UHGV virus genome: UHGV-0334473
DNA length: 37,645 nucleotides
Strand: one strand, 5' to 3'
From: a virus
In this document: positions 1 through 37,645 of the stretch, piece after piece
How positions within the stretch are numbered: the first letter of the stretch is position 1
How the letters are laid out: each line of letters opens with the position of its first letter
The notes under the pieces: generated by a model
Databases searched by the model: none
Told to the model about the DNA's origin: nothing
Seen by the model: only the letters and a program-made list of their open reading frames with translations
Program-made: the position numbers and the translations under genes

Positions 1-88
1 TGTTAATAAATCAATTATCGCTAAAGCTTTATCTAATGAGAAGTTCCGTAAGCTAGAGTTAAGGGCGGGGTCAGCGAACACGAGTAAG
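1..88 (+). CDS. 3' end of an upstream ORF entering the window (partial, ...VNKSIIAKALSNEKFRKLELRAGSANTE*)
   Basis: Open frame from window edge to TAA at 86-88, same strand as following genes; no start visible. Confidence 0.3.
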
Positions 89-91
89 GAT

Positions 92-466
92 ATGAATGGG
101 ATAGGAAGAATATTGGGTCCTTTTTTAGAAATGTTTGAACAATTTGAGGGAACTAATTTTGTTATTGAAATTAGTTCGGGCAGATCGAGAAAAGATTTAT
201 CTGAAGAAAAAATGAAAGAAATAATAACTGCGATTGAGGAAGATAAGAGTTTGTTTAGTTCGGCAATTGTTTCAGCAAAAAAATCAAAAGAAATACCAGT
301 TGAAAAATATGACCTAATAAATGGAAAACTTTATGTATATCGTTCTTTCAATCTGCCAGAAGGCGGATTTTTAAAATCAGATAGCGTTATAGATAATATT
401 AAAAATTATTATTTTCATCCTAGTGAAGGTGGATATAGAAGGCAAGTTATCGAGGCTTTAAAATAA
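92..466 (+). CDS. hypothetical cytoplasmic protein, first gene of a two-gene cassette with the downstream membrane protein
   Basis: ATG preceded by AAGGA; 124 aa ORF; no family recognised. Confidence 0.55.
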   Translation: MNGIGRILGPFLEMFEQFEGTNFVIEISSGRSRKDLSEEKMKEIITAIEEDKSLFSSAIVSAKKSKEIPVEKYDLINGKLYVYRSFNLPEGGFLKSDSVIDNIKNYYFHPSEGGYRRQVIEALK

Positions 467-490
467 TCTAAAGAAGAGTGGTAAGATATC

Positions 491-961
491 ATGAACAAGA
501 AACATCATACGTTTTTTTGGATTTTCCCATTTCTTACAGGTGCTGCGTTTGTTGTGGTATGTTGGCTAACTCAATTTTCCTATACTGATGAAGGATTTGA
601 TAATTTGTTAGATTCTATGATTAATTTCACATCAATTATTATAGGATTCTATTCAGCATTTTATGGAATTCTTATAACGATAAAAGAAACCAGCTTTATG
701 AAGAATATACGGGGTTCTGCTATAGAGAAAAAATTGAAATATCAATTATTTATATCCTTGTTGAGTGCTTTTACAACTTTGATATTATCGATGTTACTCC
801 AAATATTTCAATATAAAGAAACCCTTTTTTCATTTGTAATATTTTATATATGGATGTTCTTCTCAGGCTTATTTATGGCATTGTCTTTACAAACAATAAT
901 TTTGAGTTTGGAGATAGTTTTTGAATCTGATCCTGAAAAGAAAGGGTTCATTAATAAATAA
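491..961 (+). CDS. integral membrane protein (about 4 predicted TM helices), function unknown
   Basis: 156 aa ORF 25 bp after previous stop; four long hydrophobic stretches; followed by intrinsic terminator. Confidence 0.6.
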   Translation: MNKKHHTFFWIFPFLTGAAFVVVCWLTQFSYTDEGFDNLLDSMINFTSIIIGFYSAFYGILITIKETSFMKNIRGSAIEKKLKYQLFISLLSAFTTLILSMLLQIFQYKETLFSFVIFYIWMFFSGLFMALSLQTIILSLEIVFESDPEKKGFINK

Positions 962-968
962 GCACAAA

Positions 969-1000
969 AAGATCACTCTTTGAGTGGTCTTTTTATTTTG
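969..1000 (+). terminator. rho-independent terminator (AGATCACTC-tt-TGAGTGGTCT + TTTTTATTTTG)
   Basis: GC-containing hairpin followed by T-run; nearly identical copy at 1733-1762. Confidence 0.6.
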
Positions 1001-1018
1001 CACAAAGGAGGATTAGAA

Positions 1019-1726
1019 ATGGCTGTGTCATTAATGGATACCTCTTGGGGTCAAGTAGATAATTTTTATTTAGATTCTCCTTTACCGAAACAGTCTATTT
1101 GTTATAATTTAAACAAAAAGATTGAGAAGAGGGAAAAACAAATGGATCCACAATTAGTTGAACTAAGCGCGAGGCTTACCGAGGTAGCACTAAAAACTAC
1201 AGCAACATCAATTTCATCAAAACTTAAAGCTGTAAAACAAAGCAGAGATGATAAAAAAATAATTGCTGAAATGAACGATATGATTTATGAATTGCTTGAT
1301 GATAAACAGGAGTTAGAAGCCATAGCAAAATCTTACCAAGAAGAATTCATCGCACAAAAATTGAGTGAAGACGATCTGAAGTATATTTCCTCAACTGTTT
1401 TACCAATTATGAAAAAATTTCTTGAAGAATTAGCCGAAACACAAGAAGTAGAAGAGCGATTAAAGACAATAAAATTAATTGAATCTTTGGATGCATTTGA
1501 GTCACTGCTATCCATAAATACTTTAAATGTTCTTCAGCTTATTGGATTTAACTTCAAAAAAGGAATTGGCGAGCCATTAACTGAGTTAATCAAAAATTCT
1601 ATAAATGGTTCAAATAAAAAAGATCAGATAAAATATAACGAACTTATTGCGGAAAGGGATATTGAATACTTCAAATTGATCCAAGATAAAGAAGCATATG
1701 ATCGGTTTATGAGTTTAAGGAATTGA
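1019..1726 (+). CDS. hypothetical alpha-helical protein (235 aa), terminator-flanked cassette gene
   Basis: ATG at 1019 with AAGGAGG 8 nt upstream (track start 980 is a TTG inside the terminator hairpin); no family recognised. Confidence 0.55.
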   Translation: MAVSLMDTSWGQVDNFYLDSPLPKQSICYNLNKKIEKREKQMDPQLVELSARLTEVALKTTATSISSKLKAVKQSRDDKKIIAEMNDMIYELLDDKQELEAIAKSYQEEFIAQKLSEDDLKYISSTVLPIMKKFLEELAETQEVEERLKTIKLIESLDAFESLLSINTLNVLQLIGFNFKKGIGEPLTELIKNSINGSNKKDQIKYNELIAERDIEYFKLIQDKEAYDRFMSLRN

Positions 1727-1732
1727 TAATGA

Positions 1733-1762
1733 AGACCACTCGCTGAGTGGTCTTTTTATTTT
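1733..1762 (+). terminator. rho-independent terminator (GACCACTC-gct-GAGTGGTC + TTTTTATTTTG)
   Basis: Perfect 8-bp stem plus T-run; direct repeat of the 969-1000 element. Confidence 0.7.
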
Positions 1763-1778
1763 GAAAGGAGTTTTATCT

Positions 1779-1991
1779 ATGAATGAAAACCAATTAAGAG
1801 AATTATTTAAAACGAATGAAGCAAACCAAACCATGGAGGCGACATTCTATGAAACTCAAAAAAGCTTAGCGTTAATCGCAAAACAAGCTAAGTATTTCTA
1901 TGACCAGCTTATTCTACAAGGGTTTAATGAAGGACAGGCTATGGAATTTATGATGCGAACCTTTTCTGCCAGTAACCAACAGAAAGAGTGA
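1779..1991 (+). CDS. hypothetical small protein
   Basis: ATG at 1779 after AGGAG; 70 aa. Confidence 0.45.
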   Translation: MNENQLRELFKTNEANQTMEATFYETQKSLALIAKQAKYFYDQLILQGFNEGQAMEFMMRTFSASNQQKE

Positions 1992-1997
1992 TACATA

Positions 1998-2228
1998 ATG
2001 AGAAACTACTGGTATGTATCACTAACTAATGAATATCCTCGAACCATTGATGATTGTTCAGTGCGTGTTGTGCGTTCTGTACAAATCAAAGGGAAGTACT
2101 CTATTGTCGAAATGGGGAGAGAAGCAACACCAAAAGAGATTGATGCGTGCAAGCTCGTTTATTGCGGTCATGGTTTCTATGATGAACCAAACATTCAAAA
2201 TAATATTAACAAGAATTTGAGGGATTAG
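1998..2228 (+). CDS. hypothetical protein (possibly truncated; coding-like sequence continues in the -1 frame to about 2340)
   Basis: 76 aa ORF; downstream frame 2210-2340 has coding-like composition but no start. Confidence 0.4.
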   Translation: MRNYWYVSLTNEYPRTIDDCSVRVVRSVQIKGKYSIVEMGREATPKEIDACKLVYCGHGFYDEPNIQNNINKNLRD

Positions 2229-2386
2229 AATGCAAGAAATGGCTTAAAAATCTCCAATCAGGACAAATCAAGTTAGACAAAGTTTCCGATTTAAAGATAT
2301 TGATTGAAGCTGATTTAATGCTAAAAGATATTGAAAATTAGAAAACAAAACTCAACCTAAGAAGATTGCGAGGTGGTGTGTATTGA

Positions 2387-3229
2387 ATGGCAAGAAAACG
2401 TGACCCGAGGCGTGATGAAGCATTTGAATTGTTTAAAAAGTTTAATGGAACAATAACTAACCGAGAAATTTCTGAAAAGTTATCTGTTCCAGAAAAGACT
2501 ATCTCAGCATGGAAATCACGTGATAAATGGAATGAAGTGCTACGAAAAGATGAATGTAGTACTTCAAATAATGAATGTAGTACTACGAATAAGGGTGGCG
2601 CACCTATCGGCAATCAGAATGCCATAGGTAACAAAGGAAACAGCAGAGCATCACCACCTAAGAGAAACAAGAATGCTTTGAAAACAGGCGAATATGAAAC
2701 AATATTCTTTGACACGTTAAGCGATGACGAAAAGGACATCTATTCAAGTTTGGATGATGATCCTTCTTTTGTTTTGTCTGAGGAAATACGGTTGTTAAAG
2801 ATACGCCAGTTACGAATGATGAAACGGATAAAAGAAGCCGAGTCAGGTTTAAACGATGAAGAGGTTGATCGCCTGCAACAAATGCGAAAGATTAAAACGC
2901 CAATCGAAAAGGATGGTAAAAAGCTAGAAATCAAGCGTGAGGTTATGCAAGATGTGCAGATTAGCAGAAAAACACATCGCAAAATTGATGATATTCTTTC
3001 AATTGAAGATTCATTGACTCGGATTAGCAACCAGTTAGCTAAAGCCATCAAGCAAATGAATGAGCTTTATATGAATGAATACAGAACTGATTTAATTAAA
3101 GCTCAGACTGATAAGATTCAAGCTGAGACAAATGAAATTGGCGGAAATAATTCAGGTGAAGAAATAGAGGAATGGAAACAGGCAGTTTTAAATGCCGCAA
3201 ACAAACGGGCGGTGAAAGAAAATGAATAA
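2387..3229 (+). CDS. terS: terminase small subunit
   Basis: N-terminal motif MARKRDPRRDEAFELFKKFNGTITNREISEKLSVPEKTISAWKSRDKWN typical of Firmicutes phage TerS with HTH; overlaps terL start (ATGAATAATGA). Confidence 0.85.
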   Translation: MARKRDPRRDEAFELFKKFNGTITNREISEKLSVPEKTISAWKSRDKWNEVLRKDECSTSNNECSTTNKGGAPIGNQNAIGNKGNSRASPPKRNKNALKTGEYETIFFDTLSDDEKDIYSSLDDDPSFVLSEEIRLLKIRQLRMMKRIKEAESGLNDEEVDRLQQMRKIKTPIEKDGKKLEIKREVMQDVQISRKTHRKIDDILSIEDSLTRISNQLAKAIKQMNELYMNEYRTDLIKAQTDKIQAETNEIGGNNSGEEIEEWKQAVLNAANKRAVKENE

Positions 3230-4637
3230 TGAATTTATTCCTTTTGCTGATATTGGTGCTGCCATTGATTATTACTATGATAAACCAGTAGCTTTTTGCC
3301 AAGATATTTTGCATTTGAATCCTGATGAATGGCAAGAAAATGTTTTAAATGATTTAGCTGAATTTTCAAAGGTTTCTGTTCGTTCTGGTCAAGGAGTTGG
3401 AAAAACAGCATTAGAAGCAGGAGCAATACTTTGGTTCTTAACGTGTCGACCCTACGCTAAAGTAATAGCAACAGCTCCGACAATGAAGCAACTTTACGAT
3501 GTACTTTGGGCAGAGGTAGCTAAATGGTTAAATGATAGCTTGATCAAAAACTTACTGAAGTGGACAAAGACTAAAATTTATATGGTTGGTGATTCAGAAC
3601 GTTGGTTTGCTACGGCTAGAACAGCGACTAAACCAGAAAATATGCAAGGTTTTCACGAGGACCATATGTTGATTGTGGTAGATGAAGCTTCTGGTGTGTC
3701 TGATCCAATTATGGAAGCTATTCTTGGTACGCTATCAGGTTTTGATAATAAGCTGTTGATGTGTGGAAACCCCAATAATATTGAAGGTGTCTTTTATGAT
3801 TCCCATAATTCAGACCGTGATAAATACAGAGTTCATAAAGTATCAAGCTATGATAGTAAACGTACAAACAAAGACAATATAGAAATGATTCTTAAAAAAT
3901 ATGGAAAAGAAAGTGATGTTGCTCGTGTCCGTATTTTTGGAGAATTTCCGAAAGGTGCGTTGGATTCATTTATCAGTCTTGAAACAGTTGAATTGGCTAC
4001 AGAAAAACAAATTAGTGATTCTTTAGTCAATAAAACAAAGGTTGCTCATATTGGTGTCGACGTAGCTCGATATGGTGATGATTCTACGATTCTCTTTCCT
4101 AGAATTGCTACCAGGGCATTGGAGTATGAGAAGTATTCAAAACGTAGCACCATGGAAACAACAGGATATGTCATCAACATGGCCAAGAATCTAATGAGTC
4201 AATATCCGAGTATTGATAAAGTGATGATTAAAGTCGATGACACTGGTGTCGGAGGTGGTGTAACCGACCGCCTAGAAGAACTTATAGAAGACAAACATTA
4301 TCCTTTTGAGGTGTTTGGAGTGAATAACGGTTCAACATCAGAAGACGATTTTTACGATAATTTAGGTACTCAACTATGGGGAAACATCAAGGAAATGTTA
4401 GAAGAAAATATGACAGCAAATCTTAACGGAGAACAGCCAATTATTGAATTGCCTGATGATGGATCGTTGATTAAAGAACTGAGTACACGTAAATTCAAAA
4501 TGACGAGTAGAAGTCGTATTCGTTTAGAAAGTAAAGATGATATGAAAAAGCGAAACATTGGTAGTCCAGATATTGCTGACGCGTTGGCTTTAGCATTTTA
4601 TGAGCCACCAAGTCACTATCAATTTATTCAATTTTAG
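3222..4637 (+). CDS. terL: terminase large subunit
   Basis: 471 aa; Walker A-like GQGVGKT; acidic ATPase/nuclease motifs; position after terS. Confidence 0.9.
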   Translation: MNNEFIPFADIGAAIDYYYDKPVAFCQDILHLNPDEWQENVLNDLAEFSKVSVRSGQGVGKTALEAGAILWFLTCRPYAKVIATAPTMKQLYDVLWAEVAKWLNDSLIKNLLKWTKTKIYMVGDSERWFATARTATKPENMQGFHEDHMLIVVDEASGVSDPIMEAILGTLSGFDNKLLMCGNPNNIEGVFYDSHNSDRDKYRVHKVSSYDSKRTNKDNIEMILKKYGKESDVARVRIFGEFPKGALDSFISLETVELATEKQISDSLVNKTKVAHIGVDVARYGDDSTILFPRIATRALEYEKYSKRSTMETTGYVINMAKNLMSQYPSIDKVMIKVDDTGVGGGVTDRLEELIEDKHYPFEVFGVNNGSTSEDDFYDNLGTQLWGNIKEMLEENMTANLNGEQPIIELPDDGSLIKELSTRKFKMTSRSRIRLESKDDMKKRNIGSPDIADALALAFYEPPSHYQFIQF

Positions 4638-4648
4638 GAGGTGTGCTT

Positions 4649-6178
4649 TTGATTAGTACAGTATTATCTTTAGAGAGATATAAGAAGCTACGTGTTAAAT
4701 ATGCAACCCAAATTGAAGATGGAATGTTTGATCCGAATGGTTTTATAGAAGATATGAAACCATTTTTTGCTGATCGTGAAAGAAAATATCTAGCATATAC
4801 TAGCGAAAAGAATGAAATAGACAAAAGACCAAAGCCTAACACTGATATTGTAAAGGTTAATAATAAACTTCATGCTGGTATGTATTCTATTGTCGTAGAC
4901 CAAGCAGTCAATCATTTTACTGGTATACCTATCAAATGGGATTACGATGTATCGGAACAAAAAAGAACACTCATTCAAAGATTAAAAGATAAATTCTTAA
5001 AAAATGATATAGAACTTCCGACAGTTCCAGAAGCTTTTAACAAATTAACAAGCAATCTTGATTCCATGAGATTCGCAATGCTTGATTCTGAAACTGCAAC
5101 TTTTCAAGGAGCTTGTGGAGTAGCTTTCCGATTGTTAGAGCCTGTGGAAGAAGATGATGGTTGGAAGTTAAGAGCAAGTAATATTGAACCTTGGAGAGCA
5201 GAAAGATATGGAAATGCCGGAATCTATATCAAAGAAAAGTATGACTCTTACCAGAAAAAATTTTTTCAAGAAATGAAAGTTATGACAAGAAATAAAATTC
5301 TGACATATGCTTGCTATGGTGATTTGAATTTTGTTACAAGCGGAACGTTCAAAAAAATTGATGAGACCGATAACCCTTTGGGGACGATTACCTTGGCAGA
5401 ATTTAAAAATAATACGAATCGTTATTGTGATTTTGAAGTAGCTGAGGAAATTGGAGATGCAATTGATCGTGCTTTGTCTGATCAACAAAACGAAATCGAA
5501 CAATTTAAGCTTGCGTACATGCTTGTTACTGGCACAACAATGAGCAAAGGCACTGCTAAAGAAATGATGAATCAGCTAGGGATTATCAACTTAAAAGACC
5601 CTACTGCAAAAGCTGAATATGTCACAAAAAATTTAGCAAAAGATTTCAATGAATATCATATGGATCTATTGAAAAAACAGTTTTACACCATTTGTAAAGC
5701 AATCGATTTTAACGATGAGGTGTTTAAATCAAACAGTTCTGGAGAAGCTCGCAAGTGGCAAATCATTAGCCTAGAAGCGAAAACAAATACTAAAGAGCAA
5801 TATTTTAGAGAAGGATTGAAAGAATGCGCAGAAACAATTGCTGCTTTTCTTAAGTTTCATGACAAAGTAGAAATTGAGCCTGAAAAAATTATTTTTACTT
5901 TCTCTAGATCTTTGCCAACTGATTTAAGTTATTTAGCTGAAGCTTTACCTAAACTTGCACCATACGTATCCAAACGAACTATTCAGAGCCAAATTCCATT
6001 TGTAACAGATGTTGATTATGAAAATGAAATGATGGAATTGGAAAGTGGAAGTGCTTATCCAGATAGTGAATACAATTTTGGCGGAGGTGGCAATAGTGAC
6101 GATAGAAACGAAGTATTGGACCAAACGTCGAGAACTGGAGGATCAAGCAAGGCTCAAACAAGAAAATCAGACACTTAA
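4649..6178 (+). CDS. portal protein (SPP1 gp6-like)
   Basis: About 510 aa ORF directly after terL; TTG at 4649 is 7 nt after AGGAGG (track start 4643 is GTG abutting the SD). Confidence 0.8.
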   Translation: MISTVLSLERYKKLRVKYATQIEDGMFDPNGFIEDMKPFFADRERKYLAYTSEKNEIDKRPKPNTDIVKVNNKLHAGMYSIVVDQAVNHFTGIPIKWDYDVSEQKRTLIQRLKDKFLKNDIELPTVPEAFNKLTSNLDSMRFAMLDSETATFQGACGVAFRLLEPVEEDDGWKLRASNIEPWRAERYGNAGIYIKEKYDSYQKKFFQEMKVMTRNKILTYACYGDLNFVTSGTFKKIDETDNPLGTITLAEFKNNTNRYCDFEVAEEIGDAIDRALSDQQNEIEQFKLAYMLVTGTTMSKGTAKEMMNQLGIINLKDPTAKAEYVTKNLAKDFNEYHMDLLKKQFYTICKAIDFNDEVFKSNSSGEARKWQIISLEAKTNTKEQYFREGLKECAETIAAFLKFHDKVEIEPEKIIFTFSRSLPTDLSYLAEALPKLAPYVSKRTIQSQIPFVTDVDYENEMMELESGSAYPDSEYNFGGGGNSDDRNEVLDQTSRTGGSSKAQTRKSDT

Positions 6179-7148
6179 AAAATTAACTAGTGTATTTCCT
6201 GAAGCACTGAAAGAGATACAAGCAAAACTATTATCACAAGCTGACTTACACAATATCACTTATCCAGAAATGATGGAGTTTTATAGTACAAGTAATCAGA
6301 AAAAATATCGTGAATATGTGGAAAAAAATTATAAGTCATTAAAAATGTATGATGCAAAATACAAAGAGTTTATCGATGAATTTTTTCCACCATTTGACTA
6401 TGCAAAAGTCAATCGCTTATTACAAATACGATCAGATGTATTTAAAATTCTTGCAGAATATGCGATGGATGCAGATGTGAATCAATATTTTTCTGATCGC
6501 TTAGAGGAAATTCTTCAAAGAACATATTCTTCTAATGCTAATGTTTTTGTTCAACTTTTAAACGTTGATATACCAAATTATTTACCAGAAAATGAAATTA
6601 AACATTATTTGAACTATCCATGGTCAGGAAAGACATTTTCAAGAAGACTTTGGGGAAATATTTCATCGCTTGAACAGAAACTCTCTAATGCTATTGTAAA
6701 AAGTGTTGCTAGTGGAGAAGGCGTTATACACGCATTAAACACCATGAGATTAGACTCAGAAATTTGTGACATGTTTAAGTTAGAAGAATCAAAGTATAAC
6801 AAAGCGATAGAAAATCTCGTTCGAACGGAGTATGCAAAATTTGCACAAGATGGTATTGAAAAATCATATTTAGAAACAGGTATTGAGGAATACAACGTAT
6901 TGACTGCAAAAGATGAGAGAGTTTGCCGGATTTGTGGAGGAAAGGCAAGTAAGAATCCCTATAAACTGAAAGATGCTGTCATAGGTGAAAATCGAGCACC
7001 TTTCCATAGTCGTTGTAGATGTACGGATGTTCCTAATTTACCAAAATTAGGAAAGGATATTGATGAAGAATATGACCGTTTATTTGGCGATTTATTAGAT
7101 GAGTTTGCACATGATTCTTTTGGAATTAATTTGAAACGGAGGAAGTAG
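6096..7148 (+). CDS. head morphogenesis / minor capsid protein (SPP1 gp7 / Mu gpF-like)
   Basis: C-terminal zinc-ribbon-like CRICGGK...RCRC motif; GTG at 6096 after GGAGGTGG, track ORF begins 6045 overlapping portal. Confidence 0.75.
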   Translation: MTIETKYWTKRRELEDQARLKQENQTLKKLTSVFPEALKEIQAKLLSQADLHNITYPEMMEFYSTSNQKKYREYVEKNYKSLKMYDAKYKEFIDEFFPPFDYAKVNRLLQIRSDVFKILAEYAMDADVNQYFSDRLEEILQRTYSSNANVFVQLLNVDIPNYLPENEIKHYLNYPWSGKTFSRRLWGNISSLEQKLSNAIVKSVASGEGVIHALNTMRLDSEICDMFKLEESKYNKAIENLVRTEYAKFAQDGIEKSYLETGIEEYNVLTAKDERVCRICGGKASKNPYKLKDAVIGENRAPFHSRCRCTDVPNLPKLGKDIDEEYDRLFGDLLDEFAHDSFGINLKRRK

Positions 7149-7149
7149 A

Positions 7150-7467
7150 ATGAAAGATTTTTTTGAAGCAGTACTAACAATTAATGTAAATGCTGATATT
7201 GCAGAAGCCTACAAAACAGCTATTGAGTCTGAGAACCATCCTAATGGCTTGAGAGACCATTGGAATGGCAATTATGCCTACGTGGTTATTGGCGATCAAA
7301 CTGTTAATTATCAAGATAATACTCCAGTTGATAAGAATACCGTTAATTTAACGATTCAATTATTATCTCATTCATTACCAAATTTAAAAGAAACAGTTGA
7401 TTGGTATGAAAAGATGGGATGTATTGTTGTTAGAACTGACTACAAAGAAGGAAAGTCTAGTAATTAG
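7150..7467 (+). CDS. hypothetical protein
   Basis: 105 aa ORF between head morphogenesis and scaffold genes. Confidence 0.5.
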   Translation: MKDFFEAVLTINVNADIAEAYKTAIESENHPNGLRDHWNGNYAYVVIGDQTVNYQDNTPVDKNTVNLTIQLLSHSLPNLKETVDWYEKMGCIVVRTDYKEGKSSN

Positions 7468-7481
7468 GCTTTTTTATTTTG
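7454..7481 (+). terminator. intrinsic terminator (AGTCTA-gtaat-TAGGCT + TTTTTTATTTTG)
   Basis: Hairpin with G-U wobble followed by T-run; same T-tail motif as other terminators in the window. Confidence 0.5.
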
Positions 7482-7594
7482 TCCGAAATGACGTTAAACT
7501 AGCGCAATACTGGGCTTGGTTGAATGGTGGGGCGCAACTATTAAAACTCAAAGCAATGCGGGGCGTGAAAACGAATCGTGGGGCGAAAGGAGAA

Positions 7595-8217
7595 TGAGCA
7601 TGAAACACAAATCATTAATGCCAATGAATTTGCAATACTTTGCCGAAGGTGACGATCAAAAGTTTTCTTTTGATGACTTCAAATCTTTTGTGGAATCCAA
7701 TGAAGAAGCTCAAAAATTTATTCAGTCACAATCTCAAAGTGTTGCCGACAAACAATTGGAAGCTTGGAAACAAAATAACTTAGATAAAATTAAACAGGAT
7801 ACCATCAAGGAATATGAGGAATCTAAGAAAAACAAGTCACCTGAGCAAATTCAACTGGAAAAACTACAAGCTGAATTTGAAGCAGAAAAAGCGTTGCGTG
7901 TGACAAGTGATAATAAAGCATTTGTTGCAGAACAAATTGCTGGATTAGAACTAGATGGAGAGTTAAAAGAGTCTATTTCTCAATTTATGCTAAATAATCT
8001 TGTTAGTTCGGATACAGATTTCACTAAGAATGCTGTTGAAGGTTTTACAAGTGTTTTGAATGCAATTAATGAGAAACATGCAGATGCATTAAAAGAACTA
8101 CAAATGAAGTCTGCATTTGGTGGAACTCAACAATCGAATAACCAGGTTCAGCAGAACAATGAAACATTAACAAATCCAGAAGAACAATTAGGACAAATTC
8201 TTCAACAATTTAACTAG
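7595..8217 (+). CDS. capsid scaffolding protein
   Basis: ATG after AAAGGAG; MSMKHKSLMPMNLQYFAE N-terminus and acidic/coiled-coil content typical of Firmicutes phage scaffold; located before major capsid gene. Confidence 0.7.
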
Positions 8218-8231
8218 GAGAGTGAAAAATT

Positions 8232-9122
8232 ATGAAAAAAACATCTTTAAATAATTTAGAGTATTTGGATATTTCACCAGCGATTAATGCTATGCAAGTA
8301 CCAAATACACCTTTTTTAAGCTATTTACTTGGTGCTGGAAAAACAGAGCCAGCAAACTCGACAGAAATTAAATGGCGTGAATATGATATCAACAACGATG
8401 ATTCTTCTGAAAAACTTGAGGGCGGAGAATATCCAGATGCTGAATCAGGTCGAACTTGGTTTAACAACTATACTGAAATTTTTAGAAAATCAACCTCTGT
8501 ATCTGGTACATTAGATGCTATTAATGTGAATGGAGTCGGAAATGAATTAACTAATCAAGTAGCACTACGTGGTATGGAAATGAAAATTGATTTGAACCGA
8601 AAATTGATTACTGGTGTAAAAGCTGATGAAAATGGTTCTAAAGGTCGTCGAATGAATGGGATTTTGAACTTGATCAATTCAGCAAATAAGGCAGAAACAG
8701 CCACTGCGGGTGCAGTAACAAGAAAAGATATCGATACTTTATTTAAATTGATGTATGAAAAAGGTTATATGGGAGAAAAACTATGCTTGATTTCTCCAGA
8801 TATGCAGGAGTTAATGACTGATGAGTTAGATGGAAAATCAACAAAAATTGTTCAGTTCGGGGAAAGAGTAACTTTTGGATTGCAAATTGGAAATATCGTG
8901 TCTAATTACGGTACAGGTATTGCTCTACTAGAACCATCATTGCCAAAAGGAACAATTGCCGCAATCGATACTAATTATGTGAAACTACGTCCATTACGTG
9001 AATGGAGAGCAGAAGAACTTGCAAAAACAACGGATTCTAGACGTATCGGTCTTGTAGGTGAATACTCTCTTGAATACAATGCTTCAAACTCTGGGGCAAT
9101 TTTAAATTTAAAGTCTGAATAA
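8232..9122 (+). CDS. major capsid protein
   Basis: 296 aa ORF after scaffold, followed by a strong intrinsic terminator. Confidence 0.8.
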   Translation: MKKTSLNNLEYLDISPAINAMQVPNTPFLSYLLGAGKTEPANSTEIKWREYDINNDDSSEKLEGGEYPDAESGRTWFNNYTEIFRKSTSVSGTLDAINVNGVGNELTNQVALRGMEMKIDLNRKLITGVKADENGSKGRRMNGILNLINSANKAETATAGAVTRKDIDTLFKLMYEKGYMGEKLCLISPDMQELMTDELDGKSTKIVQFGERVTFGLQIGNIVSNYGTGIALLEPSLPKGTIAAIDTNYVKLRPLREWRAEELAKTTDSRRIGLVGEYSLEYNASNSGAILNLKSE

Positions 9123-9146
9123 AAGGGAGTTAGTACTCCCTTTTTT
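9123..9146 (+). terminator. intrinsic terminator after capsid gene (AGGGAGT-tagt-ACTCCCT + T6)
   Basis: Perfect 7-bp GC-rich stem and T-run. Confidence 0.65.
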
Positions 9147-9360
9147 GATAGGAGGAATTACAGTGGTAAAAAAAGATGAAACTAAAAAAGATGAAGTCGT
9201 GAAATATAGAGTAGGTAAAACTAAAAATTTTGTTGGGTTTGTTCATCCTAAAACTCGTAGATTTATCACAGCAGATTCAAATAACGAATTTATCATTTCT
9301 ATAGATGATAAAGAAGCAATTGCAATTTTGGAAGATGCAATTGATGTTAATGAAATTTAG
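9145..9360 (+). CDS. hypothetical small protein (true start may be the GTG near 9163, after AGGAGG)
   Basis: Track ORF 71 aa; AGGAGG lies inside the ORF upstream of an in-frame GTG. Confidence 0.4.
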   Translation: MIGGITVVKKDETKKDEVVKYRVGKTKNFVGFVHPKTRRFITADSNNEFIISIDDKEAIAILEDAIDVNEI

Positions 9361-9371
9361 GAAGTGATCTG

Positions 9372-9713
9372 ATGGATGAATCGCTAAAAACGGAAATCAT
9401 TGAGTCTACAAAAGAAGATTTTCCAGATTTGAGTGAAGAACGCATAACTAATTTATTAGAAATAATTTTGCTAGAAATTGAATCATACAACACTTGTAAA
9501 AATGATATTTCATGGGAAAAGTTAAAAAGCGTGATTAGTGAAGTGTTGTATAAAATAATAAAAAATGAATCAGAAAAAACAGTATCTTCAGTTAGACGTG
9601 GCGATACAACGATTAGTTATGCTTCAACAACAAATGATGTTAGTGAGTTACTTCTAGGCTATGGTGATTTGATACGAAGAGTTATTGGTTGTGGAGGATT
9701 GGAGTTTTTTTAA
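9372..9713 (+). CDS. head-tail connector protein (gp6/gp15-like)
   Basis: 113 aa; position and size; TAATG coupling with next gene. Confidence 0.55.
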   Translation: MDESLKTEIIESTKEDFPDLSEERITNLLEIILLEIESYNTCKNDISWEKLKSVISEVLYKIIKNESEKTVSSVRRGDTTISYASTTNDVSELLLGYGDLIRRVIGCGGLEFF

Positions 9714-10084
9714 TGAATGAAGCAGATATTTTAGAAACTACTTATGAAGATAGTTGTATTATTGAAAGACTGACGGACATTGAAGATTCTAATACAAATA
9801 TTACTATTCAAGATTACAAAAAAGTATATGATAATCCTATTTCTTGCGCTCTTTCACAAGGTCAAATCGATGGACTAGCAGTCATAGAAGATGGAGAGAT
9901 GGTAAATGTTTCAACTGACACATATAAATTATTTGTTCATCCTAAGATTAAACTAAAAAAAGGAGATCGAATAACAATAACTCAAAAGGCCAGTGGCTTA
10001 ATTTTTTCTCTATTTGCTACTAAGCCTTTTTACTATCCTAGTCATTGTGAAGTGAATTTGATAGGAAGTGAGAAAAATGGGTAA
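9713..10084 (+). CDS. head-tail joining / head closure protein
   Basis: ATG at 9713 overlapping previous stop (TAATG); about 123 aa. Confidence 0.5.
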   Translation: MNEADILETTYEDSCIIERLTDIEDSNTNITIQDYKKVYDNPISCALSQGQIDGLAVIEDGEMVNVSTDTYKLFVHPKIKLKKGDRITITQKASGLIFSLFATKPFYYPSHCEVNLIGSEKNG

Positions 10085-10472
10085 TCTCAAATATGAATCA
10101 AATGCAGAAAAGATCATTGAGAATTTTAAAAATATGACTGTAATTGCTCAAAAAGAAGGAATATCCTTCGTTAACGATTCAATGAATAAAGTCGTTAGTT
10201 TAGCTAAACCATTAACTCCTGTAAAATCAGGTAATTTAAGGCGAGGATATCGTGTAGTAAAAGCTAGAAAACTATCAAGCGGTCGAATTGTTGGAGCAGT
10301 TATAAACAATGAACATTATTTTAAATATGTAGAAGAAGGTCATAGGACTAAAAATGGTGGCTTTGTCAAAGGGAAATTCATGTTAACTCGTGCAACGAAT
10401 CTTGCAAATATGTCTTATATTCCTCGAAGATTTAAACAAATGGCAATAAAAATCGTTAAGAAAGGAAAGTAA
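10077..10472 (+). CDS. HK97 gp10-family tail component
   Basis: Motif KSGNLRRGYRV characteristic of the HK97 gp10 family; ATG at 10077 after AGGAAGTGAG. Confidence 0.6.
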   Translation: MGNLKYESNAEKIIENFKNMTVIAQKEGISFVNDSMNKVVSLAKPLTPVKSGNLRRGYRVVKARKLSSGRIVGAVINNEHYFKYVEEGHRTKNGGFVKGKFMLTRATNLANMSYIPRRFKQMAIKIVKKGK

Positions 10473-10473
10473 C

Positions 10474-10851
10474 ATGAAAGATGAAATCATTGCTGCAATC
10501 AGTAGCAAATTAAAAGAAATCTATCCTGATGGGACAATATATCTTGATTCAGTTATGCAGTCAACTAAAGATTTTTATTTCGTTTTATCAGTAATGGAAT
10601 CTGGAACTGAAAATGTAGGAATTGATATTCAAAATGTTTCTTTCTTAATTGATATTGCATTGATTGATAATAACCCTAATAGAAATTTAATTAATGAATT
10701 AGTCTCACGTTGTGGGACTTTTTTTAATACGATTACAATCGATGAGCAAATATTATTTCCAAAAGCCTATTTACCTGATGAAGCAGATGGTGTTCAACAT
10801 ATTCGTTTTACATTAGAATTTCCACAATATATTGAATGGAGTGAAAGATAA
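10474..10851 (+). CDS. tail completion/terminator-like protein (hypothetical)
   Basis: 125 aa ORF immediately preceding the major tail protein. Confidence 0.45.
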   Translation: MKDEIIAAISSKLKEIYPDGTIYLDSVMQSTKDFYFVLSVMESGTENVGIDIQNVSFLIDIALIDNNPNRNLINELVSRCGTFFNTITIDEQILFPKAYLPDEADGVQHIRFTLEFPQYIEWSER

Positions 10852-11460
10852 ATGGGAGAAAAAAGAAGTAAAACCGGAATTATTTCTGTCGAAAAACCTA
10901 CTTGGTTTCCTTTGGAAGATGAGACAGGGAATTTTCCGGTATATGGTACTGCGTTGCCAATGGGAACAGCAGTAAGTATCAAACCAACAGCTAATTATGA
11001 AACAACACAAGATTATGGGGATTCAGTGGCTCAAGATCAATTTACAGCTTTTGGTGGTGCAGAAGTTGAACTGGAAGCAAATGGATATACTCATAAAGTT
11101 TTATCTACAATTACTGGAGGGAAAATTGTTAAAGGTGGTGCCTTGCGTTCTGGAGAAGATATTGCGCAAGATGGTGCGTTTGCATATAGACGTAAAAAAT
11201 CGAATGGGAAATACCGTTATACGGTCTTTTATAAAGGACAGTTTGCTCTAGATTCAGATGAAACATCAACGATTGAAGGAAGTAAAGTAAGTTTTACTCA
11301 TCCAACTTGGAAGGGTTCATTTGTAGATGTACCAGGACTTGGATATATGTATTCAGTTGATGAAGATGATGAAGGCGTGGATAAAGCAATGATCGGAAAT
11401 TGGTTTACAAAAGTAGCAATTCCAATTGAAGAAGCAGAACTTTCAGGAGGTACAGAATAA
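10852..11460 (+). CDS. major tail protein
   Basis: 202 aa; position before chaperone and tape measure; sequence style of TP901-1/phi13-type MTP. Confidence 0.75.
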   Translation: MGEKRSKTGIISVEKPTWFPLEDETGNFPVYGTALPMGTAVSIKPTANYETTQDYGDSVAQDQFTAFGGAEVELEANGYTHKVLSTITGGKIVKGGALRSGEDIAQDGAFAYRRKKSNGKYRYTVFYKGQFALDSDETSTIEGSKVSFTHPTWKGSFVDVPGLGYMYSVDEDDEGVDKAMIGNWFTKVAIPIEEAELSGGTE

Positions 11461-11801
11461 TGTCAAAATATCAAACAACGATTAAATTAACGAAAAAAGA
11501 TGAAGAAGGTAAATATGAGCAAGTACAATTTAAATCTGCTGAATTTTTACCAGGAACAGTTGTAGAAGATGCTGCAGGAGTTATGGAAGAAATGCAAACA
11601 GCGACTGATAAACAATCAGTTAAAAAAGCTTTAAGTCGTGCTTATTCATTTATTGCAGATACTTTATTTGAGGGACAATTTACTGGTGAAGATTATTGCA
11701 AAGGAATTGATGCTCGTGAGATTGCCTCATTGACAGGAAAATTATTGAAGTCTGTTACTGCAGGTTTTGATGAAACTTATACAGAGACGAAAAAAAAGTA
11801 A
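11460..11801 (+). CDS. tail assembly chaperone (gpG-like)
   Basis: 113 aa between MTP and TMP; ends ACG AAA AAA AAG TAA with slippery heptamer. Confidence 0.7.
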   Translation: MSKYQTTIKLTKKDEEGKYEQVQFKSAEFLPGTVVEDAAGVMEEMQTATDKQSVKKALSRAYSFIADTLFEGQFTGEDYCKGIDAREIASLTGKLLKSVTAGFDETYTETKKK

Positions 11802-12004
11802 GTGAGGCGCTCAAGTCACCTTCATTTAAGTATTCGATTACTTACCGAGAATTAGATATAAAGACGCAATTACTCGAAGCAGGTTGGACGTTACCAGAAA
11901 TTGAACGTACTGACTTGGATGAGTTAATGCGTCTTTTTGCTTTTAGAGATGCGGTAAAAGAGCATGAAGATGTTGAGTACTATGATAATTTCACTCAATT
12001 TTAG
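11460..12004 (+). CDS. tail assembly chaperone -1 frameshift product (gpGT-like fusion)
   Basis: A_AAA_AAG heptamer at 11792-11798 in frame; -1 frame is open for 68 further codons to TAG at 12002-12004, ending at the TMP RBS. Confidence 0.55.
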
Positions 12005-12015
12005 GAGGTGATACT

Positions 12016-14832
12016 TTGAATAACGATGACCTAATTCTGAAGATGATACTAGATGAATCTGGTTTTACTGCCGGTATGAATAATGCTGTCAAAAAGTTGA
12101 ACTCTTTTGATGAAACAATCGAAAGAAAAAGTAGAAATAGTGGCAGTTCATTAGGTAGTATTTGGAAAATATTTGCTGGAAGTTTTCTAGCTAGCGGAGT
12201 AACTAGAATCGTAGGAGCTGGCTTTGATCTAATCAAGGGTTCCATAAGTGGAGCGGTTGATCGAGTAGATACGATGAATAACGCTCTACGAAATTTCCAA
12301 AATATGGGATTTAGTAATTCAGAAATTATGAAGAATATCGGAAAGAATGGGCTTTTATCTCAAGGTATTCAAGGACTTCCTACTGCTTTGAATGATGCGA
12401 TAAGTCATGTTCAACTTCTTGCTTCTTCTACAGGTGATTTAACTCGTTCAACTCAAATATTTAAAGCTTTAAATGATGGAATTCTTGGTTTCGGTGGTTC
12501 AACTGATCAAGTTAATGAAGCTGTTATTCAATTATCTCAAAGTTTCTCAAACGGAAAAGTAGACGCACAAACTTGGAACTCAATGATTAACGCTCAACTT
12601 GGACCTACTCTTTCTGCTATTGCTAAAAAGATGGGAATTACAATGGGAGATCTGAAAGAAGGTTTATCTCAAGGTAAGATTTCTGTTGAAGAATTCCAAA
12701 ATCAATTAATAGAAATGGATACCAAAGGTGGCGGAGGACTTAAATCATTAAGTCAAATCGCTAAAGATTCTACTAAGGGAATTAAAACCTCTATACAAAA
12801 TGCAAAAACAGCTGTTACACGTGGTGTTGGTGAGGTAATAGAAGGATTAAATAAAGCATTAGTAGATTCAGATTTAGGTGGATTTAAGGGAATTATTGAT
12901 AAAGTGGGCAGTTCAATGGAATCGTTCTTAAAAGTAATTGCTGCAAATATTCCTACAGCAGTATCATTTTTAAGTAATTTATTTAACGAAATTCAAAAAT
13001 TTGGTTCTGCTTTGAAATTCATGATGCCCTTTCTTGTTCCTGCAGCTACCGCTTTTGGAGCGTTCATGTTTCAACTTAAAGGTATACCAGCAATAATAAA
13101 AAGCTTCAATAATTTTAAGAATGCCATAATTGGCGTTGGAAATTCATTAAAGATTATGGGGGCAATAGCTGCTGCTAATTCATTTGTTTTAATTATTGGT
13201 GCAGTCGTTGGTGCAATAGCTGTTTTCGGTTACTTTATGGCAACCAATGAAGAGTTTAGAAACAAGGTTATATCTATTTGGAATGATGTGAAAGATTCCG
13301 TAATTGGTGTATTAAAAAATATAAAGGACTGGGGAATTGATACTTGGAATTCTGCTAAAGAAATGGCATCAAATGCAGTTGAGGGTGTCAAAGATGCTTG
13401 GTCAGGAACAAAGGAATGGTTTTCTAACACCTGGAAAGGTATTAAGGATGGGGCCACAGGTTTATTTGATAAAACAGTAGAGACTTCAAGAAATGCAGTC
13501 GATAGTGTAAAAAATGCATGGTCTAATATGAAGAAATGGTTTTCTGATACTTGGCAAAGTATAAAAGATTCAGCCAGAGAAAAATGGAATGAAATTAAAG
13601 GTTCTATTATGTCGGTTGCTGGTCCATTGATTACAGGTATAAAGAATGCATTTTTACATGTTACTTTTTATCTAGAGACCTTATGGAATAATTTAGTTGA
13701 GATTGGTAAAAACGTCTTTGAGATTTTAAAAAATGTTATACTTGCGCCGGTTTTGTTTATTACCTCCATGATTTCTGGTGGATGGGAAGAAACAAAAAAT
13801 AATATGATTGCTGTTTGGAATAATATTAAAGAAAGTGCCATAAATATTTGGGAATCTATAAAGAATATATTTGTAAGTTATTTTACAAATATTTATTTTG
13901 CTGCACTCAATATTTGGACAGGGTTCAAGCTTACATTGATAAATATTTGGAATGAAGTGGTAAATCAAGCTAAATCGATTTGGTTAAACATAAAGTATTT
14001 TTTTATTAATCTTTGGATTGATATAAAATATTTTGCAATTCAGAAATGGATTGAATTGAAGTTTTCTATTATTCAAACTTGGATCGATTTAAAATATAAT
14101 GCCATTACTACTTGGAATAATATTAAACAGTTTTTCAAAGATACTTGGAAAAATATTAAAGATACGGCATACAATACGTGGATTTCTATAAAAAATACCA
14201 TGATTAATACATGGAATAACATTAAGGACTCTTTCTGGAATATTGTTACTGGAATTGTTAATTCTGCTGAAAATGCATGGACAAATCTAAAAAATGGTGT
14301 TTCAAATGCTATTAATCGGGTAAAAGAAATCTTTAATTCGTTAAGGGAAGTCAATTTATTTGAAATTGGCAAGAACATCATTGATGGACTTATAAATGGT
14401 GTAAAAGAAAAGTGGAATGCTTTGAAAGATACTATCAAAGGTATTGCAGGTAATATCAAAAATTGGATTAAAGGAGCTTTAGATATTCATTCTCCATCAA
14501 GATGGATGCGTGATATGGTTGGTAAAAATATTGTTCAAGGTATTATCGTTGGTATTGATAAAGAGCAAAGTAAGTTAGATCAAACCATGACAAATTTAGT
14601 AAAAACACCGTCTGTTCAACCTGTAGTAAATGGAATAAGTCACCTACCAATTACACAAACAAAGCAAAATATATCTGCTAGTGAAACAAAAGAAATTCAT
14701 TTACATTTAAATGTTTATGGAGATTTACCTGATTCAATGGTTCGGAAGATTACCACAAAAATTAAAACAGAATTGACAAGACAAATGAAACGAGATGCTG
14801 GTGCAGTAGGAGGAACATTATATGCAACTTAA
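12016..14832 (+). CDS. tail tape measure protein
   Basis: 938 aa; TTG start 5 nt after GGAGGTG; N-terminal TM segments and long Trp/Phe-periodic repeat region. Confidence 0.85.
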   Translation: MNNDDLILKMILDESGFTAGMNNAVKKLNSFDETIERKSRNSGSSLGSIWKIFAGSFLASGVTRIVGAGFDLIKGSISGAVDRVDTMNNALRNFQNMGFSNSEIMKNIGKNGLLSQGIQGLPTALNDAISHVQLLASSTGDLTRSTQIFKALNDGILGFGGSTDQVNEAVIQLSQSFSNGKVDAQTWNSMINAQLGPTLSAIAKKMGITMGDLKEGLSQGKISVEEFQNQLIEMDTKGGGGLKSLSQIAKDSTKGIKTSIQNAKTAVTRGVGEVIEGLNKALVDSDLGGFKGIIDKVGSSMESFLKVIAANIPTAVSFLSNLFNEIQKFGSALKFMMPFLVPAATAFGAFMFQLKGIPAIIKSFNNFKNAIIGVGNSLKIMGAIAAANSFVLIIGAVVGAIAVFGYFMATNEEFRNKVISIWNDVKDSVIGVLKNIKDWGIDTWNSAKEMASNAVEGVKDAWSGTKEWFSNTWKGIKDGATGLFDKTVETSRNAVDSVKNAWSNMKKWFSDTWQSIKDSAREKWNEIKGSIMSVAGPLITGIKNAFLHVTFYLETLWNNLVEIGKNVFEILKNVILAPVLFITSMISGGWEETKNNMIAVWNNIKESAINIWESIKNIFVSYFTNIYFAALNIWTGFKLTLINIWNEVVNQAKSIWLNIKYFFINLWIDIKYFAIQKWIELKFSIIQTWIDLKYNAITTWNNIKQFFKDTWKNIKDTAYNTWISIKNTMINTWNNIKDSFWNIVTGIVNSAENAWTNLKNGVSNAINRVKEIFNSLREVNLFEIGKNIIDGLINGVKEKWNALKDTIKGIAGNIKNWIKGALDIHSPSRWMRDMVGKNIVQGIIVGIDKEQSKLDQTMTNLVKTPSVQPVVNGISHLPITQTKQNISASETKEIHLHLNVYGDLPDSMVRKITTKIKTELTRQMKRDAGAVGGTLYAT

Positions 14833-15562
14833 GAGAGGACAATTTTTTATTAATCAACATTATTCTTCTGAATTTAATGTGTATATTCAAAACAGGCCTG
14901 CTTCTGTTTCAGCTAGTCGAGTAATTGAATTGAGAGAGCGAGAAGGAAATGATTCTATCATTATTGATAAAGGCTATTACAAAAATGTGACTAGAAAGAT
15001 TGAGTGTTACTATAAAGCACCTTCAATTGATGTGGTGCAGGAGTGGGAAGATCGAATCACTGAATGGTTAGATATGTCGTCTTATAGTGATTTTATTCTT
15101 TACTATGATGAACAATATATTTATCAAGCTGTAGTAATAGAAGGACCTGAATTTAAAGGAACAAGAAAAACAGGAAATATTGTCCCTTTTGAATTTACAG
15201 TGAGCATTCGACCATTTAAGGAAAATTACAATGGTAGATTTACTATTCGACAAACAGAAACTTTTGAAATTTATAACCCAGAGAAGTATTCTTCAAAACC
15301 GCTTATTAAATTGAGTGGTTCTGGAGATGCTTCTTTTTATATTAATAAGGACAAATATGATTTGAAATCGTTGGACAGAGAATTATTTATAGATTCTAAA
15401 TTAGAAGAGGCTTACCGAAAATTAGATGGTAATTTAGAACATCAGGATCAAGTCACTTTATTTTTAGATTTTCCATTTTTATATCCTGGAAAAAATGAAA
15501 TTAAATGGACGAAAAATATTCATTCATTTGAAATAATGCCTAGGTGGTGGAGAAAAGTATGA
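14822..15562 (+). CDS. distal tail protein (Dit)
   Basis: 246 aa immediately after TMP with overlapping start; siphovirus tail-component style. Confidence 0.7.
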   Translation: MQLKRGQFFINQHYSSEFNVYIQNRPASVSASRVIELREREGNDSIIIDKGYYKNVTRKIECYYKAPSIDVVQEWEDRITEWLDMSSYSDFILYYDEQYIYQAVVIEGPEFKGTRKTGNIVPFEFTVSIRPFKENYNGRFTIRQTETFEIYNPEKYSSKPLIKLSGSGDASFYINKDKYDLKSLDRELFIDSKLEEAYRKLDGNLEHQDQVTLFLDFPFLYPGKNEIKWTKNIHSFEIMPRWWRKV

Positions 15563-18321
15563 AACCAAGAATATATAGTCCTACTGAAACAGATTTCTCA
15601 ACGAATGGCTTAGGAATTTTAAAGGATTGTACAAGATGTGAAATATATGAAGTAGCTAATGGAAAATATGAATTAGAGTTGGATTATCCTTTAGGAACTA
15701 GATTTGATGAATATTTTGAAAATGACTATCAAATAAAAGCAAAGCCAAACGATCAAGAAGAGTATCATATCTTTTTTATTGATGATAAAGATATAGATAC
15801 TTTTTTAAATACAGTAACTATTTATGCTCAGAGTCGTACAAATCGACTTGGAAGACGGGTAGTCACTCTTGCGGAAGTAGACTCTAAAACTGGTCAAGAA
15901 GCGATATCAATTATTGAAACCAAAATGGATAAAAAATCTGACATACGACTTTATTCTGATATTACGGTCGTTTCTAGCACAATCTTTGAAGCGAGAAATG
16001 TTTTAAATTGTATTGCTGGTGAACAAGGATCATTGCTTCAATATTGGGGTGGAGAAATTAAACGTGAACCATTTAAGCTTTCTTTGTTAAAGCGAAGAGG
16101 TCGCAATAATGTTGGAACGATTCGGTATGGAAAAGATATGTCTGGTTTAAAGGTCAAATTAGATTGGACAGGTATAAAAACAAGACTTATTCCATATGCT
16201 GATCCTCAAAGTGAGGTAGGTACGACTAATCGAATTTATGGTTCGCCAGTAGATAGTGCCTATATTAATAACTATCCTGATGTGTATACAGAGCATGTTC
16301 AGTTTACAGAAGAACAAGGAGTAAAAGACATTAAGAGCTTAAATAAAATAGCTAAAAATTACTTTAAAACGATCAATCCTGGCTGTGATAAGCCTAAAGT
16401 TTCTATTACGGTTGAATTTGATAAGTTGACTGATAGTGAAGAAGCGAAAGAATTTGCGAAGATTAGAAATTATGGTCTGTTTGATACATTTAAAATATAT
16501 CATAAAAAATATAATATTTATCTTGAATCAAAGGTTAGTGGACTACAATACGATTCTTTATCTGAAAAAACTTTGAAATTAGAAGCAGGAGACATTCAAG
16601 TTGCTTTTTATCAGCAACAAGCTGTAACTATTCAGGATAAATTAAAAGATTATGCAACGAATAATTATATGAGTGATTTTAATGATTATGTTTCTTCAAT
16701 GATTACAGGTCAAGGCAGTGCAGGAGGATATGTAAGTTTATGGCCAAAAGAAAAACCTTCCAACATCTTTATTATGGATAATCCAGATTTAGAAAAGGCA
16801 AGAGAAGTACTAAGAATGAATAAAAATGGGATTGCTTTTTCTAAGAAAGGATGGCGGGGGCCTTTTACTTCAGCTTGGACATTAGATAGTATATTTAATG
16901 CCAATTTTATACAAACTGGATTAATCAAAGCAGATATCTTTCAAAATTCTTTTAACAAGACTGGAGATGTATTGAAATTAGTTAATGGACTACTCCAAAT
17001 TTGGAACAACAAAAAGAAAATAATGGAGTTAACTAAAAAAGGAATGGAATTTTGGAATTCTAAGGGTTCAATTGGAACGATTGGAACAACTGATTCTGCT
17101 GGTAATCCTTTTCCTGGGGCTTCTACTCCAACCCCTATTGAAGATAATTCTTTAGTTATTCGTACAAATGGAGACGGCAAATATATTTTGATTTCTCCTA
17201 AAGTAGGAAAAGGATTAGTTTTATTAGGAAATGGTAAAGCAATTTATTTTGGAGACTTAGATGTACAAGGAAAACTTACAGTTAAAGGAAAAGAAATAAT
17301 TCCTGGACAAGGTGGTGGTCCATCGGGAGGTGGAGAATCTACTGGTGGGTATCCTAGTGAATTAAAAACAGATGCAGAAAAGAGAGCTTGGAGAATTTAC
17401 GATATTTTGTGTAATAACGGATTTACGAAACAATCTGCATGTGGAATATTGGGGAACATTCAACAAGAAACAGGAGGAACTTTTGATCCTGATACTGTTC
17501 AAATAGGTGGACCAGCATACGGATTAGTTCAGTGGGATGGTTCTTCATATCCTCTTGTTGGTCCAGCAACATGGGATGGAAAGGTTTATGTTCAAAACTT
17601 ATTTAATGCTGCAGGTATTAAAGAACCAATAACGAGCTTAGATGCACAAGTTCGATTGCTTATTTGGACATTTACAAATGGACAATGGATGGGCGTAGTA
17701 CAACCTACGACGGTTGATGGATTTAAGGCCTGTACTGATCCAAGACAAGCAGCATATGCTTTTGAACGAAACTATGAACGTCCGGCAGCGACACATCCTG
17801 AACGTCAAGATTATGCAGTTAACTGGTATAACAAATTTAAAGATTTAAAACCAGGAGGAGCTACTGGAGAAGCAGGACTAAAACATTTAGAGTCTTTGAT
17901 TGGACAACGAATTGGCAATGGTCAGTGTTATGGCTTGTCTGCAGAATATTCAGGATATCTGGGTGGTTGTGGCATGGGTGCTGGAACAAAATATGGTTTA
18001 ACTCATGTGATAGGAAATACTTCTGCAGCATCTGATATTGGTATTGCCTATGATTGGTCTGCTGTTGGTTGGAAAGTGATTCAAAACCCTAGATATGATC
18101 AATTAGTAGTTGGTGCAATTATTAATTGGGCAAGAGGTGGACAAGTGGGTTCATGGTTTGCAGATGGAACTTATGGACATACTGGCGTTATCCGAGGCTT
18201 AGCTAATGGTCGTATGCAAACTTATGAACAAAACACAGAGTTAGGTATGATTTGTGGAAAGTTAGATCGCCAGTATTATAGTGCAAGTGCAATTTCTTCC
18301 ATTGTCATACCACCAAAATAG
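15559..18321 (+). CDS. tail-associated lysin (Tal): tail endopeptidase N-domain + lysozyme-like domain + C-terminal CHAP
   Basis: 921 aa; ACGILGNIQQETGG lysozyme-like motif; C-terminal NGQCYGL...GHTGVI Cys/His CHAP signature; ATG 15559 overlaps Dit stop (ATGA). Confidence 0.75.
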   Translation: MKPRIYSPTETDFSTNGLGILKDCTRCEIYEVANGKYELELDYPLGTRFDEYFENDYQIKAKPNDQEEYHIFFIDDKDIDTFLNTVTIYAQSRTNRLGRRVVTLAEVDSKTGQEAISIIETKMDKKSDIRLYSDITVVSSTIFEARNVLNCIAGEQGSLLQYWGGEIKREPFKLSLLKRRGRNNVGTIRYGKDMSGLKVKLDWTGIKTRLIPYADPQSEVGTTNRIYGSPVDSAYINNYPDVYTEHVQFTEEQGVKDIKSLNKIAKNYFKTINPGCDKPKVSITVEFDKLTDSEEAKEFAKIRNYGLFDTFKIYHKKYNIYLESKVSGLQYDSLSEKTLKLEAGDIQVAFYQQQAVTIQDKLKDYATNNYMSDFNDYVSSMITGQGSAGGYVSLWPKEKPSNIFIMDNPDLEKAREVLRMNKNGIAFSKKGWRGPFTSAWTLDSIFNANFIQTGLIKADIFQNSFNKTGDVLKLVNGLLQIWNNKKKIMELTKKGMEFWNSKGSIGTIGTTDSAGNPFPGASTPTPIEDNSLVIRTNGDGKYILISPKVGKGLVLLGNGKAIYFGDLDVQGKLTVKGKEIIPGQGGGPSGGGESTGGYPSELKTDAEKRAWRIYDILCNNGFTKQSACGILGNIQQETGGTFDPDTVQIGGPAYGLVQWDGSSYPLVGPATWDGKVYVQNLFNAAGIKEPITSLDAQVRLLIWTFTNGQWMGVVQPTTVDGFKACTDPRQAAYAFERNYERPAATHPERQDYAVNWYNKFKDLKPGGATGEAGLKHLESLIGQRIGNGQCYGLSAEYSGYLGGCGMGAGTKYGLTHVIGNTSAASDIGIAYDWSAVGWKVIQNPRYDQLVVGAIINWARGGQVGSWFADGTYGHTGVIRGLANGRMQTYEQNTELGMICGKLDRQYYSASAISSIVIPPK

Positions 18322-18333
18322 GGAGGTGATTTA

Positions 18334-19242
18334 ATGGCAAAGTGGAACGTAGTACTCAGCACAACTGAACCTTATAACTATGTCGGTATGATTCAGGTAC
18401 GGCAAGGTAATAAGAATTCAGAGGTTATGGAAGCAACCATCACTGAAAATGGAATGCCCTATGATCTAACTGGTTGTAAAGTCTATTTTGAATCAGTTGT
18501 CGGAGACAAATACCCAGTTCAATTAGGTACTAAAGTCATTGATGCAAAAAAAGGAAAAATTCAGTACACATTTGATCAATATTCGATGCAATGCCTACAT
18601 CGCCAAACAGCAGATTTTATCATTTATAAAGATGATGAGTTAATTGCTACGACGCAAGATTTCTCTTATTTTGTGATTAAAGCTGTCTCAAAAACAGAGG
18701 GTGAAATGGGATCGTATTGGCAGACAGTCGAAGATTTAATTGCGGATATGTCAGCTTTTATCAATGAAAACAAAGGTGACTTCACAGATTGGATGAATGC
18801 ACGTAAAAAGGAATTTGAACAATGGCGACAAGACCAACAAAATACATTTGAGGCATGGAGAGAAGGACAAGAAACCGATTATTTAAAATGGTTTGAATCA
18901 ATCAAAGATATTTTGAAGTCTATCGATCCAGGTGGAGTAATGTTAGCCGAATTAATGGATGCACGTGTTGATATTCAAGGAGTTCGTCATGCGTCTATTT
19001 CAGAGCGCTTGCTGGCAGATATGGATTATCTATATCAGAAATTACGAGCAACACTTTTCACGATTGAATACGGTGAGATTGAAGTGACTGATATTTTGCA
19101 GGATGATCTCTTTTCAGATAATCACGAAGTCGAAAAAGTTGGAACTGTAGAATTTCCAATTGAAGAAGGAGCTTTGATTATTGCAACTGTTGATGATCCA
19201 AAACAGAATGTTTTCACTCTTGAGAAAGTTGGGGTGATTTGA
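18334..19242 (+). CDS. baseplate upper protein-like (BppU N-domain-like) tail protein
   Basis: 302 aa after Tal; N-terminus resembles BppU-type; C-terminus ...FTLEKVGVI shared with following fibre genes. Confidence 0.5.
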   Translation: MAKWNVVLSTTEPYNYVGMIQVRQGNKNSEVMEATITENGMPYDLTGCKVYFESVVGDKYPVQLGTKVIDAKKGKIQYTFDQYSMQCLHRQTADFIIYKDDELIATTQDFSYFVIKAVSKTEGEMGSYWQTVEDLIADMSAFINENKGDFTDWMNARKKEFEQWRQDQQNTFEAWREGQETDYLKWFESIKDILKSIDPGGVMLAELMDARVDIQGVRHASISERLLADMDYLYQKLRATLFTIEYGEIEVTDILQDDLFSDNHEVEKVGTVEFPIEEGALIIATVDDPKQNVFTLEKVGVI

Positions 19243-19859
19243 TGGTTAAAGTAAAGAGAATGATGGAGACTGATGAATCTGGTGTTAAACGTCAATTTAT
19301 GCCAATTACACATGTTTCTGCAGTTTTAGGCTTAGAAAAAATGATATCAGGACAATCAAAAGTTCTTTCGGTTAATGGTAAATATGGTGCAGTCATTTTA
19401 ACGAAAGCTGATTTAGGATTAGAGAATGCAATTACTGAACTACCTTATGCAAGCGAGACAAGCGATGGTATTCTTACTGCTGAAATGTTTCAAAAGATCG
19501 TAAATGGAGAAGGTGGAACATATATTTTGCCGATTGCTACTCCTGAACAATTAGGAGGTATAAAAGTTGGGGAACTCTTAGAAGTTACTGAAGAAGGTGT
19601 TTTATCTGCAACTAAGCAAACAGACTTCAATTTCTCTGAAGAATTAAAGGGAAAATTAGAATCTCTAAAAATATTAAAAGCAGGTGCAAATATATCAATT
19701 GCAGAAGATGGAACAATTAGTTCTACAGGTGGTAGTGGGACTGGTGGTGTTAATCAGTCATATGTAGATCAAAAATTCCAAGAAGCTGTAAATCAAGCAG
19801 AAAGTTACACAAACGAAAGAATTCCAAATTTTACTTTTGAAAAAATCGGGGAGGTATAG
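19242..19859 (+). CDS. tail fibre protein (modular)
   Basis: Contains G-x-x-S-x-D-K-x-K-L-type tail fibre repeat; ends NFTFEKIGEV. Confidence 0.55.
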   Translation: MVKVKRMMETDESGVKRQFMPITHVSAVLGLEKMISGQSKVLSVNGKYGAVILTKADLGLENAITELPYASETSDGILTAEMFQKIVNGEGGTYILPIATPEQLGGIKVGELLEVTEEGVLSATKQTDFNFSEELKGKLESLKILKAGANISIAEDGTISSTGGSGTGGVNQSYVDQKFQEAVNQAESYTNERIPNFTFEKIGEV

Positions 19860-19862
19860 AAA

Positions 19863-20312
19863 ATGACAGATATCGTAAAAATAAAACAAAGCGGTGTACA
19901 GGTTTATCCACAAACTCATTGGAATGCTATAGAAGGCAAACCAACAACGGTGAAGGGAGATAAAGGCGATCCTGGCCAAGCAGCAACAATTACCATAGGA
20001 ACCGTTTCTAGTGGTTCAACCGCTTCTGTTACGAATGTAGGAACATCATCTGCAGCTAGATTTAATTTTGTTTTACCAAAGGGAGATAAAGGTGATCCTG
20101 GAATAAATGCCACAACTACAGCTGTAGCTACAACTACAGCAAATGGGTTGATGTCGTCCACAGATAAAACTAAGTTGGATGGAATTGCAGCTGGAGCACA
20201 GAAAAATCCAGGTAATGCTACAACTACGACAGCAGGTTTAATGTCAGCAACCGATAAAGTGAAACTTGATGGATTAGCGAATATTACATTTGAGAAAGTG
20301 GGGACTGTCTAA
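19863..20312 (+). CDS. collagen-like tail fibre protein
   Basis: Two GDKGDPG collagen-like triplet motifs plus two AGLMS(A/S)TDK(T/V)KLDG repeats; ends NITFEKVGTV. Confidence 0.65.
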   Translation: MTDIVKIKQSGVQVYPQTHWNAIEGKPTTVKGDKGDPGQAATITIGTVSSGSTASVTNVGTSSAARFNFVLPKGDKGDPGINATTTAVATTTANGLMSSTDKTKLDGIAAGAQKNPGNATTTTAGLMSATDKVKLDGLANITFEKVGTV

Positions 20313-20821
20313 TGTCTGATATTGTGCAATTAAAAGAAAATGGCGTTCCTAAATATTTAAAAACTCATGCCGATGCTATAGACGGTGTCGATGGAAAGTT
20401 GGTAAGAGCAACTGGGAATGAAACAATCCTTGGTACCAAAAATTTTCAAGATGGGATACAAGTAGCAGGTAAAAAACCGGTTTTGACTAAAGCAACCACA
20501 GACTATGCAATGGTGGATAGGCATAACAATGCTTCGGTAATGTCAGATGGCTCATTGAAATTATATCGAAGAGGTGATTTAGTCTATCTAACAGGATCAT
20601 TTAAGCTGTCAGCTGGTAAATACAATCAGGGCGTTTGGTTCGATATACCTTCGTGGTCTTATCCTATAGAATCTGTCAGGATATATGGTAAATCAGGTGA
20701 TAAAGTATGCTTATTATTTATAAATCTAGTTGATAACAATAATATTGTTTGTGTGGATAATATTGCGAAGGATTCGTGGATTACAGCATCGGCTTGCTGG
20801 ATGGCTAGAAATCCATATTAA
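20312..20821 (+). CDS. tail fibre / putative receptor-binding protein
   Basis: Shares N-terminal motif (M-S/T-DIV-x-x-K-x-x-GV-x-x-Y-x-x-TH-x-x-AI-x-G) with 19863 gene; unique C-terminal domain. Confidence 0.5.
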   Translation: MSDIVQLKENGVPKYLKTHADAIDGVDGKLVRATGNETILGTKNFQDGIQVAGKKPVLTKATTDYAMVDRHNNASVMSDGSLKLYRRGDLVYLTGSFKLSAGKYNQGVWFDIPSWSYPIESVRIYGKSGDKVCLLFINLVDNNNIVCVDNIAKDSWITASACWMARNPY

Positions 20822-20835
20822 GGGAGGAAAACAAA

Positions 20836-21243
20836 ATGAAGATAGTTTACAAAGTATTATATCCACTAGGTTACGAAGAACACGAAGTAGAGGATAATTT
20901 CCCAACTGGTTTACCTTTTGTAGAAGTTCCACCTATTTTGTTTGAGAAGAAGGAAGATGAGACGGATGAAGCTTTCGGAAGAAGACAACAGTCGCAATTC
21001 TTTAACTTCACTGAAAATAAGTGGGAAGAAGCAGTTACACAAGATTATTCAAAAAAATTAGAACTACTAGAAAATTTATCTATAGGTTTACAGGTAGATA
21101 ATGCTGCATTGAAAAAATCAAATGAAGAGTTAACGGAAAAAGCAGATTCGATGGCGCAGTTGAACGCCAAACTGATGCTTAATGATTTAACAATTAATAA
21201 AAAAATTGAAGCAATAGAAAAACAAATTGGAGGTGCTTCATAA
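20836..21243 (+). CDS. hypothetical protein (XkdW-like position)
   Basis: 135 aa between fibres and XkdX-like ORF. Confidence 0.45.
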   Translation: MKIVYKVLYPLGYEEHEVEDNFPTGLPFVEVPPILFEKKEDETDEAFGRRQQSQFFNFTENKWEEAVTQDYSKKLELLENLSIGLQVDNAALKKSNEELTEKADSMAQLNAKLMLNDLTINKKIEAIEKQIGGAS

Positions 21244-21380
21244 TGTTTAGTTTTAGCGATGTGAAAATGATGTATGATTGGGGCTGTTTTACTGACGATC
21301 AAGTTCGACAATTCGTTCCACTATGCATTACAGACGAAGAAGCAGATAAAATCATTAGCAAAGAAGAGAGCGCATCTTAA
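21243..21380 (+). CDS. XkdX-family small protein (45 aa), not in ORF track
   Basis: MFSFSDVKMMYDWGCFTDDQVRQFVPLCITDEEADKIISKEESAS matches XkdX pattern (yeWG.yt.eqv..fV..g.IT.eey..I); TAATG coupling. Confidence 0.55.
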   Translation: MFSFSDVKMMYDWGCFTDDQVRQFVPLCITDEEADKIISKEESAS

Positions 21381-21400
21381 TTGATGTGCTTTTTATTTTG
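21369..21400 (+). terminator. intrinsic terminator (AGCGCATC-ttaatt-GATGTGCT + TTTTTATTTTG)
   Basis: Hairpin with one G-U pair then T-run; shares conserved T-tail with 991-1000, 1753-1762, 7471-7481. Confidence 0.5.
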
Positions 21401-21417
21401 ATTCAAGGAGTTGTCAC

Positions 21418-21711
21418 ATGATTAATTTAGGGGAATGGGGAACAATCGCAGGATCAATCACTGCGATTGTTTCTTTGATTTTATTAGTAATAAAACCAAT
21501 TACTGCATCTTTCTCGAAGATTACTGAGACTCTTTCAAAAGTAAGTCACAATTTAGATTTGCTTACTAAAGATTTAGAATCGAGCAAATCAGATCGATTG
21601 ATGATTCATGAAGAACTAAAGAAACACGATGAAAGATTAGATACACATACAGAAAAATTGGTGGAACACACGCAACAAATCAAAACTTTGTTTAGGGAGA
21701 GAAGAAAATGA
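21418..21711 (+). CDS. membrane/coiled-coil protein of the lysis cassette (possible holin accessory)
   Basis: N-terminal TM helix then heptad-rich C-terminus; overlaps holin start. Confidence 0.45.
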   Translation: MINLGEWGTIAGSITAIVSLILLVIKPITASFSKITETLSKVSHNLDLLTKDLESSKSDRLMIHEELKKHDERLDTHTEKLVEHTQQIKTLFRERRK

Positions 21712-21932
21712 ATAATAAAACGTTCGAAGTACTAAAATGGTTCGCACTGGTAATTATTCCCGCACTAGCTACTTTCGTGGGGTTAGTTGGTAAAGCGCTC
21801 AATTGGCAGTACACAGATATCTGTGTTGTCATCATTACTGGTTTTGGCGCGTTTTTAGGGAGTGTGTTGGGTGTATCAAATCGAACCTACAAAATGTTCT
21901 CGGCTGAAAGCGAAGAAGGAGGAAACAAATGA
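21708..21932 (+). CDS. holin (two TM; phi LC3-family-like)
   Basis: 74 aa, two hydrophobic helices, charged C-terminus, immediately upstream of endolysin. Confidence 0.65.
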   Translation: MNNKTFEVLKWFALVIIPALATFVGLVGKALNWQYTDICVVIITGFGAFLGSVLGVSNRTYKMFSAESEEGGNK

Positions 21933-22948
21933 AAAAGAAAATTACTATTACTGCGGTGAGCCTATTAACGGCTCTTTTTTTATTGCCAATTAACGGATTT
22001 GCCTATACTATCAACAATGAATTTAATTTGGGCCCAAACGAAGGTAGCTCACAAGTAGCAAATAATCAGTACATTTTACTGCATGAAACAGCTAATGAAA
22101 CAGCAACAGGACGCAATGAAGCGCAGTATATGCAACGTTCATGGACTAGTGCTTACACTGCTTACATTGTGGGTGATGGCGGAATTGTTTACCAAGTTGG
22201 ACAACCTGGTTATGTACAGTATGGTGCTGGTTCATATGCTAATGCCAACAGTCCTGTGCAAATCGAGTTACAACACACACATAATAAAGCAACTTTTGAA
22301 AAGAACTATAAAGCATATGTTGAATTGGCAAGAGATTCAGCAATGAAATATGGTATTCCATTAACATTGGACACTCCTTATAACCAACCAGGAATCAAAT
22401 CACATTTATGGGTAACGCAAAATATCTGGGGAGATCATACAGATCCTTACGGTTATCTTTCTGAAATGGGCGTAAGTAAAGAAAAATTAGCATATGATTT
22501 AGCTCATGGATTTACCGATGAAAATCCGACAACTTCAGATGATAAACCAGTCATTGATCCAACACGAGCTGGTGCAGCAAATCCTACGCTGACAGATGGA
22601 ACGAATCATTCTCATATTGATCAGTTTGGGGAAATAGAAAATGCAAACTTGCACGTCGCTGGCTGGCACATCGCTAACTATAAATACGAGTACATTTTTA
22701 TCATGGACTATAATACTGGGAAAGAATTAGCTAGAGTAAAAGCTGATGGAATTTATAGACCGGATGTAAATCAAGCGTATGGGACATCTGGAAATGTTGG
22801 CTATCATGTATCTTTTAACATGCGTAACTTCCCTAATAAGAAAGTCTATGTCATGATGCGGGCAACGAATGATCCAGAGGGAAACACTAAAGGCGGTGCG
22901 CAAGATTTCCATGACAAACGTTGGTATTTAAATATTCCTAAACGATAA
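21929..22948 (+). CDS. endolysin: N-acetylmuramoyl-L-alanine amidase (Amidase_2-like) with N-terminal signal peptide and C-terminal wall-binding domain
   Basis: MKKKITITAVSLLTALFLLPINGFA signal-like N-terminus; ILLHETAN...QIELQH amidase motifs. Confidence 0.75.
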   Translation: MKKKITITAVSLLTALFLLPINGFAYTINNEFNLGPNEGSSQVANNQYILLHETANETATGRNEAQYMQRSWTSAYTAYIVGDGGIVYQVGQPGYVQYGAGSYANANSPVQIELQHTHNKATFEKNYKAYVELARDSAMKYGIPLTLDTPYNQPGIKSHLWVTQNIWGDHTDPYGYLSEMGVSKEKLAYDLAHGFTDENPTTSDDKPVIDPTRAGAANPTLTDGTNHSHIDQFGEIENANLHVAGWHIANYKYEYIFIMDYNTGKELARVKADGIYRPDVNQAYGTSGNVGYHVSFNMRNFPNKKVYVMMRATNDPEGNTKGGAQDFHDKRWYLNIPKR

Positions 22949-22953
22949 AAATA

Positions 22954-22976
22954 GCTCCTCGTTGAGGAGCATTACA
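22954..22976 (+). terminator. weak terminator hairpin after endolysin (GCTCCTC-gtt-GAGGAGC)
   Basis: 7-bp GC stem, poor T-tract. Confidence 0.35.
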
Positions 22977-22984
22977 TAACTATA

Positions 22985-23014
22985 TTGACAACTATAAAAA
23001 TCATTCGATAAAAT
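22985..23014 (+). promoter_or_regulatory. sigma-A-like promoter (TTGACA-18-TAAAAT) upstream of tRNA leader
   Basis: Consensus -35 and good -10. Confidence 0.45.
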
Positions 23015-23136
23015 AGTGATGTTATCGCATATCTTCACTATCACCCATAATAGTCACACTCCAAGCTATGCGATAACAGGTTTGTTGCCACACATTCTAC
23101 TGGTTGATTGTTTATGGCTTTATGTGGCAACAACCA

Positions 23137-23210
23137 GTACCCTTAGCTCAGTTGGTCAGAGCAGACGGCTCATAACCGTCCGGTCGTAGGTTCGAGTCCT
23201 ACAGGGTACA
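23137..23210 (+). tRNA. tRNA with CAT anticodon (elongator tRNA-Met or lysidine-type tRNA-Ile2), 74 nt, no encoded CCA
   Basis: Manual cloverleaf: 7-bp acceptor GTACCCT/AGGGTAC, D arm GCTC/GAGC, anticodon stem GACGG/CCGTC with loop CTCATAA, T arm GTAGG-TTCGAGT-CCTAC; G1-C72 paired so not initiator. Confidence 0.8.
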
Positions 23211-23247
23211 TAATTTAATCTATTTGATAAAAAATAAAATTCAATAA

Positions 23248-23256
23248 TGGTATAAT
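23248..23256 (+). promoter_or_regulatory. extended -10 promoter (TGGTATAAT) for toxin mRNA (RNA I-like)
   Basis: Perfect TGnTATAAT about 50 nt upstream of the toxin SD. Confidence 0.5.
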
Positions 23257-23308
23257 AAAATGTCGGCTCGTCGCTTCCACAGAGATTTTCGTGGGAGGAG
23301 GTGTATGA

Positions 23309-23398
23309 TTTGTTTGAATTCACTTTGGAGCACGTGCTCTTGCCATTGTTAATTGGTTTAACTTTGGCATTATTTAGTCATTGGCTAGATAAACATTA
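23309..23398 (+). CDS. Fst/Ldr-like type I toxin peptide (29 aa: MFEFTLEHVLLPLLIGLTLALFSHWLDKH)
   Basis: TTG 8 nt after GGAGG; single TM helix plus charged tail; ALFSHWL resembles Fst-family motif; followed by intrinsic terminator. Confidence 0.55.
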
Positions 23399-23410
23399 GA
23401 GCCGACAATG

Positions 23411-23446
23411 GCGCTTACTGTTTCGCAGCGGTAAGCGTCTTTTTTT
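23411..23446 (+). terminator. intrinsic terminator of toxin mRNA (GCGCTTAC...GTAAGCGT + T7)
   Basis: 8-bp stem and T7 run. Confidence 0.65.
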
Positions 23447-23487
23447 GAAAAAGAAAAAAACACAACGTATTCGCAGGTACGTTGTGT
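23447..23487 (-). terminator. minus-strand intrinsic terminator (ACACAACGT-loop-ACGTTGTGT + U-run) serving antisense RNA and integrase
   Basis: Perfect 9-bp stem followed on the minus strand by TTTTTTTCTTTTTC. Confidence 0.6.
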
Positions 23488-23519
23488 TTATGGTGTATAT
23501 TTGTTTAAATTCACTTTCA
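23450..23519 (-). ncRNA. candidate RNA II-like antitoxin sRNA (about 65-70 nt) complementary to the toxin start region
   Basis: Minus-strand TTGACA-16-TATAAT promoter at 23526-23553; contains repeat 23499-23517 matching 23307-23325 (18/19) over the toxin start codon; ends at minus-strand terminator. Confidence 0.45.
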
Positions 23520-23573
23520 ATTATTATTATACTTGTTAAATAAATTGTGTCAATATAAAAGATATTTTTATAC

Positions 23574-23619
23574 GTGTACTAACCTATATTATCCTTCCGG
23601 AATATATAAGTTAGTACAC
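23574..23619. other. candidate attP of the serine integrase (46-bp imperfect palindrome, 19/23 symmetric positions, asymmetric centre TC)
   Basis: GTGTACTAACCTATATTATCCTTCCGGAATATATAAGTTAGTACAC lies 5 bp from the integrase stop codon. Confidence 0.5.
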
Positions 23620-23624
23620 ATAAA

Positions 23625-24977
23625 TTATATAAGGAAATTTACTGTTATATTGCCATCTGGAAATACTATTATGTTATCGATAATTGAACGCCATAATGCA
23701 TTTTTTTCTTCTTCCGAAGATTCTTTATAAATTTCATCGAATTCTTTTGATAGAATAAATTCGACATTTTTTATATCTATTTTAGCTGGCTCTACTTCAA
23801 TTTCATTTAATTCTTTCATTAAAGCTTCTCGATCTTTTTTGTATTCCTCTAAGTCTATAACTTCATTCAAGTAGGCTTTCTTCAATCTATCTAATTTATT
23901 CTCAATATTTTTCTTAATATTTTTCTTTTTAATAATCTTTGGTTGTTTTTTTGAATAGTTTATTTGTATTTGTTCAAATTTTTGTTTAGTAGCTTCAAAA
24001 ATATAACGTTCTAAATTTTTTTCGTAAAAAGCGCGCTTATTTGTGCAACGTAATTTATTATTTCTTCGTTTTACACATCTATAACAAGTCCTTTCGTATA
24101 TAGATTCTGTACCGTCTTTTTTCTTATATCTTGCTTTAATAGTTTGACCAGCTACTGATCCCTGACAGTCAGAACATTTTAATAAACCTTTAAAAATGTA
24201 ATCACGTTTTGCATTTGTTTTTAAATTTTTAGGTAAGGCTTTTTGAACAGCATAAAAAAGTTTTTTATCAATAATAGGAGGACAGTAATTTTTATTATTT
24301 CTTAATTCACCAATGTATTTTTTGTTCGTCAACATATTTTTAACACTTTGATAATCTCTAACGATTCCATACTGAGAGCCTAAATAATAAACAGTTTTTC
24401 TTAAACTACCACTAGAAAGAAAGTAGTTGAATATATCTATCACGATAGGAGCATCATCATTTATTACTAATTTCTTATTTTCTATAGAGTAGCCTAACGG
24501 AGTTTTCCCGCTTACTACTTCACCTTGTGCAATTTTATTTGCCATAACAGCTTTGATGCGTTCTGAATCAATTTGGGCTTCCAATTCAGCAAAACTCATT
24601 ACTTGTGCAATGAAAGTTCTGCCATACGCTGTAGTTGTATCATAATATTGTTGAGAAACAGCATTCCAAGAAACATTGTGTTTTTCTAAAATTTCTTGAG
24701 TGTTTAAATAATGTCGTAGATTTCTAAACCATCTATCTAATTTTGTAAATAAAATTAGATCTATTTTATTTTCTTTTACATCTTGTAATAGTTTTTGAAA
24801 TTCATCACGATTTATTTTTTGACCAGAAATACCACCGTCTACATATTCATTAACTACTTTCAAATCCTTGTGTTGTTCGATATATTCATAGAGGGTTTCT
24901 TTTTGTTCTCTAAGACTATCTCCATGTTTGGCTTGTTGTTCAGTTGATACTCTCATATATAATGCTACTCGTTTCAT
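23625..24977 (-). CDS. int: large serine recombinase (integrase)
   Basis: N-terminal resolvase catalytic motif YMRVSTEQQ; 450 aa with Cys-rich recombinase/zinc-ribbon region and C-terminal coiled coil; RBS AAGGAGA. Confidence 0.85.
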   Translation of the reverse strand: MKRVALYMRVSTEQQAKHGDSLREQKETLYEYIEQHKDLKVVNEYVDGGISGQKINRDEFQKLLQDVKENKIDLILFTKLDRWFRNLRHYLNTQEILEKHNVSWNAVSQQYYDTTTAYGRTFIAQVMSFAELEAQIDSERIKAVMANKIAQGEVVSGKTPLGYSIENKKLVINDDAPIVIDIFNYFLSSGSLRKTVYYLGSQYGIVRDYQSVKNMLTNKKYIGELRNNKNYCPPIIDKKLFYAVQKALPKNLKTNAKRDYIFKGLLKCSDCQGSVAGQTIKARYKKKDGTESIYERTCYRCVKRRNNKLRCTNKRAFYEKNLERYIFEATKQKFEQIQINYSKKQPKIIKKKNIKKNIENKLDRLKKAYLNEVIDLEEYKKDREALMKELNEIEVEPAKIDIKNVEFILSKEFDEIYKESSEEEKNALWRSIIDNIIVFPDGNITVNFLI

Positions 24978-25009
24978 GTTATCTCCTTTCGAATGTATGT
25001 TCTTATCGT

Positions 25010-25034
25010 TGTAAAAGAAAAGCCCGAAGGCTAA
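25010..25034 (-). terminator. weak minus-strand terminator after DUF4041 gene (AGCC-ttcg-GGCT + T-rich)
   Basis: Short stem with tetraloop followed by TTTTCTTTT on the minus strand. Confidence 0.35.
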
Positions 25035-25042
25035 TCTTTTTA

Positions 25043-26332
25043 CTACACATCTGTTAATTCTAATGATCTTCTGTATTGTTCAGCTTGAGCTAGTTTAGTA
25101 AAAGATACAGTTCCGTTATAATTTTCTAAAACAACTTTTTCAATTTCATCAAGAGATACTTTAAAGAATTCTTTTCGTTGATTAACTTTATTGACTTCGT
25201 TTTTTCTAAAATGCGAATGTAGTTGATTTTCTAATGTTGGTGCATCTTCTGAAAATATCATTGCATGAACATCAAATTCAAAAGGTACAGAAGCGCTACT
25301 AAGTTCCTTAATTCTATCCATAGGTTCTAACCGTCTAGTCATTCCTATTTTATAGACATCTTCACCGAAAGATCCGATATTACTGATGACATAAACATAG
25401 CCAGCTCTAGTATTAAGTTCTCTTTGCAATACATCTTCTTTGACAGTTTCTAGTTCTCTTAATTTCTCTTCCAGTTCTTTAATTTTATCAGCATAGAGTT
25501 CTTTTTCAACATCAGCACTAGCTTTTTGCATGTATGCCATTAACTTAGTTATCTCTGAGTTAAACTGTCGTTCTTCTTTATCAATGCGTTTCTTTTCACG
25601 TTCTATTTCACGTCTTACCTTTTCTTCTTCAATCATTTGTTCTTTTATTGCTTTTTGCTGTTCTTTTTCATCGTTAACTTTAACTATGTATGAATAGTTG
25701 AGTTCTAATTCTTGAAGTTTTAATTCAAGTAATTCTTTTTTGAATTCTGCTTCATCGTTTTTAAAAAGCTTGTTTATTTTATCAAAAGTTCTTATAATTT
25801 TTTCTCTAGTTGAATCTACGTTAGAAATAGTAAGTTTATTGAGAAGTCCAGTTATTTCTGATTCTAATGGTATAAGCATTTTCTTTTTAATATTATTAGC
25901 TTCTCTATTATTCAAATAAGAAGGAATATTAATTGCACCGTCTAAAATAAAATCCTTTTCTTTAATCTTTAATAAAGAAAGTTTGTTTTTTATTTCGGAT
26001 GAAGAAGTTTCATCTATATTCGGAATAATTACTGATTTATAGATAGTGACCAGAGATGTGTCATATTTTTGATTAATTTCATCGTCTAACCGCTGGCTTT
26101 CAGCATTAAGAATATCAATTTTGTTTTCTAGCGTTGACAAGTTTTTATTCAATTTACTTATGTTTTTCTCTTTTTCAGATATAAACGTTTCCCTAGCATT
26201 TAATTCTTGAGAATATTCCTTTACCTTACTCTCTAAGGCAGAAGTTTTATCTTTTAATTTTTTAGCTTCAGATAATTTGCTACTACCCATAATTATTAAA
26301 ACTATTCCAACTAAAAACAATAGTACTCCCAT
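25043..26332 (-). CDS. membrane-anchored coiled-coil protein with C-terminal T5orf172 (GIY-YIG-like) domain, DUF4041-type architecture; moron between int and repressor
   Basis: N-terminal TM helix, about 280 aa of heptad-rich sequence, C-terminal AGYVYVISN...YKIGMTRRLEPMDRIKELSSASVPFEFDVH...LHSHF...KEFFKV matching T5orf172 consensus. Confidence 0.65.
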   Translation of the reverse strand: MGVLLFLVGIVLIIMGSSKLSEAKKLKDKTSALESKVKEYSQELNARETFISEKEKNISKLNKNLSTLENKIDILNAESQRLDDEINQKYDTSLVTIYKSVIIPNIDETSSSEIKNKLSLLKIKEKDFILDGAINIPSYLNNREANNIKKKMLIPLESEITGLLNKLTISNVDSTREKIIRTFDKINKLFKNDEAEFKKELLELKLQELELNYSYIVKVNDEKEQQKAIKEQMIEEEKVRREIEREKKRIDKEERQFNSEITKLMAYMQKASADVEKELYADKIKELEEKLRELETVKEDVLQRELNTRAGYVYVISNIGSFGEDVYKIGMTRRLEPMDRIKELSSASVPFEFDVHAMIFSEDAPTLENQLHSHFRKNEVNKVNQRKEFFKVSLDEIEKVVLENYNGTVSFTKLAQAEQYRRSLELTDV

Positions 26333-26418
26333 TCAAAACGCCTCGCTTCTTTTATAAAATAATTGTCAAAATCATATAAACCCTTACCGAAGTTGACGGC
26401 TCCGGCATGGGAATTTTT

Positions 26419-27123
26419 TTAAAATACAACTTTTCCGATAATTCTAATCTGTTCTGGCGATACAATTCTATCTTCGTATAAGTCGTTTATAGAACGTAAA
26501 ATGATTGTTTGATTTTCGTAATCTTTATATATCTCTTTACATGTAACTCCGTCACCACCTAATTCCACAATAGCAATTTCCCCATCTTCTACGTCCGGTT
26601 GTTCTTTAACGAATACGAATTGTCCATTCCTGATAACAGGTTCCATTGAATCGCCTATAATAGGTACTGCGAAGTCAGCAGCACTTGGAACTCTCTCAAA
26701 TTCTTCCTCTTCGACAACCGTATCACCGTAAGTAAGTTCTGTTGGATTGGCAGCCGAAGCCGAATTGTGAACAGTTGGGATTTTTTCTTTTTTAGGAAAA
26801 TCTAGGACATTTTCTTGTTTTTGTTCTTCTAATCGATTACTTGCAAATTCATAGGTAGCAACTTTATTTTCGTCGTTAAGCTGATTATATATAGGAAGGA
26901 TATTATATATCTGATTAGATATAGATAAATCAATATTCATCAAATCATCTATATCAACATTGAATATCTTAGCTATCTCATTTAAGGTTTTTAATTTTGG
27001 TGTATATTTTCCTTTTTCCCATTCGCTTATTGAGGATGAACTTTTTCTTCCTAGTTTTTCGGCTAGTTCTTGTTGATCAATATTATACTTTTCTCTAAGA
27101 AACTTTAGATTTTCAGCGAACAT
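26419..27123 (-). CDS. CI-like repressor: XRE HTH + S24 (LexA-like) peptidase domain
   Basis: HTH in N-terminus; C-terminal GDSMEP...K dyad region; ATG at 27123 after AAGGAGGTG (track start 27153 in frame upstream). Confidence 0.8.
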   Translation of the reverse strand: MFAENLKFLREKYNIDQQELAEKLGRKSSSSISEWEKGKYTPKLKTLNEIAKIFNVDIDDLMNIDLSISNQIYNILPIYNQLNDENKVATYEFASNRLEEQKQENVLDFPKKEKIPTVHNSASAANPTELTYGDTVVEEEEFERVPSAADFAVPIIGDSMEPVIRNGQFVFVKEQPDVEDGEIAIVELGGDGVTCKEIYKDYENQTIILRSINDLYEDRIVSPEQIRIIGKVVF

Positions 27124-27156
27124 AGTAACACCTCCTTGAGTTAATTGTAACACCGT

Positions 27157-27277
27157 TTCGGAAAAAATGTAACAGGTTTCTTAGAAAATATTTTAGTGTT
27201 TTTAAAGAAGTATTTACGCAAAATAGAAATCGATTTCAGGAAAACCGAAATATGCGCTTGACTTCGGAAAAACCGAA
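27157..27277. promoter_or_regulatory. divergent repressor/cro control region with operators TTCGGaaaaaCCGAA (perfect at 27263-27277, variant 27235-27249, half-site 27157-27167) and rightward promoter TTGACT-17-TATAAT (27258-27286)
   Basis: Repeated palindromic 15-mer overlapping promoter spacer between divergent cI-like and cro-like genes. Confidence 0.6.
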
Positions 27278-27322
27278 GTATATAATTTAGTCAGAAAGTT
27301 AAAGAGAGGAGGCGAATAAAAT

Positions 27323-27589
27323 ATGGATACCGCGAAGAAAGAAAAATATACATTGAGACAATTAAGAGCTTTAAAGGGTTATTCAAAAGAAGAACTGTCA
27401 AGGAAAAGCAAAGTGACATCAAGAACAATATTTATTTACGAAAACGATGTAGATAAAATGAGGAACGGAAAGTACGCCACTCTAGAAAAAATTGCTAAGG
27501 CATTGGGTGTTAGAGTTTCCGATATTTTTTTAGACCCTGATTCGGAAAAACCGAAATCAATAACAGGTGAAACAAAACAAGTCAGCTAG
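27323..27589 (+). CDS. Cro-like XRE-family HTH regulator
   Basis: 88 aa HTH protein divergent from repressor. Confidence 0.7.
   Translation: MDTAKKEKYTLRQLRALKGYSKEELSRKSKVTSRTIFIYENDVDKMRNGKYATLEKIAKALGVRVSDIFLDPDSEKPKSITGETKQVS
27541..27555. promoter_or_regulatory. fourth, perfect operator copy (TTCGGAAAAACCGAA) inside the 3' end of the cro-like gene
   Basis: Exact copy of O1, 264 bp downstream. Confidence 0.5.
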
Positions 27590-27601
27590 GAGGTGTGAAT
27601 A

Positions 27602-27760
27602 GTGGAAGAGAAGAATATAAAAGTACCGACTCTTGAAGAATATACAAAAATTGTTGTCGAAACAGACGAGCAGAACCCGAAAACAATCGCAGTTATTACG
27701 GCGAATGATATTGAATCATGCGAAGGTTTTCGAGTTCGAATGACCCCTAGATATGATTAA
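27602..27760 (+). CDS. small protein (52 aa) ending ...GFRVRMTPRYD; paralogue of 28371-28526
   Basis: GTG 7 nt after AGGAGGTG; stop overlaps convergent DUF2188 gene at TTAA. Confidence 0.45.
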   Translation: MEEKNIKVPTLEEYTKIVVETDEQNPKTIAVITANDIESCEGFRVRMTPRYD

Positions 27761-27987
27761 TGTTCTTTATCACGTGGAGGTATAGGATCGTTTCCAAAAC
27801 TATCTTTTGATTGTATTTGTCCATTCTTTTTTTGGACAATAAACTCTGATTGCTGTTTTTTAGAAATCTTTTTACCATACTCAACAGCATCTGATTTATT
27901 ATCAAATAGTTTTGTATCTTCGGAATTACCTTCACCACGTACAGCCCATTTGCCATTTCTAGGAGATACCCATTGATTTTTACCCAT
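27757..27987 (-). CDS. DUF2188-family small protein
   Basis: MGKNQWVSPRNGKWAVRGEGNSE...SKDSFGNDPIPPRD matches DUF2188 pattern; RBS GAGGTGAA. Confidence 0.65.
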   Translation of the reverse strand: MGKNQWVSPRNGKWAVRGEGNSEDTKLFDNKSDAVEYGKKISKKQQSEFIVQKKNGQIQSKDSFGNDPIPPRDKEH

Positions 27988-28058
27988 AACAATTCACCTC
28001 GCTTTCAAGTTAATTCTATTAAGAGGTGAAAAGAAAACAAACTGATGGAGGTGAGATT

Positions 28059-28214
28059 GTGAGTAACAAGCCAAAAATCACTTTGAATGGCACACCTAAT
28101 CTTCAAAGATTAGCAGATGAAATGGCTAGAATACGTTCTAGACATTGGGGAGTTACTGTGGTGGCAACCATAATTGAACAAAAAGAAAAGCCCACACAGC
28201 CGGCAAGCAAGTAG
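28059..28214 (+). CDS. hypothetical small basic protein (about 51 aa)
   Basis: GTG 5 nt after GGAGGTG; track ORF extends to 28026. Confidence 0.35.
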   Translation: MSNKPKITLNGTPNLQRLADEMARIRSRHWGVTVVATIIEQKEKPTQPASK

Positions 28215-28370
28215 TGGGCACCATAGAACAATAATATTATATCACACACTCGCCACTTCCGAAAAGAGGAGTTGCTGCTCTCCTTTCAAGTTTGCCAAAG
28301 TCCACGTTTCTTCATTTTGGCAACTCCTCTTCTTGGAGGTGGTGACGGCGAGAGACGAAGGAGGGATGAC

Positions 28371-28526
28371 ATGAAGGAAGAATCAAAAATAGGGATTTTG
28401 AATGAGAACAATTACACAAGATTAATTATTGAAACAGAAGAAGGGGAAAAAGTAGCAGAAGTTACATTGACCGATGCAACTCCTGCTGACGGTTATCGTA
28501 TTCGATTAACTCCTAAATATGATTAA
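28371..28526 (+). CDS. small protein (51 aa) ending ...GYRIRLTPKYD; paralogue of 27602-27760
   Basis: ATG after AGGAGGGA; stop overlaps convergent DUF2188 gene at TTAA. Confidence 0.5.
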   Translation: MKEESKIGILNENNYTRLIIETEEGEKVAEVTLTDATPADGYRIRLTPKYD

Positions 28527-28762
28527 CCTTTTGGTGGGTGTGGATCGTTTCCGTGACTATCACGGCTTTGAATTTTTCCATCTCTGCCATGAATAAATAG
28601 CTCAGATCCTTGATTTTTAGAAATCTCTCTAGCGATTTTTACTGCTTCTGATTTTGTATTAGTATGTGCAGTCGCTTTAGAATTTCCAGCACCTTTGACA
28701 TTCCAACCACCATTGGAATTAGGTACAACATGTTGATTTTTTCCCATAGTTTTCACCTCCAT
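28523..28762 (-). CDS. DUF2188-family small protein (second copy)
   Basis: MGKNQHVVPNSNGGWNVKGAGNSKA...SRDSHGNDPHPPKG; RBS GGAGGTGAAAACT. Confidence 0.7.
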   Translation of the reverse strand: MEVKTMGKNQHVVPNSNGGWNVKGAGNSKATAHTNTKSEAVKIAREISKNQGSELFIHGRDGKIQSRDSHGNDPHPPKG

Positions 28763-28835
28763 TTCTATAGAAATATTTTATCAAATAGAAATGGAGAAAT
28801 TCAATAAACGAAAGGAGGGATCAAATGACATTACA

Positions 28836-28964
28836 AGAGCATCAACACTTGATGCGAAAACTAAATCAGGAATACCACGAGGAAATGAAACCTAGATTGC
28901 TAGGGGAACAATGGCGTGAACGCCAGAAGAAGTGGTTAGAAATAAAAAAGTGACTCAGCCGTCC
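28836..28964 (+). CDS. hypothetical 42-aa basic protein
   Basis: ATG after AAAGGAGGG; stop inside GTGACTCA...TGAGTCAC hairpin. Confidence 0.35.
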
Positions 28965-29013
28965 AAAGCAATGAGTCACAAACCAAAAATTATACCTAAG
29001 GAGATTTTATCAC

Positions 29014-29349
29014 ATGAATAAGAAAATTGAAAATCTTATCGAAGAATTGAAACGTGAATGCCAAAAGCAAGGTGTTTCTATTATTTGTACAGCCCAAAAA
29101 GAAGGGGAACTTAAAAGTCTCGTTTATGGTGAGACAACAGAAATTTTACTTTGTCTTGCTATGCAAGAAGAACATTTAGATGAAAATCTCCCATTGTCAG
29201 CACATATTATGCGTAGAATTGCTGTGGATGCTTACGAACAAGCGAAAAATGAAGAAGAAAATCAACCTTCAAATCATACTTTTGTTATTAATAACAAGGA
29301 AGATTTAGCTGATGTGATGACTCGTATTCTCAAGGGGGAATTTCAATGA
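29014..29349 (+). CDS. hypothetical protein
   Basis: 111 aa ORF in early region. Confidence 0.5.
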   Translation: MNKKIENLIEELKRECQKQGVSIICTAQKEGELKSLVYGETTEILLCLAMQEEHLDENLPLSAHIMRRIAVDAYEQAKNEEENQPSNHTFVINNKEDLADVMTRILKGEFQ

Positions 29350-29513
29350 TGAATGAAAAAACAATTGATCTACTCATTATTTTATTTTTCACGTTAGTGA
29401 TTGTAGCGAAAAGTTATGTAATCTTTGGCTTGTTATTCGCAATTACCATGCTTGTGCTTTGCGTGTTAGCAAGCAGAAAAGAGGTTAAACATGAACGAGT
29501 TAGCAAATCTTGA
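29346..29513 (+). CDS. small membrane protein (55 aa, one or two TM)
   Basis: ATGA overlap with previous stop; strongly hydrophobic core. Confidence 0.4.
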   Translation: MMNEKTIDLLIILFFTLVIVAKSYVIFGLLFAITMLVLCVLASRKEVKHERVSKS

Positions 29514-29581
29514 CAACTATTTAACTGATCCTGATTATGCTAAACCACCATATGAAGCGCCAATTGATGAGGAGGATGAAG

Positions 29582-30523
29582 ATGAGTAAATCTACCTTAG
29601 AAATGAGCCATCAAGAATGGCTCGAAGACCGCAAAAGAGGTATTGGTGGCTCAGATGTTGCAACCGTACTTGGATTAAACAAATACAAATCTCCTTATCA
29701 ATTGTGGCTTGAGAAAACGGGTCAAATTGAATTGAAAGATTTAGAAAGCGAACCAGCTTATTGGGGTAATGTTTTAGAAGAAGTGGTTGCTAAAGAGTTT
29801 CAGGAACGTACAGGCAAAAAAGTACGCAGAAGAAACCAAGTATTTGAACATCCATTACATCCATTTTTAAGAGCAAATATTGATCGGGAAGTAGTGGGAG
29901 AAAATGCCATTCTGGAATGTAAAACAGCCAATCAATTTCTCGGAAAAGAGTGGGAAGGCGAAGAGGTACCGCTTAGCTATCTCTGTCAAGTTCAGCATTA
30001 CATGAACGTTTTAAACAAAGACTATTGTTATATCGCTGTTTTGATCGGTGGACAAAAATTCATTTGGAAGCGGATTGAACGAGATCAAGAGCTGATCGAT
30101 ACAATCACTGAACAATTAGTAGAGTTTTGGGAAACGAACGTTCTTGGAGGTATCGAGCCTGTAATTGACGGAAGTGAAGCGACTGCTGATTTCTTAAAAG
30201 AAAAATATGCAGATGTAGAAGAAAATCAAACAGCTCTACCATCACGTTTTGATGAACTTATCGAGCAAAAAAGAGAACTCAAGCGGACGAAAAAAGAAAT
30301 TGAATCAGCTATCCGTCAAGTAGACAACGAGATCATCAGTGAGCTAGGTAAACGTGAAGCCAGTATCGGTATCACTCAAAAAAACATCATCAGTTGGAAA
30401 CTTGTCCGTACGAGACGTATGAACTCGAAGAAACTAGCAGAGAAATATCCAGATGTCGCAAATGATGAAGAGATTTATAACGTTACTGAATCAAGAAGGC
30501 TAACCGAAAAGGAGATCAAATAA
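29582..30523 (+). CDS. YqaJ-type viral recombination exonuclease (lambda Exo-like, PD-(D/E)XK)
   Basis: IGGSDVATVLGLNKYKSPYQLWLEKTG motif; ATG 29582 after GAGGAGG; track start 29537. Confidence 0.8.
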   Translation: MSKSTLEMSHQEWLEDRKRGIGGSDVATVLGLNKYKSPYQLWLEKTGQIELKDLESEPAYWGNVLEEVVAKEFQERTGKKVRRRNQVFEHPLHPFLRANIDREVVGENAILECKTANQFLGKEWEGEEVPLSYLCQVQHYMNVLNKDYCYIAVLIGGQKFIWKRIERDQELIDTITEQLVEFWETNVLGGIEPVIDGSEATADFLKEKYADVEENQTALPSRFDELIEQKRELKRTKKEIESAIRQVDNEIISELGKREASIGITQKNIISWKLVRTRRMNSKKLAEKYPDVANDEEIYNVTESRRLTEKEIK

Positions 30524-30524
30524 T

Positions 30525-31412
30525 ATGGCAACAAATGAATCGTTAAAAAAACAACTGACTGAACAAAATACTCAAGTGGTTGACCCATCAAAGTTAGGCT
30601 TTAAAGCTTTGATGAGTACGCCAGCAATGAAGAAAAAATTTACTGATATTCTACATGAAAAATCGGATTCTTTTATGGGATCGCTCATGACTTTAGTTGG
30701 TGGCGATAACTATCTATCTAAAGCTGAACCAATGACCATTATTGCTTCCGCACTAAAAGCAGCAACTATGGATCTACCCATCGACAAAAATTTAGGATAT
30801 GCCTATGTTGTTCCATTCAATAGAAAAGAAAAAGTTGGAAATGAATGGATTACACATAATGAAGCACAATTTATCTTGGGGTATAAGGGCTATATTCAGC
30901 TAGCACAACGATCTGGTCAATACAAAGCGCTAAATGCTTTAGAAATATACGAAGGTCAGTTGATTGACTGGAATCCCCTCACAGAAGAATTTCAATTCGA
31001 TTATAAAGCCAAACAATCTGATACAGTCATCGGTTATGTAGGTTTCTTCGAATTATTAAATGGATTCAAAAAAACAGTTTATTGGACCAAACAAGAAATT
31101 GAAAGCCATCGGATCAAGAACGCTAAAGGCTTTGACAAAGAGAAATTAACAGGTGCTTGGAAAGATAATTACGATGCAATGGCTATTAAGACAGTATTAC
31201 GTAACCTTCTTTCAAAATGGGGAATTTTGTCAGTAGAGATGCAAACGGCAGTTACTTCAGATGAGAAAGTTTTCCGATTAGATGAAAACGAAAATTTGAT
31301 TGAAGAAACGACTTTGTCAGAAGTTGAACCAGAACTAAAAGAGGCAGAACCTGTTGCAGAAGATGTACAAACTGGATTATTTGATGCATCTAATCCGCCG
31401 TTAAACAAATAA
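30525..31412 (+). CDS. recT: RecT-family single-strand annealing protein
   Basis: 295 aa, adjacent to exonuclease; RecT-like central region and acidic C-tail. Confidence 0.75.
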   Translation: MATNESLKKQLTEQNTQVVDPSKLGFKALMSTPAMKKKFTDILHEKSDSFMGSLMTLVGGDNYLSKAEPMTIIASALKAATMDLPIDKNLGYAYVVPFNRKEKVGNEWITHNEAQFILGYKGYIQLAQRSGQYKALNALEIYEGQLIDWNPLTEEFQFDYKAKQSDTVIGYVGFFELLNGFKKTVYWTKQEIESHRIKNAKGFDKEKLTGAWKDNYDAMAIKTVLRNLLSKWGILSVEMQTAVTSDEKVFRLDENENLIEETTLSEVEPELKEAEPVAEDVQTGLFDASNPPLNK

Positions 31413-31454
31413 TGAGGGAGCTTTCTCCCTTGCTTTTCTAGAGGAGAAATACGA

Positions 31455-32255
31455 ATGAACACAGGATATGTCAAATTACATCGAAAAGTGATGAATTCAT
31501 TCGTTTGGACCAATCCTTATATGTATAAATTATGGAGCTTGTGTTTGATGAAAGCGAGTCATGAGAATCGCAAGATTCTTTTTAATGGAAAAGAGATACA
31601 AGTGAACAGCGGAGAATTCGTCACAGGGCGCGATGCTATCACATCTGAGATGAACGAAGGTGTGAAACGTGAACATCAAGTGAACAGCGGTTCTGTATGG
31701 AGATGGCTAAAACAATTTGAAAAAAACGGAATGTTGAACATCAAATCAACTACGAAATACAGCGTTATATCAATAAAAAACTGGTCTTTGTACCAAAGCA
31801 GTGAACAACAAATGAACATCAAACGCACAACAAGTGAACAACAAGTGCACACAAACAAGAATGAAAAGAATTATAAGAATGAAAAGAATAATAAAACATC
31901 ATCGTCGCAACCACGCAAAAAGCGTGTTTACGACACCGACTCAGTTTACTACATTCTCGCGGAGGAGTTATTCAAACAGATTTGTCAGAATCAGGAAATC
32001 AAAAAGCCGAATCTGCAAAGTTGGGCAGATGACATTCGGAAAATGATCGAGATCGACAAGCGGACCGAAAACCAGGTACGGGGAATGATTGAATGGAGTC
32101 AGCACAATGTGTTTTGGGCATCGAATATTTTATCTGCTAAAAAATTGCGAGAAAAATACGACACAATGGCAGCGCAAGCAAATCGTGATTATAAAACAAA
32201 ACAAACTAAAACGCTTGAATACGAGAAATTTAGCACAGATGAGTTGCCTATTTGA
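31455..32255 (+). CDS. phage replisome organiser (N-terminal DnaD-like replication initiation domain)
   Basis: N-terminus VKLHRKVMNSFVWTNPYMYKLWSLCLMKASH matches phage_rep_org_N pattern. Confidence 0.7.
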   Translation: MNTGYVKLHRKVMNSFVWTNPYMYKLWSLCLMKASHENRKILFNGKEIQVNSGEFVTGRDAITSEMNEGVKREHQVNSGSVWRWLKQFEKNGMLNIKSTTKYSVISIKNWSLYQSSEQQMNIKRTTSEQQVHTNKNEKNYKNEKNNKTSSSQPRKKRVYDTDSVYYILAEELFKQICQNQEIKKPNLQSWADDIRKMIEIDKRTENQVRGMIEWSQHNVFWASNILSAKKLREKYDTMAAQANRDYKTKQTKTLEYEKFSTDELPI

Positions 32256-32269
32256 GAGGAGGCGTAGGC

Positions 32270-33121
32270 ATGGAAACTGTTGGGGAAATCATGGAAAAGC
32301 TGATACAGAAAGTGCTTGTCCAACGTGGCGAATGTCCTGAATGCGGACAGCCTTTGTATGGATGGCGTACGAAGAACCCTGATGGCTCAGAACGTTGTAA
32401 GCCAACCTGTATGCAATGTGGGTATAAAGCATTGCGAGTTCAGGAAGACTTACAAACAGAACGAATTTACAACGAGAGCCTGAAAGCAAGAGCAATCAAT
32501 TTTTTCAAAGGTGGTTCTGTTGTGCCTAATCAAGCGTTGTTTGATTGCACATTGCAGAATTATCAAATTGTCGATCAAGAAACAAGACAAGCGGTTGAAG
32601 TAACCAAACGCTTTGTTAATTCAGTCTTGTTAGGAAATCCAAGTCACCTTGTTTTAACTGGAAAACAAGGAACAGGTAAAAGTCACCTAGCGATGGCAGC
32701 GGCTTGGGAAGTCTTGAAGCGATCAAACTACGATAAAAAAATCTTATTTATCGGGTTACAGGAAATGCTGGATCAAATCAAATTTTCGTACAACAATCCT
32801 GAACTCAGAAAAACGATTGAGGGATCGTTGATTGCAGATATCAAAACAGCGGATTTAGTCATCATTGATGATATCGGTTCAGAACTAGGAAAAGATGCAT
32901 CAGATAGTCGAGCGTTTGGCATAAACACGCTAAATTCGTTCTTGGATGCACGACAGAACCTAGCAACGATTATCACAACGAACTTGCTTGGTGAAGAACT
33001 GAAAAAAGCTTACGGTACGAGAACAATATCAAGAATGTTTGTCAACTCTGATGGATTTACGATGGTATTTTCTCAAACAGCAGACAAGCGCATAAAACCA
33101 GTCAAAGGAGCGATCGCATGA
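32270..33121 (+). CDS. DnaC/IstB-like helicase loader ATPase with N-terminal zinc ribbon
   Basis: Walker A GKQGTGKSHLAMA, Walker B VIIDDIG; CPECGQ...CMQCGY; ATG 32270 after GAGGAGG. Confidence 0.8.
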   Translation: METVGEIMEKLIQKVLVQRGECPECGQPLYGWRTKNPDGSERCKPTCMQCGYKALRVQEDLQTERIYNESLKARAINFFKGGSVVPNQALFDCTLQNYQIVDQETRQAVEVTKRFVNSVLLGNPSHLVLTGKQGTGKSHLAMAAAWEVLKRSNYDKKILFIGLQEMLDQIKFSYNNPELRKTIEGSLIADIKTADLVIIDDIGSELGKDASDSRAFGINTLNSFLDARQNLATIITTNLLGEELKKAYGTRTISRMFVNSDGFTMVFSQTADKRIKPVKGAIA

Positions 33122-33435
33122 ATTTGACTAAACAAGAAAAAAGAATCTGTCGTCAGATAATGTTGCAAATTATAGGTGATCGTGACATGGACGAATTATC
33201 TCAACAAGAGAGTCGAATGGTTCGGAAGATAAGTAAGCTAATCGGTGCAGATACGATGGATCGATCCAAGCCATTACCCAAACTGAATTTTGAATCATTT
33301 ACGTTTGAGAAATATAGCCATCTGAGAGAGGTAGGCTATAGTGTAAATGCTATTCGAAAAGCACTTGGGGTAGGAAGTAGTGTATGGGCAAAATGGCGGA
33401 AAGAAAATGTAAATGAGGTAAATCAAAATGATTAA
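33118..33435 (+). CDS. hypothetical protein with C-terminal HTH-like region
   Basis: 105 aa ORF overlapping previous stop. Confidence 0.45.
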   Translation: MNLTKQEKRICRQIMLQIIGDRDMDELSQQESRMVRKISKLIGADTMDRSKPLPKLNFESFTFEKYSHLREVGYSVNAIRKALGVGSSVWAKWRKENVNEVNQND

Positions 33436-33610
33436 GCTAATAGGCAAAGAGACGCTCAAGGTTTACTATGTAGCGGAAACAAAGGCAGAAGTCAGCCGTT
33501 GGCTATTGAAAATGTTTAATAAGACTAGAGCCAATGCTTCAGTAAGTCAGAAAGCAAGTGTATCAGAAACAGGCATGCCTGAAGCAATGTGGATTTCAAG
33601 GAGGAACTGA
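33428..33610 (+). CDS. hypothetical small protein
   Basis: 60 aa ORF. Confidence 0.35.
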   Translation: MIKLIGKETLKVYYVAETKAEVSRWLLKMFNKTRANASVSQKASVSETGMPEAMWISRRN

Positions 33611-33611
33611 G

Positions 33612-34079
33612 ATGGCAATGATACCGAAGTTTAGAGCGTGGGATAGAGAAAAAGACAGAATGATTTATCCTAGCACGACAGGAGTTTGTTTTGAAATGAA
33701 TGATGATGGTATAAGTGTGCTTGATATTGATGTAGATTATCCCAATGACTATGGTTTTCCCAAAATAGCTTCAATCCTCATGCAATCTACCACTCTGAAG
33801 GATAAGAATGGTGTGGAGATATTTGAGGGGGATATAGCGCTTATCACTCATAAATCAACGAACTACGCCGATACTTATTGGCACAGTTACGTAGAAGTTT
33901 TTAGAGCAAAAAACGGAGCCTACAGAATTCGCGGTGAACACATCTACGAAACAGAATTATATAGTAATAGAAAACAATTGACGGTAGCGGGGAATATTTA
34001 TAATTCACCAGAACTTTTGAAGAGAGATCGATTTATGACTACTACCGAAAATCCAGAGTTATTGGGGGAGGAACAGTAA
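33612..34079 (+). CDS. YopX-family phage protein
   Basis: MIPKFRAWD...LMQSTTLKDKNGVEIFEGDI matches YopX signature; ATG after GGAGGAAC. Confidence 0.7.
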   Translation: MAMIPKFRAWDREKDRMIYPSTTGVCFEMNDDGISVLDIDVDYPNDYGFPKIASILMQSTTLKDKNGVEIFEGDIALITHKSTNYADTYWHSYVEVFRAKNGAYRIRGEHIYETELYSNRKQLTVAGNIYNSPELLKRDRFMTTTENPELLGEEQ

Positions 34080-34693
34080 TGAATAAACAGGAGGAAACAA
34101 TCAAAAAATTAGAAAGTATTAAAGCGATAGGAAATGATGCAATAGCTGCTTGCTATAACGAGAGTATGAATGCAGGTATTACGTTAATGAAAAAACTAGA
34201 CGAACCGCAGAAACACGTTATGCCGAAGTTTTTTGATGATTGGGCAAAACGAGTTATAGCAAAACATGACGAGTTTTATGCTATTTCACTTGTTGCACGT
34301 GCAGGTTGGGGATATGGTGTTGATTTTGAACTTAGCGAGAACGGATTATCATCAGAAAACAAAGAGCTGTTGTACTGGCTTGTTGATAAATGCAGCGGCA
34401 ATTATCCTAATAAAAAGAAAGCAATAGAAGCTTTGTTATACGGCTATGAGGTCGAGAAAGAGCCGTTGTATTATGTGAGACTACCATATGAAGTTTGGGA
34501 TGAAGAGACAGCGGAGCTTAAAACAGAGTATTTGTATCTACATTATGAGATCACAAGTGATGAAACTAGAATATTTCCTACAAAAGAACCTAGAAAAGGT
34601 TTTGTCGCAAAATTAGATGAACTTACGATTAAATCAGCAGATGAAAGATACTGGCCGTTCGCTGTGCCAGTGGAAGAGGAGGCAGAAGGATGA
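34079..34693 (+). CDS. hypothetical phage protein
   Basis: 204 aa ORF overlapping previous stop. Confidence 0.5.
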   Translation: MNKQEETIKKLESIKAIGNDAIAACYNESMNAGITLMKKLDEPQKHVMPKFFDDWAKRVIAKHDEFYAISLVARAGWGYGVDFELSENGLSSENKELLYWLVDKCSGNYPNKKKAIEALLYGYEVEKEPLYYVRLPYEVWDEETAELKTEYLYLHYEITSDETRIFPTKEPRKGFVAKLDELTIKSADERYWPFAVPVEEEAEG

Positions 34694-34761
34694 GTGAAGA
34701 TGAATACTTTGAACAGTAGTCTATTAACGACAGAGATTTTTAACTGGAAAGGGGTGTAGTC

Positions 34762-34956
34762 ATGGACGCATCGGAAGTAGTAAATAAAATTAATAGTCTC
34801 AAAGAGGTTTTCGGAGACGTCGAAGTAGTGATAAACGCACAAGGCTATGAAAACGGATTTTTTAAGCAGATTACCGACATTAGCATTCAGCAAGGAATGG
34901 AAGACGAAGATGGAAACTTTATCGATGAAGTAGCCATTTTAGTGACTTGCGAGTAA
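34762..34956 (+). CDS. hypothetical small protein
   Basis: 64 aa. Confidence 0.4.
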   Translation: MDASEVVNKINSLKEVFGDVEVVINAQGYENGFFKQITDISIQQGMEDEDGNFIDEVAILVTCE

Positions 34957-34990
34957 GTAATTGACAGCTAAAGAGGAGGAAGCGGAATGA

Positions 34991-35212
34991 ATGTTCAAAA
35001 TAGCATTTTATCTGTTCGATTACACAGATGATTCGTTTAAGAAAGTTTATTTCCATCACTGGAATGATAGCAAGCCAGTTTTTACAAAAAACAAGAGGAG
35101 AGCTCAGGAGTATTTTGATGAAAGATCAGCAAACAAAGATATAGCGCAGTTAAGAAAAGTAGAATCACCATCTGCTAAAACATTATCTATAAAATTGGAG
35201 GAAAAAGAATGA
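34991..35212 (+). CDS. hypothetical small protein
   Basis: 73 aa. Confidence 0.4.
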   Translation: MFKIAFYLFDYTDDSFKKVYFHHWNDSKPVFTKNKRRAQEYFDERSANKDIAQLRKVESPSAKTLSIKLEEKE

Positions 35213-35418
35213 AGATTTATGTAGTAAAGTTTGGAAATCAATTTTACAGAAGTGATGAACGTTCTATAGGGGCTAACACATTATCCATTGTAGACATACT
35301 CCAAAGTGCAAGATGGTTTGATAATCTCGAAGAAGCTAACCAAGTTTCACGACGACTTGGTGGATTAACGCAAGTATATGAACTGGTCACTATCGATCAT
35401 GAGGGGGTAGAAAGATGA
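35209..35418 (+). CDS. hypothetical small protein
   Basis: 69 aa, overlapping stops/starts. Confidence 0.4.
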   Translation: MKIYVVKFGNQFYRSDERSIGANTLSIVDILQSARWFDNLEEANQVSRRLGGLTQVYELVTIDHEGVER

Positions 35419-35702
35419 AACTAAAAGACGGATTTTACACTGATGCTTATGGAATTGGTGGTTTGATGATGGATCTACCAACTAAGAATCCTATAAAGCA
35501 AGAGGAATCAGAAATTAAAGTCGGCGATATGGTTCGTTGTATAGTGGAAGAGTTCATTCATCCAATTAGAGGGTGTGTAGAACGTGTGTACAATCATTCA
35601 GCAGTTATTCGTATTGAGAATACGATGGACTGTGACAAAGAGCTAGCGAAGAGCAAAGCGAATATTGCAGTTGTTCGATTAGTGGATATGAAGGCTATAT
35701 AA
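35415..35702 (+). CDS. hypothetical protein
   Basis: 95 aa. Confidence 0.45.
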   Translation: MKLKDGFYTDAYGIGGLMMDLPTKNPIKQEESEIKVGDMVRCIVEEFIHPIRGCVERVYNHSAVIRIENTMDCDKELAKSKANIAVVRLVDMKAI

Positions 35703-35734
35703 ACAGCGAAAAAATGTACTTCTAAGAGAAAAAT

Positions 35735-35986
35735 TTATTTTTTATAAAAATAGGAAAGTATCATTATGAAAAAGACCACAGAGATAAATAAACCTACCAC
35801 ATAAAAAATGAATATTTCTTGCGATTCAATATAGGTATATTTAACAATTTGTACAATAAAAAATACTATAGGTAAAAAAGATAACATGAGGAGCTTATTT
35901 GTTCTAGAGTGTTTGACAAAGTAACAAAATGCGACGATACCAATACAAACGGGAATCCAAAATAACAGCATGCTCCACATAGTCAC
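35735..35986 (-). CDS. small 3-TM membrane protein on the opposite strand (moron-like)
   Basis: 83 aa, three hydrophobic helices; AGGAGA 7 nt before GTG; TGaTATTAT extended -10 upstream on minus strand. Confidence 0.5.
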   Translation of the reverse strand: MTMWSMLLFWIPVCIGIVAFCYFVKHSRTNKLLMLSFLPIVFFIVQIVKYTYIESQEIFIFYVVGLFISVVFFIMILSYFYKK

Positions 35987-36293
35987 TCAACCATCTCCTA
36001 TACGCTTTATTATCAATAGATAATATCATTTTTCGTAATAAAGATAAAAAAATAAGTAAGGCTTCTCATTAAAATATAAAAAAGACAGCCGACCACTGGC
36101 TGTCCTTAGCAGAATATTGAAATAGTGAGCCATCTGTTTTCCGCCAGATAGCTCAACATGTATATGGGTAACGAGTGCAACCTCGCTACTTGAAAAGCTT
36201 AGCATAAGCATGGGTATAAAAAAAGCCGGATTCCTCCGACCTTAATTAATAATTCTGACACAATTATTATATCATAAATGGAGGAATCAATGG

Positions 36294-36761
36294 ATGGTAC
36301 TTTTCGATGTAAAGAAGTATGAGACACCAGAGGCAAAAGATGTGGATATGGATCGCACAAAACATAATGTTGGTGTTTTTCTTTCAGCATATCTGTCAGC
36401 TAGATGTAGTATAGGTCAACCTCGGGAGCCTAAAGTAACGGCATCTTACTCCTTGGTTCCACCTTCTACAGCAAATAATACATTTGAAGCAGAACGAATG
36501 ATGATTGAGAGAGAGGAAGCGCAAGAAGAATTTGAGTACTTGCACAAATTATTTGTTCGTGGCTATTCAGCAATTCAGCATCCGCATAAACCTGATGTAA
36601 CAGAAAGACGGAAAAAGATATTCTATGATCGTTATATCAATGGCATGTCGATTTATGTAACTGCCCAAAGAAATAATACGAGCGAGGAATCTGTAAAAGC
36701 AGAATCAAACAAAATCATCATTCAATTTGCTTCTTCCTTAGAACTGGTTGCTTTTAAGTAG
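36294..36761 (+). CDS. ArpU/RinA-like late transcriptional regulator (sigma region-4-like)
   Basis: 155 aa; size and position typical; C-terminal HTH-like segment. Confidence 0.5.
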   Translation: MVLFDVKKYETPEAKDVDMDRTKHNVGVFLSAYLSARCSIGQPREPKVTASYSLVPPSTANNTFEAERMMIEREEAQEEFEYLHKLFVRGYSAIQHPHKPDVTERRKKIFYDRYINGMSIYVTAQRNNTSEESVKAESNKIIIQFASSLELVAFK

Positions 36762-36774
36762 CCAGTTTTTACAC

Positions 36775-36833
36775 TTTTTATACCCATTTACTACCCAAAA
36801 GCTTTCCTTTTTATACCTTTTTTATACCAATCA
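36775..36833. repeat. three direct repeats of TTTT(T)ATACC downstream of ArpU gene
   Basis: acTTTTTTATACCca / cTTTTTATACCttt / TTTTATACCaatc. Confidence 0.5.
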
Positions 36834-36942
36834 ACTACCTAGCAGATGATTTATTATGGTAGTGTCGAAAGATTAGGAAACAGGACCTCGACAAAATAAA
36901 ATGTAAGGGAGGAAATCTCCCTCATCGTTTAATTAAGCTTCG

Positions 36943-37031
36943 ATAGACAGCAACGGAAATATTAAGAATAAGGATGTGAATTTCAACTCCTTCTAAATTG
37001 TTCTTATTATCTATCATCCGTTGCTGTCTAT
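36943..37031. repeat. 89-bp imperfect palindrome with 15-bp perfect arms (ATAGACAGCAACGGA / TCCGTTGCTGTCTAT)
   Basis: Arms exact reverse complements; inner segments partially symmetric. Confidence 0.55.
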
Positions 37032-37052
37032 TGTTTATCATTGACGGGAACG

Positions 37053-37081
37053 TAGGTTCGTGATATATTATTGCCATAATC
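37053..37081 (+). promoter_or_regulatory. sigma-A-like promoter TTGACG-17-TATATT (with TGa extended -10) flanked by a 10-bp IR ATATCTGCTA...TAGCAGATAT (37093-37167)
   Basis: Consensus-like hexamers; IR copy sits between promoter and the RBS of the 37188 ORF. Confidence 0.4.
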
Positions 37082-37187
37082 CTTATGATTATATCTGCTA
37101 GAAAAGAAGTTTTAGAAAGCGATTGTTTTCTTGACTTCTTTTTGATTTAATTAATATAGCAGATATTCAAATAAGGAGTGTTCATTA

Positions 37188-37645
37188 ATGGTGAATAAAA
37201 AAAGACAAGTAAGATTTGAGTTTTTTCAAGTAAATGGAAAATATCAAGAAGAGGGTAAAGTAGAAAAAGGATTATTTGATTTATATCCATTGGCTGATGA
37301 GATAAATAGAATGAACCAGTTTACTGATAGAGATGTCATCCTTTTTGGAGAAAAAGTTAGAATGGATAGATTTTTCGAAATATCTAGTAGTCCTGAACTA
37401 TACGCGATGCATTTTACTAGATTAAGAAATGATAAACCTGCATATGTTGAACTAAACAATGAAGTATTGAAAGAAATCCCGCTAAATCCTGGTGAATATA
37501 TAGCTGAGGATATTAGTTGTTTGTATGACAGAGAATTATCTGTTTTAATGGTGCAAAGAAATATACATAGTTTATCCCCTTCGGGTATTGAAGAATATTT
37601 TACCGAAATGAGTTCAGACGGGGTAGAAATTGAACTATTGCCAGT
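37188..37645 (+). CDS. hypothetical protein, 5' partial (runs off window end)
   Basis: ATG after AAGGAG; open to the window edge (152 aa and more). Confidence 0.5.
   Translation, partial: MVNKKRQVRFEFFQVNGKYQEEGKVEKGLFDLYPLADEINRMNQFTDRDVILFGEKVRMDRFFEISSSPELYAMHFTRLRNDKPAYVELNNEVLKEIPLNPGEYIAEDISCLYDRELSVLMVQRNIHSLSPSGIEEYFTEMSSDGVEIELLP

Follow-up and report, generated by a model that had tools for sequence, protein, structure and literature searches.

A putative par-family (Fst) type I toxin-antitoxin cassette beside the attachment site of an Enterococcus temperate phage

The question raised by positions 23248-23553 of UHGV-0334473 is whether these ~306 bp constitute a par-family (Fst) type I toxin-antitoxin cassette, as had been proposed in a sequence-only reading of the window (i.e. 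the whole stretch of 37,645 nucleotides that was analyzed). We consider this very probable; the mechanism outlined below is taken by analogy from pAD1 par. The proposal is supported in silico by all of its sequence elements, by the family membership of the toxin (a pass of the NCBIfam model NF033608), by an order of parts shared with six reference par loci, by the Rfam model RF02844 as best match of the antitoxin RNA, and by complementarities whose repeats co-vary between alleles. Every element previously listed was found, with coordinates that were either exact or at most 1 nt off. The family is already well known, and has been reported on phages before (PMC7472228, PMC2887945); the present locus is an ordinary member of it, with a 29-residue membrane toxin and a small silencing antisense RNA.

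The reference set consisted of six par loci from enterococcal plasmids, which were compared directly with the locus. Common to these loci and the cassette are, in order, an extended -10, a 5' upstream helix, a stem-loop sequestering the Shine-Dalgarno (SD) sequence, start-codon repeats, the toxin ORF, hairpin 1, hairpin 2, the repeat copies and a convergent promoter.

The toxin gene and its mRNA

The toxin mRNA, here called RNA I after its pAD1 counterpart, comprises the following features.

23248..23256, plus strand: RNA I promoter, an extended -10 (TGGTATAAT) without a recognisable -35; activity predicted from sequence
23262..23446, plus strand: predicted RNA I, the toxin mRNA (~185 nt), with its start placed +6/+7 from the -10 and its end at the T7 tract
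23262..23269, plus strand: 5' arm (GUCGGCUC) of the 5' upstream helix (5'-UH), predicted to pair with 23399-23406
23274..23297, plus strand: 5' stem-loop (5'-SL), in which the anti-SD CUUCCAC (23274-23280) pairs with GUGGGAG (23291-23297); predicted to sequester the SD
23293..23301, plus strand: Shine-Dalgarno sequence (GGGAGGAGG), 8 nt from GGAGG to the TTG start
23310..23399, plus strand: toxin ORF of the Fst family, TTG start, 29 aa (MFEFTLEHVLLPLLIGLTLALFSHWLDKH), stop codon TAG at 23397-23399
23399..23406, plus strand: 3' arm (GAGCCGAC) of the 5'-UH, whose first base is the last base of the stop codon
23410..23446, plus strand: hairpin 1 and T7, the intrinsic terminator of RNA I (13-bp stem at 23410-23439, -17.4 kcal/mol)

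The ORF yields exactly the 29-aa peptide quoted earlier, and the SD and TTG start (at 23310) claimed for it are both in place. The suggested check against toxin families was positive: the peptide passes NF033608 (type_I_tox_Fst) by a narrow margin (27.3 bits against a cutoff of 26, E = 2.3e-6), and NCBI names the identical peptide, as well as its relatives, "Fst family toxin". The sole Pfam match, to positions 7-21 of the 21 in PF13955 (Fst_toxin), stays below the gathering score (19.2 bits against 36, E = 0.0012). Identity to the six plasmid Fst peptides is 29-48%, and P12, G16, L17, L26 and D27 are invariant across the alignment. The first two of these delimit the PXXXG motif (P12-L-L-I-G16), which in the family is defined as P/D/S/T-XXX-G(C) in a hydrophobic helix (PMC7472228). 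The tryptophan between the helix and the charged C-terminus, a signature of the family (PMC2887945, PMC7472228), is present as W25 and is followed by L-D-K-H; the peptide has SHWLD in common with the toxins of L012 and L013. The C-terminal tail is unusually short, with DKH as its only three charged or ionisable residues. Searching 50,697 phage records with the peptide by tblastn returned nothing at E <= 10, PHROGs gave no match, and PADLOC had no model matching it. A third toxin sub-type (MHFVFEHV..., 28 aa) was absent from the viral contigs in a degenerate search. An in-frame GTG at 23301 would yield a 32-aa form but overlaps the SD, and no such sequence is on record.

The extended -10 agrees with the toxin promoter proposed before and is kept in relatives, where its TGn is found as TGG, TGC or TGT in every case although the flanks differ; its placement is that of TGCTATAAT in the reference par loci. 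By itself it is not significant, because TGNTATAAT sites occur four times in the window against 2.9 expected. No plus-strand terminator is found between the tRNA, with its promoter at 22985-23014, and RNA I, which would allow read-through to give longer transcripts whose 5' end differs.

When folded between the ends that we infer from promoter and terminator, RNA I has an MFE of -75.2 kcal/mol (z = -7.87; none of 200 dinucleotide shuffles was as stable). The 5'-UH prediction depends on the placement of the transcription start; its pairing is retained in the E. hirae locus L021, and a pairing of the 5' end with bases past the stop codon, unrelated in sequence, also occurs in the MFE of four of the six reference RNA I sequences. 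The 5'-SL pairing is present in both the MFE and the centroid structure, and one-sided changes in relatives (U.G to U-A, G-C to G.U) preserve it. The SD of the reference RNA I sequences is paired as well, to nt 10-13. Among seven close relatives, pair counts revealed no double compensatory change inside the RNA I helices, which is uninformative either way on the fold because these sequences have diverged too little. RF02848 (RefB11), the Rfam model of par RNA I, matched only partially and below its gathering score (10.9 bits, E = 7.6, 246 nt searched).

An intrinsic terminator for the toxin mRNA is also in place, as proposed; it consists of a 13-bp stem followed by T7. The apical motif UUCGCAG of its hairpin (23422-23428) contains the YUNR sequence UUCG (23422-23425), while in the MFE structure only UCGC is unpaired. 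A YUNR motif is not present in all par homologues (PMC7472228).

The antitoxin RNA and its contact sites

The putative antitoxin, RNA II, is read in the opposite direction from the far end of the cassette.

23526..23553, minus strand: RNA II promoter, TTGACA-16-TATAAT, a 12/12 consensus match in the promoter scan
23451..23518, minus strand: predicted RNA II, the antitoxin sRNA (~68 nt), with a 5' tail that is largely unstructured in the fold and complementary to the toxin start region, then a terminator hairpin
23458..23489, minus strand: hairpin 2, the RNA II terminator, with a 12-bp stem, a downstream U tract and a loop (CCUGCGAA) complementary to the UUCGCAG of hairpin 1
23300..23326, plus strand: direct-repeat copy 1, the DRa/DRb equivalent and predicted RNA II target, spanning the SD 3' end, TTG and codons 2-6
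23492..23517, plus strand: direct-repeat copy 2, read from the minus strand as the RNA II 5' end; invariant in close relatives

The minus-strand promoter reported earlier was recovered at 23553-23526, and no other perfect consensus exists in the 37.6-kb window (0.04 expected). Its substitutions in relatives all fall in the spacer and none in the hexamers. A transcript of ~65 nt had been expected from it; from the positions of promoter and terminator we predict ~68 nt (~23518 to ~23451), ending at the second, back-to-back terminator that the sequence-only reading described, i.e. the minus-strand hairpin at 23489-23458 with its U tract. RNA II is nearly invariant among close relatives. Its best Rfam match in a search of 801 nt is RF02844 (RefA9), which is covered over its full length (1-64/64) at a score below the gathering score (30.5 bits against 49, E = 0.014). 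We identify this model with par RNA II, as it marks a 64-nt minus-strand RNA just 3' of fst in the reference par loci, with up to 88 bits, and it is named after the par intergenic region of pTEF1 (PMC4408782, PMC3166299). Two of the plasmid references also score below 49 (45.1 and 37.3 bits), and another two have no minus-strand match at E <= 0.1. In the Rfam alignment, hairpin 2 corresponds to the bidirectional terminator of the reference loci.

Regarding the 19-nt direct repeat that had been noted, the 18/19 match and the position of copy 2 (23499-23517) hold, while copy 1 lies at 23308-23326, 1 nt from where it was placed. The repeat is also longer than noted, as GGTGTAT (23300-23306, identical to 23492-23498) precedes the 19-nt block with a single bulged G23307 in between. 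Consequently, ~27 nt are complementary between RNA I and RNA II, and the sole mismatch becomes a G.U pair in the duplex. Substitutions of copy 1 in relatives are located at the bulged G23307 and at the flanking position 23327. Within the window the repeat is found nowhere else at up to 3 mismatches; other RNA II targets in the phage were rejected on this ground. A second shared motif, TTCGCAG, recurs in the loop at the apex of each terminator hairpin (23422-23428 in hairpin 1, 23470-23476 in hairpin 2), an arrangement seen in 87 out of 20000 shuffles.

Duplex prediction, which had been suggested as a check on the start region and the antisense RNA, gave -32.6 kcal/mol for the start region with the RNA II 5' end, against -33.6 for the pAD1-type reference. 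For full-length RNA I with RNA II the duplex reaches -44 kcal/mol, whereas shuffled RNA II gives -26 +/- 3.6 and none of 1000 shuffles attained the observed value. Since the MFE loop of hairpin 1 is only 4 nt, the two loops can pair only if the U-A and U.G pairs at the top of this hairpin open.

The RNA I/RNA II layout of pAD1, to which the locus had been compared, stands with respect to the convergent promoters and the direct repeats. The terminators are adjacent, but the shared bidirectional terminator of canonical par is absent. Hairpins 1 and 2 are separate and each is followed, on the strand that it terminates, by a U tract; since hairpin 1 has its own T7 terminator, RNA I and RNA II should not overlap. 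In all six reference loci hairpin 1 is instead followed by an A run, so that transcription of the reference RNA I must continue as far as hairpin 2, which both RNAs use there as a bidirectional terminator.

By analogy with pAD1 par, the cassette would operate as follows. RNA I, transcribed from the extended -10 promoter, would encode a toxin with a single membrane-spanning helix. Nascent or free RNA I would be translationally silent because the 5' stem-loop pairs the SD with the upstream anti-SD, and the helix between its 5' extremity and the bases just past the stop codon would shield it against decay. RNA II, transcribed convergently from the perfect consensus promoter, would make first contact through its terminator loop (CUGCGAA) with the YUNR-containing hairpin loop of RNA I (UUCGCAG). 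Its unstructured 5' tail may then zip onto the 27 nt covering the SD end, the TTG start and the first codons, by which ribosome binding would be blocked. If the supply of RNA II ended, either by loss of the element or by a shut-off of host transcription, RNA II would decay faster than RNA I, and the toxin would be translated and the cell arrested or killed. We infer the order of the pairing steps and the difference in RNA stability, like the toxicity itself, from the family.

Diverged alleles and genomic distribution

The strongest evidence for the par reading is a diverged E. hirae allele. We refer to the type found in the window as A and to that of E. hirae L021 and L024 as B. While B is 91% identical to the window in the 5' UTR, 88% in the rest of the ORF and 86% in the RNA II promoter, both of its repeat copies are only 50-55% identical to the window copies, yet they match each other. 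Cognate duplexes are predicted at -32.6 and -30.9 kcal/mol, against -19.1 and -9.7 for the non-cognate combinations. Furthermore, both hairpin loops change together in L021, from TTCGCAG to ATTCACAGT. Such concerted change of two repeats and two loops requires selection on pairing. A chance ORF accompanied by a chance repeat was rejected because of the shuffle controls and this co-variation. An E. faecium variant (L004, from assembly GCA_001545545.1) carries three substitutions in repeat copy 1, including C at the equivalents of 23314 and 23318, on a contig that stops short of RNA II. When viral contigs were searched with a degenerate pattern for an RNA II matching it, the window's own type was the only one returned. 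The single bidirectional terminator occurs in L022, which is more remotely related.

In the phage context and no fewer than four others, relatives are homologous from the RNA I -10 to the RNA II -35. The cassette is self-contained, bounded promoter to promoter, and occurs in at least five genomic contexts. Across these contexts and both alleles, every copy has an intact ORF and SD, intact hexamers in both promoters, and intact hairpins and repeats; the promoter hexamers are never substituted while the spacers are. This integrity speaks against the cassette being a decaying or inactive remnant, whose short-tailed peptide is no longer toxic and whose repeats were left by duplication. We find that idea hardly credible: the below-threshold Pfam and Rfam scores, the tail of only DKH and unpublished data on charged-tail truncations of Fst that lower toxicity (cited in PMC7472228) lend it something, but repeats and loops changing in concert call for selection on pairing, the reference plasmid toxin of L014 also ends shortly after WLDD, and published mutagenesis found truncated Fst still toxic (PMC7472228).

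The carrier is proposed to be a temperate phage of Enterococcus faecium/hirae, with the cassette as accessory cargo between the lysis genes/tRNA and attP. In L005, a junction between an E. hirae prophage and its host, the homology ends in the center of the inverted repeat 23571-23622 and is followed by a radC 3' fragment. This places attP 20 bp beyond the cassette, and the cassette consequently at the prophage end opposite the integrase, as the sequence-only reading had it. Other neighborhoods vary. In L010 the cassette is situated between a response-regulator gene and a serine recombinase, and the B allele adjoins an Abi_2 gene in L024 and a SocA_Panacea gene in L021. The window prophage itself has a PD-Lambda-1 homologue (E = 1e-114) beside the integrase, and an abortive-infection gene is annotated in the corresponding slot of the related phage IME197, downstream of the homologous tRNA. 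No Fst-like ORF follows the homologous tRNA in the related phages L002 and L017-L020; tRNA and cassette are therefore not a fixed unit. By blastn, only the tRNA of the region was matched in phages, and plasmids gave one identical copy.

The position relative to the lysis genes could also be read differently, with the peptide as a lysis accessory (holin-like or a membrane depolariser) produced by late read-through from the lysis/tRNA unit and silenced by RNA II in the lysogen. The ORF is indeed on the late-gene strand, with 360 bp between it and the endolysin gene upstream (21929-22948); the hairpin that follows this gene (22954-22970) carries a T tract on the minus strand only, the tRNA and RNA I are not separated by a plus-strand terminator, and type I toxins have been noted as holin-like (PMC2887945). 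We nevertheless regard this as very improbable, given that the cassette has its own promoters, that it occurs intact away from lysis genes (in L010 and beside Abi_2 and SocA_Panacea), and that close phages with the same endolysin and tRNA are without it.

Relation to known systems and possible role

The closest known systems are pAD1 par and the pTEF1/pTEF2-type homologues of E. faecalis, with the same order of elements and the same predicted RNA I folds (5'-UH, and 5'-SL over the SD). They likewise have a convergent RNA II of ~65 nt, start-codon repeats of ~-33 kcal/mol and two hairpins after the ORF. The PXXXG toxin and the hairpin-1 loop motif UCGCA are common to them and the locus (reference loops (G/U)UCGCA(A/G)), and the core of the first repeat and its RNA II complement (ACAAAUA.CAC) are partly shared even at the nucleotide level. 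In the present locus, however, loop complementarity comes from a duplicated loop motif rather than from a shared terminator, both repeats have merged into one 27-nt stretch interrupted by a single bulge, TTG takes the place of GTG as start codon, and the C-terminal tail is much shorter. Moreover, the locus is carried by a temperate phage, whereas pAD1-type par is on a conjugative plasmid.

Other members can be likened to it to varying degrees. The paralogue par_EF0409 of the E. faecalis chromosome coexists with plasmid par and parallels the orthogonal A and B alleles described here; by its description it belongs to the core genome, between mannitol PTS operons, and has a bidirectional terminator (PMC7472228). 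It gives no cross-protection with plasmid par, which is attributed to divergent DRa/DRb (PMC7472228). In Fst-Sm/srSm of Streptococcus mutans, mRNA and sRNA also converge across repeats (DRI/DRII) overlapping the start codon, with an AP-hydrophobic-G toxin motif (PMC3543317); it differs in its single bidirectional terminator and chromosomal intergenic location, and its AP..(A/V)G corresponds to LP..IG in the window peptide. Again by description, SprA1/SprA1AS (PepA1) of Staphylococcus aureus combines an Fst-family toxin with a mobile element. The SprA1 and SprA1AS genes overlap at their 3' ends, and SprA1AS acts via its non-overlapping 5' domain on the toxin start region. The SprA1 toxin has a Cys-containing motif, PXXXG(C) (PMC7472228). 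Type I modules on prophages or prophage-like elements are likewise described for Bacillus subtilis, namely bsrG/SR4 and yonT/SR6 (both on SPbeta) and txpA/RatA (skin) (PMC5848175, PMC3834814). The toxin families of these systems are unrelated, and their cis-antisense antitoxins overlap the toxin 3' ends and largely promote mRNA decay.

For the Fst family, no function beyond plasmid stabilisation has been verified (PMC7472228). By analogy, the role of the phage cassette is most likely addiction, i.e. stabilising the prophage or its circular form, with abortive-infection defence as the alternative. One broader conjecture, which we put forward tentatively and regard as rather doubtful, concerns the sub-clade formed by the window, L021 and L024. 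This would be a fully trans-acting par variant with its own RNA I terminator, in which no DNA is common to the two RNAs and both contact sites (loop to loop, and 5' tail to start region) derive only from duplicated motifs that diversify in parallel into orthogonal alleles; the cassette would have spread among the end slots of prophages and integrative elements beside defence genes, and would act as an abortive-infection or anti-curing device and not in plasmid-type addiction.

That the cassette serves mainly as prophage-encoded abortive infection against other phages appears unlikely to us. Superinfection would then stop host or prophage transcription, the short-lived RNA II would be lost, and the toxin would kill the cell before progeny release. 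The accessory slots adjoining defence-type genes (the PD-Lambda-1 homologue, Abi_2, SocA_Panacea and the IME197 slot) fit such a function, and hok/sok has reportedly been seen to exclude T4, but in a cargo hotspot little weight attaches to neighboring defence genes, and PADLOC is without a model for the peptide.

The value of the finding lies mainly in annotation: the toxin is named automatically in related genomes, while no record examined carries annotation for the antitoxin RNA, the promoters or the pairing sites. The split-terminator layout suggests that a shared bidirectional terminator may be dispensable in par if loop complementarity is retained. The window and L021 alleles, differing almost only in the two contact sites, amount to a natural experiment on the evolution of antisense specificity in par. 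Lastly, with attP 20 bp away and a recurrence beside defence genes, the cassette is a reasonable candidate in which roles of Fst in prophage stabilisation or phage exclusion may be sought.

Cassette elements and predicted pairing of the two RNAs

A sequence-only reading had proposed a par/Fst-like type I toxin-antitoxin locus at 23248-23553, between a tRNA and the integrase. The elements of this cassette are listed below, with RNA I denoting the predicted plus-strand toxin mRNA and RNA II the predicted minus-strand antitoxin RNA.

Elements of the cassette
23248-23256, plus strand: extended -10 promoter of RNA I, TGGTATAAT; activity predicted
23293-23301, plus strand: strong Shine-Dalgarno (SD) sequence, GGGAGGAGG
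23310, plus strand: TTG start codon of the toxin, 8 nt 3' of GGAGG
23310-23399, plus strand: toxin ORF of 29 codons, product MFEFTLEHVLLPLLIGLTLALFSHWLDKH, stop codon TAG at 23397-23399
23410-23446, plus strand: hairpin 1, 13 bp, followed by T7 (terminator scan)
23489-23458, minus strand: hairpin 2, 12 bp, followed by a U tract (terminator scan)
23553-23526, minus strand: RNA II promoter TTGACA-16-TATAAT, perfect consensus

The proposed minus-strand promoter is present, and no other promoter in the 37.6-kb window fits the consensus perfectly (0.04 such matches expected); its position and that of the terminator hairpin predict an RNA II of ~68 nt. The 19-nt direct repeat of the start region is also real, with 18 of 19 positions matching, although its first copy had been placed 1 nt off (23308-23326, against 23499-23517 for the second). 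Upstream, the repeat extends across one bulged G by GGTGTAT (23300-23306 and 23492-23498). In this way, RNA II could base-pair over ~27 nt with the toxin mRNA, from the end of the SD through the start codon and codons 2-6, with a G.U pair at the one mismatched position. No further copies of the repeat were found in the window.

Duplex prediction between the start region and the antisense transcript, as suggested along with the original proposal, gave -32.6 kcal/mol, compared to -33.6 in a pAD1-type reference. The full RNA I/RNA II duplex (-44 kcal/mol) was more stable than any formed with 1000 dinucleotide-shuffled RNA II sequences (mean -26, sd 3.6). Furthermore, the 7-mer TTCGCAG is duplicated in both hairpin apices (23422-23428 and 23470-23476; 87 of 20000 shuffles), so that the apex of hairpin 1 in RNA I has its complement in the RNA II loop CCUGCGAA. 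This apex includes a YUNR sequence, UUCG, and has only 4 nt unpaired in the minimum free energy (MFE) structure.

RNA I itself has an exceptionally stable predicted fold (-75.2 kcal/mol, z = -7.87). Its first 8 nt (23262-23269) are predicted to pair, as a 5' upstream helix, with GAGCCGAC (23399-23406), an arm whose first nt is the final one of the stop codon, while CUUCCAC (23274-23280) would form a 5' stem-loop with the SD segment GUGGGAG (23291-23297). Both features recur in the MFE folds of reference RNA I molecules (the upstream helix in 4 of 6), at the same relative positions and in unrelated sequences. The predicted fold thus carries the hallmarks of par, despite Rfam not detecting the RNA I family RF02848 on the window RNA I.

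Relationship to the Fst/par family

When the peptide was compared with Fst-type families, as the sequence-only reading had suggested, it narrowly passed the NCBIfam model NF033608 (type_I_tox_Fst; 27.3 vs. a cutoff of 26). Fst_toxin was the only Pfam match, at 19.2 bits, under the gathering score of 36. The identical 29-aa sequence is already named "type I toxin-antitoxin system Fst family toxin" at NCBI, and the E. faecium and E. hirae relatives in its 90% cluster are likewise named Fst family toxin. Its identity to six aligned Fst peptides of enterococcal plasmids is 29-48%, with P12, G16, L17, L26 and D27 invariant throughout, and W25 occupies the position of the conserved family Trp. Published family signatures are PXXXG and a Trp placed after the helix and before the charged tail (PMC7472228, PMC2887945); the C-terminal tail is here short, DKH.

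The six corresponding plasmid par loci were collected by tblastn with an Fst query peptide, the best records being at least 97% identical. [quoted passage not shown] RNA I. RefA9 takes its name from the efa0080-81 intergenic region of pTEF1 (PMC4408782), which is a par locus according to Shioya et al. (PMC3166299). On the window, RF02844 was the best non-tRNA Rfam match in the region, with a full-length alignment on the minus strand at 23458-23524 (30.5 bits, E = 0.014; gathering score 49). A score below threshold is expected in a diverged member, since the same holds for two of the six plasmid references (45.1 and 37.3 bits) and another two had no minus-strand RF02844 match at E <= 0.1.

The layout of convergent predicted RNAs that become complementary through repeats, claimed as that of pAD1 par, was confirmed at the sequence level, whereas the terminators differ. 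Like the window, the reference loci have two hairpins 3' of the ORF, but there an A run follows the first, and the second has A and T runs on its two sides and acts as the known bidirectional terminator. Hairpin 1 of the window instead has its own T7 tract, and RNA I should therefore end there, without overlapping the RNA II gene. In par, the loop-loop complementarity that initiates the interaction arises from the shared terminator (PMC7472228), in contrast to the duplicated 7-mer seen here. A more distant relative (L022, toxin 56% identical) has a single bidirectional terminator, as in classical par.

All six reference loci (L011-L016, ~620-680) have a conserved loop, (G/U)UCGCA(A/G), in the first hairpin, before the bidirectional terminator. 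In L013 and L016, as read by eye, the same 6-mer occurs in this loop and in that of the terminator. A role of the first hairpin in RNA II recognition is not discussed in the cited par literature.

Relatives and concerted change at the proposed contact sites

Pattern scans and exact-protein look-ups identified near-identical copies in four phage-type records (L001, L003, L008, L009), at one prophage-host junction in E. hirae (L005) and in other contexts (L006, L007, L010). In a multiple alignment, homology begins at the RNA I -10 and stops at the RNA II -35 wherever the flanks differ. Among close relatives, all substitutions in the RNA II promoter are in the spacer, and of the two in repeat copy 1, one affects the bulged base and the other a position immediately beyond the duplex. 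Within the RNA I helices, every change is confined to one side and leaves the pair intact; double compensations are absent, and this set is uninformative on the fold. In a truncated E. faecium copy (L004, GCA_001545545.1, 2962-3127), repeat copy 1 differs by three substitutions, equivalent to 23314 T>C, 23318 A>C and 23327 G>C. The peptide is altered by all of them (LFEFTL to LSDFTF), and two would mismatch the standard RNA II. The contig ends inside hairpin 1, before RNA II.

A phmmer search of 1.84 billion representatives added three further relatives, two in Enterococcus clusters named Fst family toxin and the third, P0010 from a metagenome, without a name.

The loci of these relatives were the most informative, above all two in E. 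hirae, L021 and L024, whose identity to the window is 91% in the promoter and 5' UTR, 88% in the rest of the ORF and 86% in the RNA II promoter. Their repeat copies are both only 50-55% identical to the window copies, yet match each other. Cognate duplexes reach -32.6 (window) and -30.9 kcal/mol (L021), against -19.1 and -9.7 for the two non-cognate combinations. Both hairpin loops have switched jointly from TTCGCAG to ATTCACAGT, the hairpin-2 stem differs in sequence but is still perfect, and the T tract 3' of hairpin 1 is retained. This is a concerted change at both proposed contact sites, as selection on RNA-RNA pairing would predict. The divergence parallels the missing cross-protection between par of pAD1 and par_EF0409 (PMC7472228).

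Genomic context, mechanism and role

The window is the genome of an Enterococcus temperate siphophage, with its closest records in E. faecium and E. hirae.

Features flanking the cassette
21929-22948: endolysin (Amidase_2), upstream of a promoter, a structured leader, the tRNA and the cassette
23137-23210: tRNA(CAT), between leader and cassette (ARAGORN)
23571-23594 / 23599-23622: imperfect inverted repeat of 24 nt, 83% complementary, 4-nt centre, between the cassette and the recombinase 3' end
23625-24977, minus strand: large serine recombinase (integrase)

In the E. hirae junction record (L005), homology to the window spans the whole cassette and ends at the inverted-repeat centre, followed by the 3' part of radC. 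The inverted repeat at 23571-23622 is hence very probably attP, and radC the integration target. This junction bears out the expected location of the module in the lysogen, where the intact cassette lies at the end away from the integrase, ~20 bp in from the prophage boundary.

Related phages with a homologous tRNA have no Fst-like ORF in the slot 3' of it and carry other cargo instead, e.g. IS transposases in Enterococcus phage 4995_1 (L002, 3788-5529) and an annotated abortive-infection gene in IME197 (L020, 1425-2387), which marks this slot as a cargo hotspot. Other cassette copies also adjoin mobile or defence genes: the neighbors are a serine recombinase (L010), an Abi_2 gene (L024) and a SocA_Panacea gene (L021), and one copy lies downstream of a GH25 lysin (L007). 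Contig breaks fall within the cassette or exactly at its borders in three independent assemblies (L004 at 3127, L005 at 1-3, and L006, a whole contig of 306 nt), pointing to multiple copies per genome in E. hirae and E. faecium.

Several other features of the region were observed. A near-consensus promoter (TTGACA-18-TAAAAT, 11/12) at 22985-23014 precedes a ~115-nt leader with two long hairpins (~23021-23077 and ~23079-23135) directly abutting the tRNA. Leader and tRNA fold with z = -4.4, the leader is also kept in L004 and L001, and 22985-23136 had no Rfam match. ARAGORN assigned the tRNA to Met (anticodon CAT), while the 100% identical tRNA of phage 4995_1 is tRNA-Ile by tRNAscan-SE and, if so, a lysidine-type Ile2 tRNA. 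Between the integrase and an XRE-type repressor, a 429-aa ORF (25043-26332, minus strand; T5orf172/MUG113 and DUF4041 domains) matched PADLOC PD-Lambda-1 (E = 1.3e-114). The prophage thus has the toxin-antitoxin cassette at one end and a known single-gene defence system at the other. The block of tRNA, cassette, attP, integrase, PD-Lambda-1 and repressor is 99.7% identical in E. faecium pA4694_P2 (L001, NZ_CP059741.1; circular, 41,241 bp), which is classified as a plasmid, non-mobilizable and lacking a replicon type. Instead of a conventional plasmid, this record, in which neither toxin nor RNA II is annotated, probably represents a phage genome (excised or circular) or a phage-plasmid.

With the sequence elements, their complementarities and the co-variation of these established for the cassette, the best-supported mechanism is that of par, from which transcript ends, toxicity, relative stabilities and pairing order are inferred (PMC7472228). 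RNA I would initially be silent through sequestration of the SD, and stabilised by the 5' helix. RNA II, transcribed from a promoter of much greater predicted strength, would touch the RNA I hairpin loop and next pair across the start region, blocking initiation; upon loss of the RNA II supply, the toxin would be made.

As for its role, prophage or episome addiction would be the default, in analogy to related systems. Abortive-infection defence is a plausible rival, in favor of which the neighborhoods of the cassette speak. That the peptide is a lysis accessory, or the cassette a decayed remnant, is unlikely.

Fst-family loci with conserved par architecture occur in hundreds of Firmicutes genomes, phages included (PMC7472228, PMC2887945). 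The cassette is a previously uncharacterised member of this family, its peptide already auto-named by the NCBI pipeline, with a modest architectural twist in the form of separate terminators and a duplicated loop motif. Together, the window and L021/L024 alleles constitute a useful natural orthogonal pair.

Follow-up and report, generated by a model that had tools for sequence, protein, structure and literature searches.

The closest described parallels to the locus considered here are phage integration systems of the large serine recombinase type. The integrase of the Listeria phage A118, known as the LI integrase, uses a pseudo-palindromic attP of about 50 bp, organised around a central dinucleotide and adjoining the integrase gene itself, and its target lies inside a non-essential host gene, comK. 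The TP901-1 integrase likewise belongs to the large serine recombinases; the Lactococcus phage that encodes it is a temperate siphovirus infecting lactic acid bacteria. According to the model put forward for LI, half-sites of attB have their distal zinc-ribbon motif about 5 bp nearer the centre than those of attP (PMC3783163). Among phages of Enterococcus faecalis, phiFL1A-C, phiFL2 and phiFL3 (Phifelvirus) encode a gp01 annotated as a serine recombinase.

The bacterial gene radC, for its part, is a documented target of the transposons Tn554, Tn6674 and Tn6260 (PMC7371108; bioRxiv 10.64898/2026.03.26.714560), and an EFC-1-like prophage has been described in radC of E. faecalis (2026 preprint). 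EFC-1 was considered as a member of the lineage studied here and rejected: its integrase is only 32% identical and represents a different lineage.

Here we examine a 46-bp imperfect palindrome in a stretch of viral DNA of 37,645 nucleotides (referred to in its entirety as the window), which an original prediction, made from the letters alone, had proposed as a phage attachment site. The palindrome is very probably the attP of the adjacent large serine recombinase, with radC of Enterococcus faecium as the host target. Literature searches – the original phiFL paper lying outside their coverage – found no published description of this integrase/attP/attB set.

The palindrome and the adjoining integrase gene

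At 23574–23619 the window reads GTGTACTAACCTATATTATCCTTCCGGAATATATAAGTTAGTACAC, exactly the letters first quoted. Complementary bases stand at 18 of the 23 pairs, or at 18/22 arm positions around a TC centre; the mismatched pairs are 11/36, 17/30, 18/29 and 22/25, together with the centre pair 23/24, which is the TC itself. The count of 19/23 symmetric positions given originally is therefore one too high, whereas the TC centre holds. In a scan of the whole window for dyads with 22-nt arms and a 2-nt centre, the palindrome was the top imperfect dyad across the 37.6 kb, with a score of 18 against 15 for the runner-up, and 200 mononucleotide shuffles of the window gave 17 at most, so that the palindrome is real rather than a product of chance. 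It can be divided into a P arm distal to the integrase gene (23574–23595), the central TC (23596–23597) and a P' arm proximal to it (23598–23619); the functional attP may extend 2–3 bp beyond the palindrome on either side.

The integrase ORF occupies 23625–24977 on the minus strand and encodes 450 aa. Its stop codon (23625–23627) leaves a gap of 5 bp to the palindrome, as had been claimed, and the Pfam domains of the product – Resolvase (PF00239, E 1e-31), Recombinase (PF07508) and Zn_ribbon_recom (PF13408) – identify it as a large serine recombinase, again in agreement with the original reading. It is the presumed enzyme of the site.

Phage context of the site

The window holds an Enterococcus-type temperate phage genome, whose nearest phage records are Enterococcus phages. 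Its gene order begins with the small and large terminase and portal genes and runs on to the tail, holin and lysin genes (to 22948), after which come a tRNA-Met at 23137–23210, a small toxin-like ORF and the palindrome. Past the palindrome, a minus-strand block comprises the integrase gene (int), a defence-like gene and a CI-type repressor gene, and it is followed by rightward early genes and, last, a late activator. Both ends of the window are thus occupied by phage genes (terminase and portal at one, the late activator at the other), and neither radC nor any other host flank is present; it follows that the window is a permuted phage genome in which the junction from lysin to int is closed. 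This, with the palindrome intact, bears out the proposal that the window shows the phage in its attP configuration.

Several neighbouring features deserve mention in their own right. The tRNA-Met (CAT, plus strand) lies just past the lysin gene, and the identity of the window to other Enterococcus and Listeria phage records stops right after it, marking a mosaic module boundary; contigs L002 and L004 have 22972–24802 and beyond in common with the window, yet their lysis genes differ. Upstream of the tRNA, two nested inverted repeats (GTTATCGCATA...TATGCGATAAC and GTTGCCACA...TGTGGCAAC) occupy 23020–23135. The segment adjoining attP, 23226–23555, is a candidate type I toxin–antitoxin locus, whose small ORF encodes ...FEFTLEHVLLPLLIGLTLALFSHWLDKH, has its own Shine–Dalgarno sequence, shows a weak, sub-threshold Fst_toxin match (E 0.0014) and shares the locus with a plus-strand terminator (23410–23439). 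Converging on this ORF from the minus strand are a perfect (12/12) sigma-70 promoter, running from 23553 to 23526, and a terminator at 23489–23458, a pair that could give rise to a short antisense RNA.

Between int and the CI-type repressor gene, the minus-strand gene at 25043–26332 encodes a 429-aa product matching PADLOC PD-Lambda-1 (E 1e-114) and, in Pfam, T5orf172/MUG113 and DUF4041, the latter called SNIPE in more recent releases. The gene, carried by the prophage, probably serves in defence against phages. Further on, in the early/late boundary region, the minus strand at 36073–36191 matches the Rfam family Ref1C (Enterococcus sRNA 1C) with 93.7 bits against a gathering score of 90.

When the att/int region and the larger part of the window were compared with 50,697 phage records, nothing close to the int/attP module turned up; the matches were limited to the lysin/tRNA segment and to the phiFL integrases, which are distant. 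Parts of the module recur in other contigs: in L002/L029 (IMGVR_UViG_3300002882_000001) and in L014, the attP region and the 3' part of int are more than 99% identical to the window before a switch to other sequence inside int, at about window position 24802 in L002 and 23810 in L014, which points to recombination breakpoints inside the integrase gene.

Integrated copies in E. faecium

Contigs retrieved by an exact lookup of the integrase protein came in two configurations, one with the palindrome intact (L004) and the other with it joined to host DNA (L003, L005); the intact palindrome was also found, by DNA pattern, in L002 and L014. The host-joined configuration is represented by four independent E. 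faecium contigs (L003, L005, L007 and L008), of which L007 and L008 are prophage contigs of isolate genomes in IMG/VR. Their integrases are identical to that of the window in L003 and L005, match it over the whole protein in L007 (100% in the best segment) and are 99% identical in L008. All four contigs match the window down to 23588 – from the early region onwards in L003 and L005 – and then continue into radC, a HAD hydrolase gene, folC and valS.

Read in the orientation of int, the attL junction of L003 and L005 is ...TTTAT GTGTACTAACTTATATATTCCGGAAGGAT joined to GATTATGCGCTAAAACG..., the host part being antisense radC. On the plus strand, L003, L005 and L007 show host GCGCATAATCATCCTTC followed by CGGAATATATAAGTTAGTACAC, that is, the host left arm, ATCCTTC, C and then GGAATATA..., so the P' arm is kept with int. 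The corresponding chimeric RadC ORFs, with ...HNHPSGIYKLVHINY at their ends, occur in many E. faecium records (P0125, P0126, P0272, P0277, P0278 and P0280), the P0125 chimera being present on 15 contigs.

The empty site was found with a RadC fragment search, which led to intact radC (230 aa; P0121, P0122) in five phage-free contigs, L009–L013, with the gene order valS-folC-HAD-radC-cspA-rnj. In the sense of radC, which is also the plus strand of the window, attB is ...TTTTAGCGCATAATC ATCCTTC TGGTAATGTTATTCCATCGCAG..., and the sequence around radC codon Ser180 is ...GATCGTTTTAGCGCATAATCATCCTTCTGGTAATGTTATTCCATCGCAG...; aligned as ...GCGCATAATC ATCCTTC TGGTAATGTTATTCC, the empty site of these contigs is identical to attP in a 7-bp core and in scattered bases. 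A host attB sharing the central dinucleotide of the palindrome, as the original prediction anticipated, is thus found in the empty radC of L009–L013, where TC lies within ATCCTTC.

The reciprocal junction was reached by a different route. Pattern scans of viral contigs – with the P arm and its flank, the radC 3' arm and the attP-side terminator as queries – returned attP copies or nothing, one metagenome scan yielded another attP copy (L014) instead of attR, and an exact lookup of the window lysin, aimed at attR, returned no record. Joining the window up to 23597 with radC after the core, however, predicts an open frame, MLNKLCQYKRYFYTCTNLYYPSGNVIPSQQD..., and a protein search with this chimera matched P0241 (72 aa, 97%, E. 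faecium) and P0243 (100% over 54 aa); a chimeric ORF predicted from the attP model before the search was therefore found almost exactly. Two E. faecium contigs provide the DNA: L023 (GCA_003335695.1) corresponds to window positions 23194–23600 and L024 (GCA_002260765.1) to 23007–23600, both at 99.5–99.7% identity, after which come the 3' end of radC and cspA. Their junction is ...ATACGTGTACTAACCTATATTATCCTTC joined to TGGTAATGTTATTCCATCGC..., or phage GTGTACTAACCTATATTATCCTTC followed by host TGGTAATGTTATTCC: the phage left arm, ATCCTTC, T and then GGTAATG... Here it is the P arm that is kept, together with the prophage end carrying the lysin, tRNA and toxin genes.

The four attL and two attR contigs, which stem from different genomes, are exact B+P' and P+B' hybrids in which no bases have been lost or gained. 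As judged from these assembled contigs, the integrated product is shown to have the order radC 5' – attL – int ... phage ... lysin – tRNA-Met – toxin-like ORF – attR – radC 3'. The central claim of the original prediction, that the palindrome is attP, and its expectation of attL and attR hybrids are both borne out, in that the identity of the lysogens to the window stops inside the palindrome and passes into radC in L003, L005, L007 and L008, with the reciprocal junction in L023 and L024. Nor do the junctions fall elsewhere, for instance at 23020–23135: this inverted-repeat region is collinear inside the L024 prophage.

One contig departs from this pattern. In L006 (E. faecium CP104083.1, contig positions 5290–5410), an integrase of 434 aa is identical to that of the window up to 23665, beyond which the 3' end of int is diverged, frameshifted and, near codon 206, fused to radC. 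Traced back from that codon, radC is unbroken through an intact attB over about 80 nt, and the junction is not at the palindrome. The exact 434-aa integrase is found on a single contig, against many canonical junctions. The arrangement resembles the outcome of a secondary event in which host DNA took the place of the P' arm, radC-anchored recombination with an illegitimate second join being one example; alternatively, it could reflect illegitimate insertion of a circular phage. Extended homology between the right flanks of phage and host was rejected as a cause, given a local alignment score of 11 against a shuffle mean of 10.3.

The point of exchange

On the plus strand, attP is GTGTACTAACCTATATT-ATCCTTC-C-GGAATATATAAGTTAGTACAC and attB is TTTTAGCGCATAATC-ATCCTTC-T-GGTAATGTTATTCC. 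When the window, L009–L013, the four attL contigs and L023/L024 are aligned, the sole block common to all four kinds of site is ATCCTTC, at 23591–23597. Immediately to its right, at 23598, the phage has C where the host has T, and the difference segregates: attL carries C in L003, L005 and L007, attR carries T in L023 and L024, so that the base is on the expected side in 3/4 attL and 2/2 attR sites. Since the phage base goes to attL and the host base to attR, the exchange lies no further right than 23597 and, by this comparison, is shown to occur inside the 7-bp core. The exception is L008, with its 99% identical integrase, which has T at the equivalent of 23598; this would require T at that position in the attP of its phage, a plausible allele given that L041, a related contig, and phiFL1A both have it.

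Within the core, the likely place of cleavage is the TC at 23596–23597, a choice made on grounds of symmetry. The 46-bp dyad has its exact centre on this dinucleotide, the last two bases of the core; CC/GG at -3/-4 and +3/+4 flank it symmetrically in attP as well as attB, a pattern expected of a serine integrase whose 2-nt staggered cut falls at the centre; and, as polarity requires, it is non-palindromic. The original proposal of TC as the central dinucleotide fits these observations, the segregation of 23598 being compatible with a cut at TC or further left in the core. Among relatives whose host has AGT or AGC as its codon for this serine, moreover, AG replaces TC at the same junction position, which fits a crossover at the central dinucleotide; the attP of the 62% relatives, sought as a test for an AG centre, did not appear among the copies found, all of which were attL.

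A staggered cut at another dinucleotide of an otherwise correctly identified attP – CT or TT at 23594–23596, for example – would agree with junction sequences that fix the exchange only to ATCCTTC, and some serine integrase sites do cross over away from their apparent dyad centre. Set against the position of TC at the exact dyad centre, its lack of palindromic symmetry, the CC..GG bases symmetric about it in both sites and the AG junctions of the relatives, such a cut seems unlikely.

Related integrases and half-site motifs

Integrases that are 60–68% identical to that of the window are found at the same radC codons (HNHPSG) in L001, L030, L033, L034 and L038–L040; L001, from Enterococcus sp. 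BWR-S5, was the sole relative (60%) to emerge from the genome-collection scan. In L041, whose integrase is 68% identical, and in phiFL1A, an analogous site lies directly past the int stop codon. Aligned from the central dinucleotide, the integrase-proximal arms follow the consensus xGGaAa.TAT.AGTTAg, which is kept at integrase identities of 60–99%. On the other side, the peptide C(T/A)NL(Y/C)Y, whose equivalent in the DNA is TGTACTAACCTATATTAT, is preserved in attR-type chimeric ORFs of E. hirae and E. durans.

The half-sites of phage and host can also be compared with each other. The B' arm of attB contains GTTATTCC at +8..+15 and both P arms contain GTTAGTAC at +13..+20; at the 5-bp inward shift in attB, the motif matches at 6/8 positions in the B' arm and at 3/8 in the B arm.

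Other phage-side arms occur at the same radC codon in the attR-type chimeras P0245, P0248 and P0251 (from E. faecium, E. hirae and E. mundtii), with junctions such as MKCWLIKFKLTEIEHIHFH joined to PSGNV and ...KVYLSLS joined to SGNV, which suggests that further phage lineages may use the radC site. In P0283, on a 2.6-Mb E. faecium contig, a chimeric attL RadC contains a tandem duplication, ...HPSGIYKYPSGIYKLVHINY..., implying a 21-bp repeat across the junction; this could be real or an assembly artefact.

Alternative readings of the palindrome

A palindrome that begins 5 nt past the int stop might act chiefly at the RNA level, as a 3' stem-loop or as a terminator either of int or of a rightward late or toxin transcript, rather than as a recombination site. 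The predicted hairpin is indeed stable: on the int strand, a 19-bp stem with an inner 3-bp helix folds at -28.5 kcal/mol (z = -6.9), and the plus strand reaches -21.1 kcal/mol (z = -4.4). Yet no run of T/U follows the palindrome on either strand, so that, for all its predicted stability, it lacks the combination of stem-loop and T run that marks an intrinsic terminator; a terminator scan of 22800–25200 passed over it while calling canonical terminators nearby, at 23410–23439 (plus) and at 23489–23458 and 22970–22954 (both minus). The hairpin is, moreover, split in every lysogen. Arm symmetry varies among relatives, from 12/22 positions in L041, which nonetheless keeps the proximal arm, to 16/22 in phiFL1A, and conservation of arm sequence in the absence of conserved base pairing fits recognition by a protein better than an RNA hairpin. 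We therefore consider a primarily RNA-level function very improbable, although the hairpin could have a secondary role in the free form of the phage.

The attachment site could, in principle, also lie elsewhere between lysin and int, in the inverted repeats at 23020–23135 or at the 3' end of the tRNA-Met (23137–23210), with the palindrome merely incidental. That the identity of the window to other phage records stops right after the tRNA might be taken this way, the 3' ends of tRNA genes being classic attachment sites of tyrosine integrases; the enzyme here, however, is a serine recombinase, and the break is accounted for by module mosaicism, as L002 and L004 carry other lysis genes. More directly, L024 is collinear with the window over 23007–23600, so that the inverted repeats, the tRNA and the toxin locus are all intact inside a prophage, and the inverted repeats are for this reason not the att site; L023 is collinear over 23194–23600, where the tRNA is represented by its last bases only. 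An attP at either of these places is scarcely credible.

Proposed mechanism and effect on the host

By analogy with the known mechanism of the family, integrase dimers would bind the two near-symmetric arms of attP and, likewise, the less symmetric attB of about 40 bp inside host radC. The two sites would then come together in a synapse, in which cuts staggered by 2 nt at the central TC would sever all four strands, one pair of half-sites would rotate and the ends would be religated. Excision would presumably need a directionality factor.

In radC, the TC makes up bases 1 and 2 of the Ser180 codon in ...A-H-N-H-P-S-G-N-V-I-P-S-Q-Q-D..., within the HNHPSG metal-binding motif. On integration the gene is divided at Ser180, leaving a chimeric 5' ORF, ending ...HNHPSGIYKLVHINYIRKFT... 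Because the H-x-H of the metal-binding motif is parted from its S-x-x-D, radC is presumably inactivated, and RadC function would accordingly be lost on integration. Lysogeny by this phage family thus disrupts radC within its catalytic motif.

The mechanism is a known one and the site is ordinary for serine integrases, so that the result is useful rather than surprising. It provides a defined integrase/attP/attB triple for an E. faecium phage, with a 7-bp core and a specific candidate cut position, and such triples are the raw material for enterococcal integration vectors and for orthogonal serine-integrase tools.

Comparison with known systems

In its architecture and behaviour, the site matches the attP sites of large serine recombinases, and its original assignment to the TP901-1/A118 type is upheld at this level. 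The best match of the integrase to a solved structure is the catalytic domain of the TP901-1 integrase (3bvp; E 3.6e-17, residues 2–136); the likeness extends to the type of enzyme, as both are large serine recombinases, but the match is confined to the N-terminal domain, and the att sites and the target differ. With the A118 system, the window phage shares the pseudo-palindromic attP next to int, the central dinucleotide and a target inside a non-essential host gene, as well as a distal arm motif (TTTAGTATC for LI, GTTAGTAC at the present site). The placement of this motif some 5 bp nearer the centre in attB is seen only in the B' arm of the present site, the target gene is radC instead of comK, and the window phage is known from sequence alone. 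The LI integrase is not among the PDB sequence matches at E <= 0.001, which indicates that the DNA-binding domains are distant.

Nearer relatives are the phiFL phages, whose gp01 genes show about 71% nucleotide identity over 43% of a 23200–25100 query, inside the integrase gene. Directly past the int stop, phiFL1A has the site TTTGCACTAAGTCACATCATCCA TC TGGTTAATATTTATTAGTGCAAA, symmetric at 16/22 positions about a TC centre; its core, CATCC.TCTGG, resembles that of radC, and ACTAA/TTAGT forms an outer motif. The differences lie in the host species and in the sequences of the arms.

The Tn554 family, with its att554 in radC, targets the same short stretch of this gene, but it does so with unrelated TnpA/TnpB enzymes of the tyrosine recombinase type, at another cut position and without a palindromic attP. 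In L037 (E. faecium CP131000.1, about 4523–4700), a Tn554-like element carrying TnpA/B/C and a nucleotidyltransferase gene – its products include 361-aa and 630-aa proteins of the tyrosine recombinase type and a 125-aa protein – interrupts radC after GGTAATGTT, some 10 bp rightward of the phage crossover and within the B' arm that the phage uses. The RadC left by this insertion measures 187 aa (P0271) and is found on at least 677 contigs. The phage-side arms joined to radC at one and the same codon are of at least three different kinds.

We tentatively raise the idea, possible but on present evidence rather doubtful, that the roughly 25 bp of radC encoding HNHPSG(N/D)V form a convergent landing pad in enterococci, used by several serine-integrase phage lineages and, about 10 bp away, by the Tn554 family. 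If this were so, an element already in place would change or abolish the site of the other, and in E. faecium the carriage of resistance transposons and lysogeny by these phages would exclude each other or follow an order. That phages and Tn554-type resistance transposons have radC bases in common bears, in any case, on the competition of mobile elements for sites in a hospital pathogen.

What the first reader, a model, noticed from the sequence alone, without database searches (positions are those of the whole stretch)
25043..26332. Moron at the int/repressor junction encodes a membrane-anchored coiled-coil T5orf172 (GIY-YIG-like) protein: candidate defence/exclusion gene
The gene lies on the minus strand between integrase and CI-like repressor. 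This is the classic lysogenic-conversion and defence hotspot, and the gene has its own terminator. The 429-aa protein has a single N-terminal TM helix followed by about 280 aa of heptad-rich, highly charged coiled coil. It ends in a C-terminal domain that matches the T5orf172 (GIY-YIG-like) consensus: GYVYVisN...KIGMTrr...R.kELs...P..F.v.......E..LH..F...r....kEFF.v. This is an unusual membrane, long-stalk, putative nuclease-like architecture (DUF4041-type). To my knowledge it has no demonstrated function.
Basis: partly seen in the sequence, partly recalled or inferred. Interest (0 to 1): 0.75.

Follow-up and report, generated by a model that had tools for sequence, protein, structure and literature searches.

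The report
Prophage-borne SNIPE (PD-λ-1) defence nuclease

Summary
The 429-aa ORF at 25043..26332 (-) exists as described. It lies between a CI-like HTH/S24 repressor and a large serine integrase in a ~37.6-kb Enterococcus temperate siphovirus. Profile searches confirm T5orf172/MUG113 (GIY-YIG clan) and DUF4041. The PADLOC PD-Lambda-1 model matches almost the whole protein (E 1e-114). PD-λ-1 was shown to be an anti-phage gene in 2022. [quoted passage not shown] The window protein is 39% identical to E. coli SNIPE (E 1e-66). It keeps the catalytic Glu (E368 = E414), has an N-terminal hydrophobic anchor, and models with the same domain order. Its C-terminal domain matches SLX1 and I-TevI GIY-YIG structures. 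The "280-aa coiled coil" is in fact helix, folded DUF4041 domain, then helical hairpin. A separate promoter for the gene was not found. Near-identical alleles are common in Enterococcus prophages. This is a new, untested member of a known kind, and interest is low.

The parts
25043..26332 (-). SNIPE / PD-λ-1 family gene (429 aa)
   Evidence: ORF. PADLOC PD-Lambda-1 E 1.3e-114. PHROG 1847 E 6e-145. 39% identity and E 1e-66 to E. coli SNIPE.
26285..26329 (-). codons 2-16: N-terminal hydrophobic membrane anchor (GVLLFLVGIVLIIMG), followed by a basic stretch, which predicts N-out / C-in
   Evidence: Kyte-Doolittle 15-mer maximum of 3.14. Helical in the AF2 model. An equivalent hydrophobic segment is present in 47 of 48 homologues although sequence identity there is only 34%.
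26066..26284 (-). codons 17-89: long cytoplasmic helix of the variable N-terminal 'adapter' region
   Evidence: AF2 helix 2-89, pLDDT 84-92. This is the least conserved region, with mean identity 0.24.
25739..26014 (-). codons 107-198: DUF4041 (SNIPE) domain, which in E. coli SNIPE is the DNA-binding and tape-measure-binding module
   Evidence: Pfam PF13250 E 4e-9 at aa 158-205. Compact helical domain with pLDDT 80-90. R176 occupies the position of the E. coli gain-of-function substitution E223K.
25406..25738 (-). codons 199-309: helical hairpin linking DUF4041 to the nuclease (the 'downstream α-helix' of SNIPE)
   Evidence: AF2 helices 199-270 and 274-309. Mean identity 0.68.
25118..25405 (-). 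codons 310-405: GIY-YIG (T5orf172/MUG113) nuclease domain
25229..25231 (-). codon E368, equivalent to the catalytic E414 of E. coli SNIPE
   Evidence: BLASTP and MAFFT alignments. Invariant in 48 homologues. The E414A primer oDS93 encodes APSL[A]KKLH.
26341..26344 (-). GAGG Shine-Dalgarno, 8 nt before the ATG
   Evidence: read directly from the sequence
25007..25047 (-). terminator-like hairpin (core AGCC-UUCG-GGCU followed by UUUUCUUUU) between SNIPE and int
   Evidence: Fold energy -13.9 kcal/mol, z -2.98, 1 of 200 shuffles as good. Not reported by the consensus scan.
26419..27123 (-). CI-like repressor (HTH_3 + Peptidase_S24), upstream in the same transcriptional direction
   Evidence: Pfam. 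The ATG start at 27123 with an AGGAGG SD agrees with the 234-aa gene call in L012.
27144..27173 (-). candidate lysogenic promoter (GTTACA-18-TGtTACAAT) that would drive cI and, by read-through, SNIPE
   Evidence: consensus scan, 9 of 12 with an extended -10 TG; sequence. Inference only.
23625..24977 (-). large serine integrase, downstream neighbour
   Evidence: Pfam Resolvase, Recombinase and Zn_ribbon_recom

Best explanation
[quoted passage not shown] The steps below are inferred from homology to E. coli SNIPE and were not shown here. In a lysogen the gene is transcribed leftward with cI. The protein inserts into the cytoplasmic membrane through its N-terminal hydrophobic helix, with the rest in the cytoplasm, and the nuclease is kept away from the chromosome and inactive. 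[quoted passage not shown] The C-terminal GIY-YIG domain (catalytic E368) then cuts the entering DNA. This protects the lysogen without killing it and does not harm the resident prophage on induction. What was shown here: full-length family membership, domain order, an intact catalytic site, a conserved hydrophobic anchor, and placement in the prophage lysogeny module.
Against: No experiment exists for this protein or any enterococcal allele that I could find. In S. thermophilus, two PD-Lambda-1 alleles that are 98.5% identical differed completely in activity, so sequence alone cannot establish activity. The N-terminal region, which in E. coli mediates the ManYZ association, is unrelated in sequence and about 45 aa shorter, so any membrane partner is unknown. 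The region equivalent to the E. coli basic DUF4041 segment has net charge 0 here against +7 in the reference, and surface electrostatics were not computed. TM prediction rests on hydropathy and the AF2 helix only, because no dedicated TM predictor was available. Co-transcription with cI is inferred from the absence of a promoter and a non-significant intergenic hairpin.
Confidence: 0.8

Rival explanations
1. The protein is a genuine SNIPE-family member that is inactive or very narrow in range in its host. It would then be a passenger kept by linkage to cI rather than an effective defence.
For: Two S. thermophilus PD-Lambda-1 alleles that are 98.5% identical gave >3-log protection versus none. 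Wild-type E. coli SNIPE gives only about 1 log against many siphoviruses unless its DUF4041 is mutated.
Against: All catalytic and motif residues are invariant. The allele family is very common: the 98%-identical protein is listed in 354 blocks of the assembly collection, always as a full-length ORF. R176 already carries the basic residue that enhanced activity in E. coli as E223K.
Confidence: 0.12
2. The protein excludes superinfecting phages by physically blocking the injection channel or tape-measure protein, as lipoprotein or membrane Sie proteins do. The GIY-YIG domain would then serve only as a DNA-binding module, not as a nuclease.
For: T5orf172 domains are often annotated simply as DNA-binding. 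The int-cI position in Gram-positive prophages is typical for injection-blocking Sie genes (my own knowledge of Ltp of phage TP-J34 and Sie2009 of lactococcal phages). A related integrase locus carries a lipoprotein at this position.
Against: The catalytic Glu and the Tyr, Arg and Asn residues of the GIY-YIG active site are invariant across 48 homologues. In E. coli, E414A abolishes defence and the ΔTM form makes double-strand breaks.
Confidence: 0.04
3. It is a mobile GIY-YIG homing-type endonuclease or a phage-lifecycle nuclease (for example host DNA degradation or recombination) and has nothing to do with defence.
For: The GIY-YIG fold is shared with I-TevI and T4 EndoII. T5orf172 was named after a lytic-phage ORF.
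Against: The match to PD-Lambda-1 is full-length, not limited to the nuclease domain. The membrane anchor is conserved. The gene lies in the lysogeny module, opposite in direction to the lytic genes. The window phage has its own RecE/RecT recombination genes in the early operon.
Confidence: 0.03

Closest known systems
SNIPE / PD-λ-1 of E. coli ECOR26 (RCP76574.1; XSB42081.1 in phage PhiR26_1). Vassallo et al. 2022 (PMC9519451); Saxton et al. 2026 (PMC13190303).
   Same: Single-gene system. Same order: N-terminal TM anchor, DUF4041, helix, GIY-YIG. 39% identity overall and about 64% in the nuclease domain. Catalytic Glu conserved. Also carried by a temperate siphovirus prophage.
   Different: The window protein is 71 aa shorter, mainly in the N-terminal region after the TM. 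The N-terminal adapter region is unrelated in sequence. The host is Gram-positive, so there is no outer membrane or LamB, and ManYZ dependence is unknown. The locus is int-cI rather than ren-rha in a lambdoid early region. It is untested experimentally.
PD-Lambda-1 EU01 of Streptococcus thermophilus (Nat Commun 2025, PMC12322248)
   Same: [quoted passage not shown]
   Different: It sits at a chromosomal locus rather than in a prophage. I did not have its sequence, so identity to the window protein was not measured.
Homologues in streptococcal prophages (S. pyogenes Javan476/447/492/523, S. pneumoniae EJ-1 ORF3, S. suis phiS10)
   Same: 45-53% identity (tblastn 47-53%; 48% and 45% in alignment A1), with 77-95% of the query covered for the named phages. 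Same position between integrase and cI-like repressor.
   Different: The Javan476 and EJ-1 integrases are only annotated 'integrase' / 'site-specific recombinase' in the records, and I did not type them. The N-terminal regions differ. In the phage records these genes are annotated as hypothetical, 'membrane protein' or DUF4041, not as defence genes.
Injection-blocking superinfection-exclusion proteins encoded between int and repressor in Gram-positive temperate phages (Ltp of TP-J34, Sie2009 of lactococcal P335 phages). From my own knowledge, not tested here.
   Same: Same genomic niche, expression from the prophage, action at the membrane at the DNA-entry step, and tape-measure protein as the target.
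   Different: No sequence or fold relationship. Those proteins block entry without a nuclease domain, whereas SNIPE destroys the DNA.
GIY-YIG nucleases with solved structures (SLX1, I-TevI, UvrC N-terminal domain, R.Eco29kI, T4 EndoII, PD-T4-3)
   Different: All are soluble and lack both the membrane anchor and DUF4041. Sequence identity is only 10-21%.

Membership tests
SNIPE / PD-λ-1 defence system | Near full-length match to the family profile (PADLOC PD-Lambda-1) and significant similarity to the characterised E. coli protein | tested here: met
   PDLC03976 E 1.3e-114, protein 21-427 against profile 61-473 of 491. BLASTP E 1e-66, 39% over 335 aa.
SNIPE / PD-λ-1 defence system | Central DUF4041 (PF13250) domain | tested here: met
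   Pfam E 4.1e-9, 36.6 bits against a cut-off of 27. Precomputed annotation of the 98%-identical allele reads 'PF13250:SNIPE'. Folded helical domain in the model.
SNIPE / PD-λ-1 defence system | C-terminal GIY-YIG nuclease domain with the catalytic Glu (E414 in E. coli) | tested here: met
SNIPE / PD-λ-1 defence system | N-terminal transmembrane anchor within the first ~70 residues (present in about 66% of homologues according to the paper) | tested here: met
   Hydrophobic 15-mer at residues 1-15, KD 3.14, with basic residues after it. Helix in AF2. Conserved as a physicochemical feature in 47 of 48 homologues. No dedicated TM predictor was available.
SNIPE / PD-λ-1 defence system | Positively charged DNA-binding face on DUF4041 | tested here: inconclusive
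   19 K/R in aa 107-210 but net charge 0, against +7 for the equivalent E. coli segment. Surface electrostatics were not computed.
SNIPE / PD-λ-1 defence system | Single-gene system with no conserved partner gene | tested here: met
   Neighbours differ between loci: cI and serine integrase here, cI and tyrosine integrase in other Enterococcus prophages, ren and rha in PhiR26_1, other genes in EJ-1.
SNIPE / PD-λ-1 defence system | Membrane localisation, protection against siphoviruses, cleavage of DNA during injection, binding to tape-measure protein | not testable with these tools
   Experimental properties established only for the E. coli protein and, for protection only, for the S. thermophilus protein.
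GIY-YIG nuclease superfamily | β-β-α-β-α core fold with Tyr (GIY), Tyr (YIG), Arg, Glu and Asn active-site residues | tested here: met
   Secondary-structure order E-E-H-E-H-E-H. Y314, R334, E368, N381 and N384 are invariant and Y327 is conserved in at least 90% of sequences. Structural neighbours are all GIY-YIG enzymes.
Moron in the strict sense (autonomous cassette with its own promoter and terminator, absent from related phages) | Own promoter immediately upstream | tested here: not met
   No sigma-70-like site on the minus strand in 26333-26418. Only an SD is present. The consensus scan is crude, so a weak promoter is not excluded.
Moron in the strict sense (autonomous cassette with its own promoter and terminator, absent from related phages) | Own terminator immediately downstream | tested here: met
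   Hairpin plus U-tract, z -2.98. It is weak (4-bp G+C core) and function is not shown.
Moron in the strict sense (autonomous cassette with its own promoter and terminator, absent from related phages) | Variable presence at the same position in related elements | tested here: inconclusive
   One relative (L015, 60%-identical integrase, also inserted in radC) carries an Rgg-like regulator and a lipoprotein instead. All four contigs with the identical integrase carry SNIPE, one of them as a gene truncated by the contig end with no Pfam record. Only one comparator locus was found.

The most novel reading that the evidence does not exclude
The enterococcal prophage allele may be more than a copy of the E. 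coli mechanism. Its TM helix starts at residue 2, so it has no extracellular tail, and its 17-89 helix is unrelated in sequence to the E. coli N-terminus. It could therefore dock on a different, Gram-positive-specific DNA-entry component, such as the PIP-type phage infection protein or the Man-PTS IIC/IID channel. Such an allele could be used as a probe to identify the still poorly defined inner-membrane route of genome entry for enterococcal siphoviruses. It could also act as a prophage-encoded exclusion system whose range is set by the linked immunity module.
Probability: 0.3. Interest if true: 0.45.

Novelty: new member of a known kind. Interest (0 to 1): 0.2.

Why it matters
For the scan this is a negative result: the 'unusual architecture with no demonstrated function' is the signature of a defence family described in 2022 and mechanistically resolved in 2026, and standard defence-finder HMMs detect it. 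It has modest practical value. It shows that SNIPE is a common cargo of the int-cI lysogeny junction of Enterococcus and Streptococcus prophages, which bears on phage-therapy host-range prediction for E. faecium and E. faecalis. It also offers a Gram-positive, prophage-borne allele for testing how general the injection-site nuclease mechanism is and what replaces ManYZ as the membrane partner.

Tried and rejected
2. A profile search of PDB sequences found no solved SNIPE relative, only coiled-coil matches.
3. NCBIfam has no model for the protein; all hits were far below the cut-offs.
4. Megablast of the int-SNIPE-cI region and of the rest of the window against 50,697 phage records found no close relative covering the locus, only short patches. 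The accessory status of the gene could therefore not be judged from sequenced phages.
5. The genome-contig scan with the serine integrase returned only one locus, so the 'hotspot' test rests on a single comparator.
6. A look-up of the tyrosine integrase from the other Enterococcus prophages was not possible under the tool rules.
7. I considered that the N-terminal hydrophobic stretch might be a cleavable signal peptide. I rejected this because there is no basic n-region before it, the basic residues follow it, and the nuclease domain must be cytoplasmic to meet DNA, as shown for SNIPE topology.
8. Rfam gave no match for the putative antisense RNA of the neighbouring toxin-antitoxin candidate.

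Full report
**Observation.** The window contains a 429-codon ORF on the minus strand at 25043..26332. Its neighbours on the same strand are a 450-aa large serine recombinase downstream (23625..24977; Resolvase, Recombinase, Zn_ribbon_recom) and a CI-like HTH_3/Peptidase_S24 repressor upstream (26419..27123). A Cro-like HTH gene diverges at 27323.

The rest of the window is a complete temperate siphovirus layout. It has terminase, portal, major head and major tail genes, a 938-aa tape-measure protein, Dit, a tail protein, holin and amidase. After the lysogeny module come RecE/RecT, a DnaD-like loader and a DnaC-like ATPase. Nucleotide and protein neighbours are all from Enterococcus.

**Domains.**
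- Pfam gives MUG113 (E 2e-20) and T5orf172 (E 3e-18) at aa 311-401 and DUF4041 (E 4e-9) at aa 158-205.
- The first 15 residues are by far the most hydrophobic stretch and are followed by a lysine-rich segment.
- AlphaFold2 with a 48-sequence alignment (mean pLDDT 77.5) gives a continuous helix 2-89, a disordered linker 90-106, a compact helical domain at about 107-198 that contains the DUF4041 match, a helical hairpin 199-309, and a β-β-α-β-α-β-α domain at 311-405.
About 90 of those residues form a folded domain.

**What it is.**
- The PADLOC model for PD-Lambda-1 matches residues 21-427 at E 1.3e-114. PHROG 1847 matches at E 6e-145.
- PD-λ-1 was isolated in a functional selection for anti-λ genes in E. 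coli. [quoted passage not shown]
- It was renamed SNIPE in Saxton et al., Nature 2026 (PMC13190303), which resolved the mechanism.
  - E414A or deletion of DUF4041 abolishes defence. Removal of the TM makes the protein a toxic chromosome-cutting nuclease.
  - DUF4041 binds DNA. Labelled λ DNA is cleaved during, but not after, injection, and prophage induction is unaffected.
  - SNIPE associates with ManYZ and with the λ tape-measure protein. It protects against siphoviruses but not myoviruses or podoviruses. Gain-of-function mutations map to DUF4041, escape mutations map to the tape-measure protein, and cross-linking captures that protein.
- A homologue protects Streptococcus thermophilus against several dairy phage genera (PMC12322248).
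- The statement 'no demonstrated function' is therefore out of date.

**Membership tested directly.**
- I recovered the reference gene from phage PhiR26_1, where it is annotated 'PD-lambda-1' (500 aa, the length given for ECOR26 RCP76574.1).
- BLASTP gives 39% identity over 335 aa (E 1e-66), rising to about 64% in the nuclease domain.
- E414 aligns with E368 of the window protein. The mutagenic primer oDS93 confirms the site (APSL-A-KKLH).
- E368 is invariant in 48 homologues that range down to 48% identity. So are G311, Y314, K328, G330, R334, R340, H356, H372, N381 and N384. Y327 is conserved in at least 90% of them.
- Regional conservation (nuclease 0.82, hairpin 0.68, DUF4041 0.49, N-terminal helix 0.24, TM 0.34) reproduces the gradient reported for SNIPE homologues. 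A hydrophobic N-terminal segment is retained in 47 of 48 homologues.
- The one feature I could not confirm is the basic face of DUF4041. The segment has 19 K/R but no net charge.
- The residue equivalent to the E. coli gain-of-function site E223K is already Arg here (R176) and in most homologues.

**Genomic setting.**
- The gene follows cI after 86 nt with a GAGG ribosome-binding site. No recognisable promoter of its own was found.
- A candidate lysogenic promoter with an extended -10 lies upstream of cI.
- A small hairpin plus U-tract follows the stop codon (z -2.98), and int starts 65 nt downstream.
- I infer expression from the prophage as part of the cI transcript. This is not shown.
- A 98%-identical allele is listed in 354 blocks of the assembly collection. 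In the loci shown it always lies as cI, SNIPE, integrase, but there the integrase is a tyrosine recombinase at a different chromosomal site.
- The shared DNA (95% identity) runs from the middle of cI (window 26833, after the HTH domain) to 10 nt before the int start codon (24987). SNIPE therefore travels with the 3' half of cI and is recombined onto different immunity specificities and integrases.
- Homologues occupy the same int-cI slot in S. pyogenes Javan prophages and S. pneumoniae EJ-1.
- The E. coli reference is also prophage-borne, between ren and rha.
- In a survey of phage genomes, PD-Lambda-1 is among the commoner phage-encoded defence systems (n = 31).
- The family is large: 1305 clusters at 50% identity with E ≤ 1e-30, and at least 8000 sequences in the 90% database.

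**Mechanism proposed.** The protein is a prophage-encoded, membrane-tethered nuclease that cleaves the DNA of superinfecting siphoviruses as it enters. It is positioned by DUF4041 contacts with the tape-measure protein and perhaps by an N-terminal contact with a host membrane protein. Tethering and autoinhibition spare self DNA.
- Shown here: family membership, an intact active site, the anchor, and lysogeny-module placement.
- Inferred: expression, localisation, target range, and DNA cleavage at entry.
- Unknown: the membrane partner, because the N-terminal region is unrelated to that of E. coli SNIPE.
- Caveat: activity cannot be read from sequence, because 98.5%-identical S. thermophilus alleles differed completely in activity.

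**Verdict.** This is an untested member of a known and mechanistically understood defence family, in a genomic position already typical for it. Interest is low.

Noticed in passing
window 23230-23560: Candidate par/Fst-type type I toxin-antitoxin between the tRNA and int. A 29-aa hydrophobic ORF (TTG 23311..23400, FEFTLEHVLLPLLIGLTLALFSHWLDKH) has a strong SD and a weak Pfam Fst_toxin hit (E 0.0012, below the gathering score). There are convergent terminators at 23410-23439 (+) and 23489-23458 (-), and a perfect 12/12 sigma-70 promoter on the minus strand (23553..23526). A 19-nt direct repeat (23308-23326 / 23499-23517) would make a short antisense RNA complementary to the toxin start region. 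No Rfam match.
   Followed up: partly
window 23571-23622; locus L012 6354-6400: A 24-nt imperfect inverted repeat (83% complementary, 4-nt spacer) ends 3 nt from the integrase stop codon. In contig L012 the same phage (99.97% identical) is integrated, and homology to the window stops at 23588, close to the centre of this repeat (within its left arm), where a RadC gene begins. The repeat is therefore the attP of the serine integrase, and radC is the attachment target. A 60%-identical integrase in Enterococcus sp. BWR-S5 (L015) also abuts a truncated radC.
   Followed up: yes
window 24987-26833 versus loci L004-L011: There is a mosaic joint inside cI. The linker and S24 peptidase half of cI, together with SNIPE and its downstream spacer, are 95% identical to Enterococcus prophages that have a different cI DNA-binding domain and a tyrosine integrase. 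The homology ends 10 nt before the int ATG.
   Followed up: yes
window 23137-23210 (promoter-like site 22985-23014): A phage-borne tRNA with anticodon CAT (Met, or Ile2 if lysidinylated) lies between the endolysin gene and attP. It is 99.5% identical to a stretch annotated tRNA-Ile in Enterococcus phage 4995_1.
   Followed up: partly
window 27602-28762: A duplicated two-gene module. Two DUF2188 genes on the minus strand (27757..27987 and 28523..28762; Pfam E 2e-20 and 1e-26) each converge on, and slightly overlap, a small plus-strand ORF ending in R[VI]R[ML]TP[RK]YD (27602..27760 and 28272..28526). Function is unknown. The same pair is present in L012 and L013.
   Followed up: no
locus L015 2195-4788: In a related radC-integrating element, the slot upstream of the serine integrase holds an Rgg-like regulator (299 aa, Rgg_C E 4e-17) and a 190-aa predicted lipoprotein (signal MKKIAVLFILLLFSGC) with no Pfam match. 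The lipoprotein is a possible alternative exclusion cargo at the same position.
   Followed up: partly
window 966-3054 and 21243-23000 (hits H62, H64, H66): Records labelled 'Listeria phage LM 4-11-1 / 4-14-1' and 'Acinetobacter phage D2SVT' share 90-95% nucleotide identity with parts of this Enterococcus phage. D2SVT also mirrors the hits of Enterococcus phage vB_ElaS_B1578. The host labels of those records look doubtful.
   Followed up: no
Pfam PF13250: The precomputed annotations of the assembly collection already label PF13250 as 'SNIPE', whereas the local Pfam-A copy still calls it DUF4041.
   Followed up: no
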